DNA from: a virus
Virus record (IMG/VR): IMGVR_UViG_3300037041_001083
Span: 1-64,000 of that record
DNA: 64,000 nucleotides
Strand: one strand, 5' to 3'
The translations under genes and the position numbers were made by a program. The notes under the pieces were generated by a model. The model was not told where the DNA came from. It was given only the letters and a program-made list of their open reading frames with translations, and ran no database searches. Shown piece by piece: positions 1-64,000 of this stretch; position 1 is the stretch's first letter, and each line of letters starts with the position of its first letter.

Positions 1-258
1 TTTCATAACGAATCGCTGCTGCAAACGACGGCAAAGTATCTTTGCCTGACACCTTGCATCAACCGTGGAACCATCACCACCCACCCATTTAGCGGTGCAA
101 ATTGCGACTCTTTCACCGTCCTTCACACAAAAACCTGCTATTTCCACCCGCCTAACAATCCTGCCTCGTTTAATTAATTCCCAAGTCTGTCCTTTCATCA
201 CACGTTGGATGAGGCTTACTGGCTGTGGTTTATCGGTGATACTTTTGGGTCTACTCAT
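1..258 (-). CDS. Hypothetical protein, truncated by the window edge
   Basis: ATG at 258 preceded by AGGAG; frame open to position 1 (MSRPKSITDKPQ...); not in the ORF track. Confidence 0.6.
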   Translation of the reverse strand, partial: MSRPKSITDKPQPVSLIQRVMKGQTWELIKRGRIVRRVEIAGFCVKDGERVAICTAKWVGGDGSTVDARCQAKILCRRLQQRFVMK

Positions 259-303
259 ATTAATTCTCCTAACATATCGTGCATTATTGTATACAACTCA
301 TCA

Positions 304-873
304 TCAAAAAGGGCAATCGTCCTCAAAGTTTTGTGGTGGTTGATTCTGTGGAGCTGGAGCTGCGGCCTGTTGTGGTGGCCGTGATTGAGCGTATCCACCC
401 TGTTGTGGTGGTCTTGACTGTTGATAGCCTCCTTGCGCTTTAGGAGCTTGCTGTTGCGTCCTTGGAGCTTGGTTGGCTGGTTCATAATGAGGCTCAGTCT
501 TAGGTGCTCCTTGGCCTTGCGCTGGTGCTTGTGTGGCTCCACCTGTAGCTGAACCGAGGAACACCATATCCTTGACTATGAACTCTGTGGTGTAATGCTT
601 TGTTCCATCCTGTTCCCAGCTACGAGTTTGCATTTCAGTTTCAACATAAAGCTGAGTGCCTTTCTTGCAATATTGCATGATTAGTTCAGCCTTTTTTTCC
701 CAAGCTATGCACCTAACGAACTCAGCCTTCTGTTGCTTTTGCCCGTTTGCATCCGTCCATGTTTTATTTACTCCCAAGCTAAATGAGCAAGTTTGCTTAC
801 CAGCCTGAGTCATGCGCCCTTCTGCATCCGCTGTCATATTGCCAATAAACTCACACTTATTTAATCCAGCCAT
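304..873 (-). CDS. ssb: Single-stranded DNA-binding protein
   Basis: OB-fold motifs (LNKCEFIGN, FSLGVNKTW, QTRSWEQDG, YTTEFIV), Q/P-rich linker, acidic tail EDDCPF; AAGGAG RBS. Confidence 0.97.
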   Translation of the reverse strand: MAGLNKCEFIGNMTADAEGRMTQAGKQTCSFSLGVNKTWTDANGQKQQKAEFVRCIAWEKKAELIMQYCKKGTQLYVETEMQTRSWEQDGTKHYTTEFIVKDMVFLGSATGGATQAPAQGQGAPKTEPHYEPANQAPRTQQQAPKAQGGYQQSRPPQQGGYAQSRPPQQAAAPAPQNQPPQNFEDDCPF

Positions 874-993
874 AAATTACTCCTTTTGTAATATGGTTTT
901 CTCACTATATTTTGCTGATCCAATAACCAAGTAACATTGCAACAGCACTCAAATAAATCACTACACAAACAAATTTAATTATCATTGACAAAG

Positions 994-1359
994 TTAGCAT
1001 GGGTTCTCCGGTGTATTTCCTTGCATGTTTGGCACTAAATTAGGATCACTTCCGTCATCATTTGGGTACGTTGAAGTAAATTGCATCTGGCTTGTGTAGT
1101 CGAATATCCTGTTGGCAATCATGAACACATTATCGACATCTCTGGCTGTATCATTTGTTTGTAGGCCATTTGCGATGATGATGCTTGCACCCATACCAAC
1201 ACATTGCTGGTATTTGAGGGCAAGTAGTCTAAGTGGTTCAGGAGTAAGTGCCAGCATGTCAACCAAATCCTGTTTGGTTGCGCTGAGGAGTTTTCCGAAC
1301 TCTGGAGCCGGGGGATTTGCTTTGTTAGCCATTATTAAGCTCGCTATATTTTTCAGCAA
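994..1359 (-). CDS. Hypothetical protein
   Basis: ORF in tightly packed operon; likely start at ATG 1332 (MANKANP). Confidence 0.6.
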   Translation of the reverse strand: MLKNIASLIMANKANPPAPEFGKLLSATKQDLVDMLALTPEPLRLLALKYQQCVGMGASIIIANGLQTNDTARDVDNVFMIANRIFDYTSQMQFTSTYPNDDGSDPNLVPNMQGNTPENPC

Positions 1360-1627
1360 CCTTATCAGTTAAGCTTTTTCTCATGTAAACGTACATATCA
1401 ATCGCTGCTTCAACGTCAGCGACATCAGCACCACTTTTGATAAAAGCTACAACGCTTTCTTCTTCCTTGAACAGTTGCTTGTACAAGTCGGGGAAATATT
1501 GCTTTGCGACCACATCCCAAGGTGTTTTTTGACCACCGAGCATCTGGATGTGATATTCACGGATGCGCTTGCACATGTCATCGTATAACTCAATGATCCT
1601 AGCTTTTCGTTTGTCGTCGTACATTAT
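1325..1627 (-). CDS. Hypothetical protein
   Basis: AGGAG RBS before ATG at 1627 (MYDDKRK); stop overlaps the next gene's start. Confidence 0.65.
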   Translation of the reverse strand: MMYDDKRKARIIELYDDMCKRIREYHIQMLGGQKTPWDVVAKQYFPDLYKQLFKEEESVVAFIKSGADVADVEAAIDMYVYMRKSLTDKVAEKYSELNNG

Positions 1628-1673
1628 GTCGTTCTCCTGTCGTATTGGAATGAAAGTATCATTGAAGTTGTGC

Positions 1674-1847
1674 CTAAGCAAGTTCTACGTCGATTATTTT
1701 GTCGTCCTCAAGTTGCGTTGGAGGTAGCGAGGTAAGTATATCCTTTAAAATTTTGATAGCATTGAAAATATGCTGGTCTATATCACCAACTGTTCCACAC
1801 TGAGCTGTCCTTAATTCCACTATCGCTTGAGTTATTGCTGTTTTCAT
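1674..1847 (-). CDS. Small hypothetical protein (57 aa)
   Basis: Read manually: MKTAITQAIVELRTAQ...DVELA*, AGGAG RBS; fills the operon gap. Confidence 0.55.
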   Translation of the reverse strand: MKTAITQAIVELRTAQCGTVGDIDQHIFNAIKILKDILTSLPPTQLEDDKIIDVELA

Positions 1848-1881
1848 CGTCGTTCTCCTAAAGTTGTTTAATCATTACCGC

Positions 1882-2361
1882 CTATTTAATCATTCCAGCC
1901 TTTTGACGAGCACCAAACTCGTTATAGTAATACATTATCTCTTCAAAGCTAAACACCTCCTCCCAGTTGCATAATGGTACAAATATGTATCGCTGGTGTG
2001 ACGCTTGAACATTCCTCTCATCGTCCAGCATGTATCCTCGAAGCTTCACTGAATCAATCGTACAACAAAATCTCCTCGTTCTCGTTTGCATATCAACTTC
2101 AATACACACCACTTTAATCGTCGGTACTGCTCCCAATATTTCACTCGGTATCGACAATGTAAAACTATCCTTCTGTGTCGAAAATATCCTTTTTTGAAGG
2201 AATAATATTTCACGATCAATATTAAAACTGCCAATATAAATCGCCCTGTTTTCAGGCTGGCGTATCAATCTAATCAAATTCGTTTTCTCTATCCTGAAAT
2301 GTGACTCGCCATAGCTGGCTGGTACAATCATATCCTGCATAAAATGCTCCTTACTTTTCAT
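1882..2361 (-). CDS. Hypothetical protein
   Basis: 159-aa ORF with ATGA overlap to the primase-helicase. Confidence 0.7.
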   Translation of the reverse strand: MKSKEHFMQDMIVPASYGESHFRIEKTNLIRLIRQPENRAIYIGSFNIDREILFLQKRIFSTQKDSFTLSIPSEILGAVPTIKVVCIEVDMQTRTRRFCCTIDSVKLRGYMLDDERNVQASHQRYIFVPLCNWEEVFSFEEIMYYYNEFGARQKAGMIK

Positions 2362-4172
2362 TTTCTTGTGTTGAATAAACTTTTTGTTTCATTCATCGTT
2401 TTTATGCGTTCCATATGGCCTACATCAACCTCAATAGCTGTTTCTGTCTCTTTATCAAATCTATAATGCACACACTTACGCTTATTCATCCCTGCACCAC
2501 TTACAAACGCTCCCATCTTGCGGTTTTTACGCACTGTAAACTTCATATAATCACCACTTGGGTCGATGACGTAGATATTATCCGCATCTTGTGATAACTT
2601 CACCGAACCAAACAAATCATTTTCAGTCATTTCCTTACCAACGTCATACTTTTTCGGATGAGCGAGTAATGTTACTGCCACATGCTTATCTCGCTTAAAA
2701 TCACGCAATAAATCAATCACTTTATTTTGAATATCGAACTTCTCATTACCCATAATGCTACCGATCATGAACTGTAAATTGTCGATGATGATGTGACGGA
2801 CATCGAAAACTTCAACTGCATAATCCATAGCGTCGATCACGTCTTCCATTTTTGTAGCTGAGTGGAATTTCATAAACCAAAGCGGTAGCTGTTCGAGTTT
2901 ATCAAAGGTTTTATCGAAGTCTGATTGATCCTTGGTGAAGTTTTTTTTGCCAACTTGGTTGAGCATTTTTGATATTAGGTCTTCGTTTGGAATTTCAAAG
3001 GAACCCCATAGGGTGGCAACGCCTTGCTTGGCTAAGTCCATGCTCTGTTGTGAAATCAAAGTTGTTTTTCCAGATCCGGTTGGACCGGAAATGACGTTGA
3101 GTTCGCCCATGCGTAGTCCACCGATATGTTTTGTGAACTCTGGCATTGAGGTGATGGGTACACCGAGGTATGCGTTTTTGTCGGTTAGGTTGGCAAGGAT
3201 GATTTCTTTGTAGCTTGATGCAGTTACGATAGCATCGTGCTCGAACTGGGTGTCAGCGAGGAGGAAATTAGCCAAATCGTGGCCAGCCATTAAAGCATCG
3301 TTTGCGTCTTTGATATTTTCGCCTAATTGATGCCAGTCAATGTAGGTGCATTTTTTGATACCGAGTTTTTCAGCGAGTCTAGTTCTGCAATCGAGTCCTG
3401 CTGCATCGGAGTCAACGGCGATGATTACCCGTTTGAATTTCTGGAGGTAAGCGATTGTTGGGGCTGGGAAGGAACGTGAGCCGTTTGGGAGTGACACGAC
3501 TGGGAAGCCAGTTTCTTGGAAAATAGTCATAGCGTCAATTTCGCCTTCGGTGACAAAAACTTCCTCAACGGTATCGGGCACGAGGTGGCATCCAAATGGG
3601 ATGAGTTCTGCTCCTGCTGGTTCGATACGCATGTTGTGTTTTTTTTCAAGTGATCGTTGTTTAACGAATGAACATTCGGTGTCACTGAGCATGAATGGAA
3701 AGCTCATTGATTTCTCTATACGCCATGAGGCATCGTCCTGCTGATAGTTTGTATCAGCTTGGCCGATTTTGTATTGGAGCATTGTAGTAGTTTTAATCTT
3801 TCTGCTGGTTAAACAATCCCTGACATCGGAGTTAAAAGGCAAGGCATCGGTAAATTCTTGGAACACAGTATTTCGAGCATATTTCCTTGTTTTGATTGCA
3901 CCAATGGAAACGTTATTATCTCCGTAGTATGCTTTGAGGTCGTACCATGATCCTTGCCAGTTACAGCGATGGCATTTAAAAGCACCGCCATCCTTAGCGA
4001 TGTACAGTCTGTATTGGTTTGGTCGTTGGTCAGCGTGTTGAGTTGTTGCGTGGCAGTTAGGGCAATCCTTGCACTCTAGCTGATTGAATTTATCATTGAA
4101 CACTATGTTTTTACTGCGTAGGTAGGCAGTAATTTCGGGTAGTTCAATTTTTCTGAAAGGTTTTGCGGTCAT
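2358..4172 (-). CDS. Twinkle/T7 gp4-like primase-helicase
   Basis: Zn finger (CPNC...CHRC), TOPRIM (TEGEIDAM, AVDSDAAG, KDANDAL), SF4 helicase (GPTGSGKT, IIIDNLQFM, AHPKK, SQDADN, KNR). Confidence 0.95.
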   Translation of the reverse strand: MTAKPFRKIELPEITAYLRSKNIVFNDKFNQLECKDCPNCHATTQHADQRPNQYRLYIAKDGGAFKCHRCNWQGSWYDLKAYYGDNNVSIGAIKTRKYARNTVFQEFTDALPFNSDVRDCLTSRKIKTTTMLQYKIGQADTNYQQDDASWRIEKSMSFPFMLSDTECSFVKQRSLEKKHNMRIEPAGAELIPFGCHLVPDTVEEVFVTEGEIDAMTIFQETGFPVVSLPNGSRSFPAPTIAYLQKFKRVIIAVDSDAAGLDCRTRLAEKLGIKKCTYIDWHQLGENIKDANDALMAGHDLANFLLADTQFEHDAIVTASSYKEIILANLTDKNAYLGVPITSMPEFTKHIGGLRMGELNVISGPTGSGKTTLISQQSMDLAKQGVATLWGSFEIPNEDLISKMLNQVGKKNFTKDQSDFDKTFDKLEQLPLWFMKFHSATKMEDVIDAMDYAVEVFDVRHIIIDNLQFMIGSIMGNEKFDIQNKVIDLLRDFKRDKHVAVTLLAHPKKYDVGKEMTENDLFGSVKLSQDADNIYVIDPSGDYMKFTVRKNRKMGAFVSGAGMNKRKCVHYRFDKETETAIEVDVGHMERIKTMNETKSLFNTRK

Positions 4173-4216
4173 AAAATATTCCTTCGTTCACTGATCGTTC
4201 GCTGGTAACATGTGAG

Positions 4217-5941
4217 TTAAATAATATTCAACTCGATTTTTAGTTCTTGTATCATTTGCTTAGTGGAATCAATATCCTCGAACACAGGGCCGATGTCAAT
4301 CGGGTTGTTGGTATTTTTCGCATCGAAATCAACGAGTATGCTTCTGTAGTGTTTCGGACACGACAAAATGCTATCCATAGTGGGTACATGCCAGTTCATT
4401 GCTTTTTGATTACCCAGTTTTCTCATTTCAACGAATTTAAGTTGGCAAAAATATAGTATTCTAGCGAAATATTTAGCATTTTGCATAAGGGTTATTTTAG
4501 GATTTAGTTGTCGTTGGATGAGTTTGCAGGTTTTTATCCATTCATTCTGTGGAGGTTTTACATATGGGAATCCTTCAATTCCTTCGCATAAAATGTGTCC
4601 AAAGTCGATGAGGAGTCCAAACACTTCGAGTTGTTCTTTGGTGAGTTTAGGAGTCCTTGCTGGTTTGGTAACGGGTTCAGGTTCAACGGTAACAGGCTGG
4701 GGAGTTTCGACGATAGGAGCAGGTTCTTCGATAACAGGTTCAGGGTTTGCAGCGAGGTATGCTTGCCTGTTGGCTATGAGTTTTGCTTTTAGGTCATCCC
4801 TGAATTTATTTGGCTGGCGGCTGTACTCATACATTCGGTCTGCTTCGTTTGGCGACCATGTTTGCTCGTTCCATCCGTAGTGAAGTTTGATGAGTAGTTC
4901 AATGTGCTGGTTATTGAGTAAGTCCTTAGTCTCATTGTCCATGTCATTGTTATTATCAAGGTCGTTTTCATCCATATAGCTAATTGCTTCGTTCAGGATT
5001 GCTCTCTCAGCCTTGATGTCATCGTACTTCCGTTTGTCCAGCCTTCCATCGGGTAGGAGCTTCTGAGTGAATTTGGATTTAGCCTCAGCCAGTCGGCGAA
5101 CCCGGATTTGTTCGTAAGTCTCGGTTGGTTGAATCACAGTATCCAGCAAAACGGGCGAAGCCTCTGTGATCGAGGAGCTGTGCGACTCGACCGAATCCTG
5201 AGTGTGCGAAGGATCGGAATCCGAAGTGTTGGAGGCTGGTGAAATTTCGGGAGTGAGTATTTTACTTTTTTTTATTTCCTTTTTATTTTTACTTATTTCA
5301 TACTTATTTGTAATGGTCGTCCCTATAGGGCAGTTAGTGGTGTCGCATAGGACACCATCTGTGTCGCATAGGGCAGGATATTGTGCCGTATGGGGCACCA
5401 TCTGTGCCGTATGGGGCATATGAGCAAGTGCCGCAGGAGGCAGTTTATCGTCATTTACTATGCCCTCTATGGCAGGGTCATCTGCCCTATGGGACACTTT
5501 CTCATTGGCATGGATATCTGCCCTATGGGGCATATGAGCTGTTTCATCACCCTCATTTTCGTCCTCATCCTCCCCAGCTCTTAGTAGTACCTCGTTATCA
5601 AAATGCTCCTCCTCATTCGCAATGGCATACCACAAGGTTCTGTCCTTGTTTAATTTGTTATATTTGTTTTTCAGGATCGTTCCGCTTTGCACCAAATTTT
5701 CGAGGGCAATACGCACCTGCTTTTCGCTCAGTATTAGGTCTTCTGAAAACCTACGGTATGAGTGCCACATCCAAGTATGTTTGTTGCGCCTCTGCTTCCC
5801 TGCGTTCATATTACCAGTAACCCACATGCGGATAGTGTTCAGGATAATAGCCTCGTGAATACCGTGTTTTTTGGCATCTCTTCGGTAGTAACCTATAAAT
5901 CCATATTCAGGGTCGGATTTTGCTTTATCCTTATTCTTCAT
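4217..5941 (-). CDS. Phage replication initiator (lambda O-like organisation, N-terminal wHTH)
   Basis: N-terminal HTH (EAIILN..W; WMWHSY..FSEDL.LSEKQVRIALENL; DRTLWY), internal iteron cluster, directly upstream of the helicase. Confidence 0.8.
   Translation of the reverse strand: MKNKDKAKSDPEYGFIGYYRRDAKKHGIHEAIILNTIRMWVTGNMNAGKQRRNKHTWMWHSYRRFSEDLILSEKQVRIALENLVQSGTILKNKYNKLNKDRTLWYAIANEEEHFDNEVLLRAGEDEDENEGDETAHMPHRADIHANEKVSHRADDPAIEGIVNDDKLPPAALAHMPHTAQMVPHTAQYPALCDTDGVLCDTTNCPIGTTITNKYEISKNKKEIKKSKILTPEISPASNTSDSDPSHTQDSVESHSSSITEASPVLLDTVIQPTETYEQIRVRRLAEAKSKFTQKLLPDGRLDKRKYDDIKAERAILNEAISYMDENDLDNNNDMDNETKDLLNNQHIELLIKLHYGWNEQTWSPNEADRMYEYSRQPNKFRDDLKAKLIANRQAYLAANPEPVIEEPAPIVETPQPVTVEPEPVTKPARTPKLTKEQLEVFGLLIDFGHILCEGIEGFPYVKPPQNEWIKTCKLIQRQLNPKITLMQNAKYFARILYFCQLKFVEMRKLGNQKAMNWHVPTMDSILSCPKHYRSILVDFDAKNTNNPIDIGPVFEDIDSTKQMIQELKIELNII
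5259..5536. repeat. Putative replication origin: about 9 quasi-palindromic iterons (TGYC-N6-GRCA) next to an AT-rich tract
   Basis: Copies near 5319, 5340, 5361, 5383, 5404, 5428, 5461, 5483 and 5519, many spaced 21-22 bp; T-rich stretch 5259-5312. Confidence 0.85.
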
Positions 5942-6247
5942 CTATTTCCTACTCCCAAATAAACTTTTTGTTTCAGCCATCGTTTTGGTTATTTGTTTAG
6001 GAGCAGCAAGTCTTATTTGAAAATCAACTAAACCTAATTCGTTCAATTCTGTCACAACATTAGTAAAAAATATTATTTGTTCTCCATGACTAAAACTTGG
6101 AAAACAATGATTCATTATATTATCCGATGAAGGCCAAGGATCAGGCTGTTCTTTTTCCAATTTCGCTAGATGGATATACAAAACTTTTGCTTGCCAACTT
6201 ACACTAGGACTATCAATTATACTGGATATGCTTAACATAATATTCAT
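5942..6247 (-). CDS. Small winged-HTH-like protein
   Basis: VSWQAKVLYIHLAKL...ELNELGLV; paralogous to the neighbouring gene. Confidence 0.6.
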   Translation of the reverse strand: MNIMLSISSIIDSPSVSWQAKVLYIHLAKLEKEQPDPWPSSDNIMNHCFPSFSHGEQIIFFTNVVTELNELGLVDFQIRLAAPKQITKTMAETKSLFGSRK

Positions 6248-6540
6248 TCTCCTAACTTGATTATTGTGAATGTCGATACCTGACCGAAATACTTACTGGT
6301 CGTAATTAAACCAGCTATTTCCAACTCCTTCATGGCTCTCATTGCGGTATTCCTTCGACTATCCTTGTGCTTTAAATAGTTGTAACAATGGTCGCCAGCC
6401 TTTTGCTGGGAGCCGTAAACATTAACCCCTTGCGCCGCTAGTCTGGCAAGGTGGATGTACAACCTGAACGCTTCAATACTCAATGGCATTGATTCAATTT
6501 GAATAGGTATTACAAAGTTGGCGCAACTATCTTTGCTCAT
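6244..6540 (-). CDS. Small winged-HTH DNA-binding protein
   Basis: LSIEAFRLYIHLARL...SRRNTAMRAMKELEIAGLI. Confidence 0.7.
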   Translation of the reverse strand: MSKDSCANFVIPIQIESMPLSIEAFRLYIHLARLAAQGVNVYGSQQKAGDHCYNYLKHKDSRRNTAMRAMKELEIAGLITTSKYFGQVSTFTIIKLGE

Positions 6541-6579
6541 AACTGGTTCCCCTGACGTAAAAATTATTATTGAAATAAT

Positions 6580-6609
6580 GGTATATCAGGAGCACCGAGG
6601 GATTGTCAA
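6580..6609 (-). promoter_or_regulatory. Sigma70-like promoter for the replication operon
   Basis: TTGACA-N18-TATACC upstream of the 6540 start. Confidence 0.5.
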
Positions 6610-6623
6610 GTCGCTGTGTTCGA

Positions 6624-6929
6624 TTATTTTCTTGAGGCGAGTTTAGCTTGGAGCTTGAGGATTTTTTGCTTGAACATCCAGTTGGAGTCCAAACGTATGT
6701 CTGCATTAAATTCATCCATGCACTCAAGCTGTAGGAGCATGATTTTGACATCGGCTATTTCAGCCGCTACGTCGCAAGCTGGAACCTTCCAGTCTAAGTA
6801 GTGGGTGAGCGCAAGGGCAAGCTCAAGGCACTCCTCAATCGCCTTCCTAAGCTGGCACTCTCGGCCAAAGGTGTCGATGGCTTGCTTGGCTATTTCCTTG
6901 AACTCAGGGCTGGGTGTGAAGTTTTGCAT
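6624..6929 (-). CDS. MazG-like NTP pyrophosphohydrolase domain protein
   Basis: AIDTFG..Q..KAIEECLEL...AEIADVKIML pattern. Confidence 0.8.
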   Translation of the reverse strand: MQNFTPSPEFKEIAKQAIDTFGRECQLRKAIEECLELALALTHYLDWKVPACDVAAEIADVKIMLLQLECMDEFNADIRLDSNWMFKQKILKLQAKLASRK

Positions 6930-7042
6930 AAGGCTCCTTCTGTGGTAAATTCAAGCTGGTGAAATGAGTCCGACTATATGCCCGTTCCTTGATAGGTTCG
7001 GGTTTTTTGTTGCCTATTCAACGTCTATAATCTGACCTTGTT

Positions 7043-7246
7043 CTACAAAACCACGGAATCCACAGATACATCCATCGTGATGATATTTTTCGCTTTTGTT
7101 GGCTTATTTTTTTTAGGTTCAACCTTTTCTTTTTTCTTTTTCCTACACCTATCTGAAAAATCCAAATCCATACCGCTCATCATTACACTTGATGCTAACA
7201 AACTCATGGCAAGCATTCTTGCTCGTCTACCGTTGTCGCTCATCAC
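7043..7246 (-). CDS. Small basic hypothetical protein
   Basis: ORF overlapping the upstream stop; GGAG RBS. Confidence 0.5.
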   Translation of the reverse strand: MMSDNGRRARMLAMSLLASSVMMSGMDLDFSDRCRKKKKEKVEPKKNKPTKAKNIITMDVSVDSVVL

Positions 7247-7677
7247 ACTCTCCCCTTAAATTCTTTGCGTGTTTTGCCATCCAAAAAGTTAGGCGGAAAG
7301 CCTACCAAGTCAGGCATGACCTGATGACCCCCAACCCACTCTGACGCTTGCTTGAGCTTGATTTCAACCTCCTGTACTCCTCGTGCCAATAACGCAACAC
7401 CACCTGCTTGCCAAAAATTGTAAAGGAACAGGAGTTGTTCTGGTGACGCTCGACCTGTCGCTGACTTCACCTCAATAGCCAGTGGGCGACCTCGAAATAT
7501 TCCCATGATGTCTGACACGCCCTTGATGTGATACTTGTTGCTCGGCCTTCGATAAACTCCCTTCTGCTGGTCGAATATCCCGACTGACTGGTTTTTCCAC
7601 GCAAATGAATCAGCTCGATAACTCAGGTATTCGAGGATTGCGTTTTCAATCTCTTTCTCAGTTTGGTGTGGTATCAT
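7243..7677 (-). CDS. VRR-NUC domain nuclease (Holliday junction resolvase-like)
   Basis: TEKEIENAI, GVSDIMG, AIEVKS..G..SPEQ PD-(D/E)xK motifs. Confidence 0.9.
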   Translation of the reverse strand: MIPHQTEKEIENAILEYLSYRADSFAWKNQSVGIFDQQKGVYRRPSNKYHIKGVSDIMGIFRGRPLAIEVKSATGRASPEQLLFLYNFWQAGGVALLARGVQEVEIKLKQASEWVGGHQVMPDLVGFPPNFLDGKTRKEFKGRV

Positions 7678-7978
7678 TTTTACTCATCCTCATCATGGAT
7701 TTTACAAATAACCTAGCCTGTGCATTTATTATATCTTGCTTAAACTTTTTATATTTACCACGAAGGTTTTTGTTTATTTTTTCAGCCTTGTTCATTTGTA
7801 GGTACATTTTTATCAGACTATAAAGGATACTTTGCTGGTGATTAAGGGCTTTTGCTCGATATAATGATTGTCTGGTGATTCCAAGTACCTCGGCCAGCTT
7901 TGACATATTACCTGCCCACAAAACTGCCTCATCAATAGCGTCCGAAATATTATCCGCTTCTTTCATATATAACTCCAT
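7658..7978 (-). CDS. Cro-like HTH protein
   Basis: AGNMSKLAEVLGITRQSLYR helix-turn-helix. Confidence 0.75.
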   Translation of the reverse strand: MELYMKEADNISDAIDEAVLWAGNMSKLAEVLGITRQSLYRAKALNHQQSILYSLIKMYLQMNKAEKINKNLRGKYKKFKQDIINAQARLFVKSMMRMSKNDTTPN

Positions 7979-8009
7979 GTGCTGTGTAACTATTTTTTAC
8001 ACTCGCACA
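7978..8009. promoter_or_regulatory. Inverted repeat upstream of the HTH gene (possible operator)
   Basis: TGTGC-TGTGTAA-ctatttt-TTACAC-TC-GCACA. Confidence 0.4.
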
Positions 8010-8025
8010 ATAGCATATTTTGAAG

Positions 8026-9303
8026 TTATGGCAATATTTCAGCGTCGATAATTTCCGCCATCATCGCATCCTGAAACCCGTCATCCAGAACCGAACGAAT
8101 TTGCTTGATGCGGTTAATTTCATCGTTCAACTGTTCAGGCGACAAGCTGGAAAGCTGATTGGCATACTGCTTGATGAACAGAGAGTTGCTTTGATCCATG
8201 TTCCCGAACTGGTTTATCTGGATGTTAATATCCTTGTTGCCATCAGTCATGCGGCGCATTACCTCGGCCAATCCTGCCAGTGCTCCAACATCGGGAACCA
8301 TAGCCAGCGTCCTCGTTTTGCCTGTTGTTGGGTCTTTCTCAACCGACGTTACCTGTCCGGTGGTGTAATACTGGGTGACTGCTCGACTGTGAAGTTTCAT
8401 CGCTTGGAAAATCATTTTCTGAGCTTCAAGGTTTCGCACTGTCGTGACCATTTTAATTTCATCGTCAATATAATCCCAGCGTCGATGAATACTTGACTTG
8501 CGCTCCGACTTCCAATCCTCCTCCAATGCCACCTTGCGAACATCAGACTCCGTAATCCCCATTAAAGGATTGCCAGCCTTGTCGATAATCCCAAACTCTC
8601 GCATCACACCATCAATGGTAGGTGAGTCGGATATTGGCGCACTAATAAACCTGTCACGAACCTTTGCTATTTTTTGATCTCTCTCGCTTAATATACTTGG
8701 ATCACGAACAACTAAATCGCTAGTTACCGAATGACTACCTACTTTTGTCGTTATCAAATTATCTAACGCTCTGGCCTTAGCTTGTGCTGTTGTGATGTCA
8801 ACATGTTTTGTGACTGTTTTATCACCTACAGTCAAATTAAAGGTCAAATTAGATGCTCGTTCCTTTTCTCTCACAATCAATGCTTCATAATAAACACGAG
8901 TTGAATTGCTACAATCAGGGTATATTTCCAAATAAAGCTGGCCGATGTTCGCCATCCCTGCGTTTTTGCGTAACCATAAAGCCTTGCGCTTTAATGACAT
9001 TGCCATTTCAGAAAGCGATATTATCCTGTCCTTTTGCTCAGGCTTTTTAAACCAACTCTTCAAATCCATCAGGGCTGCTTGCTGGCGAATGTACCAAAGT
9101 TTTTTGTTCATATCGTCCATTTGTTGCTTGTTGCGGTGCTTGCCTTCCCTTACCTCTCCTTTTTTCGGCCTACCATTGGGATTGCCTGTGGGCTTTGAAC
9201 CACCCTTGTTTTTGGCCTTGGCTTTAACTTTTTCTTTTTTTGTCATAATCTTCATTCTCCTATCGTTAATCATTGTAAGGGAGTCAGTTTGTGAATTTAC
9301 CAA
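8026..9303 (-). CDS. Terminase small subunit-like protein (unusually long)
   Basis: N-terminal GNPNGRPKK motif typical of TerS, helical C-terminus; follows the ParB gene; true start probably near 9246-9255. Confidence 0.4.
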   Translation of the reverse strand: MVNSQTDSLTMINDRRMKIMTKKEKVKAKAKNKGGSKPTGNPNGRPKKGEVREGKHRNKQQMDDMNKKLWYIRQQAALMDLKSWFKKPEQKDRIISLSEMAMSLKRKALWLRKNAGMANIGQLYLEIYPDCSNSTRVYYEALIVREKERASNLTFNLTVGDKTVTKHVDITTAQAKARALDNLITTKVGSHSVTSDLVVRDPSILSERDQKIAKVRDRFISAPISDSPTIDGVMREFGIIDKAGNPLMGITESDVRKVALEEDWKSERKSSIHRRWDYIDDEIKMVTTVRNLEAQKMIFQAMKLHSRAVTQYYTTGQVTSVEKDPTTGKTRTLAMVPDVGALAGLAEVMRRMTDGNKDINIQINQFGNMDQSNSLFIKQYANQLSSLSPEQLNDEINRIKQIRSVLDDGFQDAMMAEIIDAEILP

Positions 9304-9554
9304 TTTTTGTCATCGTTGTGAATGGGTTGCTACTTTTGATGCTTGCTTACGAAATATCCAAGCTCAAGAAAGCACTAAAACTTGAAATCAAAAATCGCAT
9401 ATATAATGTGAATCTCTTAAAAAATATGTTGTGGCAATTAAAGGGCGCAATGATGAGCCACGAGGACAAAATTTCGTTTTGCGTGGACTCGGTTACGATT
9501 CTTCTGGCCGAAACTCAACCGAAGGAACCTGTGAGCGAGGATCCTGTGGAGTGA
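9291..9554 (+). CDS. Small membrane protein
   Basis: N-terminal hydrophobic helix; AGGGAG RBS; fills the gap between minus-strand genes. Confidence 0.55.
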   Translation: MNLPIFVIVVNGLLLLMLAYEISKLKKALKLEIKNRIYNVNLLKNMLWQLKGAMMSHEDKISFCVDSVTILLAETQPKEPVSEDPVE

Positions 9555-9555
9555 A

Positions 9556-10341
9556 CTAATCTTCCTTTTCCTGCTGGTCACCGAAGCCTGTAGTTGTTTC
9601 AAAATGTTCGATAACTTGTATTACAGCCTCTTCATTAGTACACCCTGAATTTACCAATCTTAGCTGCCCAATTATTTTCCTGAACTTCTCTCTTTGTAAT
9701 TCACTGAAAAATAATGTTACTGGCGTTGCGGTTGGATGATTATTTTCAACATCTATATCGCCAAGGTCATAAGCACCATTATTTTCTTCTGGTGCATCCA
9801 TAACTAGCAAATCATGTAAACTATTATCCTGCTCCTCAAACCATTTGTCGCCTGATGAGTAAATTGAATCCAAGATTGAATGGATATCAGTATCAGACGT
9901 GGCCCCCTTGATCTGGTTACTCTCAAGAGTTAAAAACTTAGCTAATGATTCAGCCATTGGTGGCAAAATAACCACCGGGATTCTCTGATAGCCAATTTCC
10001 TTGGAACAAATGAAGCGGTGGAACCCGTCAATAATGGTAAACTTCATGTCTGGATTAGAAATAAGCTCGTCAATATAATCAAGTGGGTGGATTTTCCCTT
10101 CCTCAAATGGAACCATATCTGGATCAGGTCGCACTAAAATAGGTATAGTAAAACCAATGTTGGGATTGCTCATGTTGGCTTTCAATGCCGCCATGTATTG
10201 CGATCCCATTTTGTTTTTATTATAAGAGTTAGGAATAATCCTGTTTATATCCAGCAACAACGATTTCCTTAAATCTACAATCTTCTGTAAGGAACTGCTG
10301 TCGATTTTTGCCACATCTGTTTTTGCGGTTTTTCTTGCCAT
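9556..10341 (-). CDS. ParB/Srx-like domain protein
   Basis: IIPNSYNKN, GFTIPILVR, IIDGFHR, IPVVIL. Confidence 0.9.
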   Translation of the reverse strand: MARKTAKTDVAKIDSSSLQKIVDLRKSLLLDINRIIPNSYNKNKMGSQYMAALKANMSNPNIGFTIPILVRPDPDMVPFEEGKIHPLDYIDELISNPDMKFTIIDGFHRFICSKEIGYQRIPVVILPPMAESLAKFLTLESNQIKGATSDTDIHSILDSIYSSGDKWFEEQDNSLHDLLVMDAPEENNGAYDLGDIDVENNHPTATPVTLFFSELQREKFRKIIGQLRLVNSGCTNEEAVIQVIEHFETTTGFGDQQEKED

Positions 10342-10376
10342 CTAAATATCCTCGTCCTAGGTTAAAATTTTTGCTA

Positions 10377-11512
10377 TTGACTTTTTACGTTATATCACAT
10401 AACTGATTCCTTGCCGTTTCTTCTTCGATCGAAGCTTGCGGTAAAACGCAAGGAAGGACAAACGGCATGATTACCTACCGCTATCGTATCAAAGATTCAA
10501 CAGACATAAAATTCCTCAAATCAATCGCTGGAAAAGTAAACCATGCTTGGAATACTACACAACATATTCGTTTAGAAAATTTGGAAAACAACAAAAAGCT
10601 TCTTACACGGTTTCAGCTTCAAAAGATTGTTTATGTTGATGGATTGCATAGTCAAGTAACTCAAGTTGTTATTCAGCAGTATGTTCAAAAATGTGTCCAA
10701 TTCAAGAAAGCAAAACTTCGATGGCGCACAGGCAAGCGTAACCTTGGGTGGATACCTTGCACCAATCAGAATGTGAAGTTTGATAAGTACACTGGTGATT
10801 TTAAGTTCATGAAACGCAAATTTCGCATATGGTACTCACGTCCTATTAGCGGTAAAATCATGACAGCTTCAATGAACGAGGACTCCAGAGGTCGTTGGTA
10901 TATCAATATCGTTTGTGAAACCACTGTAACCAAGCCTCACGGTGAACGTGAAATAGGTATCGACTTAGGTTGTAAAGACCAGATTGTTTGCTCCGATGAA
11001 GTTAAATACTCACGGGAAAACCTGACTAAGGAATTTGCACCAAAGCTTGCAATGGCGCAGCGAGCCAAGAAAAAGAAGTTGGTTAAAACGATACATGCCA
11101 AGATTAAAAACAAGAGATTAGATTGGAACCACAAAACAACTACTGAAATATGCAGGACAAGTAAACTTGTAGTTGTTGGGGATATAGGTTCAAAAGGATT
11201 ATGCAAAACAAGAATGGCGAAGTCGTTATACGATGCAAGCCATGCTCAAATAAAAACTATGCTGTCATACAAAGGCATTAGCCACGGCGTAGTTGTGAAA
11301 ATAGTTTCTGAGAAGTTCTCTACTGTTACATGTTCATCTTGTTATAAAAGAACAGGGCCGAGCGGAATTAAACAGCTAGGGGTTAGACAGTGGAGTTGTT
11401 CAGAATGTGGTGCAAACCATGACCGAGATGTTAATGCAGCTCGAAACATACTACTGTCGGCTAAGGATATTTAGCTCCAATTAAGGGAATCTCCACGAGG
11501 AGAGGATGTCAA
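10377..11512 (+). mobile_element. IS200/IS605-family element carrying tnpB only (IS1341-like)
   Basis: tnpB with a typical right end GGAATCTCC-ACGA-GGAGAGGATGTCAA (to 11512); putative left TAM TTGAC at 10377-10381; no tnpA; opposite strand to its neighbours. Confidence 0.75.
10467..11474 (+). CDS. tnpB: RNA-guided endonuclease TnpB
   Basis: TYRYRI N-terminus, RuvC-I IGIDLG, Zn finger CSSC...CSECG, RuvC-III HDRDVNAARNI. Confidence 0.95.
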   Translation: MITYRYRIKDSTDIKFLKSIAGKVNHAWNTTQHIRLENLENNKKLLTRFQLQKIVYVDGLHSQVTQVVIQQYVQKCVQFKKAKLRWRTGKRNLGWIPCTNQNVKFDKYTGDFKFMKRKFRIWYSRPISGKIMTASMNEDSRGRWYINIVCETTVTKPHGEREIGIDLGCKDQIVCSDEVKYSRENLTKEFAPKLAMAQRAKKKKLVKTIHAKIKNKRLDWNHKTTTEICRTSKLVVVGDIGSKGLCKTRMAKSLYDASHAQIKTMLSYKGISHGVVVKIVSEKFSTVTCSSCYKRTGPSGIKQLGVRQWSCSECGANHDRDVNAARNILLSAKDI

Positions 11513-11532
11513 GCATCAAGGGTATTGTACGA
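11380..11532 (+). ncRNA. Putative omegaRNA (reRNA) plus guide
   Basis: TnpB RNAs overlap the gene 3' end and right end; the guide would begin at 11513 (GCATCAAGGGTATTGTAC); 5' boundary is a guess. Confidence 0.55.
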
Positions 11533-11561
11533 AAAAACCCCCAAGAAGTTGTCTTGGAGGT
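11532..11561 (-). terminator. Rho-independent terminator
   Basis: CCAAGA-loop-TCTTGG stem followed by T6 on the minus strand. Confidence 0.6.
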
Positions 11562-11600
11562 GCGTAGCTGTTTCGCTTCTTTTGGAGTGTTAGCGAAAGC

Positions 11601-11888
11601 TTATGCTTTTTTCTTAACTGCTGCAATCCCTCTGCGAGCACCAGCACCCGATTTAACGGATACTTTGTTTGCTTTTGGAAAGCGGCCAGTGCCTACGGAT
11701 TTTGGAGTCTCGTAGCCTTCCATTTTTTTCTTACCAGCAGCAATCTTTGCTCTGCGCTTAGATTGAATAGCTTCGTGGATGCCAGCTACTTTAAATTTGC
11801 CCTTGTATCCCTCAAGTCTCTTGCCAGTTACAGTTGAACGCAATACGGATTTAGTACCTTTTGCGGTCTGTTCTCCCGGATTAGCCAT
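11601..11888 (-). CDS. Small Lys/Arg/Gly-rich protein
   Basis: 95 aa, very basic, 3 nt downstream of the radical SAM gene, GAGG RBS. Confidence 0.75.
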   Translation of the reverse strand: MANPGEQTAKGTKSVLRSTVTGKRLEGYKGKFKVAGIHEAIQSKRRAKIAAGKKKMEGYETPKSVGTGRFPKANKVSVKSGAGARRGIAAVKKKA

Positions 11889-11891
11889 AAC

Positions 11892-13376
11892 TTATTCCTC
11901 CTCATCCCAGTTAATACCAATAAACTCATGGTCATCAACAGCGACGTATCCATGAGAACGATGCTTAGGGTCAGCGGTAAAGCAGTAAACTAAGTCGCCT
12001 TCTGCTTCATCAAGTACAGGCTCCAACTCGCCGTTTTTGCCCGATGCTTCCAATAGCATCTTTACTTCAGGATAATAGTTTATGAAGTTGTTGTAAAGGT
12101 GAGGATTATTATACAGGAAGCGAACTACGTTACGGATACTGTTTTCTTTTCCAAGCGTATCACGAACATTTTTGAAAGTGTCATTTGAATACCACAGCAC
12201 TCCGGCAAATTCTGAGATGCTTACAACCGATGTCCAAATGTCGCTGGCGAAGTCTTTGTAAAAATTATCTACGTCCTCCCATGTTACCATGTACATGCCT
12301 TGATTTTCTTTCCACATTCCATACATAAACTCTGCGAACCAATGAGCATCAATCGGCCAAGTTGGGATACGAGCACCATTTCCACCATAATAGTCGTCTG
12401 GAAGCTTTGTTTGATGATATAACTTGATCCCATTAGCATCAGCCAATTTTTGCATTATCATGCAGTCTTCGTAAAATTCAGCCCATTGATTACAGCGATC
12501 CTTGTAACCTGCGATACCACCCTTTAATTCCTGTTTCTGCTTTGGTGTGAAGTGCAAGTTGTCGGTATAAACACCTGTACAGCCAATTTCCTTTGCCGTT
12601 TTGAAATAGGTTTTAAGGTCAGGTTGCCATTCTGCAACATAAGGATTCATCGCCATAGTGACTTTTACACCAGCCTTGGTTAGCTCCTGTATTCGCCTGA
12701 TTCTTTCGCTTGGAAGTATTTTGCCACATTCATATTTCTTGGCTGTTTCATCGTTCAGTGTTGATATGCTTATGTACACATTAAATATGTCTTTGCCGTC
12801 GATGATGAGCTGTTTTACTATTTCGTTTGGATAAACCTCTTTCGTTTGGATAAACAACGGCTGCTTGTATTCCAAGCATGTTTTTAGGATGCGTTCGCCC
12901 AGCTTATACTTTGACTCTGATTCAGGCATAAATGGATCGACGTTGTTACTGAACACCATGCCATATCTGTGATGTAAACACAGCTCGATTAAGTTGTGCG
13001 GATTGTATCCGGGACTGTGCGCCTTCTGAATCTTTTTAATCACGGCATCGGTCGGATCGTCGATGCTACCGATCATATCCTTGTTTGCTTTCTTGTTAAG
13101 CGTAGCAAAGCAAAAACCGCATCCTTGCAAGCACATTTTCGTGATGGATAGCTCTAGGGGAAATGGGTGATTGAACAACGTGCCAAACATCTTTAGTGGC
13201 CCTGAGCTGAAAGTTACCTTGGGTGGCTGGTCGCCTTTTTTCGGTTTTACGTCTGGTTGAATTGCGAATGCTTTTTCCTGACAAGCATCCCACTCTGGGG
13301 TTCCGACTTGATCGCCTTTGCACTTCGATGGTCTTGGGATTGGTTTCGCCTTGGATACTGGTTTTTTGACTACCAT
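11892..13376 (-). CDS. Radical SAM protein (spore photoproduct lyase-like)
   Basis: CxxxCxxC (CLQGCGFC), DPFMP.E, IQTK, ISIST, P.ERI..I.EL..AG; start at ATG 13376 after GAGGAG. Confidence 0.88.
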   Translation of the reverse strand: MVVKKPVSKAKPIPRPSKCKGDQVGTPEWDACQEKAFAIQPDVKPKKGDQPPKVTFSSGPLKMFGTLFNHPFPLELSITKMCLQGCGFCFATLNKKANKDMIGSIDDPTDAVIKKIQKAHSPGYNPHNLIELCLHHRYGMVFSNNVDPFMPESESKYKLGERILKTCLEYKQPLFIQTKEVYPNEIVKQLIIDGKDIFNVYISISTLNDETAKKYECGKILPSERIRRIQELTKAGVKVTMAMNPYVAEWQPDLKTYFKTAKEIGCTGVYTDNLHFTPKQKQELKGGIAGYKDRCNQWAEFYEDCMIMQKLADANGIKLYHQTKLPDDYYGGNGARIPTWPIDAHWFAEFMYGMWKENQGMYMVTWEDVDNFYKDFASDIWTSVVSISEFAGVLWYSNDTFKNVRDTLGKENSIRNVVRFLYNNPHLYNNFINYYPEVKMLLEASGKNGELEPVLDEAEGDLVYCFTADPKHRSHGYVAVDDHEFIGINWDEEE

Positions 13377-13408
13377 AAAAACTCCTCGTTCTGGAATAAC
13401 TAACACTA

Positions 13409-13497
13409 AACTCATCCCCACAACTGTAGGGAAATGAAAACTCCTCGTTCTGGAATAACTAACATTGCGGTTCATTCCCACAAATGCAGGAAAGCAT
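13409..13497 (-). CRISPR. Degenerate type I-E-like mini-array (repeat-31 nt spacer-repeat), no cas genes
   Basis: R1 ATGCTTTCCTGCATTTGTGGGAATGAACCG (13497-13468); R2 CATTTCCCTACAGTTGTGGGGATGAGTT (13436-13409); both keep the hairpin with G-U pairs; R1 ends in the I-E handle ATGAACCG. Confidence 0.55.
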
Positions 13498-13558
13498 CCA
13501 GCTCAAATGTTATAACTTATTTTTTTAATTTTTGAATGTCTGTGGTTTTGAGGCTGGT

Positions 13559-13737
13559 TTATTTGTTGCGGTAAAAATGCCGGAAAATTTCAACAGCATC
13601 ATTTGCTCCATACGTTTGCTTGAGGTAGTACAATAAATCATCAAAATTCTTTGTTCTTAGTTTTTTCATTTGTTCGACTAGCTGGCTGAAATTCCATTGA
13701 TGTAGCTATCATAAATTTCGTCAAACTTATCTGACAT
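13559..13737 (-). pseudogene. Small ORF with a single-base frameshift (or assembly error)
   Basis: AAGGA RBS plus MSDKFDEIYDSYING; one added base near 13690 would continue to ...FRHFYRNK*. Confidence 0.4.
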
Positions 13738-13748
13738 GGTTTTTCCTT

Positions 13749-13777
13749 AAAAAAAAGCCAGTTTTTGAGGCTGGCTT
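13749..13777 (-). terminator. Rho-independent terminator
   Basis: AGCCAG...CTGGCT stem plus T8. Confidence 0.6.
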
Positions 13778-13789
13778 GCTATCCGGGAT

Positions 13790-14011
13790 TTACTCCACTG
13801 GCTCAACCACTGGCTCAACCACTGGCTCAAGTTTTTTTATTTCTGACAAAATATCCCTACCGAAATAACATAGCTGGTAATAATCATCCTGATTAAAAAC
13901 AAAATCAGGCTGGCTTGATATTTCTGATAATTCGCTTTTTACAACGTCGCTTATTTTAAAAAGTATGCGCCTTTGCAACTCTACATTTGAACTATTGAAG
14001 CCAATATACAT
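13790..14011 (-). CDS. Small early hypothetical protein
   Basis: AGGAG RBS; C-terminal PVVE repeats. Confidence 0.7.
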   Translation of the reverse strand: MYIGFNSSNVELQRRILFKISDVVKSELSEISSQPDFVFNQDDYYQLCYFGRDILSEIKKLEPVVEPVVEPVE

Positions 14012-14108
14012 AAATACTCCTATTTAAAAAAAATGGTGAGCCAGCTCTAAGCTAACTAGCACTAATAACACTACGATCAAAAATTTTTGAAGTATATCAA
14101 GTTTTGAG

Positions 14109-14384
14109 TCATTCACTAGCTGGTAACCCATCCGCCGGATATCGCTTGCCGCCTATCGTGTAGGCTACGGGCTTGCTGGCTTGCTGGCTTGCCGCTACTG
14201 GCAATACAAGGCTATCAATCAAGCGTACCAGTGCTTTTTGGTTAGGCTTGCTTGCTATCCAATCGAAATAGCTGGCACTGTCGTTTTGAAATAATTTGCA
14301 CAAAATAACTTCCAACAATTCGCTTTTGATACTAACTCGTACAGGTTTTGACTCGGTTTTGGCTTGTGCTATTCGCTCAATCAT
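14109..14384 (-). CDS. Small early hypothetical protein
   Basis: ATGA overlap with the upstream gene. Confidence 0.7.
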   Translation of the reverse strand: MIERIAQAKTESKPVRVSIKSELLEVILCKLFQNDSASYFDWIASKPNQKALVRLIDSLVLPVAASQQASKPVAYTIGGKRYPADGLPASE

Positions 14385-14656
14385 GGGATAGCCTCAATCC
14401 AGCTACAATTTGGTGCAGGCATTATTTCGGACAAATCTTTTGTCCTAGTGATGATATAAGGTGCAATTTCAGCAAGGCTGACATAGCCTAACTCGTTTTC
14501 AAACCCGATAACATAGGCAAATATCATGTCTGTGGTACAGGAATCACCTTTTTTCGGCTTAATGACATAATATTCCCACATATTTTTGAGCATGATATGT
14601 TCAATGACTGTGACGGGTATTTTTGTGAACGGTAAGGTCATTTTTCGACTAGTCAT
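14381..14656 (-). CDS. DUF2958-like protein
   Basis: WEYYV...FAYVIGFENELGYVSLAEI signature. Confidence 0.6.
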   Translation of the reverse strand: MTSRKMTLPFTKIPVTVIEHIMLKNMWEYYVIKPKKGDSCTTDMIFAYVIGFENELGYVSLAEIAPYIITRTKDLSEIMPAPNCSWIEAIP

Positions 14657-14657
14657 T

Positions 14658-14948
14658 TTATTTGTCCTCGACTAGCTGGGTTTCATCCGCTGGGTTTTCA
14701 GGTTGATTCAATGGCGGATTATTCAATGGCGGATTATTTACTGGGTGTACAGCGTCCACTATAGCTTGCATGTCCACTATAGCTTGCTCAGCAGTTTTTC
14801 GGGTGTATGGCTTACCAGTGAAGCTGGATGCTGTGGTGAGCAGGGCTTTAAGGGTGTAGGCTCGATTGGGTAACATACCATTTTTCAAGTACAATTTTAA
14901 GCCTGACTTGATAACCATGAGCTGATACAGCTTGGGATTAATAAACAT
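14658..14948 (-). CDS. Small early hypothetical protein
   Basis: AGGAGG RBS; first gene behind the sigma28-like promoter. Confidence 0.75.
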   Translation of the reverse strand: MFINPKLYQLMVIKSGLKLYLKNGMLPNRAYTLKALLTTASSFTGKPYTRKTAEQAIVDMQAIVDAVHPVNNPPLNNPPLNQPENPADETQLVEDK

Positions 14949-14984
14949 TTTCGTAACCTCCTAATATTGTTGAACATTTGCCGC

Positions 14985-15011
14985 TTATCGGCATTTGTTA
15001 CCCAAACCTTA
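14985..15011 (-). promoter_or_regulatory. Sigma28 (FliA/SigD)-type promoter
   Basis: TAAGGTTT-N11-GCCGATAA versus consensus TAAAGTTT-N11-GCCGATAA, about 36 nt upstream of the ATG. Confidence 0.7.
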
Positions 15012-15155
15012 AGCTTTTTTTTTGATAGTTGCAAGGATTTTTTTGATATTCAAAAATGTTCAATAGTATCATGCATAAGTTTTGTTTTGATTTGTCGTCC
15101 TAACATTTATTTGTCACTTAGGTTGACAGGCTGGTCAAACTAGGTTACAAACCCG

Positions 15156-15743
15156 ATGAACAATAATGAGTCACAATTTTTTGAGGCAATACCAATGGCC
15201 AGACGTAGTAAAATCCAAGCGGGACAACTAAGCATGTTTGACATGGCTGTGGTTGGCTCGAAGGAGCCAGCACCAGCACCAGCACCAGCACCAGCACCAG
15301 CACCAGCACCAGCCAAACCCGAAAAAAATGCAATAATATTGCAGAAAACGGCCAAGCTGTTAAAGTTCCCGATCAAAATTAAAGAGGTTTTCCCTGACGA
15401 TGACGGTAAAAAATGCAAACATTGCGGCTATATTATAGCTCATGATGCAGAACTAAGCTTGTCGTTTGATAACCTCGAAACCATGCAATCAGGCAAATAC
15501 ATGTGTCCTAATTGCTTGGAATTTTGGGAAGACAAGCACATTTTCAGTAATATAGTTACGGCAAATGAAATAGGAATTACGATGAATTTGCCGTGGTATT
15601 TATTGCGTGAAATACTGACAGAATACGACATTCCTGAAGGGTGTAGGTTCGACCTTTATCATGCAATGGTGATAGCTGGCGAGAAGCAAATTAAACAAAT
15701 TGCACCTGACATACACGATATATACTTTGGAGAAGCAGGATGA
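15156..15743 (+). CDS. Zn-finger protein with PA linker and a QLSMF clamp-binding-like motif
   Basis: CKHC...CPNC; (PA)8; likely start at 15195 after GAGG. Confidence 0.65.
   Translation: MNNNESQFFEAIPMARRSKIQAGQLSMFDMAVVGSKEPAPAPAPAPAPAPAPAKPEKNAIILQKTAKLLKFPIKIKEVFPDDDGKKCKHCGYIIAHDAELSLSFDNLETMQSGKYMCPNCLEFWEDKHIFSNIVTANEIGITMNLPWYLLREILTEYDIPEGCRFDLYHAMVIAGEKQIKQIAPDIHDIYFGEAG
15267..15314 (+). repeat. (CCAGCA)n microsatellite, about 8 copies
   Basis: Read directly; encodes PAPAPA. Confidence 0.9.
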
Positions 15744-16009
15744 TTACATTTAAGGTTAATGACGTAAATGCTAACTTTTGGCTGGTTAGAAAGGGCGCAA
15801 AACAAACCGTAGGCAAGCCAGTTAGGGATTTTTCAAAAGAGCATATAGGAGTAACTATTACTGGTAAGCTGCTTTTACCTGAATATATGTATTACTATTT
15901 TGACCATTTGCACCAGAGAAAAACATTTGAAAATTTAGCGAAAGGAACGACACAGTTATGTCACATAAGAGTAAGCGATATGAACGAGATGTTTCAAAAC
16001 GGAATATAG
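15740..16009 (+). CDS. Hypothetical protein with weak resemblance to an HsdS TRD fragment
   Basis: LLPEYMYYYF...LAKGTTQLCHIRVSD. Confidence 0.6.
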   Translation: MITFKVNDVNANFWLVRKGAKQTVGKPVRDFSKEHIGVTITGKLLLPEYMYYYFDHLHQRKTFENLAKGTTQLCHIRVSDMNEMFQNGI

Positions 16010-16134
16010 AGCGTGATGATACCAATTTTTGCTGGAAGTGTAAGAACTGCGATTCGACATTTGTGAAGCTTACGGATCGCTGTAAGGAGTGTCATTCGAG
16101 TAATTTTGTAAGAGTTTATATTGGCGACGAGTAA
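15958..16134 (+). CDS. Small Zn-ribbon protein (58 aa)
   Basis: Read manually: MSHKSKR...WKCKNCDSTF...RCKECHSSNF...; below the ORF track cutoff. Confidence 0.6.
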   Translation: MSHKSKRYERDVSKRNIERDDTNFCWKCKNCDSTFVKLTDRCKECHSSNFVRVYIGDE

Positions 16135-16159
16135 TTTTTTTTTTTTTTGAAAGGAGAAC

Positions 16160-16972
16160 GTGAGTATGAATGAAGTTGTTGAATCCCCAGAGGCGCAGGA
16201 ATCACCGGAAGTTTTGACTGGTAGTGAAGTTGCAATACCAGCAGAGCAATTAGACGAGCATAAGGTAAACGAAATTTTGTTTGCTATGCCATTGCATGAG
16301 CTGGCGAAAAACCGAGCTACGATTGCAGAGTATGCACAAACCAATGAACTGACTTACGAGCAGAAGGAAATACTCGAAGCTTTTGATGCTGCTTTAGCTG
16401 GCAGAGCCGATTTCCTCATCAGGAAAAAAATTGGCATGGAAGCCCAGCTTGCCGCAATGGTTGCATCCTGCGAGCTGGTAGAAGCTGCGATTGAAAAGTT
16501 CGGCGAGTATTTAGAGTTCGCTACCGTGAACGCTGGCGGTTTAATCAAGGGTGACTTTTTCACCGCAGAAATGAAAAAACCCGGTGGTGCTGATCCGCTA
16601 GAAGTCACGGACATATCGCTTGTTCCTGAATTTTACAAAAAACATTCCATCACTGTCAGGGAAACAATATCAGCAGACGACAAGGCTGGCTTGCGTTACT
16701 GGCAAACGATTGTGTTAGGCCACGAGCCACCAGAGGATGAAAAACTGATGTCCAGTGCTGAAATAGCCAAGCTGGATAGTGCAATCAAAACGGAGGTGAT
16801 GAAAGACCCAATCAAGCAGATATTAAAGGCTGGCGGCACTGTAAAAGGTGTTGCGATAGTCGAACGTCCCAAAAAGTTAGTCATCAAAGAGATGAAAAAA
16901 ATTGAGAAAAAAGTGCGAGCAAAAAAAGCAACTGAAGCAATTACACAATCAACCGAACAAGAAGGGGAATAA
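16160..16972 (+). CDS. Siphovirus Gp157-like protein
   Basis: Coiled coil, LEVTDISLVPEFYK, KDPIKQILKAGGTVKGV; next to Bet/RecT; AAAGGAG RBS. Confidence 0.7.
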   Translation: MSMNEVVESPEAQESPEVLTGSEVAIPAEQLDEHKVNEILFAMPLHELAKNRATIAEYAQTNELTYEQKEILEAFDAALAGRADFLIRKKIGMEAQLAAMVASCELVEAAIEKFGEYLEFATVNAGGLIKGDFFTAEMKKPGGADPLEVTDISLVPEFYKKHSITVRETISADDKAGLRYWQTIVLGHEPPEDEKLMSSAEIAKLDSAIKTEVMKDPIKQILKAGGTVKGVAIVERPKKLVIKEMKKIEKKVRAKKATEAITQSTEQEGE

Positions 16973-16974
16973 TT

Positions 16975-18156
16975 ATGACAACCGCAATTACAACTTTACC
17001 AGCATTGGCAAGTCAATTAACCAACGATCACTTGCAATCATTGGTGATAGAAAACTCAAAACTCGCAATGGACATGAATTTTTTAGCCCTCCTGAGAGCA
17101 AGGAATCCTGAAGTACCAGCAGCTCAATTTGCCGACTTTGTTTACAAGGCGCAGTTGTTCGGAGCTGATCCAAGACGACAACAAATTTACTTGGTGAGTT
17201 ACAAGTCAAAGCAGCGAAAAATGGTCAATGGCAGTTGGCAGGATAGCTGGGAGACACAAGCAAATGCCGTGTTCGCCTACCAGTTTTTTATTCAAGTTGC
17301 CTCGCAAACTGGCGAGCTTGAAGGCCACACCGTTGAAACCGTGAAAGGCAAGTATTTCAACCCATTCACCAGCGAAGAATTTGATGATTTGGTTTGCGTC
17401 GCTACTGTGTTCCGCAAAGGTCGTCGGGAAATTTCCTACACAGCCAGAATGAAGGAATTTGTTTCAATGCGCCCTGATAAGGCTGGCAATATAGTTCCAG
17501 TTGGTCAGTGGGCAACAAAACCGTATTTGATGCTGGAGAAGTGCGCCATTGCCAGTGCTTATCGGCTTGCATTTCCTGAATGGATGACAGGCATGTACAT
17601 CAATGAGGAAATGTCAGGAGAGGATAGCCCTGTCGTTATTGATGTCGAAAGCACCATTGAACAAGCCAAACCACAGCCTCGCAAGCGTATAGCGAAGGAA
17701 GAAACCACAGCTTTGCCTCCTGTCGAAGTGCAACCCGAACCGCAACCAGCCCAACCTGAACCGAGCACAAGAGAGGTATTATCCGAAATTTTGTATCCAC
17801 CAGCCCAGCCAGCAACCCACTTGTCCGTAGTACCACCGGAACCAAGAGGCGTGGCGCAAACCGTAATCGCCCAGCCCGAACCCAAGCGAGCACCGCTACC
17901 ACCTAAGCGCAATGTTGACCAGACACCAGTTTCCCAAGCATCGAAAAGCGCAATGTGGAAATTAGTCATGGTTGAAGTGAACGCAAAACGAATAAACCCA
18001 GACGTAGCGATTGCCAAATTGACAGGCATACAAGGAGGCTTGAGCGAAGGTTTTTGTTTGGAGCTTACCAAAGCTGCAATGAACGGAGACTTCGGTTTTT
18101 TCATTGAAAAACCAGTGGAACCAGCAGCGGAAATAGATGATTTACCGCCATTTTGA
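16975..18156 (+). CDS. bet: Single-strand annealing recombinase (Bet/RecT family)
   Basis: GADPRRQQIYLV, QWATKPYLMLEKCAIASAYRLAFP, GMYINEEM. Confidence 0.9.
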   Translation: MTTAITTLPALASQLTNDHLQSLVIENSKLAMDMNFLALLRARNPEVPAAQFADFVYKAQLFGADPRRQQIYLVSYKSKQRKMVNGSWQDSWETQANAVFAYQFFIQVASQTGELEGHTVETVKGKYFNPFTSEEFDDLVCVATVFRKGRREISYTARMKEFVSMRPDKAGNIVPVGQWATKPYLMLEKCAIASAYRLAFPEWMTGMYINEEMSGEDSPVVIDVESTIEQAKPQPRKRIAKEETTALPPVEVQPEPQPAQPEPSTREVLSEILYPPAQPATHLSVVPPEPRGVAQTVIAQPEPKRAPLPPKRNVDQTPVSQASKSAMWKLVMVEVNAKRINPDVAIAKLTGIQGGLSEGFCLELTKAAMNGDFGFFIEKPVEPAAEIDDLPPF

Positions 18157-18475
18157 GGTGTGCGTGAAGACTGTCGATGAACTCACGAAGGACGGGCTTG
18201 CTGAAATAGGCAAGCTTTCCTTGGATACCATGATGGATAATTTCAAGAAAGCTTTAATCGAACAGGCTTACCACGATGCCAAATTGAACGTGACTATGGC
18301 TGCAAGGATTCTGGAAATAAAACGCACTACGCTCCTCGCAATGCTGTATCGCTACGGGCTTTATGTTGAGGAGGAAAAAACTAAAAATGTGTTTTGTCCT
18401 AAGTGTGGCCAGTGGTTTGTTACTGGTAGAAAGGCAACTACTATTCCTGCTCATAACTGTGTGAGGTTCAAATGA
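18137..18475 (+). CDS. Fis-like HTH protein with C-terminal Zn-ribbon
   Basis: ALIEQA...NVTMAARILEIKRTTL..ML.RYGL; CPKC. Confidence 0.8.
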   Translation: MIYRHFEVCVKTVDELTKDGLAEIGKLSLDTMMDNFKKALIEQAYHDAKLNVTMAARILEIKRTTLLAMLYRYGLYVEEEKTKNVFCPKCGQWFVTGRKATTIPAHNCVRFK

Positions 18476-18579
18476 AATGTGAGGAATGCGGAGGATCGCT
18501 TGATTTAGAATCAGACGACCCTTGTATATGCGAATCAAGTAAGGAATTAATGAAACAACTAGGCTGGGATGAGGATTAA
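18472..18579 (+). CDS. Very small Cys-containing protein (35 aa)
   Basis: MKCEECGGSLDL...; ATGA overlap, GAGG RBS. Confidence 0.45.
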   Translation: MKCEECGGSLDLESDDPCICESSKELMKQLGWDED

Positions 18580-19091
18580 ACAGCTGCTACTGGTACTTTT
18601 TTTGCTAAGACCTTGCTTATAACCATCATTACGAATGGCAACACGGTCAATAACATAGCAACACCTTCCTCGATTGTTTTTTCAACAGAGTCAGCCTTGA
18701 TGTCAAATTTTTCCTCAAACAATTTCGCAACTCTTTCCTGCTCAACAGTATCCATATTGTCAATTTCAGGCTTGATTTGGTCAAACTTGCAATCCTTGAC
18801 TTTGAACAAGTCGATTGCCGCAGTTTGAACGGCTGGAATATCATCAACTCCGGGGCCATTGTCGATCAGAGCTGCAACAGCGGTAGTCAATGAAGCTACG
18901 CCGCAAATCATTATTTCAATGTTCTCTATTCCGATATTTTCCATAACTAATCCCCTTTTTGCTGGTATGAATTTCAGGCAACTTCGCACTATGCGAAAGA
19001 TGCCAAATAAAACGACCAATCTTCGTTTCCACAGTACAATGAAAACCAGTAGCGAGCCAAGCAATGCATCAAACCAGTTTTCTTGTGCCAT
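18576..19091 (-). CDS. Lysis-region membrane-associated protein
   Basis: Directly downstream of the endolysin; hydrophobic termini; alternative start at 18944 after AGGGG. Confidence 0.6.
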   Translation of the reverse strand: MAQENWFDALLGSLLVFIVLWKRRLVVLFGIFRIVRSCLKFIPAKRGLVMENIGIENIEIMICGVASLTTAVAALIDNGPGVDDIPAVQTAAIDLFKVKDCKFDQIKPEIDNMDTVEQERVAKLFEEKFDIKADSVEKTIEEGVAMLLTVLPFVMMVISKVLAKKVPVAAV

Positions 19092-20428
19092 TAAAACACC
19101 TTCAAAAATCCGACAATTTTCATGTCGCCATCAGCGTCAATACTTCGTGTCCTTGCAAACACTCCGTTACCCTCACGATTAACTCCAGTATCATTGTCCG
19201 TGTTGCCTTCGATGGTAAGCATTTTCCCCAGAACATTGATACTCGTTACAAATCCAGTATGCCCATTTTCACTCGTTCCATGCTGCCAAATTACAATACA
19301 TCCCGGAACTGGCCCTATGAGCCTCATTGAAGCTGGAGAGTTTCGCCAAGTTGTTAAGCAATGCTCGGAATGGAAAATATTTGATTTGATGTCCAAAGTT
19401 TTTTCAACTTGCATCACGCAGAACTGAACAAATGCCATGCACCAAGGCTCACCGCCTGCTACGCCATCAACAGCCTTTTGAAACATCTCAACTTCTTTGC
19501 CGTGATTATTCCCTCCTGCCTCGTGAACTCCAATCCACTTGGTCGCTTCCTCCACGAGTTTTAAGTTAGGGTTTTTCAACTCTGGCTTAGGAGTTGGCTT
19601 AGGAGCAGCAGGATAAATAGGAGGTCGCTTGTCCATTGATTTGCCAATGAGTTTAGCTCTGCTACAACCATTCCTTAACGCTCGTGTAAACAAGTCATCA
19701 AGGTTCAAATCCCTGTCAAACCAAAAAACAACCTTGCCAGCGGCATTGAGCGCACGGCAATCTCCAAGCTCATTTGAATTAACCGCAATGTTTACCACCG
19801 TGAGGTCTGTTGGAATATCAGGATTGGCAGGCGGCAGGCTATTGTCAGGCTTTACAGTATCGTCAATTATTTCTCCCATTTCAATAAGTGTTTTCAGCAT
19901 GGCAACACAACCACATCGTTTGCTTATTGCGTCAGGGTCGAAAACCCCGTCACTTACATATTTTCCTTTTGTTTGGACAGTAGTAGAAGCCCATACATAA
20001 GGTGAATTTAAACCTTTGCGGTCATAGCCCATGCCATTGTATTTAGTCCATAAATACAAAATACGGAGAATGCTCCAATCGGTATTCTCTGATAATTTGT
20101 CATACGATAAAGCATCAATAGCCGACTCTTCCCAAGTAAAAGGAGGCTCGCCTGTTTTGGGTCTTCCTGCTGGTACTTGGATTGTTCTGGCGGAAAGTGA
20201 ATCACCATTATGAAGGTGCGTTTTCCAATTACAGTCTGATTCCATTTGATGTATTATTGATATAACAAACCAAGGAACCCCTGTTGCCTTTGATACTGAT
20301 TCATATTTAGATTTATTAGCTAACTGTGCTTTTACTAGCTTTAAAGCAGATTCTTTTTTTTCTGGGACTATTTCAGCTTTGTTCCATAAACCCAATAGTT
20401 TCATTTTCATTTCTTCAAAGTTGTACAT
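19091..20428 (-). CDS. Endolysin: lysozyme-family N-domain plus CHAP C-domain
   Basis: GVPWFVI.IIHQMES, HLHNGD.L, YNGMGY, SPYVWA; EPWCMAFVQ, GHTGFV, TIEGNT. Confidence 0.92.
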   Translation of the reverse strand: MYNFEEMKMKLLGLWNKAEIVPEKKESALKLVKAQLANKSKYESVSKATGVPWFVISIIHQMESDCNWKTHLHNGDSLSARTIQVPAGRPKTGEPPFTWEESAIDALSYDKLSENTDWSILRILYLWTKYNGMGYDRKGLNSPYVWASTTVQTKGKYVSDGVFDPDAISKRCGCVAMLKTLIEMGEIIDDTVKPDNSLPPANPDIPTDLTVVNIAVNSNELGDCRALNAAGKVVFWFDRDLNLDDLFTRALRNGCSRAKLIGKSMDKRPPIYPAAPKPTPKPELKNPNLKLVEEATKWIGVHEAGGNNHGKEVEMFQKAVDGVAGGEPWCMAFVQFCVMQVEKTLDIKSNIFHSEHCLTTWRNSPASMRLIGPVPGCIVIWQHGTSENGHTGFVTSINVLGKMLTIEGNTDNDTGVNREGNGVFARTRSIDADGDMKIVGFLKVF

Positions 20429-20639
20429 TATTATTTTCTCCTAATTTATAAGTTACCACATTAATCTTTTTAAGATTAATAAGATGCCACAAGCTCATAT
20501 ATGTTATACCTAATTCCCTTGCTAATTCGGAAATAGTAAATGTCTTGCTTTTGTAAATTACCCGTACACAAGGTTTTCTATTATTCTGCTGCTCTTTGCT
20601 TGTTTGTCGCCTTAAACCACTTTTCGACAAGTATTTCAT
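20415..20639 (-). CDS. Small HTH protein
   Basis: KTFTISELARELGITY. Confidence 0.55.
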   Translation of the reverse strand: MKYLSKSGLRRQTSKEQQNNRKPCVRVIYKSKTFTISELARELGITYMSLWHLINLKKINVVTYKLGENNNVQL

Positions 20640-20658
20640 TCATAAGAACTCCTGCTGG

Positions 20659-21216
20659 TTATAAATCAATGACGGTAATTCCTCTTGGTATGTTTACCAG
20701 TACCTTATCCTTGACCTTTTTCATCAATACTTTTGTAGTATGGCTGTGTCCATACACAATGATTTTTTTACCCCATCTGTTAAGTAGAGCAGTTCCTTGT
20801 TCTACTTCAACTTTATTTATTCTCTGTTTCCACAAGTGCCTAGCCCAGTTAATCATGCTTTTAAAACAGCCGTAGCCTTGGAATTTTTGCATGTTCCTAA
20901 ATGCCATAGCCTTTTCTTCAGTCCAGCAAACAATGTCGCCATGAGTTAAAATGATATATCCCTCAAGTTCAATAAAAGGCTCAACTGGCTCTCCATCGTG
21001 ATTGCCTTTTATGTAACGCCTACCGTATGCCTTGCATAGCGCATTGTAATAATTTAAACATCTTTCTTTGTCCCTTTGGTCGCAGCCTTTCAAGTCAACG
21101 ATGTCACCCAATAACCAAATGTTTTCCCGTTCAATTACTGCTGGGTCGAGAGGAATATCAATATCCAATGCATGAGGAGCGAACTTGTGAGTATCAGCAA
21201 TCAGTGTGAATATCAT
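20659..21216 (-). CDS. Calcineurin-like metallophosphoesterase
   Basis: ADTH, GDIVD, GNHD, THGD, GHSH. Confidence 0.9.
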   Translation of the reverse strand: MIFTLIADTHKFAPHALDIDIPLDPAVIERENIWLLGDIVDLKGCDQRDKERCLNYYNALCKAYGRRYIKGNHDGEPVEPFIELEGYIILTHGDIVCWTEEKAMAFRNMQKFQGYGCFKSMINWARHLWKQRINKVEVEQGTALLNRWGKKIIVYGHSHTTKVLMKKVKDKVLVNIPRGITVIDL

Positions 21217-21437
21217 TTTGTTTTATCCTTTTTCATTGCGTCAAATTCGGCATCGAGCTTTGCTTTTGCGTCCATGCAACGCTCACCCCATGTAGTTGCA
21301 GATAAAATCAAACCAGCTAATGAGCTTACATTTGCTGACAACTCAGCCCTTTGTTTTGCTAATTCTGCCTTGTCCTTTATTTTGGAGCCAAGCCACAAAT
21401 CCAATATTTTTGCAAAAATAGTTAATAATATTGACAT
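21213..21437 (-). CDS. Membrane-associated coiled-coil protein
   Basis: GGAGG RBS before MSILLTIFAKILDLWLG. Confidence 0.55.
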   Translation of the reverse strand: MSILLTIFAKILDLWLGSKIKDKAELAKQRAELSANVSSLAGLILSATTWGERCMDAKAKLDAEFDAMKKDKTK

Positions 21438-21549
21438 CACGGCCTCCCTATTTGGGTGAGTATTATGTAACCAAATGCAGCACAAAGAAGAATAAAAACT
21501 ACCACTCCCAAAAATTCTAAAATGCTTTTCCAAATCATACTTAACTCCC

Positions 21550-21732
21550 TTAGCGTTTGAAACTATCAAAATAGTTATAAATATCTACAATAATGTACGG
21601 AAACCACAGAAATATAGTCTTTAATACTGCATACGGACTATAATTGGTGTCCAGTCCTGTCTTTTGTCTTGTATAAACGCTTAGTCCAAATAACAATCCA
21701 ATAACTAAATAGATTACTATGCCGATAATCAT
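21550..21732 (-). CDS. Small two-TM membrane protein
   Basis: Hydrophobic; WxPY motif shared with the neighbour. Confidence 0.65.
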   Translation of the reverse strand: MIIGIVIYLVIGLLFGLSVYTRQKTGLDTNYSPYAVLKTIFLWFPYIIVDIYNYFDSFKR

Positions 21733-21932
21733 TCTTTCTCCTCAATTCCATCAGTAATCTTTTCTTTTATTTGACTATATGCAACATACGGCCATACCAA
21801 ACTTCCGATTGTAGCAAGAGCAATGCATTCTCCTCGTGTCATTACTTTGCTGGTGTACGAGTAGCACTGATAAATGCCAGTAGACTCATAGCCAGCAAGG
21901 CCTGCTAAATATAGATACAAAATTGCAATCAT
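21729..21932 (-). CDS. Small membrane protein
   Basis: Hydrophobic segments, VWPY; GGAG RBS. Confidence 0.65.
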   Translation of the reverse strand: MIAILYLYLAGLAGYESTGIYQCYSYTSKVMTRGECIALATIGSLVWPYVAYSQIKEKITDGIEEKE

Positions 21933-21994
21933 TTACTTCTTCTCCAATGGCTTTAAAGGTTAATGTAGGTCAAAATACGTTATCGCTTTATAGT

Positions 21995-22660
21995 TCACTT
22001 TTCGATGGGCCGCAAACCCCTACAATAATGGCGATGATACTTGCCTGACTTCAAACCACGAAATATGTAGCCACACTCATTCTTAGTCATATTATATGTG
22101 CAAATGGCATCCTTGCACTCGATTTTATTGCACCCGTCAAAATCTTTACCCAGCACTGGCTCATCAAATACCATGCGTGTGATGTCGTTCGTAGCTACCT
22201 GACACATGCTTGCTCCACCTGTGCGTAATGACGTTCTGTTGCAAGTTACCCATGCTGGTAATATCACCTCCTCACCGTAAAAGTCGATTATGCCAAGCTG
22301 TAAAGGCACTCCCAATGCTGCTACGCCAATGGTAACAAGACAGGGTTTTTCCGTGTCCTCGATGAAGTGAATAGGCTCATAAACATAGGTAATTGTACCA
22401 GTGGGATTCTCGAACGTGGGATGGCCCGCACATGTCGAAATCACGGCATATTCAGTATTTTTCGGCACATCAAATTTTATCGTGTGCGCTTTCTTGCGTG
22501 GTATTGCCGCAACTCCCTTGAAGTTAAGGCCATCGACATTGAATTTCAGCGTTGCCTCGTTTGAAAACAACTTGTCTGAGGTTGTTGGTGGTAGGAGCGG
22601 TGTCGTAGCACAACCTGTAAAAAATACTAAAAAAACAAAAATTAGTATAAGTGACTTCAT
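21995..22660 (-). CDS. Cys-rich lipoprotein
   Basis: Signal peptide with lipobox-like FTGC. Confidence 0.75.
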   Translation of the reverse strand: MKSLILIFVFLVFFTGCATTPLLPPTTSDKLFSNEATLKFNVDGLNFKGVAAIPRKKAHTIKFDVPKNTEYAVISTCAGHPTFENPTGTITYVYEPIHFIEDTEKPCLVTIGVAALGVPLQLGIIDFYGEEVILPAWVTCNRTSLRTGGASMCQVATNDITRMVFDEPVLGKDFDGCNKIECKDAICTYNMTKNECGYIFRGLKSGKYHRHYCRGLRPIEK

Positions 22661-22669
22661 AACTACCTC

Positions 22670-23491
22670 TTATTTTTTATCAGCCTTGGTAACAACGTGA
22701 AAGCCACAAAAAAACTTGTTGCAGTATGAGGGTACAGGGAGGTAAACCCAGCCTTTATCCCCATAGTCACTACCCCATGAGTTTTTGATGATAAGATAGC
22801 GTCCTTTGCTGGTATCGAAGTAGCCTGATACTTTTATCGCATGTCCACCCTGCGCCCTGCCTATGGTGCTTAAAATACCGTTCTGTGGATTGCTCCAACT
22901 GGTATTCGTGGTCGCTGATAGGACGACAGCATTTTTTGCCCTCAATGCAGCATAAACTTCTTCGAGCGTAGTCACTTCAACATAGCTGGTTATTTTACCC
23001 AATGGTTTTATCGTGGAAACGGATTTTGCTTTGGCATACGGCCATATTGTCTCTGAGGTAATCCAGTATTTTTGTGCAGCACTCAATGCTTTAGTCGTGT
23101 AGTATTGTTTGTAATTACTCCACAAGTGCCGTTCGCTCAGGTCGTAAACTGTGCCAGCCTGTTTAATCAAAAACTCCACAGAGGCAACAGTCGCAAATGC
23201 GGTACATAGCCCTTCACTCCCTTGGTCTTTTACTGGAGTATCAGAACTTCTCAGGTCAACAGTTTCAGGTGCTACGCCCTGCATTTTTCCTGCATCCTTA
23301 ACCCTTTTCATGCCAGTGAACAATATCTTTGTGTCCTTTGTGCTTAGGACTGGACGAGGTTTGTAAGTGAGATTTTTTTGTTTGCCTGTTTCAATCTCCG
23401 CAACAATTTGCGACAGTGGAAGCGCAAACGCCCAACCTCCACATGCACAAAACATAAACAATGCACACAACAGTACCAAAAACTTTTTCAT
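22670..23491 (-). CDS. Secreted papain-like (C1A) cysteine protease
   Basis: Signal peptide; VDLR, PVKDQG..GLCTAFA, GGHAI...GY, IIKNSWG. Confidence 0.93.
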   Translation of the reverse strand: MKKFLVLLCALFMFCACGGWAFALPLSQIVAEIETGKQKNLTYKPRPVLSTKDTKILFTGMKRVKDAGKMQGVAPETVDLRSSDTPVKDQGSEGLCTAFATVASVEFLIKQAGTVYDLSERHLWSNYKQYYTTKALSAAQKYWITSETIWPYAKAKSVSTIKPLGKITSYVEVTTLEEVYAALRAKNAVVLSATTNTSWSNPQNGILSTIGRAQGGHAIKVSGYFDTSKGRYLIIKNSWGSDYGDKGWVYLPVPSYCNKFFCGFHVVTKADKK

Positions 23492-23500
23492 AAAATCCCC

Positions 23501-23683
23501 CTAGCTTAAAAGTTGTTCCTTAGTTTCTTCTTTATTCTTTCGCCGTTGCCGTTTTTTATTAATGTTCCAAAAATCAGGAGAAAAGCACCTATCCATTCTA
23601 CAAATCCAGCCCTTACCTCCTCGCTGCCCATATGGACGTAATTTCCTTTTTCTCCTTTTATTGCAATTATCGCATTGACTCAT
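23501..23683 (-). CDS. Small basic protein
   Basis: GGAGG RBS; Arg/Lys-rich with Cys pairs. Confidence 0.55.
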   Translation of the reverse strand: MSQCDNCNKRRKRKLRPYGQRGGKGWICRMDRCFSPDFWNINKKRQRRKNKEETKEQLLS

Positions 23684-23700
23684 TGCATAAAATCCTCCAT

Positions 23701-23731
23701 AAAAAAAAGGCCCATCGCATAGCGGTGAGCA
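23701..23731 (-). terminator. Rho-independent terminator ending the tail operon
   Basis: GCTCACCGC-TAT-GCGATGGGC stem plus T8. Confidence 0.6.
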
Positions 23732-23777
23732 GATTTCCTTCTACCGCAAGGTAGATGAACAAATATCGCAACAGGAA

Positions 23778-24182
23778 TCAAATACTGTCCAGCGTCGCTT
23801 CGCTAACATCTCCGTCAACCAACTCATTAAAGGCCACCATCACGAGTAAATGTAATTTACACTGAATCATGCGTTCACGAAGGAATGTAATCGTCTCAGG
23901 CTTGAAATTAACCTTTTTGGTTTCCTTGGCCTTGTCAAGCTTGGTAAATATCACATGCAACTTTTTGTTGAAATCCAATGTCTTGGGGTCAGCCTCAAGC
24001 TGGTTCATTACTGCAAACCGGACAAAGTGAAACAGTGGCAATGGTTTGGTTTGAGGTAGTCCATTTTCTAGGATTATTTCCCCGTCCTTACCTTTTAGAT
24101 AAATAGGATTGCCATACTGGTCTCTCTCGATAATAGGATTACCATTCTCGTCATTCACAGGATTGGATAAATTTAGCTCCAT
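23778..24182 (-). CDS. Hypothetical protein (tail-fibre associated)
   Basis: GAGGAG RBS; downstream of the tail fibre. Confidence 0.7.
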   Translation of the reverse strand: MELNLSNPVNDENGNPIIERDQYGNPIYLKGKDGEIILENGLPQTKPLPLFHFVRFAVMNQLEADPKTLDFNKKLHVIFTKLDKAKETKKVNFKPETITFLRERMIQCKLHLLVMVAFNELVDGDVSEATLDSI

Positions 24183-24242
24183 GTCTTACTCCTCTTACGA
24201 ACTAACATTGTTAAACAAGCCCAAATCATATTTGATGTTTTC

Positions 24243-24533
24243 CTATGCGTCAATCGCATCAACAAATTCTGGCATAGTTTTTACTTTTCCATAAGCAACA
24301 GCTACAGGATTTAATATGATGTTAGCTAACTCGTCAAACGGGCTATCGCCGCCACACCAAGAAAAGGATATACTTTTGACAGAAGTTTTACCAGCAATTC
24401 GAGAAGCTTGGTCTTTATAGACAGAAATAGTACACGAACAAGTATTACATAATACATCTACACTAACCGATTCTATTCTCCAGTATTCTACCGTTAAGCC
24501 GCTCGGTAATTCTATTGCTTTTAATAGTGCCAT
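24243..24533 (-). CDS. Tail-fibre-associated small protein
   Basis: MALLK.IELPSG..VEYWRI...AYGKVKT.PEF.DAID, a pattern common after fibre genes. Confidence 0.7.
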   Translation of the reverse strand: MALLKAIELPSGLTVEYWRIESVSVDVLCNTCSCTISVYKDQASRIAGKTSVKSISFSWCGGDSPFDELANIILNPVAVAYGKVKTMPEFVDAIDA

Positions 24534-24543
24534 TTCAATTCTC

Positions 24544-27500
24544 CTATGCTGATTTTAAAAGTTCAATACTCTCTTTTAACTTTTCAATTATTACTTGCTG
24601 TTCCTGAATAGCTTTTACCAAATATGGAAACAAATCTTGGTCAATTCCTTTAATTTTTTCCCCTTCCAATTCAGGCTTAATAGATGAAATATATTTTGGA
24701 CACATAGTTTCGTTTACATGTCCGGGAAATATCTTTTCAAATTCCTGAGCTATAAAACCTGTCTTAGTTTTGCCTATTTTATCTATGTATTCAAAATGAA
24801 CAGGTCTCAAATTACATATTTTGGATAAAGAATCATTCATCTCTTTGATATTTTGTTTGATTCTAATATCAGAAGACGACAACCATGATGGCGAGTCATT
24901 ATATTGATGCCATATACCTACGCTCGAACAATTTCCACCAAGTCGTGATCCTAAAGCATCAGATGGATAGACATAAAACTGAAGTCCCATTGCTGCTACT
25001 GCATCTGTTGAATCCCCATAAATACCAGCATTTCTATCAGAACTGGTGCCAGCTCCTCCCCATCCAAATTTAATACCACAAGATTTTGCTCTTACACTTG
25101 TACCTATATACCACAAATCCAAAACAGGAGGAGTTGCATTCCCTTTTATCGCTATTCCAGAGGCATTAAATCTATGTAATGGTTCTGATGCATTGACTCC
25201 AATGGTAAGTGCTCCTGCTGACGTTAAAAATCCTGCCAATGTATTATGGGTATAAAATGCTATTCCATCATATCCATAAAGTGCAGCGCAATCATTGTTT
25301 CCCAAGCCACCTATTAATGAAGGTAGAATACTTCCTAATCCCGAACCACCAGCAACAGCAAGAGCATATCCTTCTCTTAATGAATAATAATTTGCTGTCG
25401 GAGTAGCAAATGCATTAACAGATACTGCCCCTTTTATTATATTGGCAACATTTCCAGCAGTCGGGCCTATTATACATGTGCCTGTCTGGTCACAAGAGAA
25501 GGCATTTATCCAAGTAATCGGCCCTGTCCCATTTGCTGCTACAGCTATTGTTACTCCTGCTGCTGCTGTTCCATCGAATAGTTGGATTCTTGCCGCCCCT
25601 TTTGCATCATTTATTCTGTTACCTGATGGCTTTACTACGTTTGCATCCCAATAATGAATGTTGGCATCTTTCCAAAATATTGATTGCCCTAATGTTAATG
25701 CCGTAATTGTATCCGCAGCAGTAAGATTCAATAAGGATAACGAAATGCTACTTGTCCATACTGGAGTCGCAGTACCTCCAGAAGTTAGAACTTGCCCTGC
25801 TACACCAGCAGCTAGTGCCATAGGAGTTGCTTTGCCGCCTACTACTGTACCTCCATAAATCATTTGTCCAAGAGCAGTCATAGGATTGGTAAGGATACTC
25901 GAAATAGCTACACCGCTGTCTTTAGGTATTGTTCCGTTCGTAGTGCTCCATGTCATAATATTATCTGCAACACTTGATGCTATTGCGGTTACTTGTTTGT
26001 TATTTGTTACATTACTTAATCCTGCCTGAGTAGGAGTAATTGAAATTCCCACCGTTGCTGCTGCGGTCAATCGCCCCTGCTGGTCAACTGTGAAAGTCGC
26101 TACCGATGATGCAGAACCATACGGATTCGGAGTTACCGCAGTATTCGCAAGAGAGAGTGTTCTTGTTGAAGTTAAATCACCACCACCCGATAACCCTGTG
26201 CTTGTAGAAATAGACACTGTTGAATGGTCAATATGCCTATTTGTAACATTATGCGCTGATACTGCTGCTGCCGCTGTTCCTGCTGCATCTGCGCCGACTT
26301 GACTATATGTTGTGCCATGAGGATTTGATGTACTGGCAATGTGTCCTGATACGCTGGTAGCCAAAATTCCGCTGTCTGCTGGTAAATCTCCTGATATAGC
26401 TCCCCATGTCATTATGTTGCCGATAACGGCAGAGGCTATTTTCTTAACCTGAGCATTATCAGTCACGTTGCCTAAACCTACATGCGTCTTTGTAGTCCCA
26501 TGTGGGTTATTCGCAATATATCCAATATGAGTTTGAATATTAGCATTAGCTGGCTCTGCTCCTGCTTGCGCTGGAGATATTGAAATTGCTACTGTCGCCG
26601 CTGCTGTTAATCGACCTTGTGCATCCACCGTAAAAGTTGCAACAGATGCCGCTCCTCCGTATGGATTTGCCGTTACTGTCGTGTTATTTAATGTGGCTTT
26701 TATTCCATTTGCGTCTGGTATGGCTAAATTTATTGTAGTGCTGTTTTGTACTACCGCATTGGCCTTAATTCCATTTGCGTCAGGAACAGACATGGTTACT
26801 GAATTGCTATTTTGTACAACAATACCATGCCTATGGTCACTTCTGGACAAGGTTGTTGATGTCCCTATTTGTCCTGTTGACAAAGTTGTTGATAACGGAG
26901 TTGTATCGCTATAGGCATATGAAGTGATAGGAATAACCTGCATTGTATCTGCATCTCTCGCATATCCTACCGACACTTGATAGTTAGGCGCTGCTGGTTT
27001 TACTTCGGTTATTTTTCCAGCCGTTGTTGCACTTAGGAACTGCTCTGCACCTGCTGTCCTTGTGTATCCTGCTGCAACAAATCCCTTCAAACGTCCATAC
27101 TCTTGAATATTGATTGGCGACCCTGCCACAACTGCTTTAGGAGCAAATCCTACAAACCTTCGTGAACGAACTTCATTCGTTGCGTCGGTCTTGTAAACAC
27201 GACCTGCGGTACGGCCTCCATCAGTAGCTCCGGGTGAAATGTAAACTGAGTCAAGGTCATCGAGATTTTCACCTGCAACAAATTCTGTGTAAAGGGTTTC
27301 CTGTGCGCCCAGCATACCAACTTGGCCGGGAACAAGTTTTAGGTTGTCATTACCAACCAGCAAATTGTTTCCAGAACGACGGGCAACAATGTAAGTAGTG
27401 TCGTCGGTAGGTACTGTTTCTGGAGTGGCAGTATTTAGCGTTAAATTGGCTGCTGCTGTGCCTGTTCGGTTCACGGTAACATAAACTACATGAGTTGCTG

Positions 27501-29979
27501 GTATAGCCTTGGTTTGGGCTAAAATCGTGTTTCTGATATTGAATAGTCCACCAATTTGCACATAAGCATTCAGTGAGCAAATCAAGCTGGAGCCATTCCA
27601 GTACCAATCACCACCTTCAATGAGTTTCATCGTCTTATCTTGACGGCAAATCAATGCTTGTAACTTGGCTCGATTACCAAGGGTAACAAATGCTTTTTGA
27701 GCATCATCCTGTGTAGCGGTAAGTATCTCTCCATCGAATTGAGGAGTATCAGTTGTGATTGCGTCGGAAGGATGAGCAGCAGTGTCCGAGCGTCCCAACA
27801 ATGAATTATGAGTTGTTGCAGAAGCAGTATTGGTGGAAGTAAGCGACCTTGAATTTCGCAAGTCAAGTGGTTCAGCTACCAGTTTACAATTTGTTGTTCC
27901 ACCCGAACCTAAGACATATTGGAAAGTCATTCGATATAACGGCTTAAATTCCTGACTTGGCAAGGTTGATAACGAAGGAAATTGTTCTTCTGCCGCAGCA
28001 TTGTAATTTGGATATTCAACCTGTTGTTGAACTAAAATCACTACACCACTATGAAAATTGGACGCAAATGCAAACACATTGAAAAAGTATGTGTCTGTTA
28101 CTGGAGTTTGAACGCCAGTGCTTGGATTGTTTAACTGAGGAACACCAGCTAAATGTTTGATTGGTAATCCAGTCGTGTTCGTATCCCATGTCCACGCCAT
28201 AGTGGTAGGCCGCATGTACAGAATATCGTATTTGGCATTGGATAAGTCTTGGTCAAATTTTTGCGTTGGAGTTACAGTATCGTTTGCTGTTATTTCAATA
28301 TCCTCATCCGCAATCGTGCCACCACCAATTATGACTTTAATTGCAGCATCGGATGCCACGTTTAATGTATAACCAGATTTTGCAAATCCAGAACTATATT
28401 GAGTGCCAATATATTTATGTTTCCAAGTGTGCTCGTAAGCGGTTAATTTAATGGAATGCCTTTCTTCCATTAATTTACCTTTGATACCAACACTATCCCA
28501 TAAAACCGCTGCGACAGGTATGTTTAAATTTCGTGTCCAAACGTATTGTTGTGTAGTTAATATGCCTAGTTCACTTAACCAGAAAAAGTGAATACCATCG
28601 ACATCAGGGTGAGGTAATACTGACGGAGTTGTTTTAGTCTGTAGTTTACCTCCCGATAAATAAACCTCGTAATTTGCAGCAACAGGAGCGATTGTCACTT
28701 CTCTGTTTGTTTGATTATAAGTTAGATTTGATTGTGCCGCATTAACATGTCCAACAGGATCAAAAGTCTTACCATGAACCTGACTTAGTTTACTAAGTGC
28801 AACAGCGTAACTATCAGCAGTATCAAATACTGAGGTATCAGTATATTCTACATAAGAATTTTCACTTACAATAGCCAAACGGTTACGGATTTTTTGCGGT
28901 AAATCCATACCAATATTTGCTACTTCTCCTGAATCTAATTCAGGAATGTCCATCATTCCATAAACTGTTCCACCACGTCGGAAAAACAACACAATAATTC
29001 TTGGTGAATGTCCGGTTGCGAGTGGGCTAACTGGCACATCGGGCAAATACTCGGTGACGACTGCAAGATTTCCGACAGGTGCTCCATCGGGAACTTCAAC
29101 ATACAAACATTGCCCATCGAGGATAGGGTACGATCCAGATGCCACGGTATAAGCCGCTGGCCTCCCAGCAATTTCAAGTTTGATACTAGCTGACCACCCA
29201 AGGGTATTGTCTCCTGCAAGGGCTTGCTCGAATCCGACATCGCCACCTCCAGTTACAAAAAAGTTTTGAAATTCACGGATGCGCTTAATTGTGCTCCAAG
29301 GAACCGCCTCTTGTTCATTTCCCTTCAACTCGGCAATCAATGCCAAAAGGGTATCGAGGTATTCGCGCAAGGTCGTAATGCTGTCGTATTGATCGCCTCT
29401 GTCAGCCGTAGGAAGCAAGGCTGCTGGAGTTGGTCGCCACAAGTGATCCTGAGTCCGAGTAGCTGAAACAACATCGGTAGTATCGGTTACAACAGTCCAC
29501 AGAGGTAAATAATCCGATGACAATGGCGAAGTGCTGGAAATAAATTCTTCTTCAATGAACACCTTAATGTTCATGTCGTCGAAAAACTCCTCGCCTGTCG
29601 TTCCAAGGTCAGTGTTCCAAAATGGACGAGTTTGCAAGTCTCCCTTGGTATATTTAACCCTCACACCAACATAGTTAGTGCTACTTGGAGCCAGTGTTAC
29701 ATCGAAATATGGATAACCAGATGTAGTGGCATTCATGAAAATAAAATCAAAAAGGCTATCGACAAATTTGCGCTCAATATCCCTTCTGACTTTGAAAGTC
29801 AATCCGCTATGAGTGCCTTCCTCATATAATTTCACCAGCTTTTTACCAGTGGCATCAAGGAACACTTGAGTATAAAACTTAAAATCAGCTACAGCCCTAT
29901 CCTTGAGAGTAATAAAATCAGGTAAGTTTACTCGTTCATTACCCTCAAAATTTGCGTGGTATCTATCTAATAAGCCCAT
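24544..29979 (-). CDS. Long tail fibre with C-terminal peptidase S74 chaperone
   Basis: 1811 aa; fibre repeats; SSDIRIKQNI, GFIAQE, LVKAIQEQQ. Confidence 0.9.
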   Translation of the reverse strand: MGLLDRYHANFEGNERVNLPDFITLKDRAVADFKFYTQVFLDATGKKLVKLYEEGTHSGLTFKVRRDIERKFVDSLFDFIFMNATTSGYPYFDVTLAPSSTNYVGVRVKYTKGDLQTRPFWNTDLGTTGEEFFDDMNIKVFIEEEFISSTSPLSSDYLPLWTVVTDTTDVVSATRTQDHLWRPTPAALLPTADRGDQYDSITTLREYLDTLLALIAELKGNEQEAVPWSTIKRIREFQNFFVTGGGDVGFEQALAGDNTLGWSASIKLEIAGRPAAYTVASGSYPILDGQCLYVEVPDGAPVGNLAVVTEYLPDVPVSPLATGHSPRIIVLFFRRGGTVYGMMDIPELDSGEVANIGMDLPQKIRNRLAIVSENSYVEYTDTSVFDTADSYAVALSKLSQVHGKTFDPVGHVNAAQSNLTYNQTNREVTIAPVAANYEVYLSGGKLQTKTTPSVLPHPDVDGIHFFWLSELGILTTQQYVWTRNLNIPVAAVLWDSVGIKGKLMEERHSIKLTAYEHTWKHKYIGTQYSSGFAKSGYTLNVASDAAIKVIIGGGTIADEDIEITANDTVTPTQKFDQDLSNAKYDILYMRPTTMAWTWDTNTTGLPIKHLAGVPQLNNPSTGVQTPVTDTYFFNVFAFASNFHSGVVILVQQQVEYPNYNAAAEEQFPSLSTLPSQEFKPLYRMTFQYVLGSGGTTNCKLVAEPLDLRNSRSLTSTNTASATTHNSLLGRSDTAAHPSDAITTDTPQFDGEILTATQDDAQKAFVTLGNRAKLQALICRQDKTMKLIEGGDWYWNGSSLICSLNAYVQIGGLFNIRNTILAQTKAIPATHVVYVTVNRTGTAAANLTLNTATPETVPTDDTTYIVARRSGNNLLVGNDNLKLVPGQVGMLGAQETLYTEFVAGENLDDLDSVYISPGATDGGRTAGRVYKTDATNEVRSRRFVGFAPKAVVAGSPINIQEYGRLKGFVAAGYTRTAGAEQFLSATTAGKITEVKPAAPNYQVSVGYARDADTMQVIPITSYAYSDTTPLSTTLSTGQIGTSTTLSRSDHRHGIVVQNSNSVTMSVPDANGIKANAVVQNSTTINLAIPDANGIKATLNNTTVTANPYGGAASVATFTVDAQGRLTAAATVAISISPAQAGAEPANANIQTHIGYIANNPHGTTKTHVGLGNVTDNAQVKKIASAVIGNIMTWGAISGDLPADSGILATSVSGHIASTSNPHGTTYSQVGADAAGTAAAAVSAHNVTNRHIDHSTVSISTSTGLSGGGDLTSTRTLSLANTAVTPNPYGSASSVATFTVDQQGRLTAAATVGISITPTQAGLSNVTNNKQVTAIASSVADNIMTWSTTNGTIPKDSGVAISSILTNPMTALGQMIYGGTVVGGKATPMALAAGVAGQVLTSGGTATPVWTSSISLSLLNLTAADTITALTLGQSIFWKDANIHYWDANVVKPSGNRINDAKGAARIQLFDGTAAAGVTIAVAANGTGPITWINAFSCDQTGTCIIGPTAGNVANIIKGAVSVNAFATPTANYYSLREGYALAVAGGSGLGSILPSLIGGLGNNDCAALYGYDGIAFYTHNTLAGFLTSAGALTIGVNASEPLHRFNASGIAIKGNATPPVLDLWYIGTSVRAKSCGIKFGWGGAGTSSDRNAGIYGDSTDAVAAMGLQFYVYPSDALGSRLGGNCSSVGIWHQYNDSPSWLSSSDIRIKQNIKEMNDSLSKICNLRPVHFEYIDKIGKTKTGFIAQEFEKIFPGHVNETMCPKYISSIKPELEGEKIKGIDQDLFPYLVKAIQEQQVIIEKLKESIELLKSA

Positions 29980-29988
29980 ACGTTGCTC

Positions 29989-31365
29989 CTACACAAAGTC
30001 AATTTTAAGTTTGAAACCAGTAACCTTAACTCGCTTTAATACACTCAAAAACTGATCTCTTAAAGAATCCGAATCCACCAAGTAAAAAGGCCAATCTTCC
30101 CCTGTTTTTGTCACCGTAGGCTTCATCGACATCAGGTTGACAGGCTCATCAATCGCATGATCGAACTTAAACACATAGTCAGGATCAATCATCAGGATAG
30201 AGTTGTTTCCCAGTGCTCGCCCACGACAAGGTATCATTTCTTCGTTGTCACGACTAAAATTCAGTTTAACAACACAATTCACCGGATCAAAGTCAGCTCC
30301 ATTGAAAACATCAATCGAGGCTGCGGAACTGCCAGCAGAAATTGTAGCATCAAGCTTTGTTTTAATATTACGATGAATGATAGGCACAAAAACAGGCTCA
30401 CCTGAACTATGTGCATATTGGGTTACTCCAGCTAAGAGCATAATATTTCCTGATAATGTATATGCCTTAACATCATATTCTGTCGTTAAAGTATCGCCAA
30501 TTACCACGATTCCGGTAGTTGGAAAAAACTCGCTAAGGTAACTGAGTTCAATCGAAGTTACTCCTGCCGAATAGGAGCCTAATACAGTGCTATCTTTCCT
30601 TACATCATAAAGGTATCCACTTGGGTAATCATCGCATTTGAGTGGCCCTGTAAGTGGTTTGCCAGCATTGAAAGCATAGAAGGTCGGGCTTTGAAAAGTT
30701 ACCAAATTTCCAACTCTGGTAAATCCTTTTATTTCATATTCGGTATCCGAAGGATCGCCAACTTCCATAATTCCACTGTCAGGACATCCAACTGGTACGG
30801 ACGACATCAATAAAGTGGAACTCTCACGAGGAACATAATTTAAAATAGTTCCTTCCCACGGAGTCCATTTCTGACCTGTATATGGAACATCCACTGTGCG
30901 ATGAATATAACTCGAACCATAAAGGTCACGACTGGAGGCAATAATCATTGCTGTTTTTGAGATTCTTACAACAACTTCATGCGGCCTATACATGTAAACA
31001 TCAGCATATCCACGCTCAAAAACTCGATCACCAAAAAATATTTTAAGCAAACGCTCAAAACAATATTCAATATTTTTTTTGCCATTTGCTACAGTCTTTA
31101 TCAATTTCCTGTAAATAGGATCAGTCATTTTGGAACCACGAGGCTTAAACACATCGAGGTTAGCTCCCCACACTTCCAAGTGAACTCGCACCGCAGAGGA
31201 AAGCTGGAATTGAAGCTTTGCGTTTTGTATATCCTCGGCTGATATGTTTAATTGGTCGCCAAATATGTCAAGGATAAGACCAAGATTAGTTCCATCCTGA
31301 GTATTAAAAGCTGGCGCAGGAAAATATCGTTTCAACTCCGTTTTTACATCCGAAAAGTCAGACAT
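29989..31365 (-). CDS. Baseplate wedge protein
   Basis: HLEVWG..L...PR..MTD..YRK pattern; between baseplate J and the fibre. Confidence 0.7.
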   Translation of the reverse strand: MSDFSDVKTELKRYFPAPAFNTQDGTNLGLILDIFGDQLNISAEDIQNAKLQFQLSSAVRVHLEVWGANLDVFKPRGSKMTDPIYRKLIKTVANGKKNIEYCFERLLKIFFGDRVFERGYADVYMYRPHEVVVRISKTAMIIASSRDLYGSSYIHRTVDVPYTGQKWTPWEGTILNYVPRESSTLLMSSVPVGCPDSGIMEVGDPSDTEYEIKGFTRVGNLVTFQSPTFYAFNAGKPLTGPLKCDDYPSGYLYDVRKDSTVLGSYSAGVTSIELSYLSEFFPTTGIVVIGDTLTTEYDVKAYTLSGNIMLLAGVTQYAHSSGEPVFVPIIHRNIKTKLDATISAGSSAASIDVFNGADFDPVNCVVKLNFSRDNEEMIPCRGRALGNNSILMIDPDYVFKFDHAIDEPVNLMSMKPTVTKTGEDWPFYLVDSDSLRDQFLSVLKRVKVTGFKLKIDFV

Positions 31366-31374
31366 ATAATCCCC

Positions 31375-33009
31375 TTACGTTATATTGATATTTCCTGAGT
31401 TAATACGAGCTAAATAACCGTCAGCTATTATCACATTGTCTGATGGTGTTGATATTGTTACTTCACGCACACCACGCACAAAACAAAGTGATAATATTTT
31501 GTGTTGAACAACACTATTTCCAATACCAAGACCGTTTATATAACTGAGGATGCTTTGCGTAATTTCAGTGACTACTTCTTCCTGTGGACGCAAGCCATCC
31601 AGCGTAATATTTCCAACAACATTGATATAATTTACCAATGGATTGCGAACCTGCACCCAACCGCCCAAACCTACAGCACCCGGCCAAGCATCTCTATTGT
31701 CACGGTCGCCATATATCGCCTTATTAACTCCAGCAATTAATCCTGTGTAATACCTGATTGCGGTTATCTCTAGGTGATCGTTAGGCTCCAATGGTGAGTT
31801 TAAGCGGATGCATCCATAGTCAGGTGCAACCTGATATTCTTCTGCTGCTGTTCCTTGCACCATCGGAACACTATTTTTTTCAATAGTGATATTTGAAAAC
31901 ACATATGCAGCATTTTCCACCGGAGTACACACGATTGGTGTTTTGGCTCTTGGTACAAAAAAGTGATCCTCACCACCAATAGCTGAATCAATCAATAATA
32001 TAGGTGATGCTAAATCCTCTTGCGTTGGAGTAAATGCAGCCCCGTCATCAATATAAAGCATCGACGGTAAAGTAGGCGAAGGGTCTTCAACAACTTGTGC
32101 GAATACTGCCTTTTGTCCTTCATTGTTTACAATGTAAGTTTGCTCATAAATAGCATCCACTGTTGCTGTACTTAATGACTGTCTGTGCCGCCTTATCCTT
32201 GCTCGAACCTCAACATCGCTTTCAACTGAACGAGCATTAGATAGTGCTGAATCATTGTAAGTTTTTGATGTCGTAAAAGGTGCTGTACCAATGAAATCAA
32301 GGATTGTCTGGCTTGGAGTATTACCGGATGGGCCACCTACTTGTGCCGTAATATCCATTGTTCCAAGCTTCTCTCCATCATAAATAACCAATGGAGTAAC
32401 TGAGGTGTACAATTTTTTTGCACTACTACTGGAGGCTCTTGTTGCTACTGTAAACGGCCCCGGATAAGTCCTATCACCAACCGTAACCAACACAATCGTT
32501 TCACTCGCTGCATGGTCATATTGCAGCGCAGAGGTAGGATTGAATTGAATTGAAGTTTTACTGGTGTAAGTAACGTATTCAAAATTTATTGAGCCACGAG
32601 TTCCGATTATCAAAGTTCCAGAAGCAGGAAAACCCGCTGTGCTTGAAGCATTTATAAATTGTTGTCCAGTTATCGCACCACCAGCCGAAATAACCGTGGA
32701 CACCTTTGTAAGTGCCGTATCCTCGACTGTCTGCGCTCCTGTTGCATATGTTGCTTGGAACCTTGGGAGCATATCAGGATATTCGCTTATGGCTTTATCA
32801 AGCTGACTTCCACTCATTGTTTCCAAGTTTAATAATGAAAGAGCATTAATAGCTTCCTGATATAAAACGTACATTTGATCCGCTATCGCTACTGCCATGT
32901 TATCCAGCACTGTACCTAACTCCGAACTCGTGAGAGTAGACATTGCTTTCATGGTTGTTGTTATATCTAAATACATTTCCGACCGAGTTCTTGGTATAAA
33001 TGCTGGCAT
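31375..33009 (-). CDS. Baseplate J-like protein
   Basis: G.QLD, ATYATG, G..GN, ESD.EVRARI, YINGLGIG. Confidence 0.88.
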   Translation of the reverse strand: MPAFIPRTRSEMYLDITTTMKAMSTLTSSELGTVLDNMAVAIADQMYVLYQEAINALSLLNLETMSGSQLDKAISEYPDMLPRFQATYATGAQTVEDTALTKVSTVISAGGAITGQQFINASSTAGFPASGTLIIGTRGSINFEYVTYTSKTSIQFNPTSALQYDHAASETIVLVTVGDRTYPGPFTVATRASSSSAKKLYTSVTPLVIYDGEKLGTMDITAQVGGPSGNTPSQTILDFIGTAPFTTSKTYNDSALSNARSVESDVEVRARIRRHRQSLSTATVDAIYEQTYIVNNEGQKAVFAQVVEDPSPTLPSMLYIDDGAAFTPTQEDLASPILLIDSAIGGEDHFFVPRAKTPIVCTPVENAAYVFSNITIEKNSVPMVQGTAAEEYQVAPDYGCIRLNSPLEPNDHLEITAIRYYTGLIAGVNKAIYGDRDNRDAWPGAVGLGGWVQVRNPLVNYINVVGNITLDGLRPQEEVVTEITQSILSYINGLGIGNSVVQHKILSLCFVRGVREVTISTPSDNVIIADGYLARINSGNINIT

Positions 33010-33010
33010 A

Positions 33011-35257
33011 TCACACCCTGCTGGTTATGACGATAGGATCGTCGTAGTTACGAACAAATACTGCAATTTTTATAAGCAAGTCTTGAGCTATTTTTTGAAC
33101 ACTTAATGTTTGCACACTTCGTATCCTAACGTCATCCGAAAATAAATCACTAATTTCAGCTTGCAATATCGGCAAAACAATATCTCTGCTTATTCCATTG
33201 TATTCACTTATTCCCTTGCTGATAGCTCGTCGCCAGTGACCACGTTTCATGCTGATTAATGTTTGTAAAAACTGAGACATGTTATCCTTGCCGTAAGCAA
33301 GTGATACATCATTAGCTCCAAATACAATGTCTCTACTAACAGGGTCTAGCAAAATATCGTTACCTAATGCACGTTCCTGTGGAGTAAGTATTACTGAAAC
33401 ATCATTTTCATTTCGCCATTTTATAACTGATACTGGCTTAGAAGATTGCTTAGGTGTTGGAAATAAAATCGAATCACCAAATGCTATTACATTTTTCAAT
33501 CCATTTGCAGCAATATATTCCTTGGTAGCAAGGTATGGATACTCAAGATTGTTAAGTAAAATCAAATCAACAAATCGAGCAGGATCACCAAGCAGTTTTT
33601 TCGCAACAGTTTGAATACTATCACCAGCAGCAACCGTTGCTACACGGTAATCAGCATTGGCAGAATCAATATTTTTTAACGATGCTTTAAAATCATCCTT
33701 CCATAGTGCCGCTGAGATCGTAGACTGAGTGCTCGGTGGAAGTAACGATGAACCTGCAAAATCCTGCCCGGGAGTATTGGAAGAACTAAAGTTTGCCACT
33801 TTCCCAAGCGCACTATTTCCGGGCGTAACCGATGTTTTTGAATTGTCGATTGCTTGCAATACTGACCTACTGATTGAACCCTCAAGCGCAGAGATTCGTG
33901 ATTCAAGTCCAGCAAATTTTTTACTTGTCAAACCGTCAATTTCGTCCTTGGCTTTTTGAGCTGCTACCGTAGTCGCATCAACACCTGTTTGCGAACTTCC
34001 AGAGCCTACCAGCGTTGATCCCGTACCGGATGCTGGCAAGGTCGCATTCTTCATTCCATCACGATTGGAACCAAGCATTTTTTCAATCGCTGGTGGTTTG
34101 GATGCTGCACCCTTTTTGATTCCTTCAATCCAGCTAACAGCCGTACCTTGTGGATCAGAAAATATAGCCATTGCATCACTAGCTGCTTTTTCAATCATAA
34201 GTGCTTTATTGTTTGGCTTAGGCTCAAAAAACTTATCAATAAGCAACACTCGTTCCACAGCCTTTTCAGCGAGAAATACTGCAAAAACTACACCATTAGG
34301 AGCACCCAGTCTCTCAAGTGTAAATGCAGTTGCTCGCAAATTATTTACCAGTGATTTGACGACATCTCGTGTAAAATGCTGCAAACTTGTACCAAATATT
34401 TGACCTGTTTTTATATCAGCCAAAATATTTCCAAGCTGCAATAATGGACGAAATACTGTGTCGAGAAAGTCAGCATACAATGCAGTTATTTGTCCAATGA
34501 GCGAGTTTATCCTGTCGATTGTTTCAGCTACCATTTGGACAATATCAAGAACAGAACGAAGTCCGGGAACCGAGTCAATTAAAGCCTCAAGTAAACCCTT
34601 TGCATCCTTACCATCATAAGGGTACAGAGCTTCCAATGTTATGTTGTAGGTAAAATTAAATCTATGCTCAATCGCATCCTCTGACCAGAATTGTTTTGGT
34701 TCAACAACCCAAGCCTCCTGACGCTTAACTGAAACATAAATCAAGGATAAATCCTGTTTGTAATTTCCAAACCTTTTTAAATAAGCATATCGCCTAAATA
34801 CATTTTGAAGAAACTTAAATCCCTCAAGTCCTGAGCCAACACCGCTGGAAGGTAATTTTGCCCCTTCTTGATTAGGATATAAGCCACATGTTCCTTGTAT
34901 TTGAATTTCCTTGCTGGGTGATCCTTCACTCTGAATTAACTTTCCACCACCTTGAGTTGGTGTAATAGTCATTGCATGAGGTTCAATTACCACTTCCCTT
35001 TGTGGAGCAATTAAAAAAGGAATTTTGTAAGACAGTCCACCACTTTTAAGGATGAACGCATAGTCCTCTGAACGTGATTTTATTCCATGCCACTTCGACC
35101 TATCAACTTTGTTTTCCGAAAATTGCTTTATATCCGATTCCTGCTCGTATAATTTTGACCATTTATCCACTAATAAATCAGTCAATAGCGTTTGGACAAG
35201 TGCTAGAGATGACTCATTCACCGCATCATCAACACCTGTTTCAAAACTTAAAGCCAT
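33011..35257 (-). CDS. Baseplate protein with LysM-like and gp25-like domains
   Basis: GDSIQTVA...LGD...LILLNNLEYPY; C-terminal D.RIRSV. Confidence 0.7.
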   Translation of the reverse strand: MALSFETGVDDAVNESSLALVQTLLTDLLVDKWSKLYEQESDIKQFSENKVDRSKWHGIKSRSEDYAFILKSGGLSYKIPFLIAPQREVVIEPHAMTITPTQGGGKLIQSEGSPSKEIQIQGTCGLYPNQEGAKLPSSGVGSGLEGFKFLQNVFRRYAYLKRFGNYKQDLSLIYVSVKRQEAWVVEPKQFWSEDAIEHRFNFTYNITLEALYPYDGKDAKGLLEALIDSVPGLRSVLDIVQMVAETIDRINSLIGQITALYADFLDTVFRPLLQLGNILADIKTGQIFGTSLQHFTRDVVKSLVNNLRATAFTLERLGAPNGVVFAVFLAEKAVERVLLIDKFFEPKPNNKALMIEKAASDAMAIFSDPQGTAVSWIEGIKKGAASKPPAIEKMLGSNRDGMKNATLPASGTGSTLVGSGSSQTGVDATTVAAQKAKDEIDGLTSKKFAGLESRISALEGSISRSVLQAIDNSKTSVTPGNSALGKVANFSSSNTPGQDFAGSSLLPPSTQSTISAALWKDDFKASLKNIDSANADYRVATVAAGDSIQTVAKKLLGDPARFVDLILLNNLEYPYLATKEYIAANGLKNVIAFGDSILFPTPKQSSKPVSVIKWRNENDVSVILTPQERALGNDILLDPVSRDIVFGANDVSLAYGKDNMSQFLQTLISMKRGHWRRAISKGISEYNGISRDIVLPILQAEISDLFSDDVRIRSVQTLSVQKIAQDLLIKIAVFVRNYDDPIVITSRV

Positions 35258-35275
35258 GAGTAACCTCCGCTATTT

Positions 35276-36079
35276 TCAAATTAAAGCCCCAGTACCAGTA
35301 CCAGTTATTATAGGAGAAGCAGATGTTGTAACGCCATCTCCACCGGGATATGGAGGTGCTGGAGGAGTAATTGTTGCCAATCCACCCCCAGCAGTACCCA
35401 TGTCTGTAGTAGTAATTGCCGCTGTTTTAGCAAACGCAATTACCGCATCCGCTATTTTCCCAGCAGCAACATCCGCTGTATTTCCTGATGATAAGTCACT
35501 AAATATAGCCTCGATAGCCGAAGACAAATCACCTTCCACCAATCCGCTACCTGAATCACTTTCAATGCTACCAGTACCAGTACCCGACCACGAACCAGTG
35601 CCTACCGTTCCTGTTACTGGAGGAACAAGAGGTGCAACTGGAGCACCCGGCAAAAACACACCCGTTACCTGCGTCATTACTTTGGCCTCACTGTAAAGAG
35701 TAACCAAATAATCAGCCCAGTCACCAGCCGCTATGTCGAATGAGTCAGCATAATTTTTAAATAAAGCCTTCATATCATCAACAAATGCACTTCGAGAAGA
35801 ATCTAATCCTGCGCCCGAACTTGACTTGTCTAGGCCACCTGTTCCCGTTCCTGATATGGTTCCGGGAGTTGTAGTTAAAAAAACCGCAACTGTTTGTCCT
35901 GCCGCTGCTTCTCCTGTGTCCATTGTTTGAGGAACACCAGCTATGAGCAAGGTGTGAATTGCTGCTGCAACTTGTTGCGCTTTATCCGCTGCTGTTGGGT
36001 AAGGTTCTCCTGTTCCCAAATCACTAAATATTGAGTTTAATGTTGCTTTAAATGATATTTTTGCAACCGCTAATGGCAT
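35276..36079 (-). CDS. Virion protein with internal repeats
   Basis: Repeated IFSDL...TA...A.AI and GTGTG units; follows the spike gene. Confidence 0.65.
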   Translation of the reverse strand: MPLAVAKISFKATLNSIFSDLGTGEPYPTAADKAQQVAAAIHTLLIAGVPQTMDTGEAAAGQTVAVFLTTTPGTISGTGTGGLDKSSSGAGLDSSRSAFVDDMKALFKNYADSFDIAAGDWADYLVTLYSEAKVMTQVTGVFLPGAPVAPLVPPVTGTVGTGSWSGTGTGSIESDSGSGLVEGDLSSAIEAIFSDLSSGNTADVAAGKIADAVIAFAKTAAITTTDMGTAGGGLATITPPAPPYPGGDGVTTSASPIITGTGTGALI

Positions 36080-36082
36080 TTT

Positions 36083-37225
36083 TTATCCTGTCGTAACTAT
36101 TGTTGACAAATGAGTTCCGGGCGCAGCATCCATTGGCACAATCGGAGGGCCAGATGGCCCGACACCTGTGGGGTGCGTATGAGCATCGTAGAGACTTTTA
36201 AACGCTGTTCCCTTTATCACGGCTTCTGTAGCTCCTTCGCTTAATTCAATCGCTGGTGCGTCGATAACCGCCTTTGTGTTTGCCTTCACTGTAGCATTTT
36301 CACTCTCCACTTTAACATCACCAGTAACCGTGATGGTTGCATCCTTGGTTACATTGATGATTGCATTTTCAGTAACCGTGATAGTGAAGTCCTTTATGGT
36401 GCTAATAGTTATTCCTGTTGGAGATAACTCGATAATATTTTCACCATCAGGATTTTGACTCGTTATTTTTGTTGAATGAGCTGTACCGTCAATTTCAACC
36501 ATTTGCTTTTTCTGGTCGCTGGTATTGTCCGTTACTGTTGCAGTTATTTTTGGAGCATCCTTCGTGTTATCAATCACCAACTCAACACTTTGTTTTTGAT
36601 CTTCTGATACGTCAAAGTCGTCCTTTTCAGCAAACAACTTGACTGTTATTTTTTTGTTGGCTTCGGTTTTTTCATAAGTCTTGGTGCTTTTAAATTCTAA
36701 ATTACCATCCTTATCAATGTACATTTCCATGCCATTCATGCGGATACGGTAGTGATCGCCTTTTTCCTCTCCATAGCGAGGATATGGAGCAATATCACCA
36801 TCAGCACGAGTATGATAACTAGGCAATGTCTTTATTATCATTGGAAATTGAACGTTGGCATTTATGAATACAATCAAAACTGCATCGCCATCATCCTTAG
36901 TAGTATCCAATATCAAATCATTTGCGGCTTCTGGCTCCTCACCCTTTTTATGTACTCGCTGTTTAAGCCCCTTTGGTCGATAATCAATAAAATTATCAAC
37001 ACTAGATTTCTCTTGTGCAAAAGGAACTTGAAATAAATCAATTCCAAATGCAGGAATATTAACATCACAAAATACGGATATACCTGTACTATCTTTAGAA
37101 TCTAAATGATAAACTTTCCTTATTATTCCTACTACTGGATAAGGTATGTAATGAGGATCAAAGCCTCTCTGCTTAAATTTAAGCCCACCTTGAACAACAG
37201 TTCCATCACTTAATGTTTTACTCAT
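36083..37225 (-). CDS. Baseplate central spike (gp5/gpV-like)
   Basis: OB fold (GDAVLIVFI), beta-helix repeats, apical HTH-PTGVGPSGPP. Confidence 0.85.
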   Translation of the reverse strand: MSKTLSDGTVVQGGLKFKQRGFDPHYIPYPVVGIIRKVYHLDSKDSTGISVFCDVNIPAFGIDLFQVPFAQEKSSVDNFIDYRPKGLKQRVHKKGEEPEAANDLILDTTKDDGDAVLIVFINANVQFPMIIKTLPSYHTRADGDIAPYPRYGEEKGDHYRIRMNGMEMYIDKDGNLEFKSTKTYEKTEANKKITVKLFAEKDDFDVSEDQKQSVELVIDNTKDAPKITATVTDNTSDQKKQMVEIDGTAHSTKITSQNPDGENIIELSPTGITISTIKDFTITVTENAIINVTKDATITVTGDVKVESENATVKANTKAVIDAPAIELSEGATEAVIKGTAFKSLYDAHTHPTGVGPSGPPIVPMDAAPGTHLSTIVTTG

Positions 37226-39195
37226 GCGTTCATAATCCCATTATTATTGTTTGAAGAACCAAGATCACTTGTTTCAAATTCATTTTGTGTTTCAAGGTTA
37301 TATCTAATGCCTCTTATCACAGTTAATGTAGTAGTTATTTGTGCTCCATAGGTATATTCATCAACAAGGGCTTGTACATAAAACAATTCAATCTTGGGAT
37401 ACCTATTTACGTCGTCAATACGAGTTTTAATATATCGACATGGTACGCCAATACGGGCTTCTGGTAAGAATCTACATGTTATTGATCCATTGAGGAAATA
37501 AGGATTTAAGTAATACCAATTTGCTATTGTTTTACTAAATGAAGCCAATAAACTTTGAAAAGTAGATTCTTCTTCATCTGATTTTTGTCCTGATTGAACA
37601 TAAAACGATTGTAGTTCCATCATCCTAAAACCATATTTTTTAATACTTACTGGATCTATTATTATGCCTCCAGCATCAGCACTTAATATCCTTACAGTCA
37701 TTTGTGATATTTGTTCCGATTGCATTGGCAATACGCAAAATCCATTATGTCTATCATGTCCTGACCTACCTACGCTATAGTTTAATACTGTAGGAGTATA
37801 TGAAGTAGCTTTCCCAATTATTTGTTCCAATTTGTCATTTAATATTGCTGGTGAATTAACCCTATCGGTAGCTCCCATGATAGTGAATGCAGAAGGCATT
37901 AATTCCAATAAACTTAATGAAACTCCAGTTTGTTCCTCTTTAAACGAATCATTTAATGTTTCAGTAGGTGATATTAAATAATCAGCTACATTTTGTGTCA
38001 TTCCTTTTGCTATATTGTACGGTCTTTGCCTAAATACTACTGTAGGTATATTCCTTGCTATTTCACTACGACCATTTGTATAAGAAAGAGCTTCATCATT
38101 AGCCACACCATTTGGACACATATCAAACCAAAATTCATTCATAAACTCATTGGTTAATCCTTTGAGTAATTCAAAGAATCCTGTTGTTGATGATTGAGCT
38201 GTCATAAATGAACGATTAAAGTTTTTTCCTGCTGTTGGCTTAATGCTTTTCAGACTTAAATAAGCAAAAATAGATTTAGAACCAGAATTTTTTGCACTTT
38301 TAAGCAATGTTTTTATATTGTCCATAAAATTGGTATTTTGTTTTCGTGTAGATTCAGGAGCTTCTTCTATTCTTTTTAAAAACGCATCTATAGTTTTTTC
38401 AGCTATTTCCAAATTTTCCTTAACAACTTCATTATCTAAATCTCTTGCTAATGATGTTGGTATTTGCCATTGAGGAAAGGGAACGGCGGTAAGGATTGTT
38501 GTTAATAGTTCTCTTATTATTTCATCAGGTGATGCTATATAAGGAATGGTAGTACCATAAAACACATTTACAGCATTCAATCCTGCGATGTTTTCATTAT
38601 AGTAAAGTGTTATGTCTTGAATAATAGAACCAAACGAACGACCTGATACTTGGAACATCACTCGCGGCCCTGATTCTGTTTGATGTTCAACCCGTTCAAC
38701 CCGATCAATTTTACCGAAAAACCTTTCGTACATTAACAAAAACGAAGCCTTTTTAATCCTTTTTTGTGTGCCATTTCCATAAACTGGTATAGGCAATACT
38801 GAACTATCACCAAGATATGCAAAATTACTATTTATATCAATCCCAATAAATCCCGATGCAATATTGAAATGTGAATCATTTATATCATGGCTGCTAATCT
38901 TGTCTCCCATGAATATTCTTATAAAACTATCAGGATTAATTAATTCATCCCAAGGGCGTGTTGGCAATAAAGTCATACTGAACGATCCATTGATGTCTTC
39001 AACACTTCGCTCACACCTACAAGCCTGTATTTCGTGATACAGGAGGTAATCACCACCAGCTTCATCATCTGCTTTATATATTTTCGCTGCACAACCTGAG
39101 TTTTGGTCATAAGCATATGCATCACGCTTTACATCACTCATTATCTTATGCTCCCATTCTACCGTTAGGCTGTGTAATCCTGTTCCTAAGCACAC
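37222..39195 (-). CDS. Baseplate hub protein
   Basis: GSFSMTL, FFGKID, VSGRSFG, NGSIT...RIG; follows the tape measure; likely start near 39141. Confidence 0.75.
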   Translation of the reverse strand: MCLGTGLHSLTVEWEHKIMSDVKRDAYAYDQNSGCAAKIYKADDEAGGDYLLYHEIQACRCERSVEDINGSFSMTLLPTRPWDELINPDSFIRIFMGDKISSHDINDSHFNIASGFIGIDINSNFAYLGDSSVLPIPVYGNGTQKRIKKASFLLMYERFFGKIDRVERVEHQTESGPRVMFQVSGRSFGSIIQDITLYYNENIAGLNAVNVFYGTTIPYIASPDEIIRELLTTILTAVPFPQWQIPTSLARDLDNEVVKENLEIAEKTIDAFLKRIEEAPESTRKQNTNFMDNIKTLLKSAKNSGSKSIFAYLSLKSIKPTAGKNFNRSFMTAQSSTTGFFELLKGLTNEFMNEFWFDMCPNGVANDEALSYTNGRSEIARNIPTVVFRQRPYNIAKGMTQNVADYLISPTETLNDSFKEEQTGVSLSLLELMPSAFTIMGATDRVNSPAILNDKLEQIIGKATSYTPTVLNYSVGRSGHDRHNGFCVLPMQSEQISQMTVRILSADAGGIIIDPVSIKKYGFRMMELQSFYVQSGQKSDEEESTFQSLLASFSKTIANWYYLNPYFLNGSITCRFLPEARIGVPCRYIKTRIDDVNRYPKIELFYVQALVDEYTYGAQITTTLTVIRGIRYNLETQNEFETSDLGSSNNNNGIMNA

Positions 39196-42100
39196 TCGTT
39201 AATTGTTCAAGTGCTGCTGTGTTTTTCTTCGATAAAGTTGCGTGTTCCTGTGAACCACTATCCTGTGTTTTTTGCACTTGCGGTTTCGCTGCTTCTGGTG
39301 CAGGTGCAGCCGTTGTAACTGGTGCTGGCATAGGCGTTGCTGGAGTTAAATCAAACTTGTTCATTGGAGGCTGTACAAGCGACTGCATAGATTTGGTTTT
39401 TGGAACAAGAGGATTCGACATATCAAATTTTTTATTTAATATTTTTGCTGCTGGCTTAGGAGGAGTAATTGCTGCCTCAGATGCCGCTTTAATTGGTGCT
39501 GGTGCTGGAGTTGTTACCTTCTTAGTTGTTGATTTTGGTGCTGGCATAGGTTGAACTAAAGGAATATTGCCCCTTGTTACGCCCGCTACTTGTTCTTCGG
39601 TTATTGGCTTGCCACCTACCATCGGAGTAGTGGTTTCCATTTTATCCTTAAAATACCCAACTACTTCGTTTTCTAGTGCAGCAATCGAATCAATAGGTGA
39701 CATCAATCCTTCGCCTATTTGTCCAAGTAATCCTTTTTCCTGTAGTCCTTTAACTTTGTTTTTTAAATATTTTTCCTGTGCTTCTGGAGTCATTTTAGCA
39801 AGCATGACTATATCAACACCAGCCATCATCGCATCAATAGGTGCAAAATATTTCCCTGCCGCTTTACTAAATCCTTTTGCTGCTGGCAATACTTTACCAA
39901 GTGCAGAACCTGTTTTTGCAAGCCAAGTTCCAAATTTTGATGCTCCCTCTACTGTTTTTGTCGCTGCTGTTACGACCTTCAATGCTTTAGGTGCAGTTTT
40001 CGCAGTTACGTTAGCAATCTCTGCTGCTTTACCTGTTGCTGACACTACTTTTGATGTTGCTTCGCTACCTTTTGCTACCGCTGTAATTCCTGCTTTAGCC
40101 ACACCCGTAACCCCAAGAGCAACCGCAATAGGTTTTAAAGCATCGACTACATCTTTAAATCCTCCTTGGTTATTTGTGTCGCTTAATCCCACAGCACCAG
40201 CGAGCGTTACAAGTCCATCAACCGCTTTTTGTGTAATCTCATTCTGTAATTTCTGGATACCCATTATTGCTGGTAAGGTTTCATCAACTCCCTTAGTTAA
40301 TATTCGTTGTTCTTCCTTAGATATATCCAGCATTTGTAGCATTGGATCTTTTGTCGTTTCTTCCAATGCTTTCAAATCTTTTTCAGCAGCAGGAGTCATG
40401 CCTTCCTTGTCGATTTTTGCAACCAATGCTTGTGTTTGTTTTATTTGCTCTTGAGTAAGTCCTGTTAAATCACCTAATGCCAACTCAGCACTCGCACCCT
40501 TACCGAACTCCTTACCAGCTTGATCGAATATTGATTTTAAGTTTTCAACAGTATCTTTGGAACTTCCTCCGAATATTCCCTTTTCCATTCGCATACGGGT
40601 TTTTTGATATTCTTCAGCCAAACCACCTTCACGGCCACCTTGCTTTTGCGAACCAAATCCCATTGCTCGCATCATAAAGCCAGTGCCAATTCCACCAGTT
40701 CCTTTAGCAGAACCTTTTACAAATTGGTCAATTCCTCGAAGGCCAGCCATAATCGGCCCAGCCATAAAGGACTCTTTAGTTCCACCAGTTTTTGATATGA
40801 ACGCACCTAATGATTTGGCAATTTCACCTGCGTTATTTGAACCCGTAAGCTTGTTATTCTCAGCTTGAAGTCCTATTACTTCCTGCGTAAACTCGGTTAT
40901 TTTTGCCTTGTCGATACCAGCCTTGATCCCCTCAGCCATGATTTTCTTGAGCTGGCTTATTGATTCCGTTCCTACCGCACCACCAGCTCGCCCAAGCTGA
41001 CCTGCTTGCTGGAATAATTCGCCACGTTCCATGCCTGTCGATCTAGCCACTCTTGATATTTGCGTGAGTCCACTGACCGCTGCTTTACCCCCGATTGCCC
41101 TTGCACCAGCCTGAACGTCAGCGAGGTTTTCTTGAGGAGCATAACCTAATCCGGGAGCACCATATTGCGCCTGTTTTGCCTGTGCTGTGCCGCCAAGGAT
41201 CGCACTTGCCCTCACTCGTTGCTCTGCTATTGCTGGAGCCATTTGCTTCATGCGGTAGCCTTGCAATGCGGTGTAACCAGCAGCAGCAATACCACCACCA
41301 ATCAAACCACCCTTAACCATCCCAAGACCTTTTGTTGCCAGTCCTGCAATGCCACTTAAACCTGACTCCTCAGCACCTTCTCTAGCAGCTTCATAGCCAC
41401 GGGAACTATATTTTGCAATGGTTGCAGCGGTGGATACTCCGGGCAAATTCATATCAGAGGCGGCTTCTAATAATGCATATCTACCTTTACTAAATGCTCG
41501 ACGACCACCACGACTACTGCGACCACCACGACTACTGCGACCACTACCACCTTGTTCCTCTTCATGGTCTATGAATCTGGCACGACCTTTTTTGATAAGT
41601 TTTTCGGATTCCTGTACTAATTTTTCCTGATTTACTACAGATGTCTCTGTGAGTTTTTTTTCCTCATGCAAACTTTTTAAATATACACGTTCGTTTTTTT
41701 CCAAGTCCTGATGTTGTTTTATTTTTAATTTTCCATACCGTATATCTTGGTCAAATGTTTGTGAATATGCCTTGTGAAATTCTAATTCTTTTTTTTGTAA
41801 TTCATGTTTTTGCTTAAATACCTTGTACTCTTTTTCAGCTCGTTCAAGCCCTGTTTGTTTTTCCTGCAATGTTTGAAATGCTGGAGCAACCTTGGCCTCT
41901 TGTGTTTGATATGCGGCTTCCACTGTTGGCATTGCTTCCTTGCCAACCTTGCGGAGCTTGGTAATATTCTTTTCATCTGTGCCTGTTATTTCACGAATAG
42001 TAGCAGCTTTTTCCTTAGTTATTTTTCCCGTAGTTGCTGCTTTTAAGTCAATAGCTTTGCCCTGCGCCTTGTTTGCTTCCTCTTGTGCTTGTAGTGCTTG

Positions 42101-42616
42101 TTTTAATGCTTGCTGCTCCTCCTGACGAGCAACATTGTATTGCTTACCAGCACCAACTCGCATTTCCTGTGATTGCTTTGCTTCTGCTTCTGGTTTTTCG
42201 AGATATGCTTTTTTTTGTTGTTCAAAATGAGTAATTTTTCCTAAAGTTTTCGTTATTTCCTCACCATAATTTTTCATCTCACCTTTAGAATCTTTTATCA
42301 TTCTATCCAATGCGCCTACATGCTCTTTAGCACCCTTTAGCATATCCTCTAATGCGGTAGTAACCACCGATAAGCTGCTGGATTGAGGATTAAAACGACC
42401 CTGAAATAACTTTTGGTACTCTCCTGCTGCTTTTTCAGTTTTATCCTTAAACTTATCCATTTCCATCACTTCATCGACAGTCAAATCTCTACTCTTGGAA
42501 ATGAGTTCATTTATTTTGTCAAACTCGGAAGTGACAGCTTTAAGCTCCTCAGCCATGCGATTTATTTGGACTGTCTGCTGCGTCATTTGTAATTGATTTT
42601 CAAGTAAGTCAGCCAT
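39146..42616 (-). CDS. Tail tape measure protein
   Basis: 1156 aa, helical, Ala/Gly/Lys-rich; after the tube and chaperone genes. Confidence 0.85.
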   Translation of the reverse strand: MADLLENQLQMTQQTVQINRMAEELKAVTSEFDKINELISKSRDLTVDEVMEMDKFKDKTEKAAGEYQKLFQGRFNPQSSSLSVVTTALEDMLKGAKEHVGALDRMIKDSKGEMKNYGEEITKTLGKITHFEQQKKAYLEKPEAEAKQSQEMRVGAGKQYNVARQEEQQALKQALQAQEEANKAQGKAIDLKAATTGKITKEKAATIREITGTDEKNITKLRKVGKEAMPTVEAAYQTQEAKVAPAFQTLQEKQTGLERAEKEYKVFKQKHELQKKELEFHKAYSQTFDQDIRYGKLKIKQHQDLEKNERVYLKSLHEEKKLTETSVVNQEKLVQESEKLIKKGRARFIDHEEEQGGSGRSSRGGRSSRGGRRAFSKGRYALLEAASDMNLPGVSTAATIAKYSSRGYEAAREGAEESGLSGIAGLATKGLGMVKGGLIGGGIAAAGYTALQGYRMKQMAPAIAEQRVRASAILGGTAQAKQAQYGAPGLGYAPQENLADVQAGARAIGGKAAVSGLTQISRVARSTGMERGELFQQAGQLGRAGGAVGTESISQLKKIMAEGIKAGIDKAKITEFTQEVIGLQAENNKLTGSNNAGEIAKSLGAFISKTGGTKESFMAGPIMAGLRGIDQFVKGSAKGTGGIGTGFMMRAMGFGSQKQGGREGGLAEEYQKTRMRMEKGIFGGSSKDTVENLKSIFDQAGKEFGKGASAELALGDLTGLTQEQIKQTQALVAKIDKEGMTPAAEKDLKALEETTKDPMLQMLDISKEEQRILTKGVDETLPAIMGIQKLQNEITQKAVDGLVTLAGAVGLSDTNNQGGFKDVVDALKPIAVALGVTGVAKAGITAVAKGSEATSKVVSATGKAAEIANVTAKTAPKALKVVTAATKTVEGASKFGTWLAKTGSALGKVLPAAKGFSKAAGKYFAPIDAMMAGVDIVMLAKMTPEAQEKYLKNKVKGLQEKGLLGQIGEGLMSPIDSIAALENEVVGYFKDKMETTTPMVGGKPITEEQVAGVTRGNIPLVQPMPAPKSTTKKVTTPAPAPIKAASEAAITPPKPAAKILNKKFDMSNPLVPKTKSMQSLVQPPMNKFDLTPATPMPAPVTTAAPAPEAAKPQVQKTQDSGSQEHATLSKKNTAALEQLTSVLRNRITQPNGRMGA

Positions 42617-43112
42617 TTGCTACTCCCAGTTTTTTCGCAAGCCCTTTGAGGATAGGATCGTCTTCCAATCCCTGTTTAAGCCAATCGTCGGAACTAAAAT
42701 CAGCTATTTCAACCTTGTTCCCTGCTTCACTCATTTTCTCGCCCTTGTCGCTCCAAGTCACTACCTTTGGCGCAGTCATATCAGGAATCACTACACCGCC
42801 GTTAGGATCGCTCCACAAGTCTGATCTGAATATGCTTACACCCTCGCCTATGTGTGCAAAGGCCGCATTCAAATCAGGGTCTTCTCCTCGTGCAAACGCT
42901 TCCTCCAGCTTATCAATAATTTCATCACCTGTTTTATAATACTTGTATCCGGTAACATTATTAACGCACTTATTAATGCCTCTTGATTCCATACTATCGG
43001 GATTTTCAAATAAATGCTGCTCCCATGTTTCAAGCAACATCTCCTCTGGGGTGTAATCCTTCCAGCTTTCATATGCTGGTTTATTGAAACGATTTTGCCA
43101 CGATATACGCAA
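42609..43112 (-). CDS. Tail assembly chaperone, downstream part
   Basis: Between chaperone and tape measure; frame stays open upstream to 43235 without an ATG. Confidence 0.6.
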   Translation of the reverse strand: MRISWQNRFNKPAYESWKDYTPEEMLLETWEQHLFENPDSMESRGINKCVNNVTGYKYYKTGDEIIDKLEEAFARGEDPDLNAAFAHIGEGVSIFRSDLWSDPNGGVVIPDMTAPKVVTWSDKGEKMSEAGNKVEIADFSSDDWLKQGLEDDPILKGLAKKLGVANG

Positions 43113-43235
43113 CCGTTCCCAGTTGTTTTCAAGGTTTTCTCGTGCTTTTTGTTTAATGGAATTAGCCCAGTAATCGGGGTTGGTGATTACTGGTTCATCA
43201 TCTTTTTTTTTGATGTCGAAACAGGAATTACCCTG

Positions 43236-43622
43236 TTATTCTGCTTGACTGGTAGTTTCATCGCTTACGTCCTCGACATAAAAGCTGTTGTTATATCCAA
43301 CAATTTTGTCATACAAGGCACGAAGCATGGTTACGTCATTAAGAAACTCATTGTCGAGCCAATTATCATCCTTCACTTCCTGCTTTGACCATATAGGCTC
43401 ACAAAGGACGCTGATATAAGCAACCATCTCTAAGTGAAAAGCATCAGTGTTTTTCACAGGAATTTCACCGCCCATTAAGCTGGATTTTACCCTGCTTATC
43501 TCGGTTTGAAGTCCCGGTGTAACACGATGGATTTTAAACACTCGGCGATAATTGCCTATGTCACGAATTTTTGATTTGAACTCAAAAGGAATTTCTTTAA
43601 ATCGTTCTATTACTACTGGCAT
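43236..43622 (-). CDS. Tail assembly chaperone
   Basis: Position after the tail tube; GGAG RBS. Confidence 0.7.
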   Translation of the reverse strand: MPVVIERFKEIPFEFKSKIRDIGNYRRVFKIHRVTPGLQTEISRVKSSLMGGEIPVKNTDAFHLEMVAYISVLCEPIWSKQEVKDDNWLDNEFLNDVTMLRALYDKIVGYNNSFYVEDVSDETTSQAE

Positions 43623-43653
43623 GTTTTACTCTCCAACTAACAATTAATTAATA

Positions 43654-44196
43654 CTACGCCAATTCACTATTGGTTGAGTATATTTCGCTGGTGTTTTCAC
43701 CTTGGTCAATCATCAAACGAGCAACAAAGTTGCAGTTCTCAGCTACGGGAGCACGACCGGAAATATCCCACGATTTGGTAGTACATTTTACGCCCTTAAC
43801 CGTGTACACATTTGCTGCTGTAACTTGGTCATAGATGTAAGCAGTCATACCACCGCTTTTCAAAATTCCCATTCCATCAGTACCAAACGCTGGCATGATT
43901 TGTGGAGAAGTAGCGGTAACAGATCCAGCTTCACCACCTGCATCGGGCAATGGCATTGCTGTCTGAGAAGCCATTCTCGTGAACGCAGCCAGCCGTGACA
44001 ACTGTGCGGTCATTTCCACAGTGTAACCAATGGGAACATGCTCAAGCACCGCTAAACTACCGCATCCTTCTATTGGAGCGTAGTTAATGGCTGTGCTACC
44101 AGTTACGGCGAGCATATAGCCAACGGTTTGTGCGCCTATTTTTAATACGGCTCTTGCGCCTGAAAAAACTTTACTTGCATTTGCGGATTCAGCCAT
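43654..44196 (-). CDS. Tail tube protein
   Basis: VFSGARA.LKI...VG, EHVPIGY; directly after the sheath. Confidence 0.85.
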   Translation of the reverse strand: MAESANASKVFSGARAVLKIGAQTVGYMLAVTGSTAINYAPIEGCGSLAVLEHVPIGYTVEMTAQLSRLAAFTRMASQTAMPLPDAGGEAGSVTATSPQIMPAFGTDGMGILKSGGMTAYIYDQVTAANVYTVKGVKCTTKSWDISGRAPVAENCNFVARLMIDQGENTSEIYSTNSELA

Positions 44197-44231
44197 GATT
44201 CACCTCCTAGTGAATTAAAATCAAGTTACTC

Positions 44232-46355
44232 TTATGCTTCCCGTATTGCTATTATTGTTGGCAATATAAAGCGGATGCCCTCCCAAGGCTCGACAGCTAA
44301 TTCATAACGTAGTTTCCCTGCGGATGCTTCGATAAGATTAGTGAGCTTGGAATCATAGCTTTTAATACTACCGCCACTTCTTTCAGAAGTTTCTGATTGT
44401 TCAATCGCATTAAGCACATCTTGACGACTAAACTTGGATACGCCTTGGAATACTGCTTTCATGTATCGACGATGATTAAATGCGAATATATCAAGTGACT
44501 CTACAGTTTCAATGAATATATTTGCGTTGTTTTCATCGGTTTTCCAACACTCGTATCCACCGACAATTCTGTTGATATTGGATTCATCAGGAGCAGCAAA
44601 TAAGCAGCCACCCTTGACCATTTCGGAACCATTGCGAATTGAATCCCACGATGCATCTTGGGTCAAACCGCTTACTGGTAACACACGATTTTCAAGTGGT
44701 GTTCCTACTGGGCTACCAGATTGAATTTGAGCGCATACCACTGGGAACGCATATTCTGGATAAGTAACAATGTTGCCATCAATATCGAGGTCATCAACTA
44801 TTTGGCTGGTTACTGCAACTCGACGGCTGTTCAACCGAGTACATTCATCGAGGAACGCTTGCTTGTTGCCGCTGATGGAAACGTAGCCTTGGCACTCAGA
44901 ACGTCCAAGGATGCTGGAGCGGTTTTCAACATGATCTTTAAGGATTGAGTTGACAGACTCGATAACGACGCTGCTACCATCCTGATCGTCTGAGGAAAAC
45001 AATGGGATTGCAATGTTGGTACGAAAGGATAACAGCGCATTAAACGCATCCTGTACTGAACTATTTGAGGTGCTACCATCAGAGCCACCCTGAAACTGCG
45101 TGGATGCCAAAGTTGTAGGCAATTTGTCGCCTTCATTTTCAGCACTACGAATAACATCAACCAATGTGCTTGTTTTGTAAGACCAGTCAACAAGTTCCCA
45201 AATACCAGCCTTGAAAGTTGTTGCAGTAGTTTTAATGCTTACTGGAGTAACAATTAAATCAAGATCAGATACCTTGAAATTGTCCTTGCTGTTCAATATG
45301 GCTGCTGTGTAACCAATCTTTGCATTGATAATTTGTGCAAGCTGTTTAAGTGTGCGACCAGTACAGTCAACACTAAATGCTGCTGATCCATCACTAGCTC
45401 CAGTAACAGTAGTCACAAGAGTCAACACATTTCCAACATAACTTAATGCTGCGGTTGCTGCGGAACCATTGCCTGTGTATACAAGACTGAAATAAGTTGC
45501 CAAGCCACATGCAGGACTTGATTCAGGTACACTAAGCTCATCTCTTATAGTTAATGATGTGCCACCACCAACAGTTGCGATTGCAGCAGTATACAATGCA
45601 GTAAATGCACCATATTGTTTCGTCTTAATCGTTATTTGTGGAACAGTGTCAGCAGTAACACCACCAGTTTGAGTAACAGTAAATCCTGATGTACCTGCAC
45701 TTTGACCAGTTCTTAATCCAGTTGCAATATCCGTTGCAATAACTGATGGATTAGTACCAGCAGCAGTCCATGCACCGTCACCACTGATTGCACTTCTTAC
45801 AGCGATAGCAACATTATTAGCGGAATCACCACTGGCTACAGTAGTAATTTTTACTGATCTATCTGCTCCGTGTACTGGTTCAATGGTTGTGCCTGTTTCA
45901 TCAATCCAAAATGCAACTGTTCCATCAGCATCAGGAATAACAAAATATTTACCATCAAGAGAGCCAAGTGTGTCAGCAACGCAACCAATAGTAATTACGT
46001 TTGCTACGCCCGTAACAAGCCCACCTACCTCAATTTGAGACTGTGTAGAATTGTTGGTTTTGAAAAACAAAACTGTCGAAGCTCCACCGGGAACTAATGG
46101 GTCAGAAGCAGTTGCTCGTAGTGCCAAACGCACCATGTTAGCACCCGGCCCACTTTTCAGTTCGTCTTTAACAATTTTTGGCGATGAGCCTCCGGGAAAC
46201 AAATGCATACCCGGTTTGCCGCCAACTGACTCTCCTACAAGCGCAACGATTCCAATTCCACCAGCCGATGGCTGTAGCAATCTGGAAACATCTGTGTAGG
46301 AATACACGCCGGGAATCGAAAGTTCCTGACCCATGAAAACAACAGTCCTGCCCAT
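44232..46355 (-). CDS. Tail sheath protein
   Basis: IPGVYS, IVALVGES.GGKP, FQGGSDG. Confidence 0.92.
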   Translation of the reverse strand: MGRTVVFMGQELSIPGVYSYTDVSRLLQPSAGGIGIVALVGESVGGKPGMHLFPGGSSPKIVKDELKSGPGANMVRLALRATASDPLVPGGASTVLFFKTNNSTQSQIEVGGLVTGVANVITIGCVADTLGSLDGKYFVIPDADGTVAFWIDETGTTIEPVHGADRSVKITTVASGDSANNVAIAVRSAISGDGAWTAAGTNPSVIATDIATGLRTGQSAGTSGFTVTQTGGVTADTVPQITIKTKQYGAFTALYTAAIATVGGGTSLTIRDELSVPESSPACGLATYFSLVYTGNGSAATAALSYVGNVLTLVTTVTGASDGSAAFSVDCTGRTLKQLAQIINAKIGYTAAILNSKDNFKVSDLDLIVTPVSIKTTATTFKAGIWELVDWSYKTSTLVDVIRSAENEGDKLPTTLASTQFQGGSDGSTSNSSVQDAFNALLSFRTNIAIPLFSSDDQDGSSVVIESVNSILKDHVENRSSILGRSECQGYVSISGNKQAFLDECTRLNSRRVAVTSQIVDDLDIDGNIVTYPEYAFPVVCAQIQSGSPVGTPLENRVLPVSGLTQDASWDSIRNGSEMVKGGCLFAAPDESNINRIVGGYECWKTDENNANIFIETVESLDIFAFNHRRYMKAVFQGVSKFSRQDVLNAIEQSETSERSGGSIKSYDSKLTNLIEASAGKLRYELAVEPWEGIRFILPTIIAIREA

Positions 46356-46373
46356 AAATACCCCCTCAATAAA

Positions 46374-46607
46374 TCAATAATTCAGGAAGAGTGTCACGAA
46401 CTCTTGTTCGGTAGCGAACTCTTTACCTTTACGAATTGCGAAAGCCCTCTTGCCTCCACGTTCCCATAACGGTATTCCCTTTATCCTCAAATATACGTCA
46501 ACATGAACCTTGGCTCCAACAGGTGGCAAAAAAGCCGTTTCTGGCTCCTTCAGCTCACTTTTGTCAAACTGCACATATTCACCACTACTTTTGTATTCCC
46601 TTTTCAT
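46374..46607 (-). CDS. Hypothetical protein
   Basis: AGGGGG RBS before MKREYK. Confidence 0.6.
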   Translation of the reverse strand: MKREYKSSGEYVQFDKSELKEPETAFLPPVGAKVHVDVYLRIKGIPLWERGGKRAFAIRKGKEFATEQEFVTLFLNY

Positions 46608-46995
46608 TCTGACCCCCTGACATCTTGAAAGCACCCGTTAGGGTTTTGATTGCTTGAAAAATTAACTCCGATGCTAACGTCGTGAACATCGGTGGCTTTG
46701 ACTTAATTCTAACGAAAGGCATGTTGTTATGGAAGATGCTAATTAATTGTTTGCCAACGGGATCGTAAGTTATCATGTTAGGCTTCAATATGTGATATTT
46801 CTCACAGAGCTTTACCATGTACTCATTCCTCGACTGAACAATCTGATCCTTAAACAAACTCAGGTTATGCCCAAGTTCATTATGCACCGTTTCCATCGCT
46901 CTTATATGCTCGAACATAGCTATTTCACTATCAGCTATTTTTATCGTTAATTGACTGTTGGCTTTTTGCCATTCTAACACTGACTCTTCTAACAC
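46585..46995 (-). CDS. Hypothetical protein
   Basis: GGAGG RBS; within the operon. Confidence 0.65.
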   Translation of the reverse strand: MLEESVLEWQKANSQLTIKIADSEIAMFEHIRAMETVHNELGHNLSLFKDQIVQSRNEYMVKLCEKYHILKPNMITYDPVGKQLISIFHNNMPFVRIKSKPPMFTTLASELIFQAIKTLTGAFKMSGGQNEKGIQK

Positions 46996-47004
46996 TTTAG
47001 CCTC

Positions 47005-47754
47005 CTATATCGGCACTTGTTCGCCACCACCTATGTCAATCGCTCCACCTTCAACTTCGGTGTATCCATTTTGAGGAATCCAAAACCCTTCGGTCTTACT
47101 ACAGTTTACAGCACAATCACGCTGGTAAACAAAGTTACCAGCTTCAATGTATTCTGACCTTGGCTCAACGTCACCCCATGCTTGGGTAAAGTTTTTTAAC
47201 CCGTATGCCTCCAGCTCCAAACGATACCGCATGAACGCATATTTTATAATGGTATACAAAATTGTTGTGTGACTCTCTGAATTAGTTGCCAAGGTTACAG
47301 TGTTGGTACAATCAAATTCGGTAACATATTGCTTAATCCGCTGACCTACATATTCACCTTCTCCAGCAGTACCACCTACATAATCATCGGCTGAATCGTT
47401 GTCCATCCTGATTGAAATGCAAGGGAAATCAGCCATAGTCATCGGAAAACCGTGGATGATTTTTATGTTTGCTTCGGCAAGATATTGCCGTATTTCAGTA
47501 ACAGTCGGGAAACTATTTCTCCATATTGATAGCATCCCAGTTTCAGCCTGACGACGAGGTATTTCAGCGAGGCGTTGCTGGAAATAATCCATTGGCAATT
47601 TATCTCTGTGTCCATCATCACCCATTACTGCACCCTCATTGGTGCAATCGCTGGTAATAAATAACTGTTCAAGCAATCCCGGAGTATTCACTACATCGTC
47701 AAACCCTATGCGAATTGCAAACTCAAGAAGTATGCCAGTGTTGATAAAAGCCAT
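47005..47754 (-). CDS. Tail completion/terminator-like protein
   Basis: IIHGFP...FPCISI; position before the sheath. Confidence 0.6.
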   Translation of the reverse strand: MAFINTGILLEFAIRIGFDDVVNTPGLLEQLFITSDCTNEGAVMGDDGHRDKLPMDYFQQRLAEIPRRQAETGMLSIWRNSFPTVTEIRQYLAEANIKIIHGFPMTMADFPCISIRMDNDSADDYVGGTAGEGEYVGQRIKQYVTEFDCTNTVTLATNSESHTTILYTIIKYAFMRYRLELEAYGLKNFTQAWGDVEPRSEYIEAGNFVYQRDCAVNCSKTEGFWIPQNGYTEVEGGAIDIGGGEQVPI

Positions 47755-47761
47755 TTTGTAC

Positions 47762-48487
47762 TCACTTTTTCTTTGTCATTGATGGCTTAAACCACTTAGG
47801 GTTTTTACCAGTCGTTTGCTTTTGACGCTCTTTTTCACCAAGTATTGCTTGCCGTATCATGTTCATTACCAAAGGCTCAGTTTCACGCTGCACCTTCTCT
47901 GAAAGCTTTTTCCCCTCAACAGCAGGTGACAGCCACTTAGTTGGATCTTGCCGTATTGCCTTCTCAGATATTGTAACAATGTTTCCATCAGTGCTTGTGG
48001 CCTTCAATGGCTTTTTAAGCAACTTTCTCTGCTCGTATTTACCGATACCACCATACGTTTTTATGATTGGTATTTTACCCTTGGGAACCGTCCTTTTAAA
48101 GTCGTCCTTAACCTTCTTTTGAGTCGAGGTAGCACGAAATTTTGTTTTACCTCGATTTGGTATGCGGATAGGCAAATAGCGGTATCCATCCTTGCTTACT
48201 CTGGTCTTTTTTGAGCTGGATAATATTGCCAGTCCTATATTAAAAGCCTTGTGGCCTACCTCATACCAGTTTGCATGTTTTGCGAGGTTCTGGATAACGA
48301 TTTCCCCCGGACGTACGATAATTGATTTGTCCTGTAATAAGCCACTTGCGTACTCTCCTGACTGGTGAGGCGATAATGAAAGCCAGTAGTCACGAACAAA
48401 TTTTGCTGAGTTGTCCAATGCCCTTCTCATGGTGATATTGGCAAAAAACTCAACTGGCATTTTCATCACAATTTTTACTGCCATCAA
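47762..48487 (-). CDS. Neck/virion morphogenesis protein
   Basis: SGEYASGL, HANWYEVG..AF, SKDG.RYL.I. Confidence 0.6.
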   Translation of the reverse strand: MMAVKIVMKMPVEFFANITMRRALDNSAKFVRDYWLSLSPHQSGEYASGLLQDKSIIVRPGEIVIQNLAKHANWYEVGHKAFNIGLAILSSSKKTRVSKDGYRYLPIRIPNRGKTKFRATSTQKKVKDDFKRTVPKGKIPIIKTYGGIGKYEQRKLLKKPLKATSTDGNIVTISEKAIRQDPTKWLSPAVEGKKLSEKVQRETEPLVMNMIRQAILGEKERQKQTTGKNPKWFKPSMTKKK

Positions 48488-48726
48488 ATCCTCTGGTTTG
48501 AAACCGCTGTTGGATGCGTCATTGCATGAAATTTTTCCATCGTGGTAACGAGGACTTTAACACCATCCTTGTATAGTTTCTGCAACATTTTAGCATGGTG
48601 TTTGGCTTCGGATATGTCGTCATAAGCGTGATGATAAGCGACCTTTTGAAAATCTTTTCCGTACATGGAGCAAACTACGAATTGCTCTTTTTTACTTTTT
48701 TTTTTCCTGTTGTTGACTGCGACCAA
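48484..48726 (-). CDS. Small basic protein
   Basis: ORF overlapping its neighbours. Confidence 0.4.
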   Translation of the reverse strand: MVAVNNRKKKSKKEQFVVCSMYGKDFQKVAYHHAYDDISEAKHHAKMLQKLYKDGVKVLVTTMEKFHAMTHPTAVSNQRI

Positions 48727-49763
48727 TCAACCATCGCTTTAACGAGGTCAGCTCGTGATTTTTTAACTGTTTTTTTCTTTAATAATTCATCACCATAGTG
48801 AGTAACAAAATGGCCATTTCCACTCATCATTCCGTCTGATGGAATATGTGGCAAATGTTTTCCTGTCAAATCCTTATACGCCTGCTTATGCTTGTTAGCC
48901 ATAATAAAATGTTTCATATACAGTTTTTCATGTACAGCTTCACCGTATTTCGGATCACCTGATTCAAGAGATTCGTTATGTTCATTGGATCGTGTCATAT
49001 GAAATGCATATGCTTTTGCGTGTTTCTGTTCTGTAGATAATGGGGCAGGTTTTGAGGTTTGCTGATTTTGTCCTTGGTTCCTATTTGGAGGAGGTGGCTG
49101 TCGTCCTGCTCCTGCTGCTGGCTTTCTGTTGTACCTTGCCATTGCTGCTGGTGAGTATTGAGTAGCCTTATTGATAGCATCACTCAACATGTCTCGGGAT
49201 TTTTTTACCGTATTTCCCATCCTTCTTTTGTTTGTAGTAACCATTTTATCCAAAAGCTCCTTTTTTTGTTCAGGAGTATTAAGCCCCATTTTACGACTAA
49301 TACCAGCTAAATGTTCTTTAGCGTGAGCTGTTGGGTCATTGTGATATTGATGCAATTCATTTCCAATTGGTTTTTGATGCTTTTCAAAATGATGTTGCAT
49401 AAGTGCTGGAGGAAAAGATAAATCTTTAGATATGTTGTGAGCATGGTCTAAATATTTATTCATGTGAAACTTTGCCGCTTCTGCCAAATCTTTTTTATCA
49501 TTATTGCTGTAACTTCCGAATTTAGGGTCATGTTTAGGCGATGAAGTAACGAAATGAAATTGCCTAAAATGTTCTACAGCATCATGATATTCTGGATGTT
49601 GCGATATTTGATGGTTGTATGTTCCTTCCTTGAATTGCCCTTTTAGTGCCTTATTGATAGCATCACTCAACATGTCTCGGGATGAATTAATTAAATCATT
49701 TTTTTTATTATACATTGAAGTCAATCCTCTTACTTTAGGTATTTTTGTTACGAGGCCATTCAA
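48675..49763 (-). CDS. His/Lys-rich modular protein (possible internal head protein)
   Basis: Repeated SRDMLSDAINKA and VKKS motifs separating His-rich modules. Confidence 0.7.
   Translation of the reverse strand: MNGLVTKIPKVRGLTSMYNKKNDLINSSRDMLSDAINKALKGQFKEGTYNHQISQHPEYHDAVEHFRQFHFVTSSPKHDPKFGSYSNNDKKDLAEAAKFHMNKYLDHAHNISKDLSFPPALMQHHFEKHQKPIGNELHQYHNDPTAHAKEHLAGISRKMGLNTPEQKKELLDKMVTTNKRRMGNTVKKSRDMLSDAINKATQYSPAAMARYNRKPAAGAGRQPPPPNRNQGQNQQTSKPAPLSTEQKHAKAYAFHMTRSNEHNESLESGDPKYGEAVHEKLYMKHFIMANKHKQAYKDLTGKHLPHIPSDGMMSGNGHFVTHYGDELLKKKTVKKSRADLVKAMVDWSQSTTGKKKVKKSNS
49165..49683. repeat. Exact 36-bp direct repeat pair
   Basis: GCCTTATTGATAGCATCACTCAACATGTCTCGGGAT at 49165-49200 and 49648-49683. 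Confidence 0.9.
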
Positions 49764-50028
49764 CTTTTTTCAAGCGTAGTAATTCATTACCACCAGTAGT
49801 CGTTTCGGTAACAGTGGACTTCACGCCATAAATGCCAGACTCAAGCTCCGCTCCTGCTGGAACATGAACGTAGCCTTTGTGCATACCTAATTCTTGTGGG
49901 TCTTCATAACCAACCTTCAAAAAGGATTCGCCATTAATTAACTCTTTAATGGTTGCACCTTGTTTAATAAATATGGTTTTGATTCCAACTGGATTGTTTG
50001 GAAATGGGCTAATTATTCTCATAATCAA
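49735..50028 (-). CDS. Hypothetical protein
   Basis: ORF within the late operon. Confidence 0.65.
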   Translation of the reverse strand: MIMRIISPFPNNPVGIKTIFIKQGATIKELINGESFLKVGYEDPQELGMHKGYVHVPAGAELESGIYGVKSTVTETTTGGNELLRLKKVEWPRNKNT

Positions 50029-50420
50029 TCTCCTGCTAAGTAATAAATTCCCTTAGCAACATCCGTTGTTGAAGGGTTGGTTAATGAAATTGCTGTGAAC
50101 TCCATATGAAGAACACTTGTTTTTCCGCCTAAAAACTTGAGTAGCTGCGTCTGGCCTAAACTATTCGTTAGTTTAACCTGAATGTCAGCATAGGGTTTTA
50201 ATACCAGCACTTTTGCAAGCGCAACAGTACCCATACCTAAATCGAGGTTTCCGCCAGATATAGCCATAGTGTATCGACCATGACTTGATTCGCTGTAATC
50301 CGAAAAGCTAAGTTGTTCAGCTACTAACTGAAATTCTTTCTCGGTAAGTGCAGCTCCAGCTTGCGAAGGATTCCTTGCAGCTTGAAATGACAATGTTTGC
50401 GTGATTAAAATGTCGCCCAT
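50025..50420 (-). CDS. Probable virion structural protein
   Basis: Beta-rich 131-aa protein in the neck region. Confidence 0.65.
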   Translation of the reverse strand: MGDILITQTLSFQAARNPSQAGAALTEKEFQLVAEQLSFSDYSESSHGRYTMAISGGNLDLGMGTVALAKVLVLKPYADIQVKLTNSLGQTQLLKFLGGKTSVLHMEFTAISLTNPSTTDVAKGIYYLAGD

Positions 50421-50435
50421 CTTATCCCCCGTTTG

Positions 50436-51269
50436 CTAAACAAATGGCCCTCGACCTTTAGGTGAATTGTAAGTCGAAGGAACCGCTAAGTCGATTGCTC
50501 CACGCTCTCGTGATGACAACGCCCTATCCAGCCTCACCGCCTGACAATTAAAAGGATACACCACATCGGTCGTCAATATCTTGGGTTCAACAATCGTATC
50601 ATCATGCGATACTCGCAACATTGGCTTAACTGTTTCCTCCATCACCATGTACTCAGGACGAGCTTTATATCGCAAGCTGTACTTTGTACCTACTGGTAAA
50701 GGTCGCAAGAAAATAATCCTACGTTGTGTTGCGTCGAACTGCCAATCGGTTTTTGCAAGCATTTCAGCTTGAACCCTGCCTGAAGAATAAACAGCAACAT
50801 CCTCAACGCAAATCACATCACGAAACCGCAATGCTTCTGCTGTAGAACCGTCAGTTAATGTTGATCCCAAAACGTGGTTTTCGTCGTTGATAACTTCGAT
50901 GTCAGCGCATACCTGAATGATGTCGCCATCACCCGGAATAACACCCGGCAAGAACGTAATTGAAACGCTCCCTGCGTAGTATTTCCCACCCACACCGTCT
51001 TTCTTTGTCGTTGACCTTGAATGTACCTGCGCCCTACGAAAAATCGGCTCCTGCTGCCATGCTTGATGAAACCAGCCTAACCCTCTGCATGAATGACATG
51101 CTGGATTAGGTTGACCAGTTTCAGGCATGGTGCATGGACAACGCATCGCTCTCCAGTACCGTATTGATACTGAATGTTGCTCGATAAAATCCTTAATTAT
51201 GCCAGCATCCAGTTGTGGATACCGAACATAACCAGCGGTTTTATTTGCGCCCGGACGAATAGAGAACAT
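50436..51269 (-). CDS. Neck/head-closure protein with Cys cluster
   Basis: W.RAMRCPC...P.CHSCRGLGW, typical of SPO1/Twort-type neck proteins. Confidence 0.7.
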   Translation of the reverse strand: MFSIRPGANKTAGYVRYPQLDAGIIKDFIEQHSVSIRYWRAMRCPCTMPETGQPNPACHSCRGLGWFHQAWQQEPIFRRAQVHSRSTTKKDGVGGKYYAGSVSITFLPGVIPGDGDIIQVCADIEVINDENHVLGSTLTDGSTAEALRFRDVICVEDVAVYSSGRVQAEMLAKTDWQFDATQRRIIFLRPLPVGTKYSLRYKARPEYMVMEETVKPMLRVSHDDTIVEPKILTTDVVYPFNCQAVRLDRALSSRERGAIDLAVPSTYNSPKGRGPFV

Positions 51270-51272
51270 TTA

Positions 51273-51848
51273 TTAGGCTTTCAACACTGTGACGACAATT
51301 ACGGAACCAGCACCCGGAGCAGCACTCCAAACACCAGTAAGAGCGTCAACAGCCTGAGTATTGTAACCCAACAATGGAAGGCTATTTGCACCGGGAACGC
51401 TTTGAACTACCGATAAGATAGTGTCAGCAACAGCAAGGCCAGTTACAGTCATTGCTTCGGTTGCGCCAGCTCCAACACCAGCAGCAGAGGTATAAACAAC
51501 AACTTTGGATGCAGTCAATTTTGCTGCAACATTGCCGTCAAGCTTATTGATTGCTTGCAAAATGGTGTCGCCAACTGCAAGTGCGCCAGCTCCAGAAACA
51601 AACCCTGCTATCAACTTCGATGTAACTGCGGCATCTGTGAAAGCTGCGGTTGCCATTTTTGCGCTAAGGTCACTTACCAAGCTCGCAATTTTAGTCTGAG
51701 GAATGTTGCTGGGTAATTCACCGACGATAATGCTCAAGGCATTGTCAATCAGCTTAGGCAACATGTCAGGGTCTTGGATATTTGGAGCAGCCCTGCGTAA
51801 ACTATTAACCTGTGCATCCGTTAAGTAAACGTAACCTAAAGCAGCCAT
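51273..51848 (-). CDS. Virion structural protein
   Basis: Ala/Gly/Val-rich; DTILQAINKLDG fibre-like motif. Confidence 0.7.
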   Translation of the reverse strand: MAALGYVYLTDAQVNSLRRAAPNIQDPDMLPKLIDNALSIIVGELPSNIPQTKIASLVSDLSAKMATAAFTDAAVTSKLIAGFVSGAGALAVGDTILQAINKLDGNVAAKLTASKVVVYTSAAGVGAGATEAMTVTGLAVADTILSVVQSVPGANSLPLLGYNTQAVDALTGVWSAAPGAGSVIVVTVLKA

Positions 51849-51952
51849 GATTATCTCCTTTCGTGAGGTAATGTGTTCTAAACCAAGGTTAAACTTAAAC
51901 TTCTCTCAAAACAATCACTTTGCTACCGAAACCAATTTTCGGCTACAAATCC

Positions 51953-52291
51953 TTATGGCCTGAAATAACTCATAATCTGTGCTATATTTGCCGTTATCGC
52001 TATTGCACCAACAATAACTACTCCGAAAATAACACTGATTATTTTAAAAGCAAAAAATATATCATCTAGGGTTTTTTGTGTAGCTTCTGCAAGTATTTGT
52101 ACTGTTTCAATATGTGCATTACAGGATGATCGACAAGTTACTTGAATATCCTCTAAATTATCACTTCTTTTCTTGTGTTCCTCAACCGTGGCCGTCAAAC
52201 GAATTAATGTTTTACCTTGCTCGATTTGCTCATTCAACATGCGTTCATTTTGAACAATCATCATGTCGATTAATGGCTTTAATTCATTCAC
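51953..52291 (-). CDS. Coiled-coil protein with C-terminal TM (holin/XhlA-like)
   Basis: LTATVEEHKKRSDNLE plus hydrophobic C-terminus. Confidence 0.6.
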   Translation of the reverse strand: MNELKPLIDMMIVQNERMLNEQIEQGKTLIRLTATVEEHKKRSDNLEDIQVTCRSSCNAHIETVQILAEATQKTLDDIFFAFKIISVIFGVVIVGAIAITANIAQIMSYFRP

Positions 52292-52306
52292 AATATGCGC
52301 TCCAAA

Positions 52307-53452
52307 TCAGAAGAAAGCTACCATTATTCCCTTATAAGTGCGCCTCATGTCAAGTAATCTTTCTTCGGTCAAGTCCTGCTCATATCGTACAGCCAATGCG
52401 CCAAACATCGAACGCTCATTGCTCGCCAATAAATTAACGCTTGAACTCAACCCATCCACGCTGGCAGAACGATTCGCAATGCCTCGACTGATTTCCATGC
52501 CTATCTGGTCAAGGATATGGCAAGCCGCCCTTTTCATAATCGTATCACAAATATCCCTTGGGATTTGGTCGTTCGCTGATCCGTAGGTATAGTCAACACA
52601 CCAAAATCCGGGAACCGTATTTGAACCGTTTACTTCGAGCAACATCCATTCCAAGAACTGACCATTTTCATCAATTATGTAGGAGTTTGCACCAGCCTGT
52701 GTTGGTCTGATACGGAAAAATCCTGATTTGAACTCGTTACCGTCAATCCATTCATTCGGAACATGATAAACAATTCGCTTGTTATAAACACCAGCTACAC
52801 GGTTTATTCTGATGATATTGGAATGAGGTAGTCGAACAGTTGCCCACCTGCCTGACGCATTGGAGTATTGAAGTAAGCTACCCTCTTCGTCATAGTCAAC
52901 ATTTAACTGAGGATTACCTGATGCAAATGGTCGTGTCAAAACTCTCATTTGTTTTAAAGGTATGCCAAGCTTTTGTTGCATGAACGATATTGAGTTATCA
53001 ATAAAATGCTGCAACAAGTTATCTGGTAGGAAATAGTTTTGAATAGCACTACGCACAGGCCATAGGTAAAACCGTTTTAATGCACATGCTGTTAAGTCTG
53101 CCAATGTGCAATTAAGTAGCAAGTTGAAGTTAGGAGTACCTGTTGATAACTGTGTCGTTACTAAAACATCGTAACGTAACACTCTCTTTCCTGAACTTGT
53201 AAATGGCTCATATTCCCATACATCATGATATGTACCAGTGTGATTCATTATCCCTGCTGGAATGGTTGCTTGGTACGATCCAAGACCAACATGGAATATA
53301 TCGTTTGGATGTATGAAGTGAATAGGCGCATAATTTTCATCTAATATTCTTACTCCAAACATTTGATGAACGTCGGATATTTGACCACCAAACATGTGAC
53401 GAAAGCCTAATAAGCACTCCTCGCCTACTAAAGTCTCAAATCTTGTTCCCAT
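52307..53452 (-). CDS. Head-tail adaptor with N-terminal Ig-like domain
   Basis: VDYTYG...IPRDI...I.K.AA, GIA..S.SVDGLSSS. Confidence 0.75.
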   Translation of the reverse strand: MGTRFETLVGEECLLGFRHMFGGQISDVHQMFGVRILDENYAPIHFIHPNDIFHVGLGSYQATIPAGIMNHTGTYHDVWEYEPFTSSGKRVLRYDVLVTTQLSTGTPNFNLLLNCTLADLTACALKRFYLWPVRSAIQNYFLPDNLLQHFIDNSISFMQQKLGIPLKQMRVLTRPFASGNPQLNVDYDEEGSLLQYSNASGRWATVRLPHSNIIRINRVAGVYNKRIVYHVPNEWIDGNEFKSGFFRIRPTQAGANSYIIDENGQFLEWMLLEVNGSNTVPGFWCVDYTYGSANDQIPRDICDTIMKRAACHILDQIGMEISRGIANRSASVDGLSSSVNLLASNERSMFGALAVRYEQDLTEERLLDMRRTYKGIMVAFF

Positions 53453-56439
53453 TATACACCTGCGCCATTCGATAATAATGTTGTAACATCAGTGATAATT
53501 ATTGCACGTTCAGCCTTCGCTACATCGTTAATATGGCGTAAATCATCTACTTCTGGAACAAATCCGCTACCTTTTATATCGTTAATAGCGTTCATAATAG
53601 TGATTGTATCCACTTCAACAGGAATGGCGTTCTTGATCTGCTCCAAGCTATCAGTGTTGGTATCAAATCCAGTACCAGCCATTGATTGCACAAATGCTGC
53701 TGTTGCTCTGCTGGAAATTGTAGCATCAAGGTTATCAAGCCTTGGATCGCTATTTGATACTGTGTCCATTGGTATTGATAACACAGCACTTGCAACACCA
53801 TTTACGCTTGTTTGAGTTGCCCTCGTGTTCACCAGAGCAAGTATTGCGTCCTGCTTTGTTTGAGTTGCATCACCAAAATCAAGTGCATCCACGCTCTCCT
53901 GAATTTGAGTCAACTGAACTGGGGTTGATGCAAAATCAGCCGTTGAAAGCCTTGAACCCACAGCCACATCAAGCCTGTCAATTCGAGAGTCATTCGTAAG
54001 CAATGGATTGGTTGGTATCAATGCGAGGTCAACAGCGATTGCGTCCACGCTGCTCTGTGATGCTTTGCTTGCTGCTTCGGCCTGTGCGGATGCTGCATTG
54101 GCTGCTGCATTGTCTGCTGACAACTTAGCATCGGTTGCCTTGCTGGTTATTTGAACCAAGCTATGCTGTGCCGAGTTAAATCCTGCGCCCTTCACTTGCA
54201 ACAAATCTGCCAGAATCGGTGCAGTATCCAATCCTACCGCTACCGCATCACTGATTTTTTCCAAGGTATCTGTGGTTGGATTAAAGCCAGCTCCCTTGAT
54301 GCTATTCACATTGCTTTCGGTTGCCCTTGTGCTAATTGCTGCGTCAAGGTTTGCTAGTCTCAAATCGGTAGTTAGTGCTGGATTAGTTGGAATAAGCCCG
54401 ACTGCGCTCTGTACTGCGTTGACGCTACCTTGCGATGCTTTACCTGCTAAGGATGCCAAAATAGCAACCTGATTGCTTGCACTTGCATCACCTGCGAAGG
54501 CTGGCAATGAATCTACTTTGGTTCTGACTGCTTTGAGGGAGTCAGTTGCCGTATTAAATCCTGCACCTTTTGTTTCGTCCAGTGACGCTTGGGAGGCTCT
54601 ACTACTAACAGCCGCATCAAGTCGTACTCCATACGTTCCTGCACCGACATGTCCTGCGGAGCTTTCATCCCATACTCCACTCGCAATAGCGGATACAGAC
54701 GGGGCATTGATAAGGTCGTTGAGTTTTCTTCCGGTTGTTCCTGCGATTCCATGAGCTGCTATCCCTTCATCCCAAACAGCGTCAGCAATATCAGCCGCCG
54801 TTGGTGCAGTAATAGGTGTTGCCCTCGAAGAAACCGATGCGTCGAGGTTATCAAGGTTTGCTGCCCTTGGTGCCGTAATTCTAAGTTCAAGAGCATTGGA
54901 GTCAGCAAGGATATCGTCAGCCGTGGTTTGTTGCGCTCTTGTTGAAACAACAACATCCAATCGTGCAAGGTTATCAAGCAATGCTGCTCGTCCTGCGGTA
55001 ACAGCTCCTTGGTTCGCACTACCGAAAGAACCACCTGCAACGTGCGATGCTCGTGCAGCATCCCAAACTGAATTTTCAATGGCTGGTGCATTAGTCTGGT
55101 TGATTACTTGATCGACTTTAAGCTCAATATTGCCAAGGTCGATAACAATCCCAGCAAGGTCAGCCTGTGTTGCTCTCGAAGTAATTTTGTCGTCCAGTAC
55201 CTCACCAAAGGAGCCAACTGCAACGTGGCTTAAACGGGTTTCATCCCATACCGCAGCAGCTACCACCGCTGGGCTTGCACCAGCAGCAGAATCACTTAAA
55301 CTTTTACCTACGCTACCAACAGCAACGTGGTCGATTTGTGCTTCATCCCAAACCTTATTTACAATAGAGTCCTCGGATGCAGTTGAAACCCCAAACCCCG
55401 TTTTGTCTGAAACCACTTGCGAGTTGGCATTTACATTTCCTGCCGTAAAACTCAACAAATCGGTTTGTGCTTTTACTGCATTAACTTTTGTTTCAATAGT
55501 GTCAGTCTTAGCTTTTACCTCAGCTATATCCAACACTACGGATGCCGTAAATGGCACTCCAAGTTTGGTGTTTACATTACTGATGGCTGAAAGTGCAGAA
55601 TTGGATCGAGCATTGGCATTTGCCTCGGTTTCTACTGCCGATACCTTCCCGTCCAAATACTCGCCAAATGTTCCTGCCGATGTGTGCATCGACTTCGCCT
55701 CATCCCAGACTGCCGCTGCATTTTGAGTTGCTGAAGGTACTGAGCTGAGTTGTGCTGCACTTGCTCTTGTCGAGATTGGAACGTCAACACGTTGCCCAAA
55801 TGAACCGCTCGCACTATGGCCAAGCACAGGCGCATCCCAAACAGCCGAAGCAATATCCACAGTAACAGCACGACTAGAGATTGGAGCATCAAGGTAATCC
55901 AATTTTGCTGCTCGTGCTGGTGTAAGTCGGGCGTTAAGTGCCTGTGTATCATTGCTGATTGCAGGTAAGAGGTTTGTGTCGCCAGCGATGTGCAAAATAG
56001 CATTACCGAGGGCAGCATTTCGATTTCCTGCTGCGACATCTGATTCCCTTGAACTGATTGCTGCATCGAAGAACTCCCCAAAACTTCCTACTGGTTGATT
56101 GCCAGCTCTTGCCAGCTTCCATACCGCTGTAGCGATTGCGGCTACATCAACAATATCATTAACGTCAAACGTATCACTTGAACGGCCATATCTTGATGGA
56201 ATTGTGTGTGCAGGATCATCATAAACAACCATCACTACAACATATCGACCATCAGGAACATTGACACCTAAATTGGAATAAAGACCTTGCCCAACATAGG
56301 TAAGTTGTGCAGGACTACCAACTATTTCAGTCATAAAGCTATTATAAATGTATGCCAATGGATATTTGCTCGCATTACCATCGGTAAGTAATACATTTAA
56401 GACTAAGTTTGAACCGCTAGGAATACGGAAATAGGACAT
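53452..56439 (-). CDS. Large repetitive virion fibre-like protein
   Basis: Many AVWD/E...H...GSFG and LDAxISSRA repeats. Confidence 0.75.
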   Translation of the reverse strand: MSYFRIPSGSNLVLNVLLTDGNASKYPLAYIYNSFMTEIVGSPAQLTYVGQGLYSNLGVNVPDGRYVVVMVVYDDPAHTIPSRYGRSSDTFDVNDIVDVAAIATAVWKLARAGNQPVGSFGEFFDAAISSRESDVAAGNRNAALGNAILHIAGDTNLLPAISNDTQALNARLTPARAAKLDYLDAPISSRAVTVDIASAVWDAPVLGHSASGSFGQRVDVPISTRASAAQLSSVPSATQNAAAVWDEAKSMHTSAGTFGEYLDGKVSAVETEANANARSNSALSAISNVNTKLGVPFTASVVLDIAEVKAKTDTIETKVNAVKAQTDLLSFTAGNVNANSQVVSDKTGFGVSTASEDSIVNKVWDEAQIDHVAVGSVGKSLSDSAAGASPAVVAAAVWDETRLSHVAVGSFGEVLDDKITSRATQADLAGIVIDLGNIELKVDQVINQTNAPAIENSVWDAARASHVAGGSFGSANQGAVTAGRAALLDNLARLDVVVSTRAQQTTADDILADSNALELRITAPRAANLDNLDASVSSRATPITAPTAADIADAVWDEGIAAHGIAGTTGRKLNDLINAPSVSAIASGVWDESSAGHVGAGTYGVRLDAAVSSRASQASLDETKGAGFNTATDSLKAVRTKVDSLPAFAGDASASNQVAILASLAGKASQGSVNAVQSAVGLIPTNPALTTDLRLANLDAAISTRATESNVNSIKGAGFNPTTDTLEKISDAVAVGLDTAPILADLLQVKGAGFNSAQHSLVQITSKATDAKLSADNAAANAASAQAEAASKASQSSVDAIAVDLALIPTNPLLTNDSRIDRLDVAVGSRLSTADFASTPVQLTQIQESVDALDFGDATQTKQDAILALVNTRATQTSVNGVASAVLSIPMDTVSNSDPRLDNLDATISSRATAAFVQSMAGTGFDTNTDSLEQIKNAIPVEVDTITIMNAINDIKGSGFVPEVDDLRHINDVAKAERAIIITDVTTLLSNGAGV

Positions 56440-56448
56440 ACATTCACC

Positions 56449-57039
56449 TCATTTGGCATTTGTGCTTAGATAGACAACCTTGAATCTTTTACAGTATCGC
56501 CCATCATCAGGAAACATTGTATCGACTCCCCAGACTTTCCTACAAGGTATTGGATTGAAACCAAATGCCTTTTTGTAAGCCAATCCCAAAAGCTCTATGC
56601 AGTAAACTTTTTTATTCGTAAGCCATAGCTGGTAGTCATAACCCCAATGCAAAAATTTTGATGCTGCTGTAGTTAGTCGCCATGTTTCCTCTGGCATCAA
56701 ATTTTCATCACGCATAAGCGCAACGTAACAGTGATGTTCCAAAAACGTCCTCAATGGGGTTTCTGTGCATACCGGATCAACAGCTTCATACACACCTCCA
56801 CATGAACTAATCATTGCAGCATGTTTGTACCAGCCGGGAATAAATAAGTTTGTGAGAGTCAAATGATTGCGACTATAAATCGTGTCACCGGGTTTTACTA
56901 ACCGAATAATGTTTTCAATATCTTCTTTTGTTATTTCGTGTTTTTCACACTTAATATGCACTTTGCCGATTACACGAGTTAAAGGTTCAAATGCAAACAA
57001 TAAGTGATAACGAAAAGATGCTAAGAAATTCATAACCAC
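56449..57039 (-). CDS. Permuted papain-like NlpC/P60 enzyme (YiiX/YebB-like)
   Basis: PGD.I, IPGWYKHAAM (His precedes Cys), YDY, YCIEL...AY. Confidence 0.85.
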   Translation of the reverse strand: MVMNFLASFRYHLLFAFEPLTRVIGKVHIKCEKHEITKEDIENIIRLVKPGDTIYSRNHLTLTNLFIPGWYKHAAMISSCGGVYEAVDPVCTETPLRTFLEHHCYVALMRDENLMPEETWRLTTAASKFLHWGYDYQLWLTNKKVYCIELLGLAYKKAFGFNPIPCRKVWGVDTMFPDDGRYCKRFKVVYLSTNAK

Positions 57040-57040
57040 C

Positions 57041-57550
57041 TCATAATGTTTCAGATAAAGGCCGTCCTAAATACAACTCTATCTTATTAACTATGTACAA
57101 AAGTCTTGCATCAGTTATGTAAACTCCATCTTTATTTTCTTCTGGTGTTGCTTTTAATACCGTAATAGCATCGTATAGGGAGCCTGTGAATAAACACTCC
57201 GTTGCATCCCTAAGTACATTTCTTACAAACGTAGTCATGCCAGCTTGAGTAATTCCTAGTGTGATATTTTCAGTAATAACTTGATTGATTATATCTTGTC
57301 CAAAATTCCTAGCTGGTATTAGGACGTGTTGTAAAATATATTCTTCTTGCGATGGAGCTGCTGAATGGTTTGTCACTATATTAGTAAGTATTGTTATTTC
57401 GTTCTCGGATAATTCCTCTGTGAAATAGATTTTCAACTCACTCCCATAAACACTTGTTCGGTCAAATTTAATACCTATTGAATTATTTTTTATTTCTGAA
57501 TCAAACTTATCTACATTTATTGCTGCTTTTGTATAAGGATAAAAAATCAT
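57041..57550 (-). CDS. Hypothetical virion-associated protein
   Basis: ORF within the structural block. Confidence 0.65.
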   Translation of the reverse strand: MIFYPYTKAAINVDKFDSEIKNNSIGIKFDRTSVYGSELKIYFTEELSENEITILTNIVTNHSAAPSQEEYILQHVLIPARNFGQDIINQVITENITLGITQAGMTTFVRNVLRDATECLFTGSLYDAITVLKATPEENKDGVYITDARLLYIVNKIELYLGRPLSETL

Positions 57551-58334
57551 ACTGGTGCTCCTAGTCGTATCATAATTAATGTTCTCGAATTTACAGTTAG
57601 CGACCCAGTATTAGCACAAGAAACCCTTATGTCAAGCGTATCCGTGCCGTTAAACGACAAAATATCCATCATCGAATCTATCATTGTTTGATTTGAATGT
57701 GCCGTGTCTTGGAAACGCTCAGAGCCAGATTCTATGACTGCATTTTTAAAAAACGCCCACCAATGTGATTTTGGTGTAGTTGTATAGTATACAGATGCGT
57801 TATACCACAGTGCATATTGACCTGCCTGTGGGGTTACGGTAAACCCTGTAATCAGTTCGTAGGTTGGATATCTTGCACTAGAAACAAACGGAGTTGCTGA
57901 ATCTATGTTGTAATTGATAACTCCTGATGCTATTGACGATAATAATATTTGCCAATACGTCCATGTTCCAGCGGCATTGGGATTTAATCGCAGAGTTGTT
58001 TGTGCATTTGATAGTCTATCCAAAATAAATAACAAATTACCAGCGCCATCTTTAACGGACACTGTTTGGTTTGTTGTATTTATTATTTCGTGTTTCCAGG
58101 TCAGTTGTACTTCATTAGCAGGTTGAAGCTGGATAGAAAACCCCGTTGCCGTTCCTGTTAAGAACTGAACTCTAGGAGAGGTTGCAGTTAATACCTTGGT
58201 TCCATTTAAAGTTGTCGCTGTGGTTTCACTTAGATTGCGATGTGACAGTTCCTCAAATGCAGACTGAGCATCCTTAGCAATAAATCCATTTGCGGCATTA
58301 TCAAACTCTATTCGTAATGCGTCTTCTGCACTCA
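57547..58334 (-). CDS. Virion structural protein (beta-rich)
   Basis: GAGG RBS before MSAEDAL; FDN..NGF...DAQSA.EEL fibre motif. Confidence 0.7.
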
Positions 58335-58346
58335 TGGGAACCTCAT

Positions 58347-58388
58347 AAAAAAAACCCCACAAGAGGCAATTAAGCTGGTCTGTGGGGT
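58347..58388 (-). terminator. Rho-independent terminator
   Basis: ACCCCACA...TGTGGGGT stem plus T-run. Confidence 0.55.
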
Positions 58389-58408
58389 AACTATCAGCCA
58401 GTCAAATG

Positions 58409-59686
58409 TTACTTGTTAAACTGTAACATTCTGTAGTCTACAAACATAGACTCGGAGCTGCGAGGAGGAGTGTTCAAGCGGTTGCTGTCGCCCGGTATGA
58501 TTCGAAGCGCAATGAACTTGAATCCGGTTGCAGAAAATGCATTCTCAAACACTTGCTCGATTTCTGCATAGTCATAAGTTCCATTATCCAAACCACCAGC
58601 CATTGCGGTTGCAGATAGAGCCGCAGGAAAGCCAGTTCCGTCGTCACCCCAGATTGCCTGCATTACGAATTTTGCAGTCGCACTAGCATTGATAGCCTCT
58701 GCGATTAATTGTGCGCTAGAAGCTCCACCATCGTTATTTACCGTGACAGTAAATCCAGAGGCGTAGTTTCCGGTTACAACAGGAACAGGAGCACCGGCAG
58801 CAGTTGTGATTGCCAACTTGCAGGCATTGCCTTTAAGTCCGAGAACCATACTGTGTACGGTTATTGCAGCATCGGTTGCACCGTGAGTATAGGATGCCCT
58901 CGTTCCGGCAGTACCAAGTGCCTTCCTATTTCCGTCCATATAAAACTTGGAAGAGCCTTGTTTGAACAGATTTGCAAACATAAATACAGTTTGTTTTCCA
59001 TCGCCTAATCCAAGTCCTTCGTTCTCGATTGGTTTGTCAATATTATCGACATAACCCATGACTCGCATAGCTGCTTCGTTGACAGATACACCAGTCAACA
59101 CAACTGTTGGATTGGTAATGCCGGCAATCGAAGGATTGGTTGTCAGCATTATGTATGCTTTATTGGCGGTATCATCGGCCTGTGTAGAAACAGAATCAAT
59201 GGTTACTCCGATAACAGGCACGCCAACAGTACCAACAACATCAACAGTATCTCCAGCTTTGTAGTAGGAAATATCGGCAACAAACATTTTAAGTTTTGTT
59301 CCACCAACAACTACGCTGCTTAAAACTGGTTCTATTCTCTCAAAATTCATTGCACTAGCGGTAGTGGCACGATGATAAAGTCTGTCGATTGCTTCTTGTC
59401 CGTCATCTATTGGAACGCACACAACTTTTTGTGCAACTCCAACACCGCCTGTGGTGTCTATTGCTGCTGTAAATACAAGTGACACGTTAGCAACAATAGC
59501 TGCAATCGTTGCGCCAGTTACCAATGTCGATAAAATGTTATCTTCTGCATCTACGTCAACAACATTGACGACATCGCCAGCCTTGTAGTATCCGGTAAAT
59601 GCCATTGGCTGTACTGCACTATTTACAGGTACAGTAATCGTTTCCCATGCCTTAAACTCTGTCCTGACTAAATCTAGTTGTCCCAT
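58409..59686 (-). CDS. Virion structural protein with sheath-like insertion domain
   Basis: G.KGN..., SAQLIAEAINA, MAGGLD; repeated YYKAGD. Confidence 0.7.
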   Translation of the reverse strand: MGQLDLVRTEFKAWETITVPVNSAVQPMAFTGYYKAGDVVNVVDVDAEDNILSTLVTGATIAAIVANVSLVFTAAIDTTGGVGVAQKVVCVPIDDGQEAIDRLYHRATTASAMNFERIEPVLSSVVVGGTKLKMFVADISYYKAGDTVDVVGTVGVPVIGVTIDSVSTQADDTANKAYIMLTTNPSIAGITNPTVVLTGVSVNEAAMRVMGYVDNIDKPIENEGLGLGDGKQTVFMFANLFKQGSSKFYMDGNRKALGTAGTRASYTHGATDAAITVHSMVLGLKGNACKLAITTAAGAPVPVVTGNYASGFTVTVNNDGGASSAQLIAEAINASATAKFVMQAIWGDDGTGFPAALSATAMAGGLDNGTYDYAEIEQVFENAFSATGFKFIALRIIPGDSNRLNTPPRSSESMFVDYRMLQFNK

Positions 59687-59688
59687 AA

Positions 59689-60156
59689 TTAGTTACCCCC
59701 TTTGGTATTGAACGTAATCCGTTTCCTATAGTTCACTGTAAGAGATTCCCGTTGCTTAGGAGGTTTATTCAACCTATGCGATAGCATCGGCTCTACCCTT
59801 ATTGTAAACCCTTTGTTATCCAAATGAACATCAAAATCACGATTTGGGTCAGTTGGCTTACCTATCAATGACATACCTGACAGGAAAACTTCGAGAGTTC
59901 CTGCCACAAATTCAAATTCAGTTGCGAATGTCAAATTTATGCTATTTTTAAGCCCTATGGGATACTCTCTGATTACAGGTATCCCATGTATCGAAAAATA
60001 CTCTTCGAGCACCTGCTGAACGTTTCTCTTGTCAATATCAGTGATTGTAGCTGGGATGGTTCCATTCAAATACGCCAAGGCAAATTGGATTTCTGCCGCT
60101 GAATGAATCAGTGCTGCGTGGCAACTAAAAATTTCCTCATCGCAACATCCACTCAT
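59689..60156 (-). CDS. Virion structural protein
   Basis: P.G.KN..N.TF...F..GTLEVFL.G; RLNKPP shared with the neighbour. Confidence 0.65.
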   Translation of the reverse strand: MSGCCDEEIFSCHAALIHSAAEIQFALAYLNGTIPATITDIDKRNVQQVLEEYFSIHGIPVIREYPIGLKNSINLTFATEFEFVAGTLEVFLSGMSLIGKPTDPNRDFDVHLDNKGFTIRVEPMLSHRLNKPPKQRESLTVNYRKRITFNTKGGN

Positions 60157-60443
60157 TATGCCACCTGCAAGGAATCGTTAATTTCGACTAAATCAAAAGG
60201 ATCAACTGTCTGATACACAAAATCTCTCACTACTTTTACATCGACTGGCAATGTAGCTGAAGTTTGAACTGAGTGCCATTCCTCTTTGACAATTCGCCTT
60301 ACGCCGTTAATTTCATCCCAAGTCAAATCTCTTTTTACGTCCTCCGCTGACATTATTTTGCATTTAGTACCTTCCACCGTAACAACAGATGTTGCTTCTG
60401 TTTCATTACTAATTGTTGAACCGAACATCCTGCCGCCACTCAT
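60156..60443 (-). CDS. Hypothetical protein
   Basis: GAGG RBS; within the operon. Confidence 0.65.
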   Translation of the reverse strand: MSGGRMFGSTISNETEATSVVTVEGTKCKIMSAEDVKRDLTWDEINGVRRIVKEEWHSVQTSATLPVDVKVVRDFVYQTVDPFDLVEINDSLQVA

Positions 60444-60451
60444 GGTTTACC

Positions 60452-60931
60452 TCATGCAAGTTGTTGGCCTATAGTAACAAGATACTTGGCTGGTGACTGT
60501 TTTACACAGTGAAAATAAATATAATTCACTGTAGTTGTTTTGTACTTTCCTGAAATAACAATACATTCTGCTGGAAGGTTAAGCACAAATCCAGCAGGTG
60601 TTAATTCCAACACGACGACTTTACCTTGCACTGGATTAGTAATCACCAATGTTTTATTACTAATCAATGTTTTAGTAAGTAATTCAGATTCAGAATAGTC
60701 AAGCGTATCGCCAATTAGTACAGCACTATCCGATTCAACTGTTTCAAATGTTCCAGTTCTGTTAGGCAATTTTAAGGATATATCATCAGTATGTTGTGAT
60801 GTTATCGTTACCTTTTTACCTGCTGTCGCACCAGTCAAATCAAATTTTAATTCTGTCGTTTCATCAGTGCCGTGGAACACCGAAAAAGTGTTATCCGGTA
60901 CTTTAATTAAAATTAATTCTGCCTCACTCAT
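60452..60931 (-). CDS. Probable virion structural protein
   Basis: Beta-rich; GGGAG RBS. Confidence 0.65.
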   Translation of the reverse strand: MSEAELILIKVPDNTFSVFHGTDETTELKFDLTGATAGKKVTITSQHTDDISLKLPNRTGTFETVESDSAVLIGDTLDYSESELLTKTLISNKTLVITNPVQGKVVVLELTPAGFVLNLPAECIVISGKYKTTTVNYIYFHCVKQSPAKYLVTIGQQLA

Positions 60932-60947
60932 AACTGCTCCCTACTAC

Positions 60948-60975
60948 AAAAAAAGCCTCACACTTGGCGAGGCTT
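60948..60975 (-). terminator. Rho-independent terminator
   Basis: AAGCCTC...GAGGCTT stem plus T7. Confidence 0.6.
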
Positions 60976-60999
60976 CATTTGCTCTTGCTTGAAAGCTAA

Positions 61000-61362
61000 T
61001 CAACCCTGCTTTTGTAGGATAGCCTTAATCAGCTCATCTTTCGAGCTGCGTGATAGCTTCGATATGCCAAGTTGGGCTGCAACAGCTTTGACCTGCTCTA
61101 TACCCATTGAGTTAAGCACCCCTGCGCTCATTGCTGGTGTACTAAATTCAACTCGGTCATCAACATTTTTTTCCTCTGCCCTTAAAAATTCCTGTTGTGG
61201 CTTATGCACAGGAGGAACAAATTCTTCTTCCTGTTGTTGATTTGCAAAACGCCATTTTGAACTCATTCCAAATCCAGCATCGGATAAATCCTTGCCAAAG
61301 TTATCAGAAGAAAGACCTAATTCTTTTACGTTCCATTTACCCACGTCAGTTCTCCTTATCAT
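61000..61362 (-). CDS. Protein with C-terminal Rho-N/HeH-like motif
   Basis: LNSM...QVKAVA.QLGI...S..KDELIKAIL. Confidence 0.65.
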   Translation of the reverse strand: MIRRTDVGKWNVKELGLSSDNFGKDLSDAGFGMSSKWRFANQQQEEEFVPPVHKPQQEFLRAEEKNVDDRVEFSTPAMSAGVLNSMGIEQVKAVAAQLGISKLSRSSKDELIKAILQKQG

Positions 61363-61368
61363 TTAAAC

Positions 61369-61405
61369 AAAAAAAAGGAAGGCTTGCGTTTCGCCCTCCT
61401 TTTTT
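61369..61405. terminator. Bidirectional terminator after the capsid gene
   Basis: A8-GGAAGGC...GCCCTCC-T6. Confidence 0.7.
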
Positions 61406-61419
61406 ACAGCATTTAATGC

Positions 61420-62991
61420 TTAGTATACTCGGTCAATAAGGGATTTTTTCTGCTCGTTCCCTCCAACGTTTATCCACACGACGTTTGCGAATGGTTTTGG
61501 TACTTGCGGCGCAAGCACATTTGCAAACAATTTATTGGAGAACAGCCAGCCAAGTTTAGCAAGGTCAAACTCGAATAGGCCAGTCAACTGAGCAATAGCA
61601 GCAGCAGATCGTCCTTCCTCATATTCATTGCGTGAGTCAGCAGGAGGTTGGCCAAGGTCAAGAGCTTCAGCATTAGGCGACCATACATCACCGCCCCAGC
61701 ACCAAGTAGTTCCGGGAATCATTTGGTCGTCATCAACGAAGGTGATTGGAGTTGTATTACCTAGAGAAGCACCGTTTGGAATTTCAAATATGAACATTGG
61801 CTCTCTACTTTTTGGTTCCATAAACGAACCAACTTGGCCGAGGTCAAGGTTATATCCACGATAAACTCTGAATGAGGTTTCATCACCACGAGGAGTGATA
61901 GTCAACTCAATAGTTTTACCAACAGTTGCATTTACTGGAGCCGAAGTGTTGGAGTATAGAGACTCACCAACATCATTTACTGCTGTGACAATGTATGTCA
62001 TGCCAGTAAGACGTTCGCCAGTTGTAGCAAATTTTCCTACGCCAGCGATATTGACTGCTGGTTGGGTAATGGAGCCTGCGCCCATGCCGCCAAACACAAG
62101 AGCCATTGGTGCGCCTTCGATCAATGCGCCGTTTGCAGTACCAGTTTTAACCAACGTAGAAAGAGCATTTTCACGGCGGAAATACACGATTTCGCCCTGT
62201 ACTCTCATTCCGTCAATACTGTTACCAACAATCATTCCTTGAGTCGAAGCTTGAGGAGCGATCATAAAGCGAGCGGCTGGATCGAGGTTGTTCTCGATAG
62301 TTTCCAATACTTCAGGAGCCATATAAATACGGCGAAGTATGGAGTTGCGCTTGCTTAGGCCAACTGCCTGAGAACGAATTTGCTGTGGCAACAATGGCTG
62401 TCCACGCATATCAATAAAGATGTCGCTGTTGCTGAAAAACGTGGTTGCAGAAGGAGATTTTGTCAACTCGTCGATGAGTTGGAAAAACCCTTTAAATTGG
62501 TTGTTGTCAAGCGTACAGCGAGTATCACTTGCGTACATATCGGTATTGAGCATGTACATTAACAAGCGACGAACAGCCATATCGTTTGCAGAAGCAATGG
62601 TTGGTTGCCCCATAGCACGAATGGTATTCTGGAGTACAGTTAAGCCCTGTACGGATGAAGTTTTACCATAAAGCTTCAGATTTACTACTTTCTTAGTACC
62701 GCCAATGTTTGCACTGGTAGGTAAACTGTTAGCAGCAAATGATGCCTTAGCCTTGTGGTTTCCGTAGGTGTCTACGATGGTAAATTCATGTGCAACCTGT
62801 CCAGCTTGAACACGAGGCAAATCCTTTAACAACGACATCTGCGCTTTATCACGTTCGGAATACAGTTGAACGTAGGCTTCGTCTTCCAACGATTCCTTCA
62901 TAAATGGAGCGATGGATGCTCCAGTAGCACTGTCAACGGACAGGGCTTTTCTAACCAAGTCCATTATTTGGGACTCTGAAAAATTGCTCAT
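61420..62991 (-). CDS. Major capsid protein (with Ig/FN3-like insertion)
   Basis: MKESLE, F.GF..LI, IDMRG.PL and YIVTAVN..GES; SPO1/Twort-like capsid pattern; strong RBS and terminator. Confidence 0.88.
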   Translation of the reverse strand: MSNFSESQIMDLVRKALSVDSATGASIAPFMKESLEDEAYVQLYSERDKAQMSLLKDLPRVQAGQVAHEFTIVDTYGNHKAKASFAANSLPTSANIGGTKKVVNLKLYGKTSSVQGLTVLQNTIRAMGQPTIASANDMAVRRLLMYMLNTDMYASDTRCTLDNNQFKGFFQLIDELTKSPSATTFFSNSDIFIDMRGQPLLPQQIRSQAVGLSKRNSILRRIYMAPEVLETIENNLDPAARFMIAPQASTQGMIVGNSIDGMRVQGEIVYFRRENALSTLVKTGTANGALIEGAPMALVFGGMGAGSITQPAVNIAGVGKFATTGERLTGMTYIVTAVNDVGESLYSNTSAPVNATVGKTIELTITPRGDETSFRVYRGYNLDLGQVGSFMEPKSREPMFIFEIPNGASLGNTTPITFVDDDQMIPGTTWCWGGDVWSPNAEALDLGQPPADSRNEYEEGRSAAAIAQLTGLFEFDLAKLGWLFSNKLFANVLAPQVPKPFANVVWINVGGNEQKKSLIDRVY

Positions 62992-63034
62992 GTGTGACTC
63001 CTTATTAAGTCCTAAGTAATTACTTCCCTGTCAA

Positions 63035-63835
63035 TTATTTCTTAACGCCAGTTACACAGCTTAGGTCGCCAGTATGACGAGCTTGCAGCCATTGCGCCTT
63101 AGTAATTTCACCCTTTAGTACAGCTTTTTGCAATAGGTCAGCATCAGCCTTGGTCAGAGTAGATTCACTTTTAGCAACAGTGTCACCGCTGTTTGGATTA
63201 ATCATGCCAGCCATGAATGGAACTCCGGGCATTTTTTGCACAGACTTCATCAAGTCGCAGCTAACTACCATTGATTTTTTTATTTCCTTGTTTTCGTTCA
63301 CGAGGAACATCAAGGCTTTTGCCATAGTCTCTTGAAGCTTATCCTTGCGAGGATCAGCTAGGTCAGCAACAATGTTTCCAAATATTGCTTGGCCTTTCAT
63401 AAGCATATTCATGGATTTTGCGATTCTCTCCATGCGTCCACCGAGGAAATCAACAGCTTCGCCGAGGTTTTTCATAAACTCAGTTGCGTCAACTTCTTCG
63501 TCAACCAACATAGCCTTTTTAACATTTTTTTTGCCGAAAAATGCTGGCTTGTCATCTTCGTCTTCGTCATCATCGGAATCATTGTCATCATCACAATTCG
63601 ATGCTTTTTTGACGTATTTCTTGGTGTCAGGATAGTTGCCGCCTGACTTAACAGGATTTTCAGCAGGATCGTCCTCTTCATCCAATAAATCCTCGTCACC
63701 CTTCACTTGGTCAGCAGTCAAATCGGACTGATTACGTCCTTTTTTCTTGCCACCCTTTGCTACGCTGTCGGAACCTTCCGACACTGGAGCAATGGAATTT
63801 TCCAATTCCTGTGATAACTCTTCAAATATATCCAT
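63035..63835 (-). CDS. Scaffold-like head protein
   Basis: Acidic stretches and many xxK[S/A/G] motifs; directly upstream of the capsid gene. Confidence 0.7.
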   Translation of the reverse strand: MDIFEELSQELENSIAPVSEGSDSVAKGGKKKGRNQSDLTADQVKGDEDLLDEEDDPAENPVKSGGNYPDTKKYVKKASNCDDDNDSDDDEDEDDKPAFFGKKNVKKAMLVDEEVDATEFMKNLGEAVDFLGGRMERIAKSMNMLMKGQAIFGNIVADLADPRKDKLQETMAKALMFLVNENKEIKKSMVVSCDLMKSVQKMPGVPFMAGMINPNSGDTVAKSESTLTKADADLLQKAVLKGEITKAQWLQARHTGDLSCVTGVKK

Positions 63836-63843
63836 AATTCCTC

Positions 63844-64000
63844 CTACTTACGCCCGTATTTATTACGGAGAAAGTTCCAAACAAATGACTCAGCCTCAAA
63901 ACGATCAAAGCCTTTTTTAAGCATTAATCTGTCTCTCAACTTCCTCGCTAAAACGCTTACATCATCATGTGAGCCTTCCAAATCTTCTTTCATTACTGGT
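63844..64000 (-). CDS. C-terminus of a probable prohead protease (truncated)
   Basis: Open frame ...PVMKEDLEG...KYGRK*; gene order protease-scaffold-capsid. Confidence 0.45.
   Translation of the reverse strand, partial: PVMKEDLEGSHDDVSVLARKLRDRLMLKKGFDRFEAESFVWNFLRNKYGRK

Follow-up and report, generated by a model that had tools for sequence, protein, structure and literature searches.

We identified a repeat–spacer–repeat unit on the minus strand of an uncultured sediment phage (IMGVR_UViG_3300037041_001083), 5′ of a radical SAM gene, and the likeliest explanation is that this locus is a viral mini-CRISPR array that lacks cas genes, descends from type I-E, and lies inside the leader of that gene. 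On the best reading, the array would borrow host CRISPR enzymes, with a guide that is disarmed against the phage itself, and it would be used against relatives or as a decoy for Cascade. The window, i.e., the whole stretch of DNA analyzed, comprises the first 64,000 nucleotides of the record, and the features in question are the following.

13509-13536, minus strand: possible sigma-70-like promoter (TTCAAA, 16 nt, TATAAC), about 12 nt 5′ of R1
About 13468-13497, minus strand: R1, a degenerate I-E-like repeat with a 7-bp stem, a 4-nt loop and a perfect 8-nt handle, AUGAACCG
13437-13467, minus strand: the 31-nt spacer (box 1), which copies the ribosome-binding region of the radical SAM gene, including GAGGAG
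About 13408-13436, minus strand: R2, an I-E-like repeat whose stem is that of real repeats but whose 3′ handle, AUGAGUUU, has decayed
About 13377-13408, minus strand: box 2, the native 5′ UTR and self copy of the spacer (GAGGAG, 5 nt, ATG)
13374-13376, minus strand: ATG start codon of the radical SAM gene
11892-13376, minus strand: radical SAM gene (PF04055), 494 aa from the ATG at 13376
13378-13490, minus strand: 59/60-bp tandem duplication holding both units (Tandem Repeats Finder)

An earlier note on this DNA, made from the sequence alone, had described two repeats around a 31-nt spacer on the minus strand, and all of its sequence statements held when the locus was read again. The repeat-like hairpins are spaced with a period of 60 nt on the transcribed strand. 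The spacer differs from box 2 at 2 of 31 positions, namely, 1 and 3, and the 28-nt identity that the note had reported (13437-13464 versus 13378-13405) was confirmed: the window contains two exact occurrences of a 27-nt core (13378-13404 and 13437-13463), compared with none in 100 shuffles, and a flanking T extends it to 28 nt. Tandem Repeats Finder reports a single array at these positions (period, 59; 1.9 copies; 83% matches; score, 161), in which copies of one unit lie head to tail, as plain tandem duplication requires, each unit consisting of a hairpin and the 28-nt box. The duplication has diverged unevenly, since the repeats have 11 mismatches in 29 positions whereas the spacer and its copy have 2 in 31 (Fisher P = 0.004); for the 28-nt box, which is identical across the two units, the contrast is 0 changes in 28 nt versus 11 in 29 (P = 0.004). 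The unchanged box fits a situation in which guide and target have both been held constant. The same stretch was found with zero differences in a Logan contig of the probable source run, which is not an independent confirmation because it derives from the same sample, and the locus is known from one genome in one sample.

The ancestry of the hairpins was assessed with a covariance model trained on 91 real I-E repeats of a family chosen via a 14-mer from R1. R2 (16.9 bits, E = 0.002) and R1 (16.2 bits, E = 0.003, a score that is partly circular because R1's own 14-mer was used to pick the family) rank first and second both in the window and in the whole 80-kb record, with the next match at 11.7 bits. 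Real repeats score 40 to 44 bits and variants within arrays 31 to 39, so that R1 and R2 fall far below the range of the family; the degenerate repeats of other viral arrays score 11 to 29 bits with the same model. As background, about 9 of 24 array-less genomes contain one match at the level of R1 and R2, which corresponds to roughly 0.005 per 64-kb window. The closest real repeat agrees with R1 at 22 of 29 positions and the best one for R2 at 21 of 29, levels reached by shuffled windows against any of the 91 repeats in 5% and 20% of trials, respectively. Neither R1 nor R2 matched an Rfam CRISPR-DR family at E values up to 10, and no array carrying the 3′ 15-mer of R1 was found among 185,579 species represented by a single genome each. 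The 18-base core pattern of R2 has only three matches in 2.9 million IMG/VR viral contigs, all of them in CRISPR-like arrays. Judged from sequence comparison, the resemblance of both hairpins to type I-E repeats exceeds chance, and we consider it very probable that they derive from such repeats. The label "type I-E-like" given in the earlier note is supported by the covariance model and the viral-array matches; the database comparison that it had proposed came out negative for Rfam and positive for real I-E repeats.

The two repeats have decayed in a complementary manner. Both satisfy the 29-nt I-E layout with a 7-bp stem and 4-nt loop, and the covariance model aligns both in register; the predicted folds have energies of −7.3 kcal/mol for R1 (two G-U pairs) and −10.5 kcal/mol for R2 (one G-U pair), consistent with the earlier statement that the diverged repeats keep their hairpins through G-U pairs. 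All changes in the stems preserve pairing on the minus-strand RNA only, which we count as RNA-level selection in favor of the mini-array. R1 matches the I-E handle (AUGAACCG; AUAAACCG in E. coli) at 8 of 8 positions and R2 at 4 of 8. Conversely, the base-of-stem C6-G21 pair, invariant in the sampled repeats (91/91), is C-G in R2 and U-A in R1, and cutting of R1 by Cas6e is uncertain because this U-A pair lies beside the cut site. Setting aside positions 1 to 3 and the loop, seven positions distinguish R1 from R2 (6, 10, 21, and 26 to 29), and at each of these one of the copies retains a base that shows little or no variation among real repeats. The preserved parts, the 8-nt R1 handle and the R2 hairpin, are those that a mature I-E crRNA would retain. 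The stem of R2 (TTCCCTAC...GTGGGGA) is identical to that of three real arrays (L013, from Fibrella, with CCCTAC-type repeats; L049; and L077), and its decay fits the pattern seen in the terminal repeats of 33 real arrays, in which on average 19.8 of 21 stem positions and 5.8 of 8 handle positions are kept.

No cas6e, cas7e, or cas1 gene is present in the 80-kb phage record (87% complete), in agreement with the description of the locus as Cas-less in the earlier note. Known viral mini-arrays have one or two spacers, lack cas genes, have targets in related viruses near the array, and carry a mutated copy of the target in the carrier (PMC6858448; PMC11656645). The phage unit has one spacer between two repeats in a virus without cas genes, and its box 2 has two seed mismatches and no PAM. 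The mini-arrays of the Sulfolobus viruses SPV1 and SPV2 (Medvedeva et al. 2019, PMC6858448; reviewed in PMC11656645) are similarly intergenic, with one spacer between two repeats in a cas-less virus, and their spacers match a site close to the array while point changes in the carrier copy prevent self-targeting. However, their repeats equal those of the host and their spacers presumably come from adaptation, whereas the repeats studied here are degenerate and mutually different, with 22 and 21 of 29 positions in common with the closest real repeats. Further differences are that the spacer here duplicates the adjacent leader of the phage itself, that the unit lies inside the 5′ UTR of a gene, and that no targeted relative was found.

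We hypothesize that a solitary repeat once stood ahead of the ribosome-binding region and that a tandem duplication of roughly 60 bp would have turned repeat and leader into repeat, spacer, repeat, and native leader. Where the host has an I-E system that matches, with a repeat carrying TTCCCTAC...GTGGGGATGAACCG or the arm of R1, Cas6e may cut at the base of both hairpins and release one crRNA-like RNA of about 60 nt, which Cascade would load. The phage's own copies would be spared: box 1 is flanked by the CCG of the repeat, and in box 2 the PAM position, i.e., the three bases preceding the spacer copy, reads GTT, with seed positions 1 and 3 mismatched as well. The proficient I-E PAMs of E. coli are AAG and ATG together with CAG, GAG, TAG, and AGG (PMC6568314), and interference is blocked by mutations in the PAM and the seed (PMC4678831). 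Since its own copies would be safe, the guide would act only on related phages with the leader behind a PAM (such as AAG or ATG) directly 5′ of CAATGTTAG, and a plausible use would be superinfection exclusion, comparable to that of SPV1 and SPV2. In our judgment it is as likely as not that the unit remains functional together with the Cas proteins of a host, and its service as a guide against relatives in the form stated here is proposed tentatively.

Several observations weigh against a working guide. In addition to the low model scores, the lack of an Rfam match, and the U-A pair of R1, none of 1,942 spacers from 120 sampled I-E arrays matched the phage beyond chance. The spacer is the flank that follows the last repeat, as plain tandem duplication yields, and not a product of adaptation. 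No virus carrying the box was found by exact pattern searches of viral contigs or in sequencing runs, and the intended target of the spacer is hypothetical because no related phage with the presumed target was found. Searches of the locus region with megablast and blastn against phages and plasmids returned nothing except one chance 43-nt match, and the capsid-region protein had no match among phages. The stretch occurs in one DNA run (a sediment metagenome, probably the source), and no RNA run is listed. With regard to the host, the relatives of the phage's TnpB bear no organism names, the atlas gives only "commonest Pseudomonadota," and no tRNA genes were found in the phage.

The TATAAC that the earlier note had pointed out is present at 13509-13514, 16 nt after TTCAAA, although a simple sigma-70 scan makes no call there because the −10 element lacks its final T. 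The possible promoter 5′ of R1 is weak, a further point against a working guide, and the locus may be transcribed by read-through from the upstream small-gene operon, since no terminator lies between that operon and the leader.

A related alternative, in which the unit is an RNA decoy and nothing else, appears rather unlikely to us. As a mimic of crRNA in the manner of Racrs, it would soak up host Cas6e and Cascade irrespective of its spacer sequence, and the 60-bp duplication would have persisted because the resulting RNA has the size of a crRNA. The evidence of I-E ancestry applies equally to this reading, non-targeting crRNA is known to reduce interference through competition (PMC10651486), and the only match found for the spacer is the phage itself, no other having been found in viral contigs, phages, plasmids, or three genomes with CCCTAC-type arrays. 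Racrs such as RacrIE1 and RacrIE2 (Camara-Wilpert et al. 2023, PMC10651486) are likewise Cas-less phage mimics of repeats that keep hairpin and handle. Racrs have a promoter within 250 bp upstream and are expressed as small RNAs; here the TTCAAA-16-TATAAC element, a possible promoter that the scan does not call, lies just 5′ of R1. However, Racrs are single repeats with a tail, whereas the phage unit has two repeats and a crRNA-sized spacer, and Racr candidates were picked for high similarity to the repeat of a model host, whereas the similarity to real repeats is only moderate here. A decoy would also leave the spacer unconstrained, but here it is the repeats that have diverged and the 28-nt box that has stayed the same; the invariant base pair is lost in R1; and no acr or aca gene was recognized among the neighboring small genes. 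The upstream small genes belong to no PHROG family and gave no sign of an anti-CRISPR context.

We assign the same low likelihood to a reading of the locus as a relic, in which hairpins derived from I-E repeats have no contact with Cas proteins and now serve, if anything, as ordinary 5′ stem-loops of the radical SAM messenger, with both boxes retained because ribosomes load there or because a regulator binds the DNA or RNA. The low model scores, the loss of C6-G21 from R1 and of the handle from R2, and the absence from the genome collection of any array with the 3′ end of R1 are all consistent with this reading, as is the presence of Shine-Dalgarno bases in both box copies, where a small hairpin (AUUCC/GGAGU) pairs these bases in every predicted fold. 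Against it, the decay is nonrandom: precisely the R1 handle and the R2 hairpin have been spared, and pairing survives every change in the stems. Moreover, a translational role of box 1 is not evident because no start codon follows it at the right distance.

It is still less probable that the resemblance is fortuitous and that an ordinary 59-bp leader duplication, containing a hairpin with a G-rich 3′ arm, has no CRISPR ancestry at all. The Tandem Repeats Finder result describes a plain duplication, shuffled sequences reach the same agreement with real repeats at the frequencies given above, the repeat family was selected using R1, no Rfam family matches, and homologous genes have unrelated leaders. 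However, the two best model matches in 160 kb of strand sit in the only tandem repeat of the window whose period exceeds 24 bp and is of the right length for an I-E unit, the ACCG of R1 and the stem of R2 are complementary in what they preserve, and the viral matches to the core of R2 all fall within arrays. A plain duplication describes the origin of the locus and is compatible with the CRISPR readings.

Of similarly low probability is an extension of the mini-array reading to a protein-free homing or exclusion element. Here, duplication of 60 bp of its own leader would have let the phage convert a solitary repeat into a working one-spacer array right beside its own target site; host Cascade-Cas3 would cut relatives in which the leader is still ancestral, these would acquire the insert when the break is repaired from the carrier, and the Cas6e cut at R2 would free the radical SAM messenger, thereby tying its expression to the CRISPR state of the host.

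Known regulators of a comparable kind are CreA, CreR, and Cracr (Liu et al., bioRxiv 10.1101/2024.10.29.618823), which are degenerate repeat-spacer-repeat units with mutually different repeats, some of them type I-E and phage-borne; processing is inefficient for one of their repeats, which lacks 1 nt. The spacers of these units base-pair, beside a PAM, with the PAM-proximal portion of a promoter for a cas or toxin gene of the host, whereas the only known match here is PAM-distal, lacks a PAM, and lies in the phage itself. A CRISPR switch, in which a crRNA-like RNA would lead Cascade to box 2 for repression or Cas6e cutting would control radical SAM translation, is very improbable: the constant 28-nt identity of spacer and leader and the existence of such regulators next to their targets speak for it, but those regulators depend on a PAM together with 9 or more PAM-proximal pairs, the opposite of the pattern at box 2, which the earlier note had itself recorded, so that the guided self-repression envisaged in the earlier note is unsupported, and its CRISPR-dependent translation fares no better, given that the GGAG hairpin is predicted to be the same whether the leader is intact or cut by Cas6e. 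Nothing shows the locus to be a gene switch.

The gene behind the leader likewise lends no support to the "DNA-modification cassette" that had been suggested. Its product has distant matches to radical SAM families of the PA0069/Rv2578c type, its relatives carry the JGI name "DNA repair photolyase," and its nearest relative is protein P0002 (62% identity); it is a distant radical SAM protein of the SplB/PA0069 type. No relatives of the protein were found in viral contigs. The earlier note had proposed looking for the same leader in homologous genes, and had considered that its reading would fail if the repeats did not match I-E repeats and homologous loci pointed to a lineage-specific duplication. 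Homologs at three metagenome-contig loci (41 to 56% identity) have unrelated leaders, so the repeat-spacer-repeat layout is lineage specific as that objection foresaw, whereas the match to I-E repeats is real. A 527-aa form of the gene proposed by the gene caller, starting inside R1, was rejected, as was a coding role for the hairpins, because the N termini of homologs leave the extension uncovered. Likewise, the hairpins do not represent the ends of a nearby IS605/TnpB element, because the radical SAM gene lies between them and that element.

Phages were already known to obstruct or exploit host CRISPR systems through solitary repeats, mini-arrays, and crRNA-like regulators. The locus most likely belongs to this established class of phage elements, arranged here in an uncommon way and placed within the 5′ UTR of a protein gene. 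It suggests a possible route to such units without adaptation machinery, in which tandem duplication of a repeat and its flank would give a guide against the phage's own ancestral sequence, the carrier being protected by position. If Cas6e does process the unit, the locus would offer a natural test of how much repeat decay Cas6e and Cascade tolerate, of whether viral mini-arrays spread as homing elements, and of the coupling of a gene to host CRISPR activity. Its value is that of a testable hypothesis, since it rests on one metagenomic genome.

A comparable two-repeat, I-E-like unit, one of the three viral arrays that match the 18-base core of R2, was found in another virus, IMGVR_UViG_3300023094_000011 (L125:1220-1309), a complete phage with terminal repeats. 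Its repeats are spaced 61 nt apart, and no second copy of its spacer was found in its own genome within 3 mismatches. That unit is free-standing, between a terminator and a convergent gene in an early region of temperate type, whereas the one described here lies inside a gene leader, and its repeats are better preserved (21 and 29 bits versus 16.2 and 16.9). Its first repeat has a TTTCCTGC arm and a perfect handle, its second repeat has a TTCCCTAC...GTGGGGATGA core, and the first repeat and R1 have the rare bases T6, T9, and G10 in common.

The IMG/VR virus record whose first 64 kb form the window (80 kb, completeness 87%) represents a myovirus-type phage from a sediment metagenome, with genes for a tail sheath, a major head protein, a primase-helicase and RecT; no close relative was found in any collection searched. 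The leader of its radical-SAM gene contains two hairpin units, R1 and R2, and two near-identical boxes, arranged as follows:

13559, minus strand: stop codon that ends a small upstream ORF; next comes an AT-rich stretch containing TTCAAA-16 nt-TATAAC
13468-13496, minus strand: R1, a 29-nt hairpin unit downstream of the TATAAC stretch
13437-13467, minus strand: box 1, the 31-nt spacer between R1 and R2
13408-13436, minus strand: R2, the second hairpin unit, 3' of box 1
between R2 and the ATG, minus strand: box 2, nearly identical to the 31-nt box 1
13376, minus strand: ATG of the radical-SAM gene, with GAGGAG 5 nt before it

The coordinates in the earlier note, its 28-nt identity between the boxes, with positions 1 and 3 mismatched, and its G-U pairs are all correct. 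Tandem Repeats Finder reports a single array (13378-13490, period 59, 1.9 copies), and the window contains the 27-nt box core exactly two times, whereas shuffled sequences lack it. For the radical-SAM gene, the gene caller predicts a 527-aa protein (P0001) from an ATG inside R1, in a frame that stays open across both repeat units (13373-13475, minus strand). We rejected this start because an alignment of eleven relatives shows nothing that corresponds to the additional 33 residues. As the homologs lack the extension and ATG 13376 has a canonical Shine-Dalgarno sequence, we infer that the repeat region is 5' untranslated RNA. The earlier note had proposed seeking the same leader at homologous radical-SAM loci; at the loci compared, with radical-SAM genes of 41 to 56% identity (the closest relative, at 62%, lies outside this set), the leaders are unrelated, which makes the layout lineage specific.

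The resemblance to type I-E repeats was assessed with a covariance model built on 91 distinct repeats from 120 loci, real arrays being taken from 185,579 species, each represented by a single genome. With filters off, R2 leads the window at 16.9 bits (E = 0.002), and R1 comes second at 16.2 bits (E = 0.003; this score is inflated by the choice of the repeat family with a 14-mer from R1, which affects R2 less); the third match reaches 11.7 bits, and R2 and R1 are the only matches in the whole record. On this scale, real repeats score 40 to 44 bits, within-array variants 31 to 39 bits, and degenerate repeats of other viral arrays 11 to 29 bits. Empirically, in 24 array-less genomes, matches of such strength turned up about once in 12 Mb, a rate of about 0.005 for a stretch the size of the window. 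Plain identity is weaker evidence than the model: the two highest identities in the window, 22/29 and 21/29, are reached by 5% and 20% of shuffles. An Rfam search gave no CRISPR-DR match. Both hairpins fall within one tandem repeat, the only one in the window whose period exceeds 24 bp, and its 60-nt period is nearly that of I-E arrays (61 nt). In the 185,579-species set, the 3' 15-mer of R1 occurs in no array, and arrays ending in GTGGGGATGAACCG with a 61-nt period are abundant among the matches listed.

Apart from positions 1 to 3 and the loop, seven positions distinguish R1 from R2 (6, 10, 21 and 26 to 29). At each of them one of the two carries the base shared by all or nearly all of the 91 repeats; the probability of such complementary decay in two randomly diverged copies is about 0.5 to the seventh power. 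The AUGAACCG handle is complete in R1, and the R2 stem is identical to the stems of the real arrays L013, L049 and L077. R2 retains its stem and AUGA and has lost its last four bases, the pattern of real terminal repeats, which in 33 arrays keep 19.8/21 bases of the stem part and 5.8/8 of the handle. Among 2.9 million viral contigs, the 18-base core pattern of R2 is matched three times, each time within a CRISPR-like array. One of these arrays (L125, 1220-1309) belongs to IMGVR_UViG_3300023094_000011, a complete phage of 58 kb that has terminal repeats. It is a mini-array in which two I-E-like repeats enclose a 32-nt spacer, and it is flanked by a terminator and a convergent gene, with cro/cI-like and O-like genes nearby. 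The first of its two repeats has, like R1, the bases T6, T9 and G10, found in 0%, 3% and 4% of real repeats. On two other viral contigs, a degenerate I-E-type array (L127:11247-11760, same sequence in L126) has at least eight mutually different repeats with a 61-nt period, the last decayed at its 3' end. Complementary decay, the terminal-repeat pattern and the other viral arrays raised our estimate of I-E ancestry for the hairpins, which we now consider highly probable.

The repeats differ at 11/29 positions and the spacer and its copy at 2/31 (P = 0.004), unlike a neutral duplication, so both boxes were probably held constant. All stem changes preserve pairing on the minus-strand RNA (C-G to U-A, C-G to U-G and A-U to G-U), whereas the same changes would give A-C mismatches on the opposite strand, which suggests that selection acts on the RNA. 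The phage record contains no cas6e, cas7e or cas1, so that any activity would require host proteins. If Cas6e cut both hairpins, an approximately 60-nt crRNA-like RNA would result, consisting of the R1 handle, the 31-nt spacer and the R2 hairpin, which are exactly the preserved parts of the unit. The only known match of the spacer is the phage's own box 2, where the PAM position reads GTT and seed positions 1 and 3 are mismatched; next to box 1 stands the CCG of the repeat. In E. coli (PMC6568314), CCG belongs to the non-interfering, non-priming PAM group, the proficient consensus PAMs are AAG and ATG, and CAG, GAG, TAG and AGG interfere too. Judged from these flanks and mismatches, the guide would thus be disarmed against its own carrier.

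We regard the element, all evidence for which comes from one genome in one sample, as a known kind of phage element in changed form. By analogy, we tentatively rank first, as a possibility short of even, that it may act as a guide against relatives keeping the same leader behind a PAM. The mini-array spacers of the Sulfolobus viruses SPV1 and SPV2 are directed against close relatives; their targets lie close to the arrays, and the copies in the carrier itself are point mutated (PMC6858448), and a review names related viruses as the target of most viral mini-array spacers (PMC11656645); these precedents and the disarmed self copy underlie the ranking. A guide against relatives would account for both boxes staying identical; no relative carrying the presumed target was found. 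A pure decoy, like the solitary phage repeats (Racrs) and non-targeting crRNAs (PMC10651486), would leave the conserved spacer unexplained and seems rather unlikely. To a similar degree we doubt that the element is a relic whose repeats are now ordinary leader hairpins, although R1 lacks the C6-G21 pair, invariant in the sampled repeats and adjacent to where Cas6e would be expected to cut, a loss that would count against present-day function. Chance resemblance to I-E repeats, on which the Rfam result and the complementary decay bear in opposite directions, is improbable. Of the earlier note's Cas-less I-E-like array, the ancestry and the lack of cas genes hold up, but the self-repression or CRISPR-sensing switch built on it is very unlikely, as known regulatory crRNA-like RNAs require a PAM and PAM-proximal pairing, the opposite of this locus, and the predicted hairpin over GGAG is the same whether the leader is full length or cut.

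In the predicted fold of the whole leader (13374-13520, minus strand), the segment between the -10 box and R1 forms base pairs with R2's decayed tail and the first bases of box 2, a long-range pairing that encloses both hairpins (z = -1.96). Directly upstream, two tiny ORFs of 19 and 37 aa in different frames (13559-13736, minus strand) may represent one small gene that has been split or frameshifted; the longer of the two (37 aa) matches no PHROG family. Farther upstream, the small-gene region contains two perfect tandem repeats of short units, 12 bp x3 at 13795-13830 and CCAGCA x7.8 at 15267-15313. Convergent with the radical-SAM operon lies a TnpB/IS605 OrfB gene (PF07282, PF01385; 10467-11474, plus strand), with metagenomic relatives of up to 79% identity.
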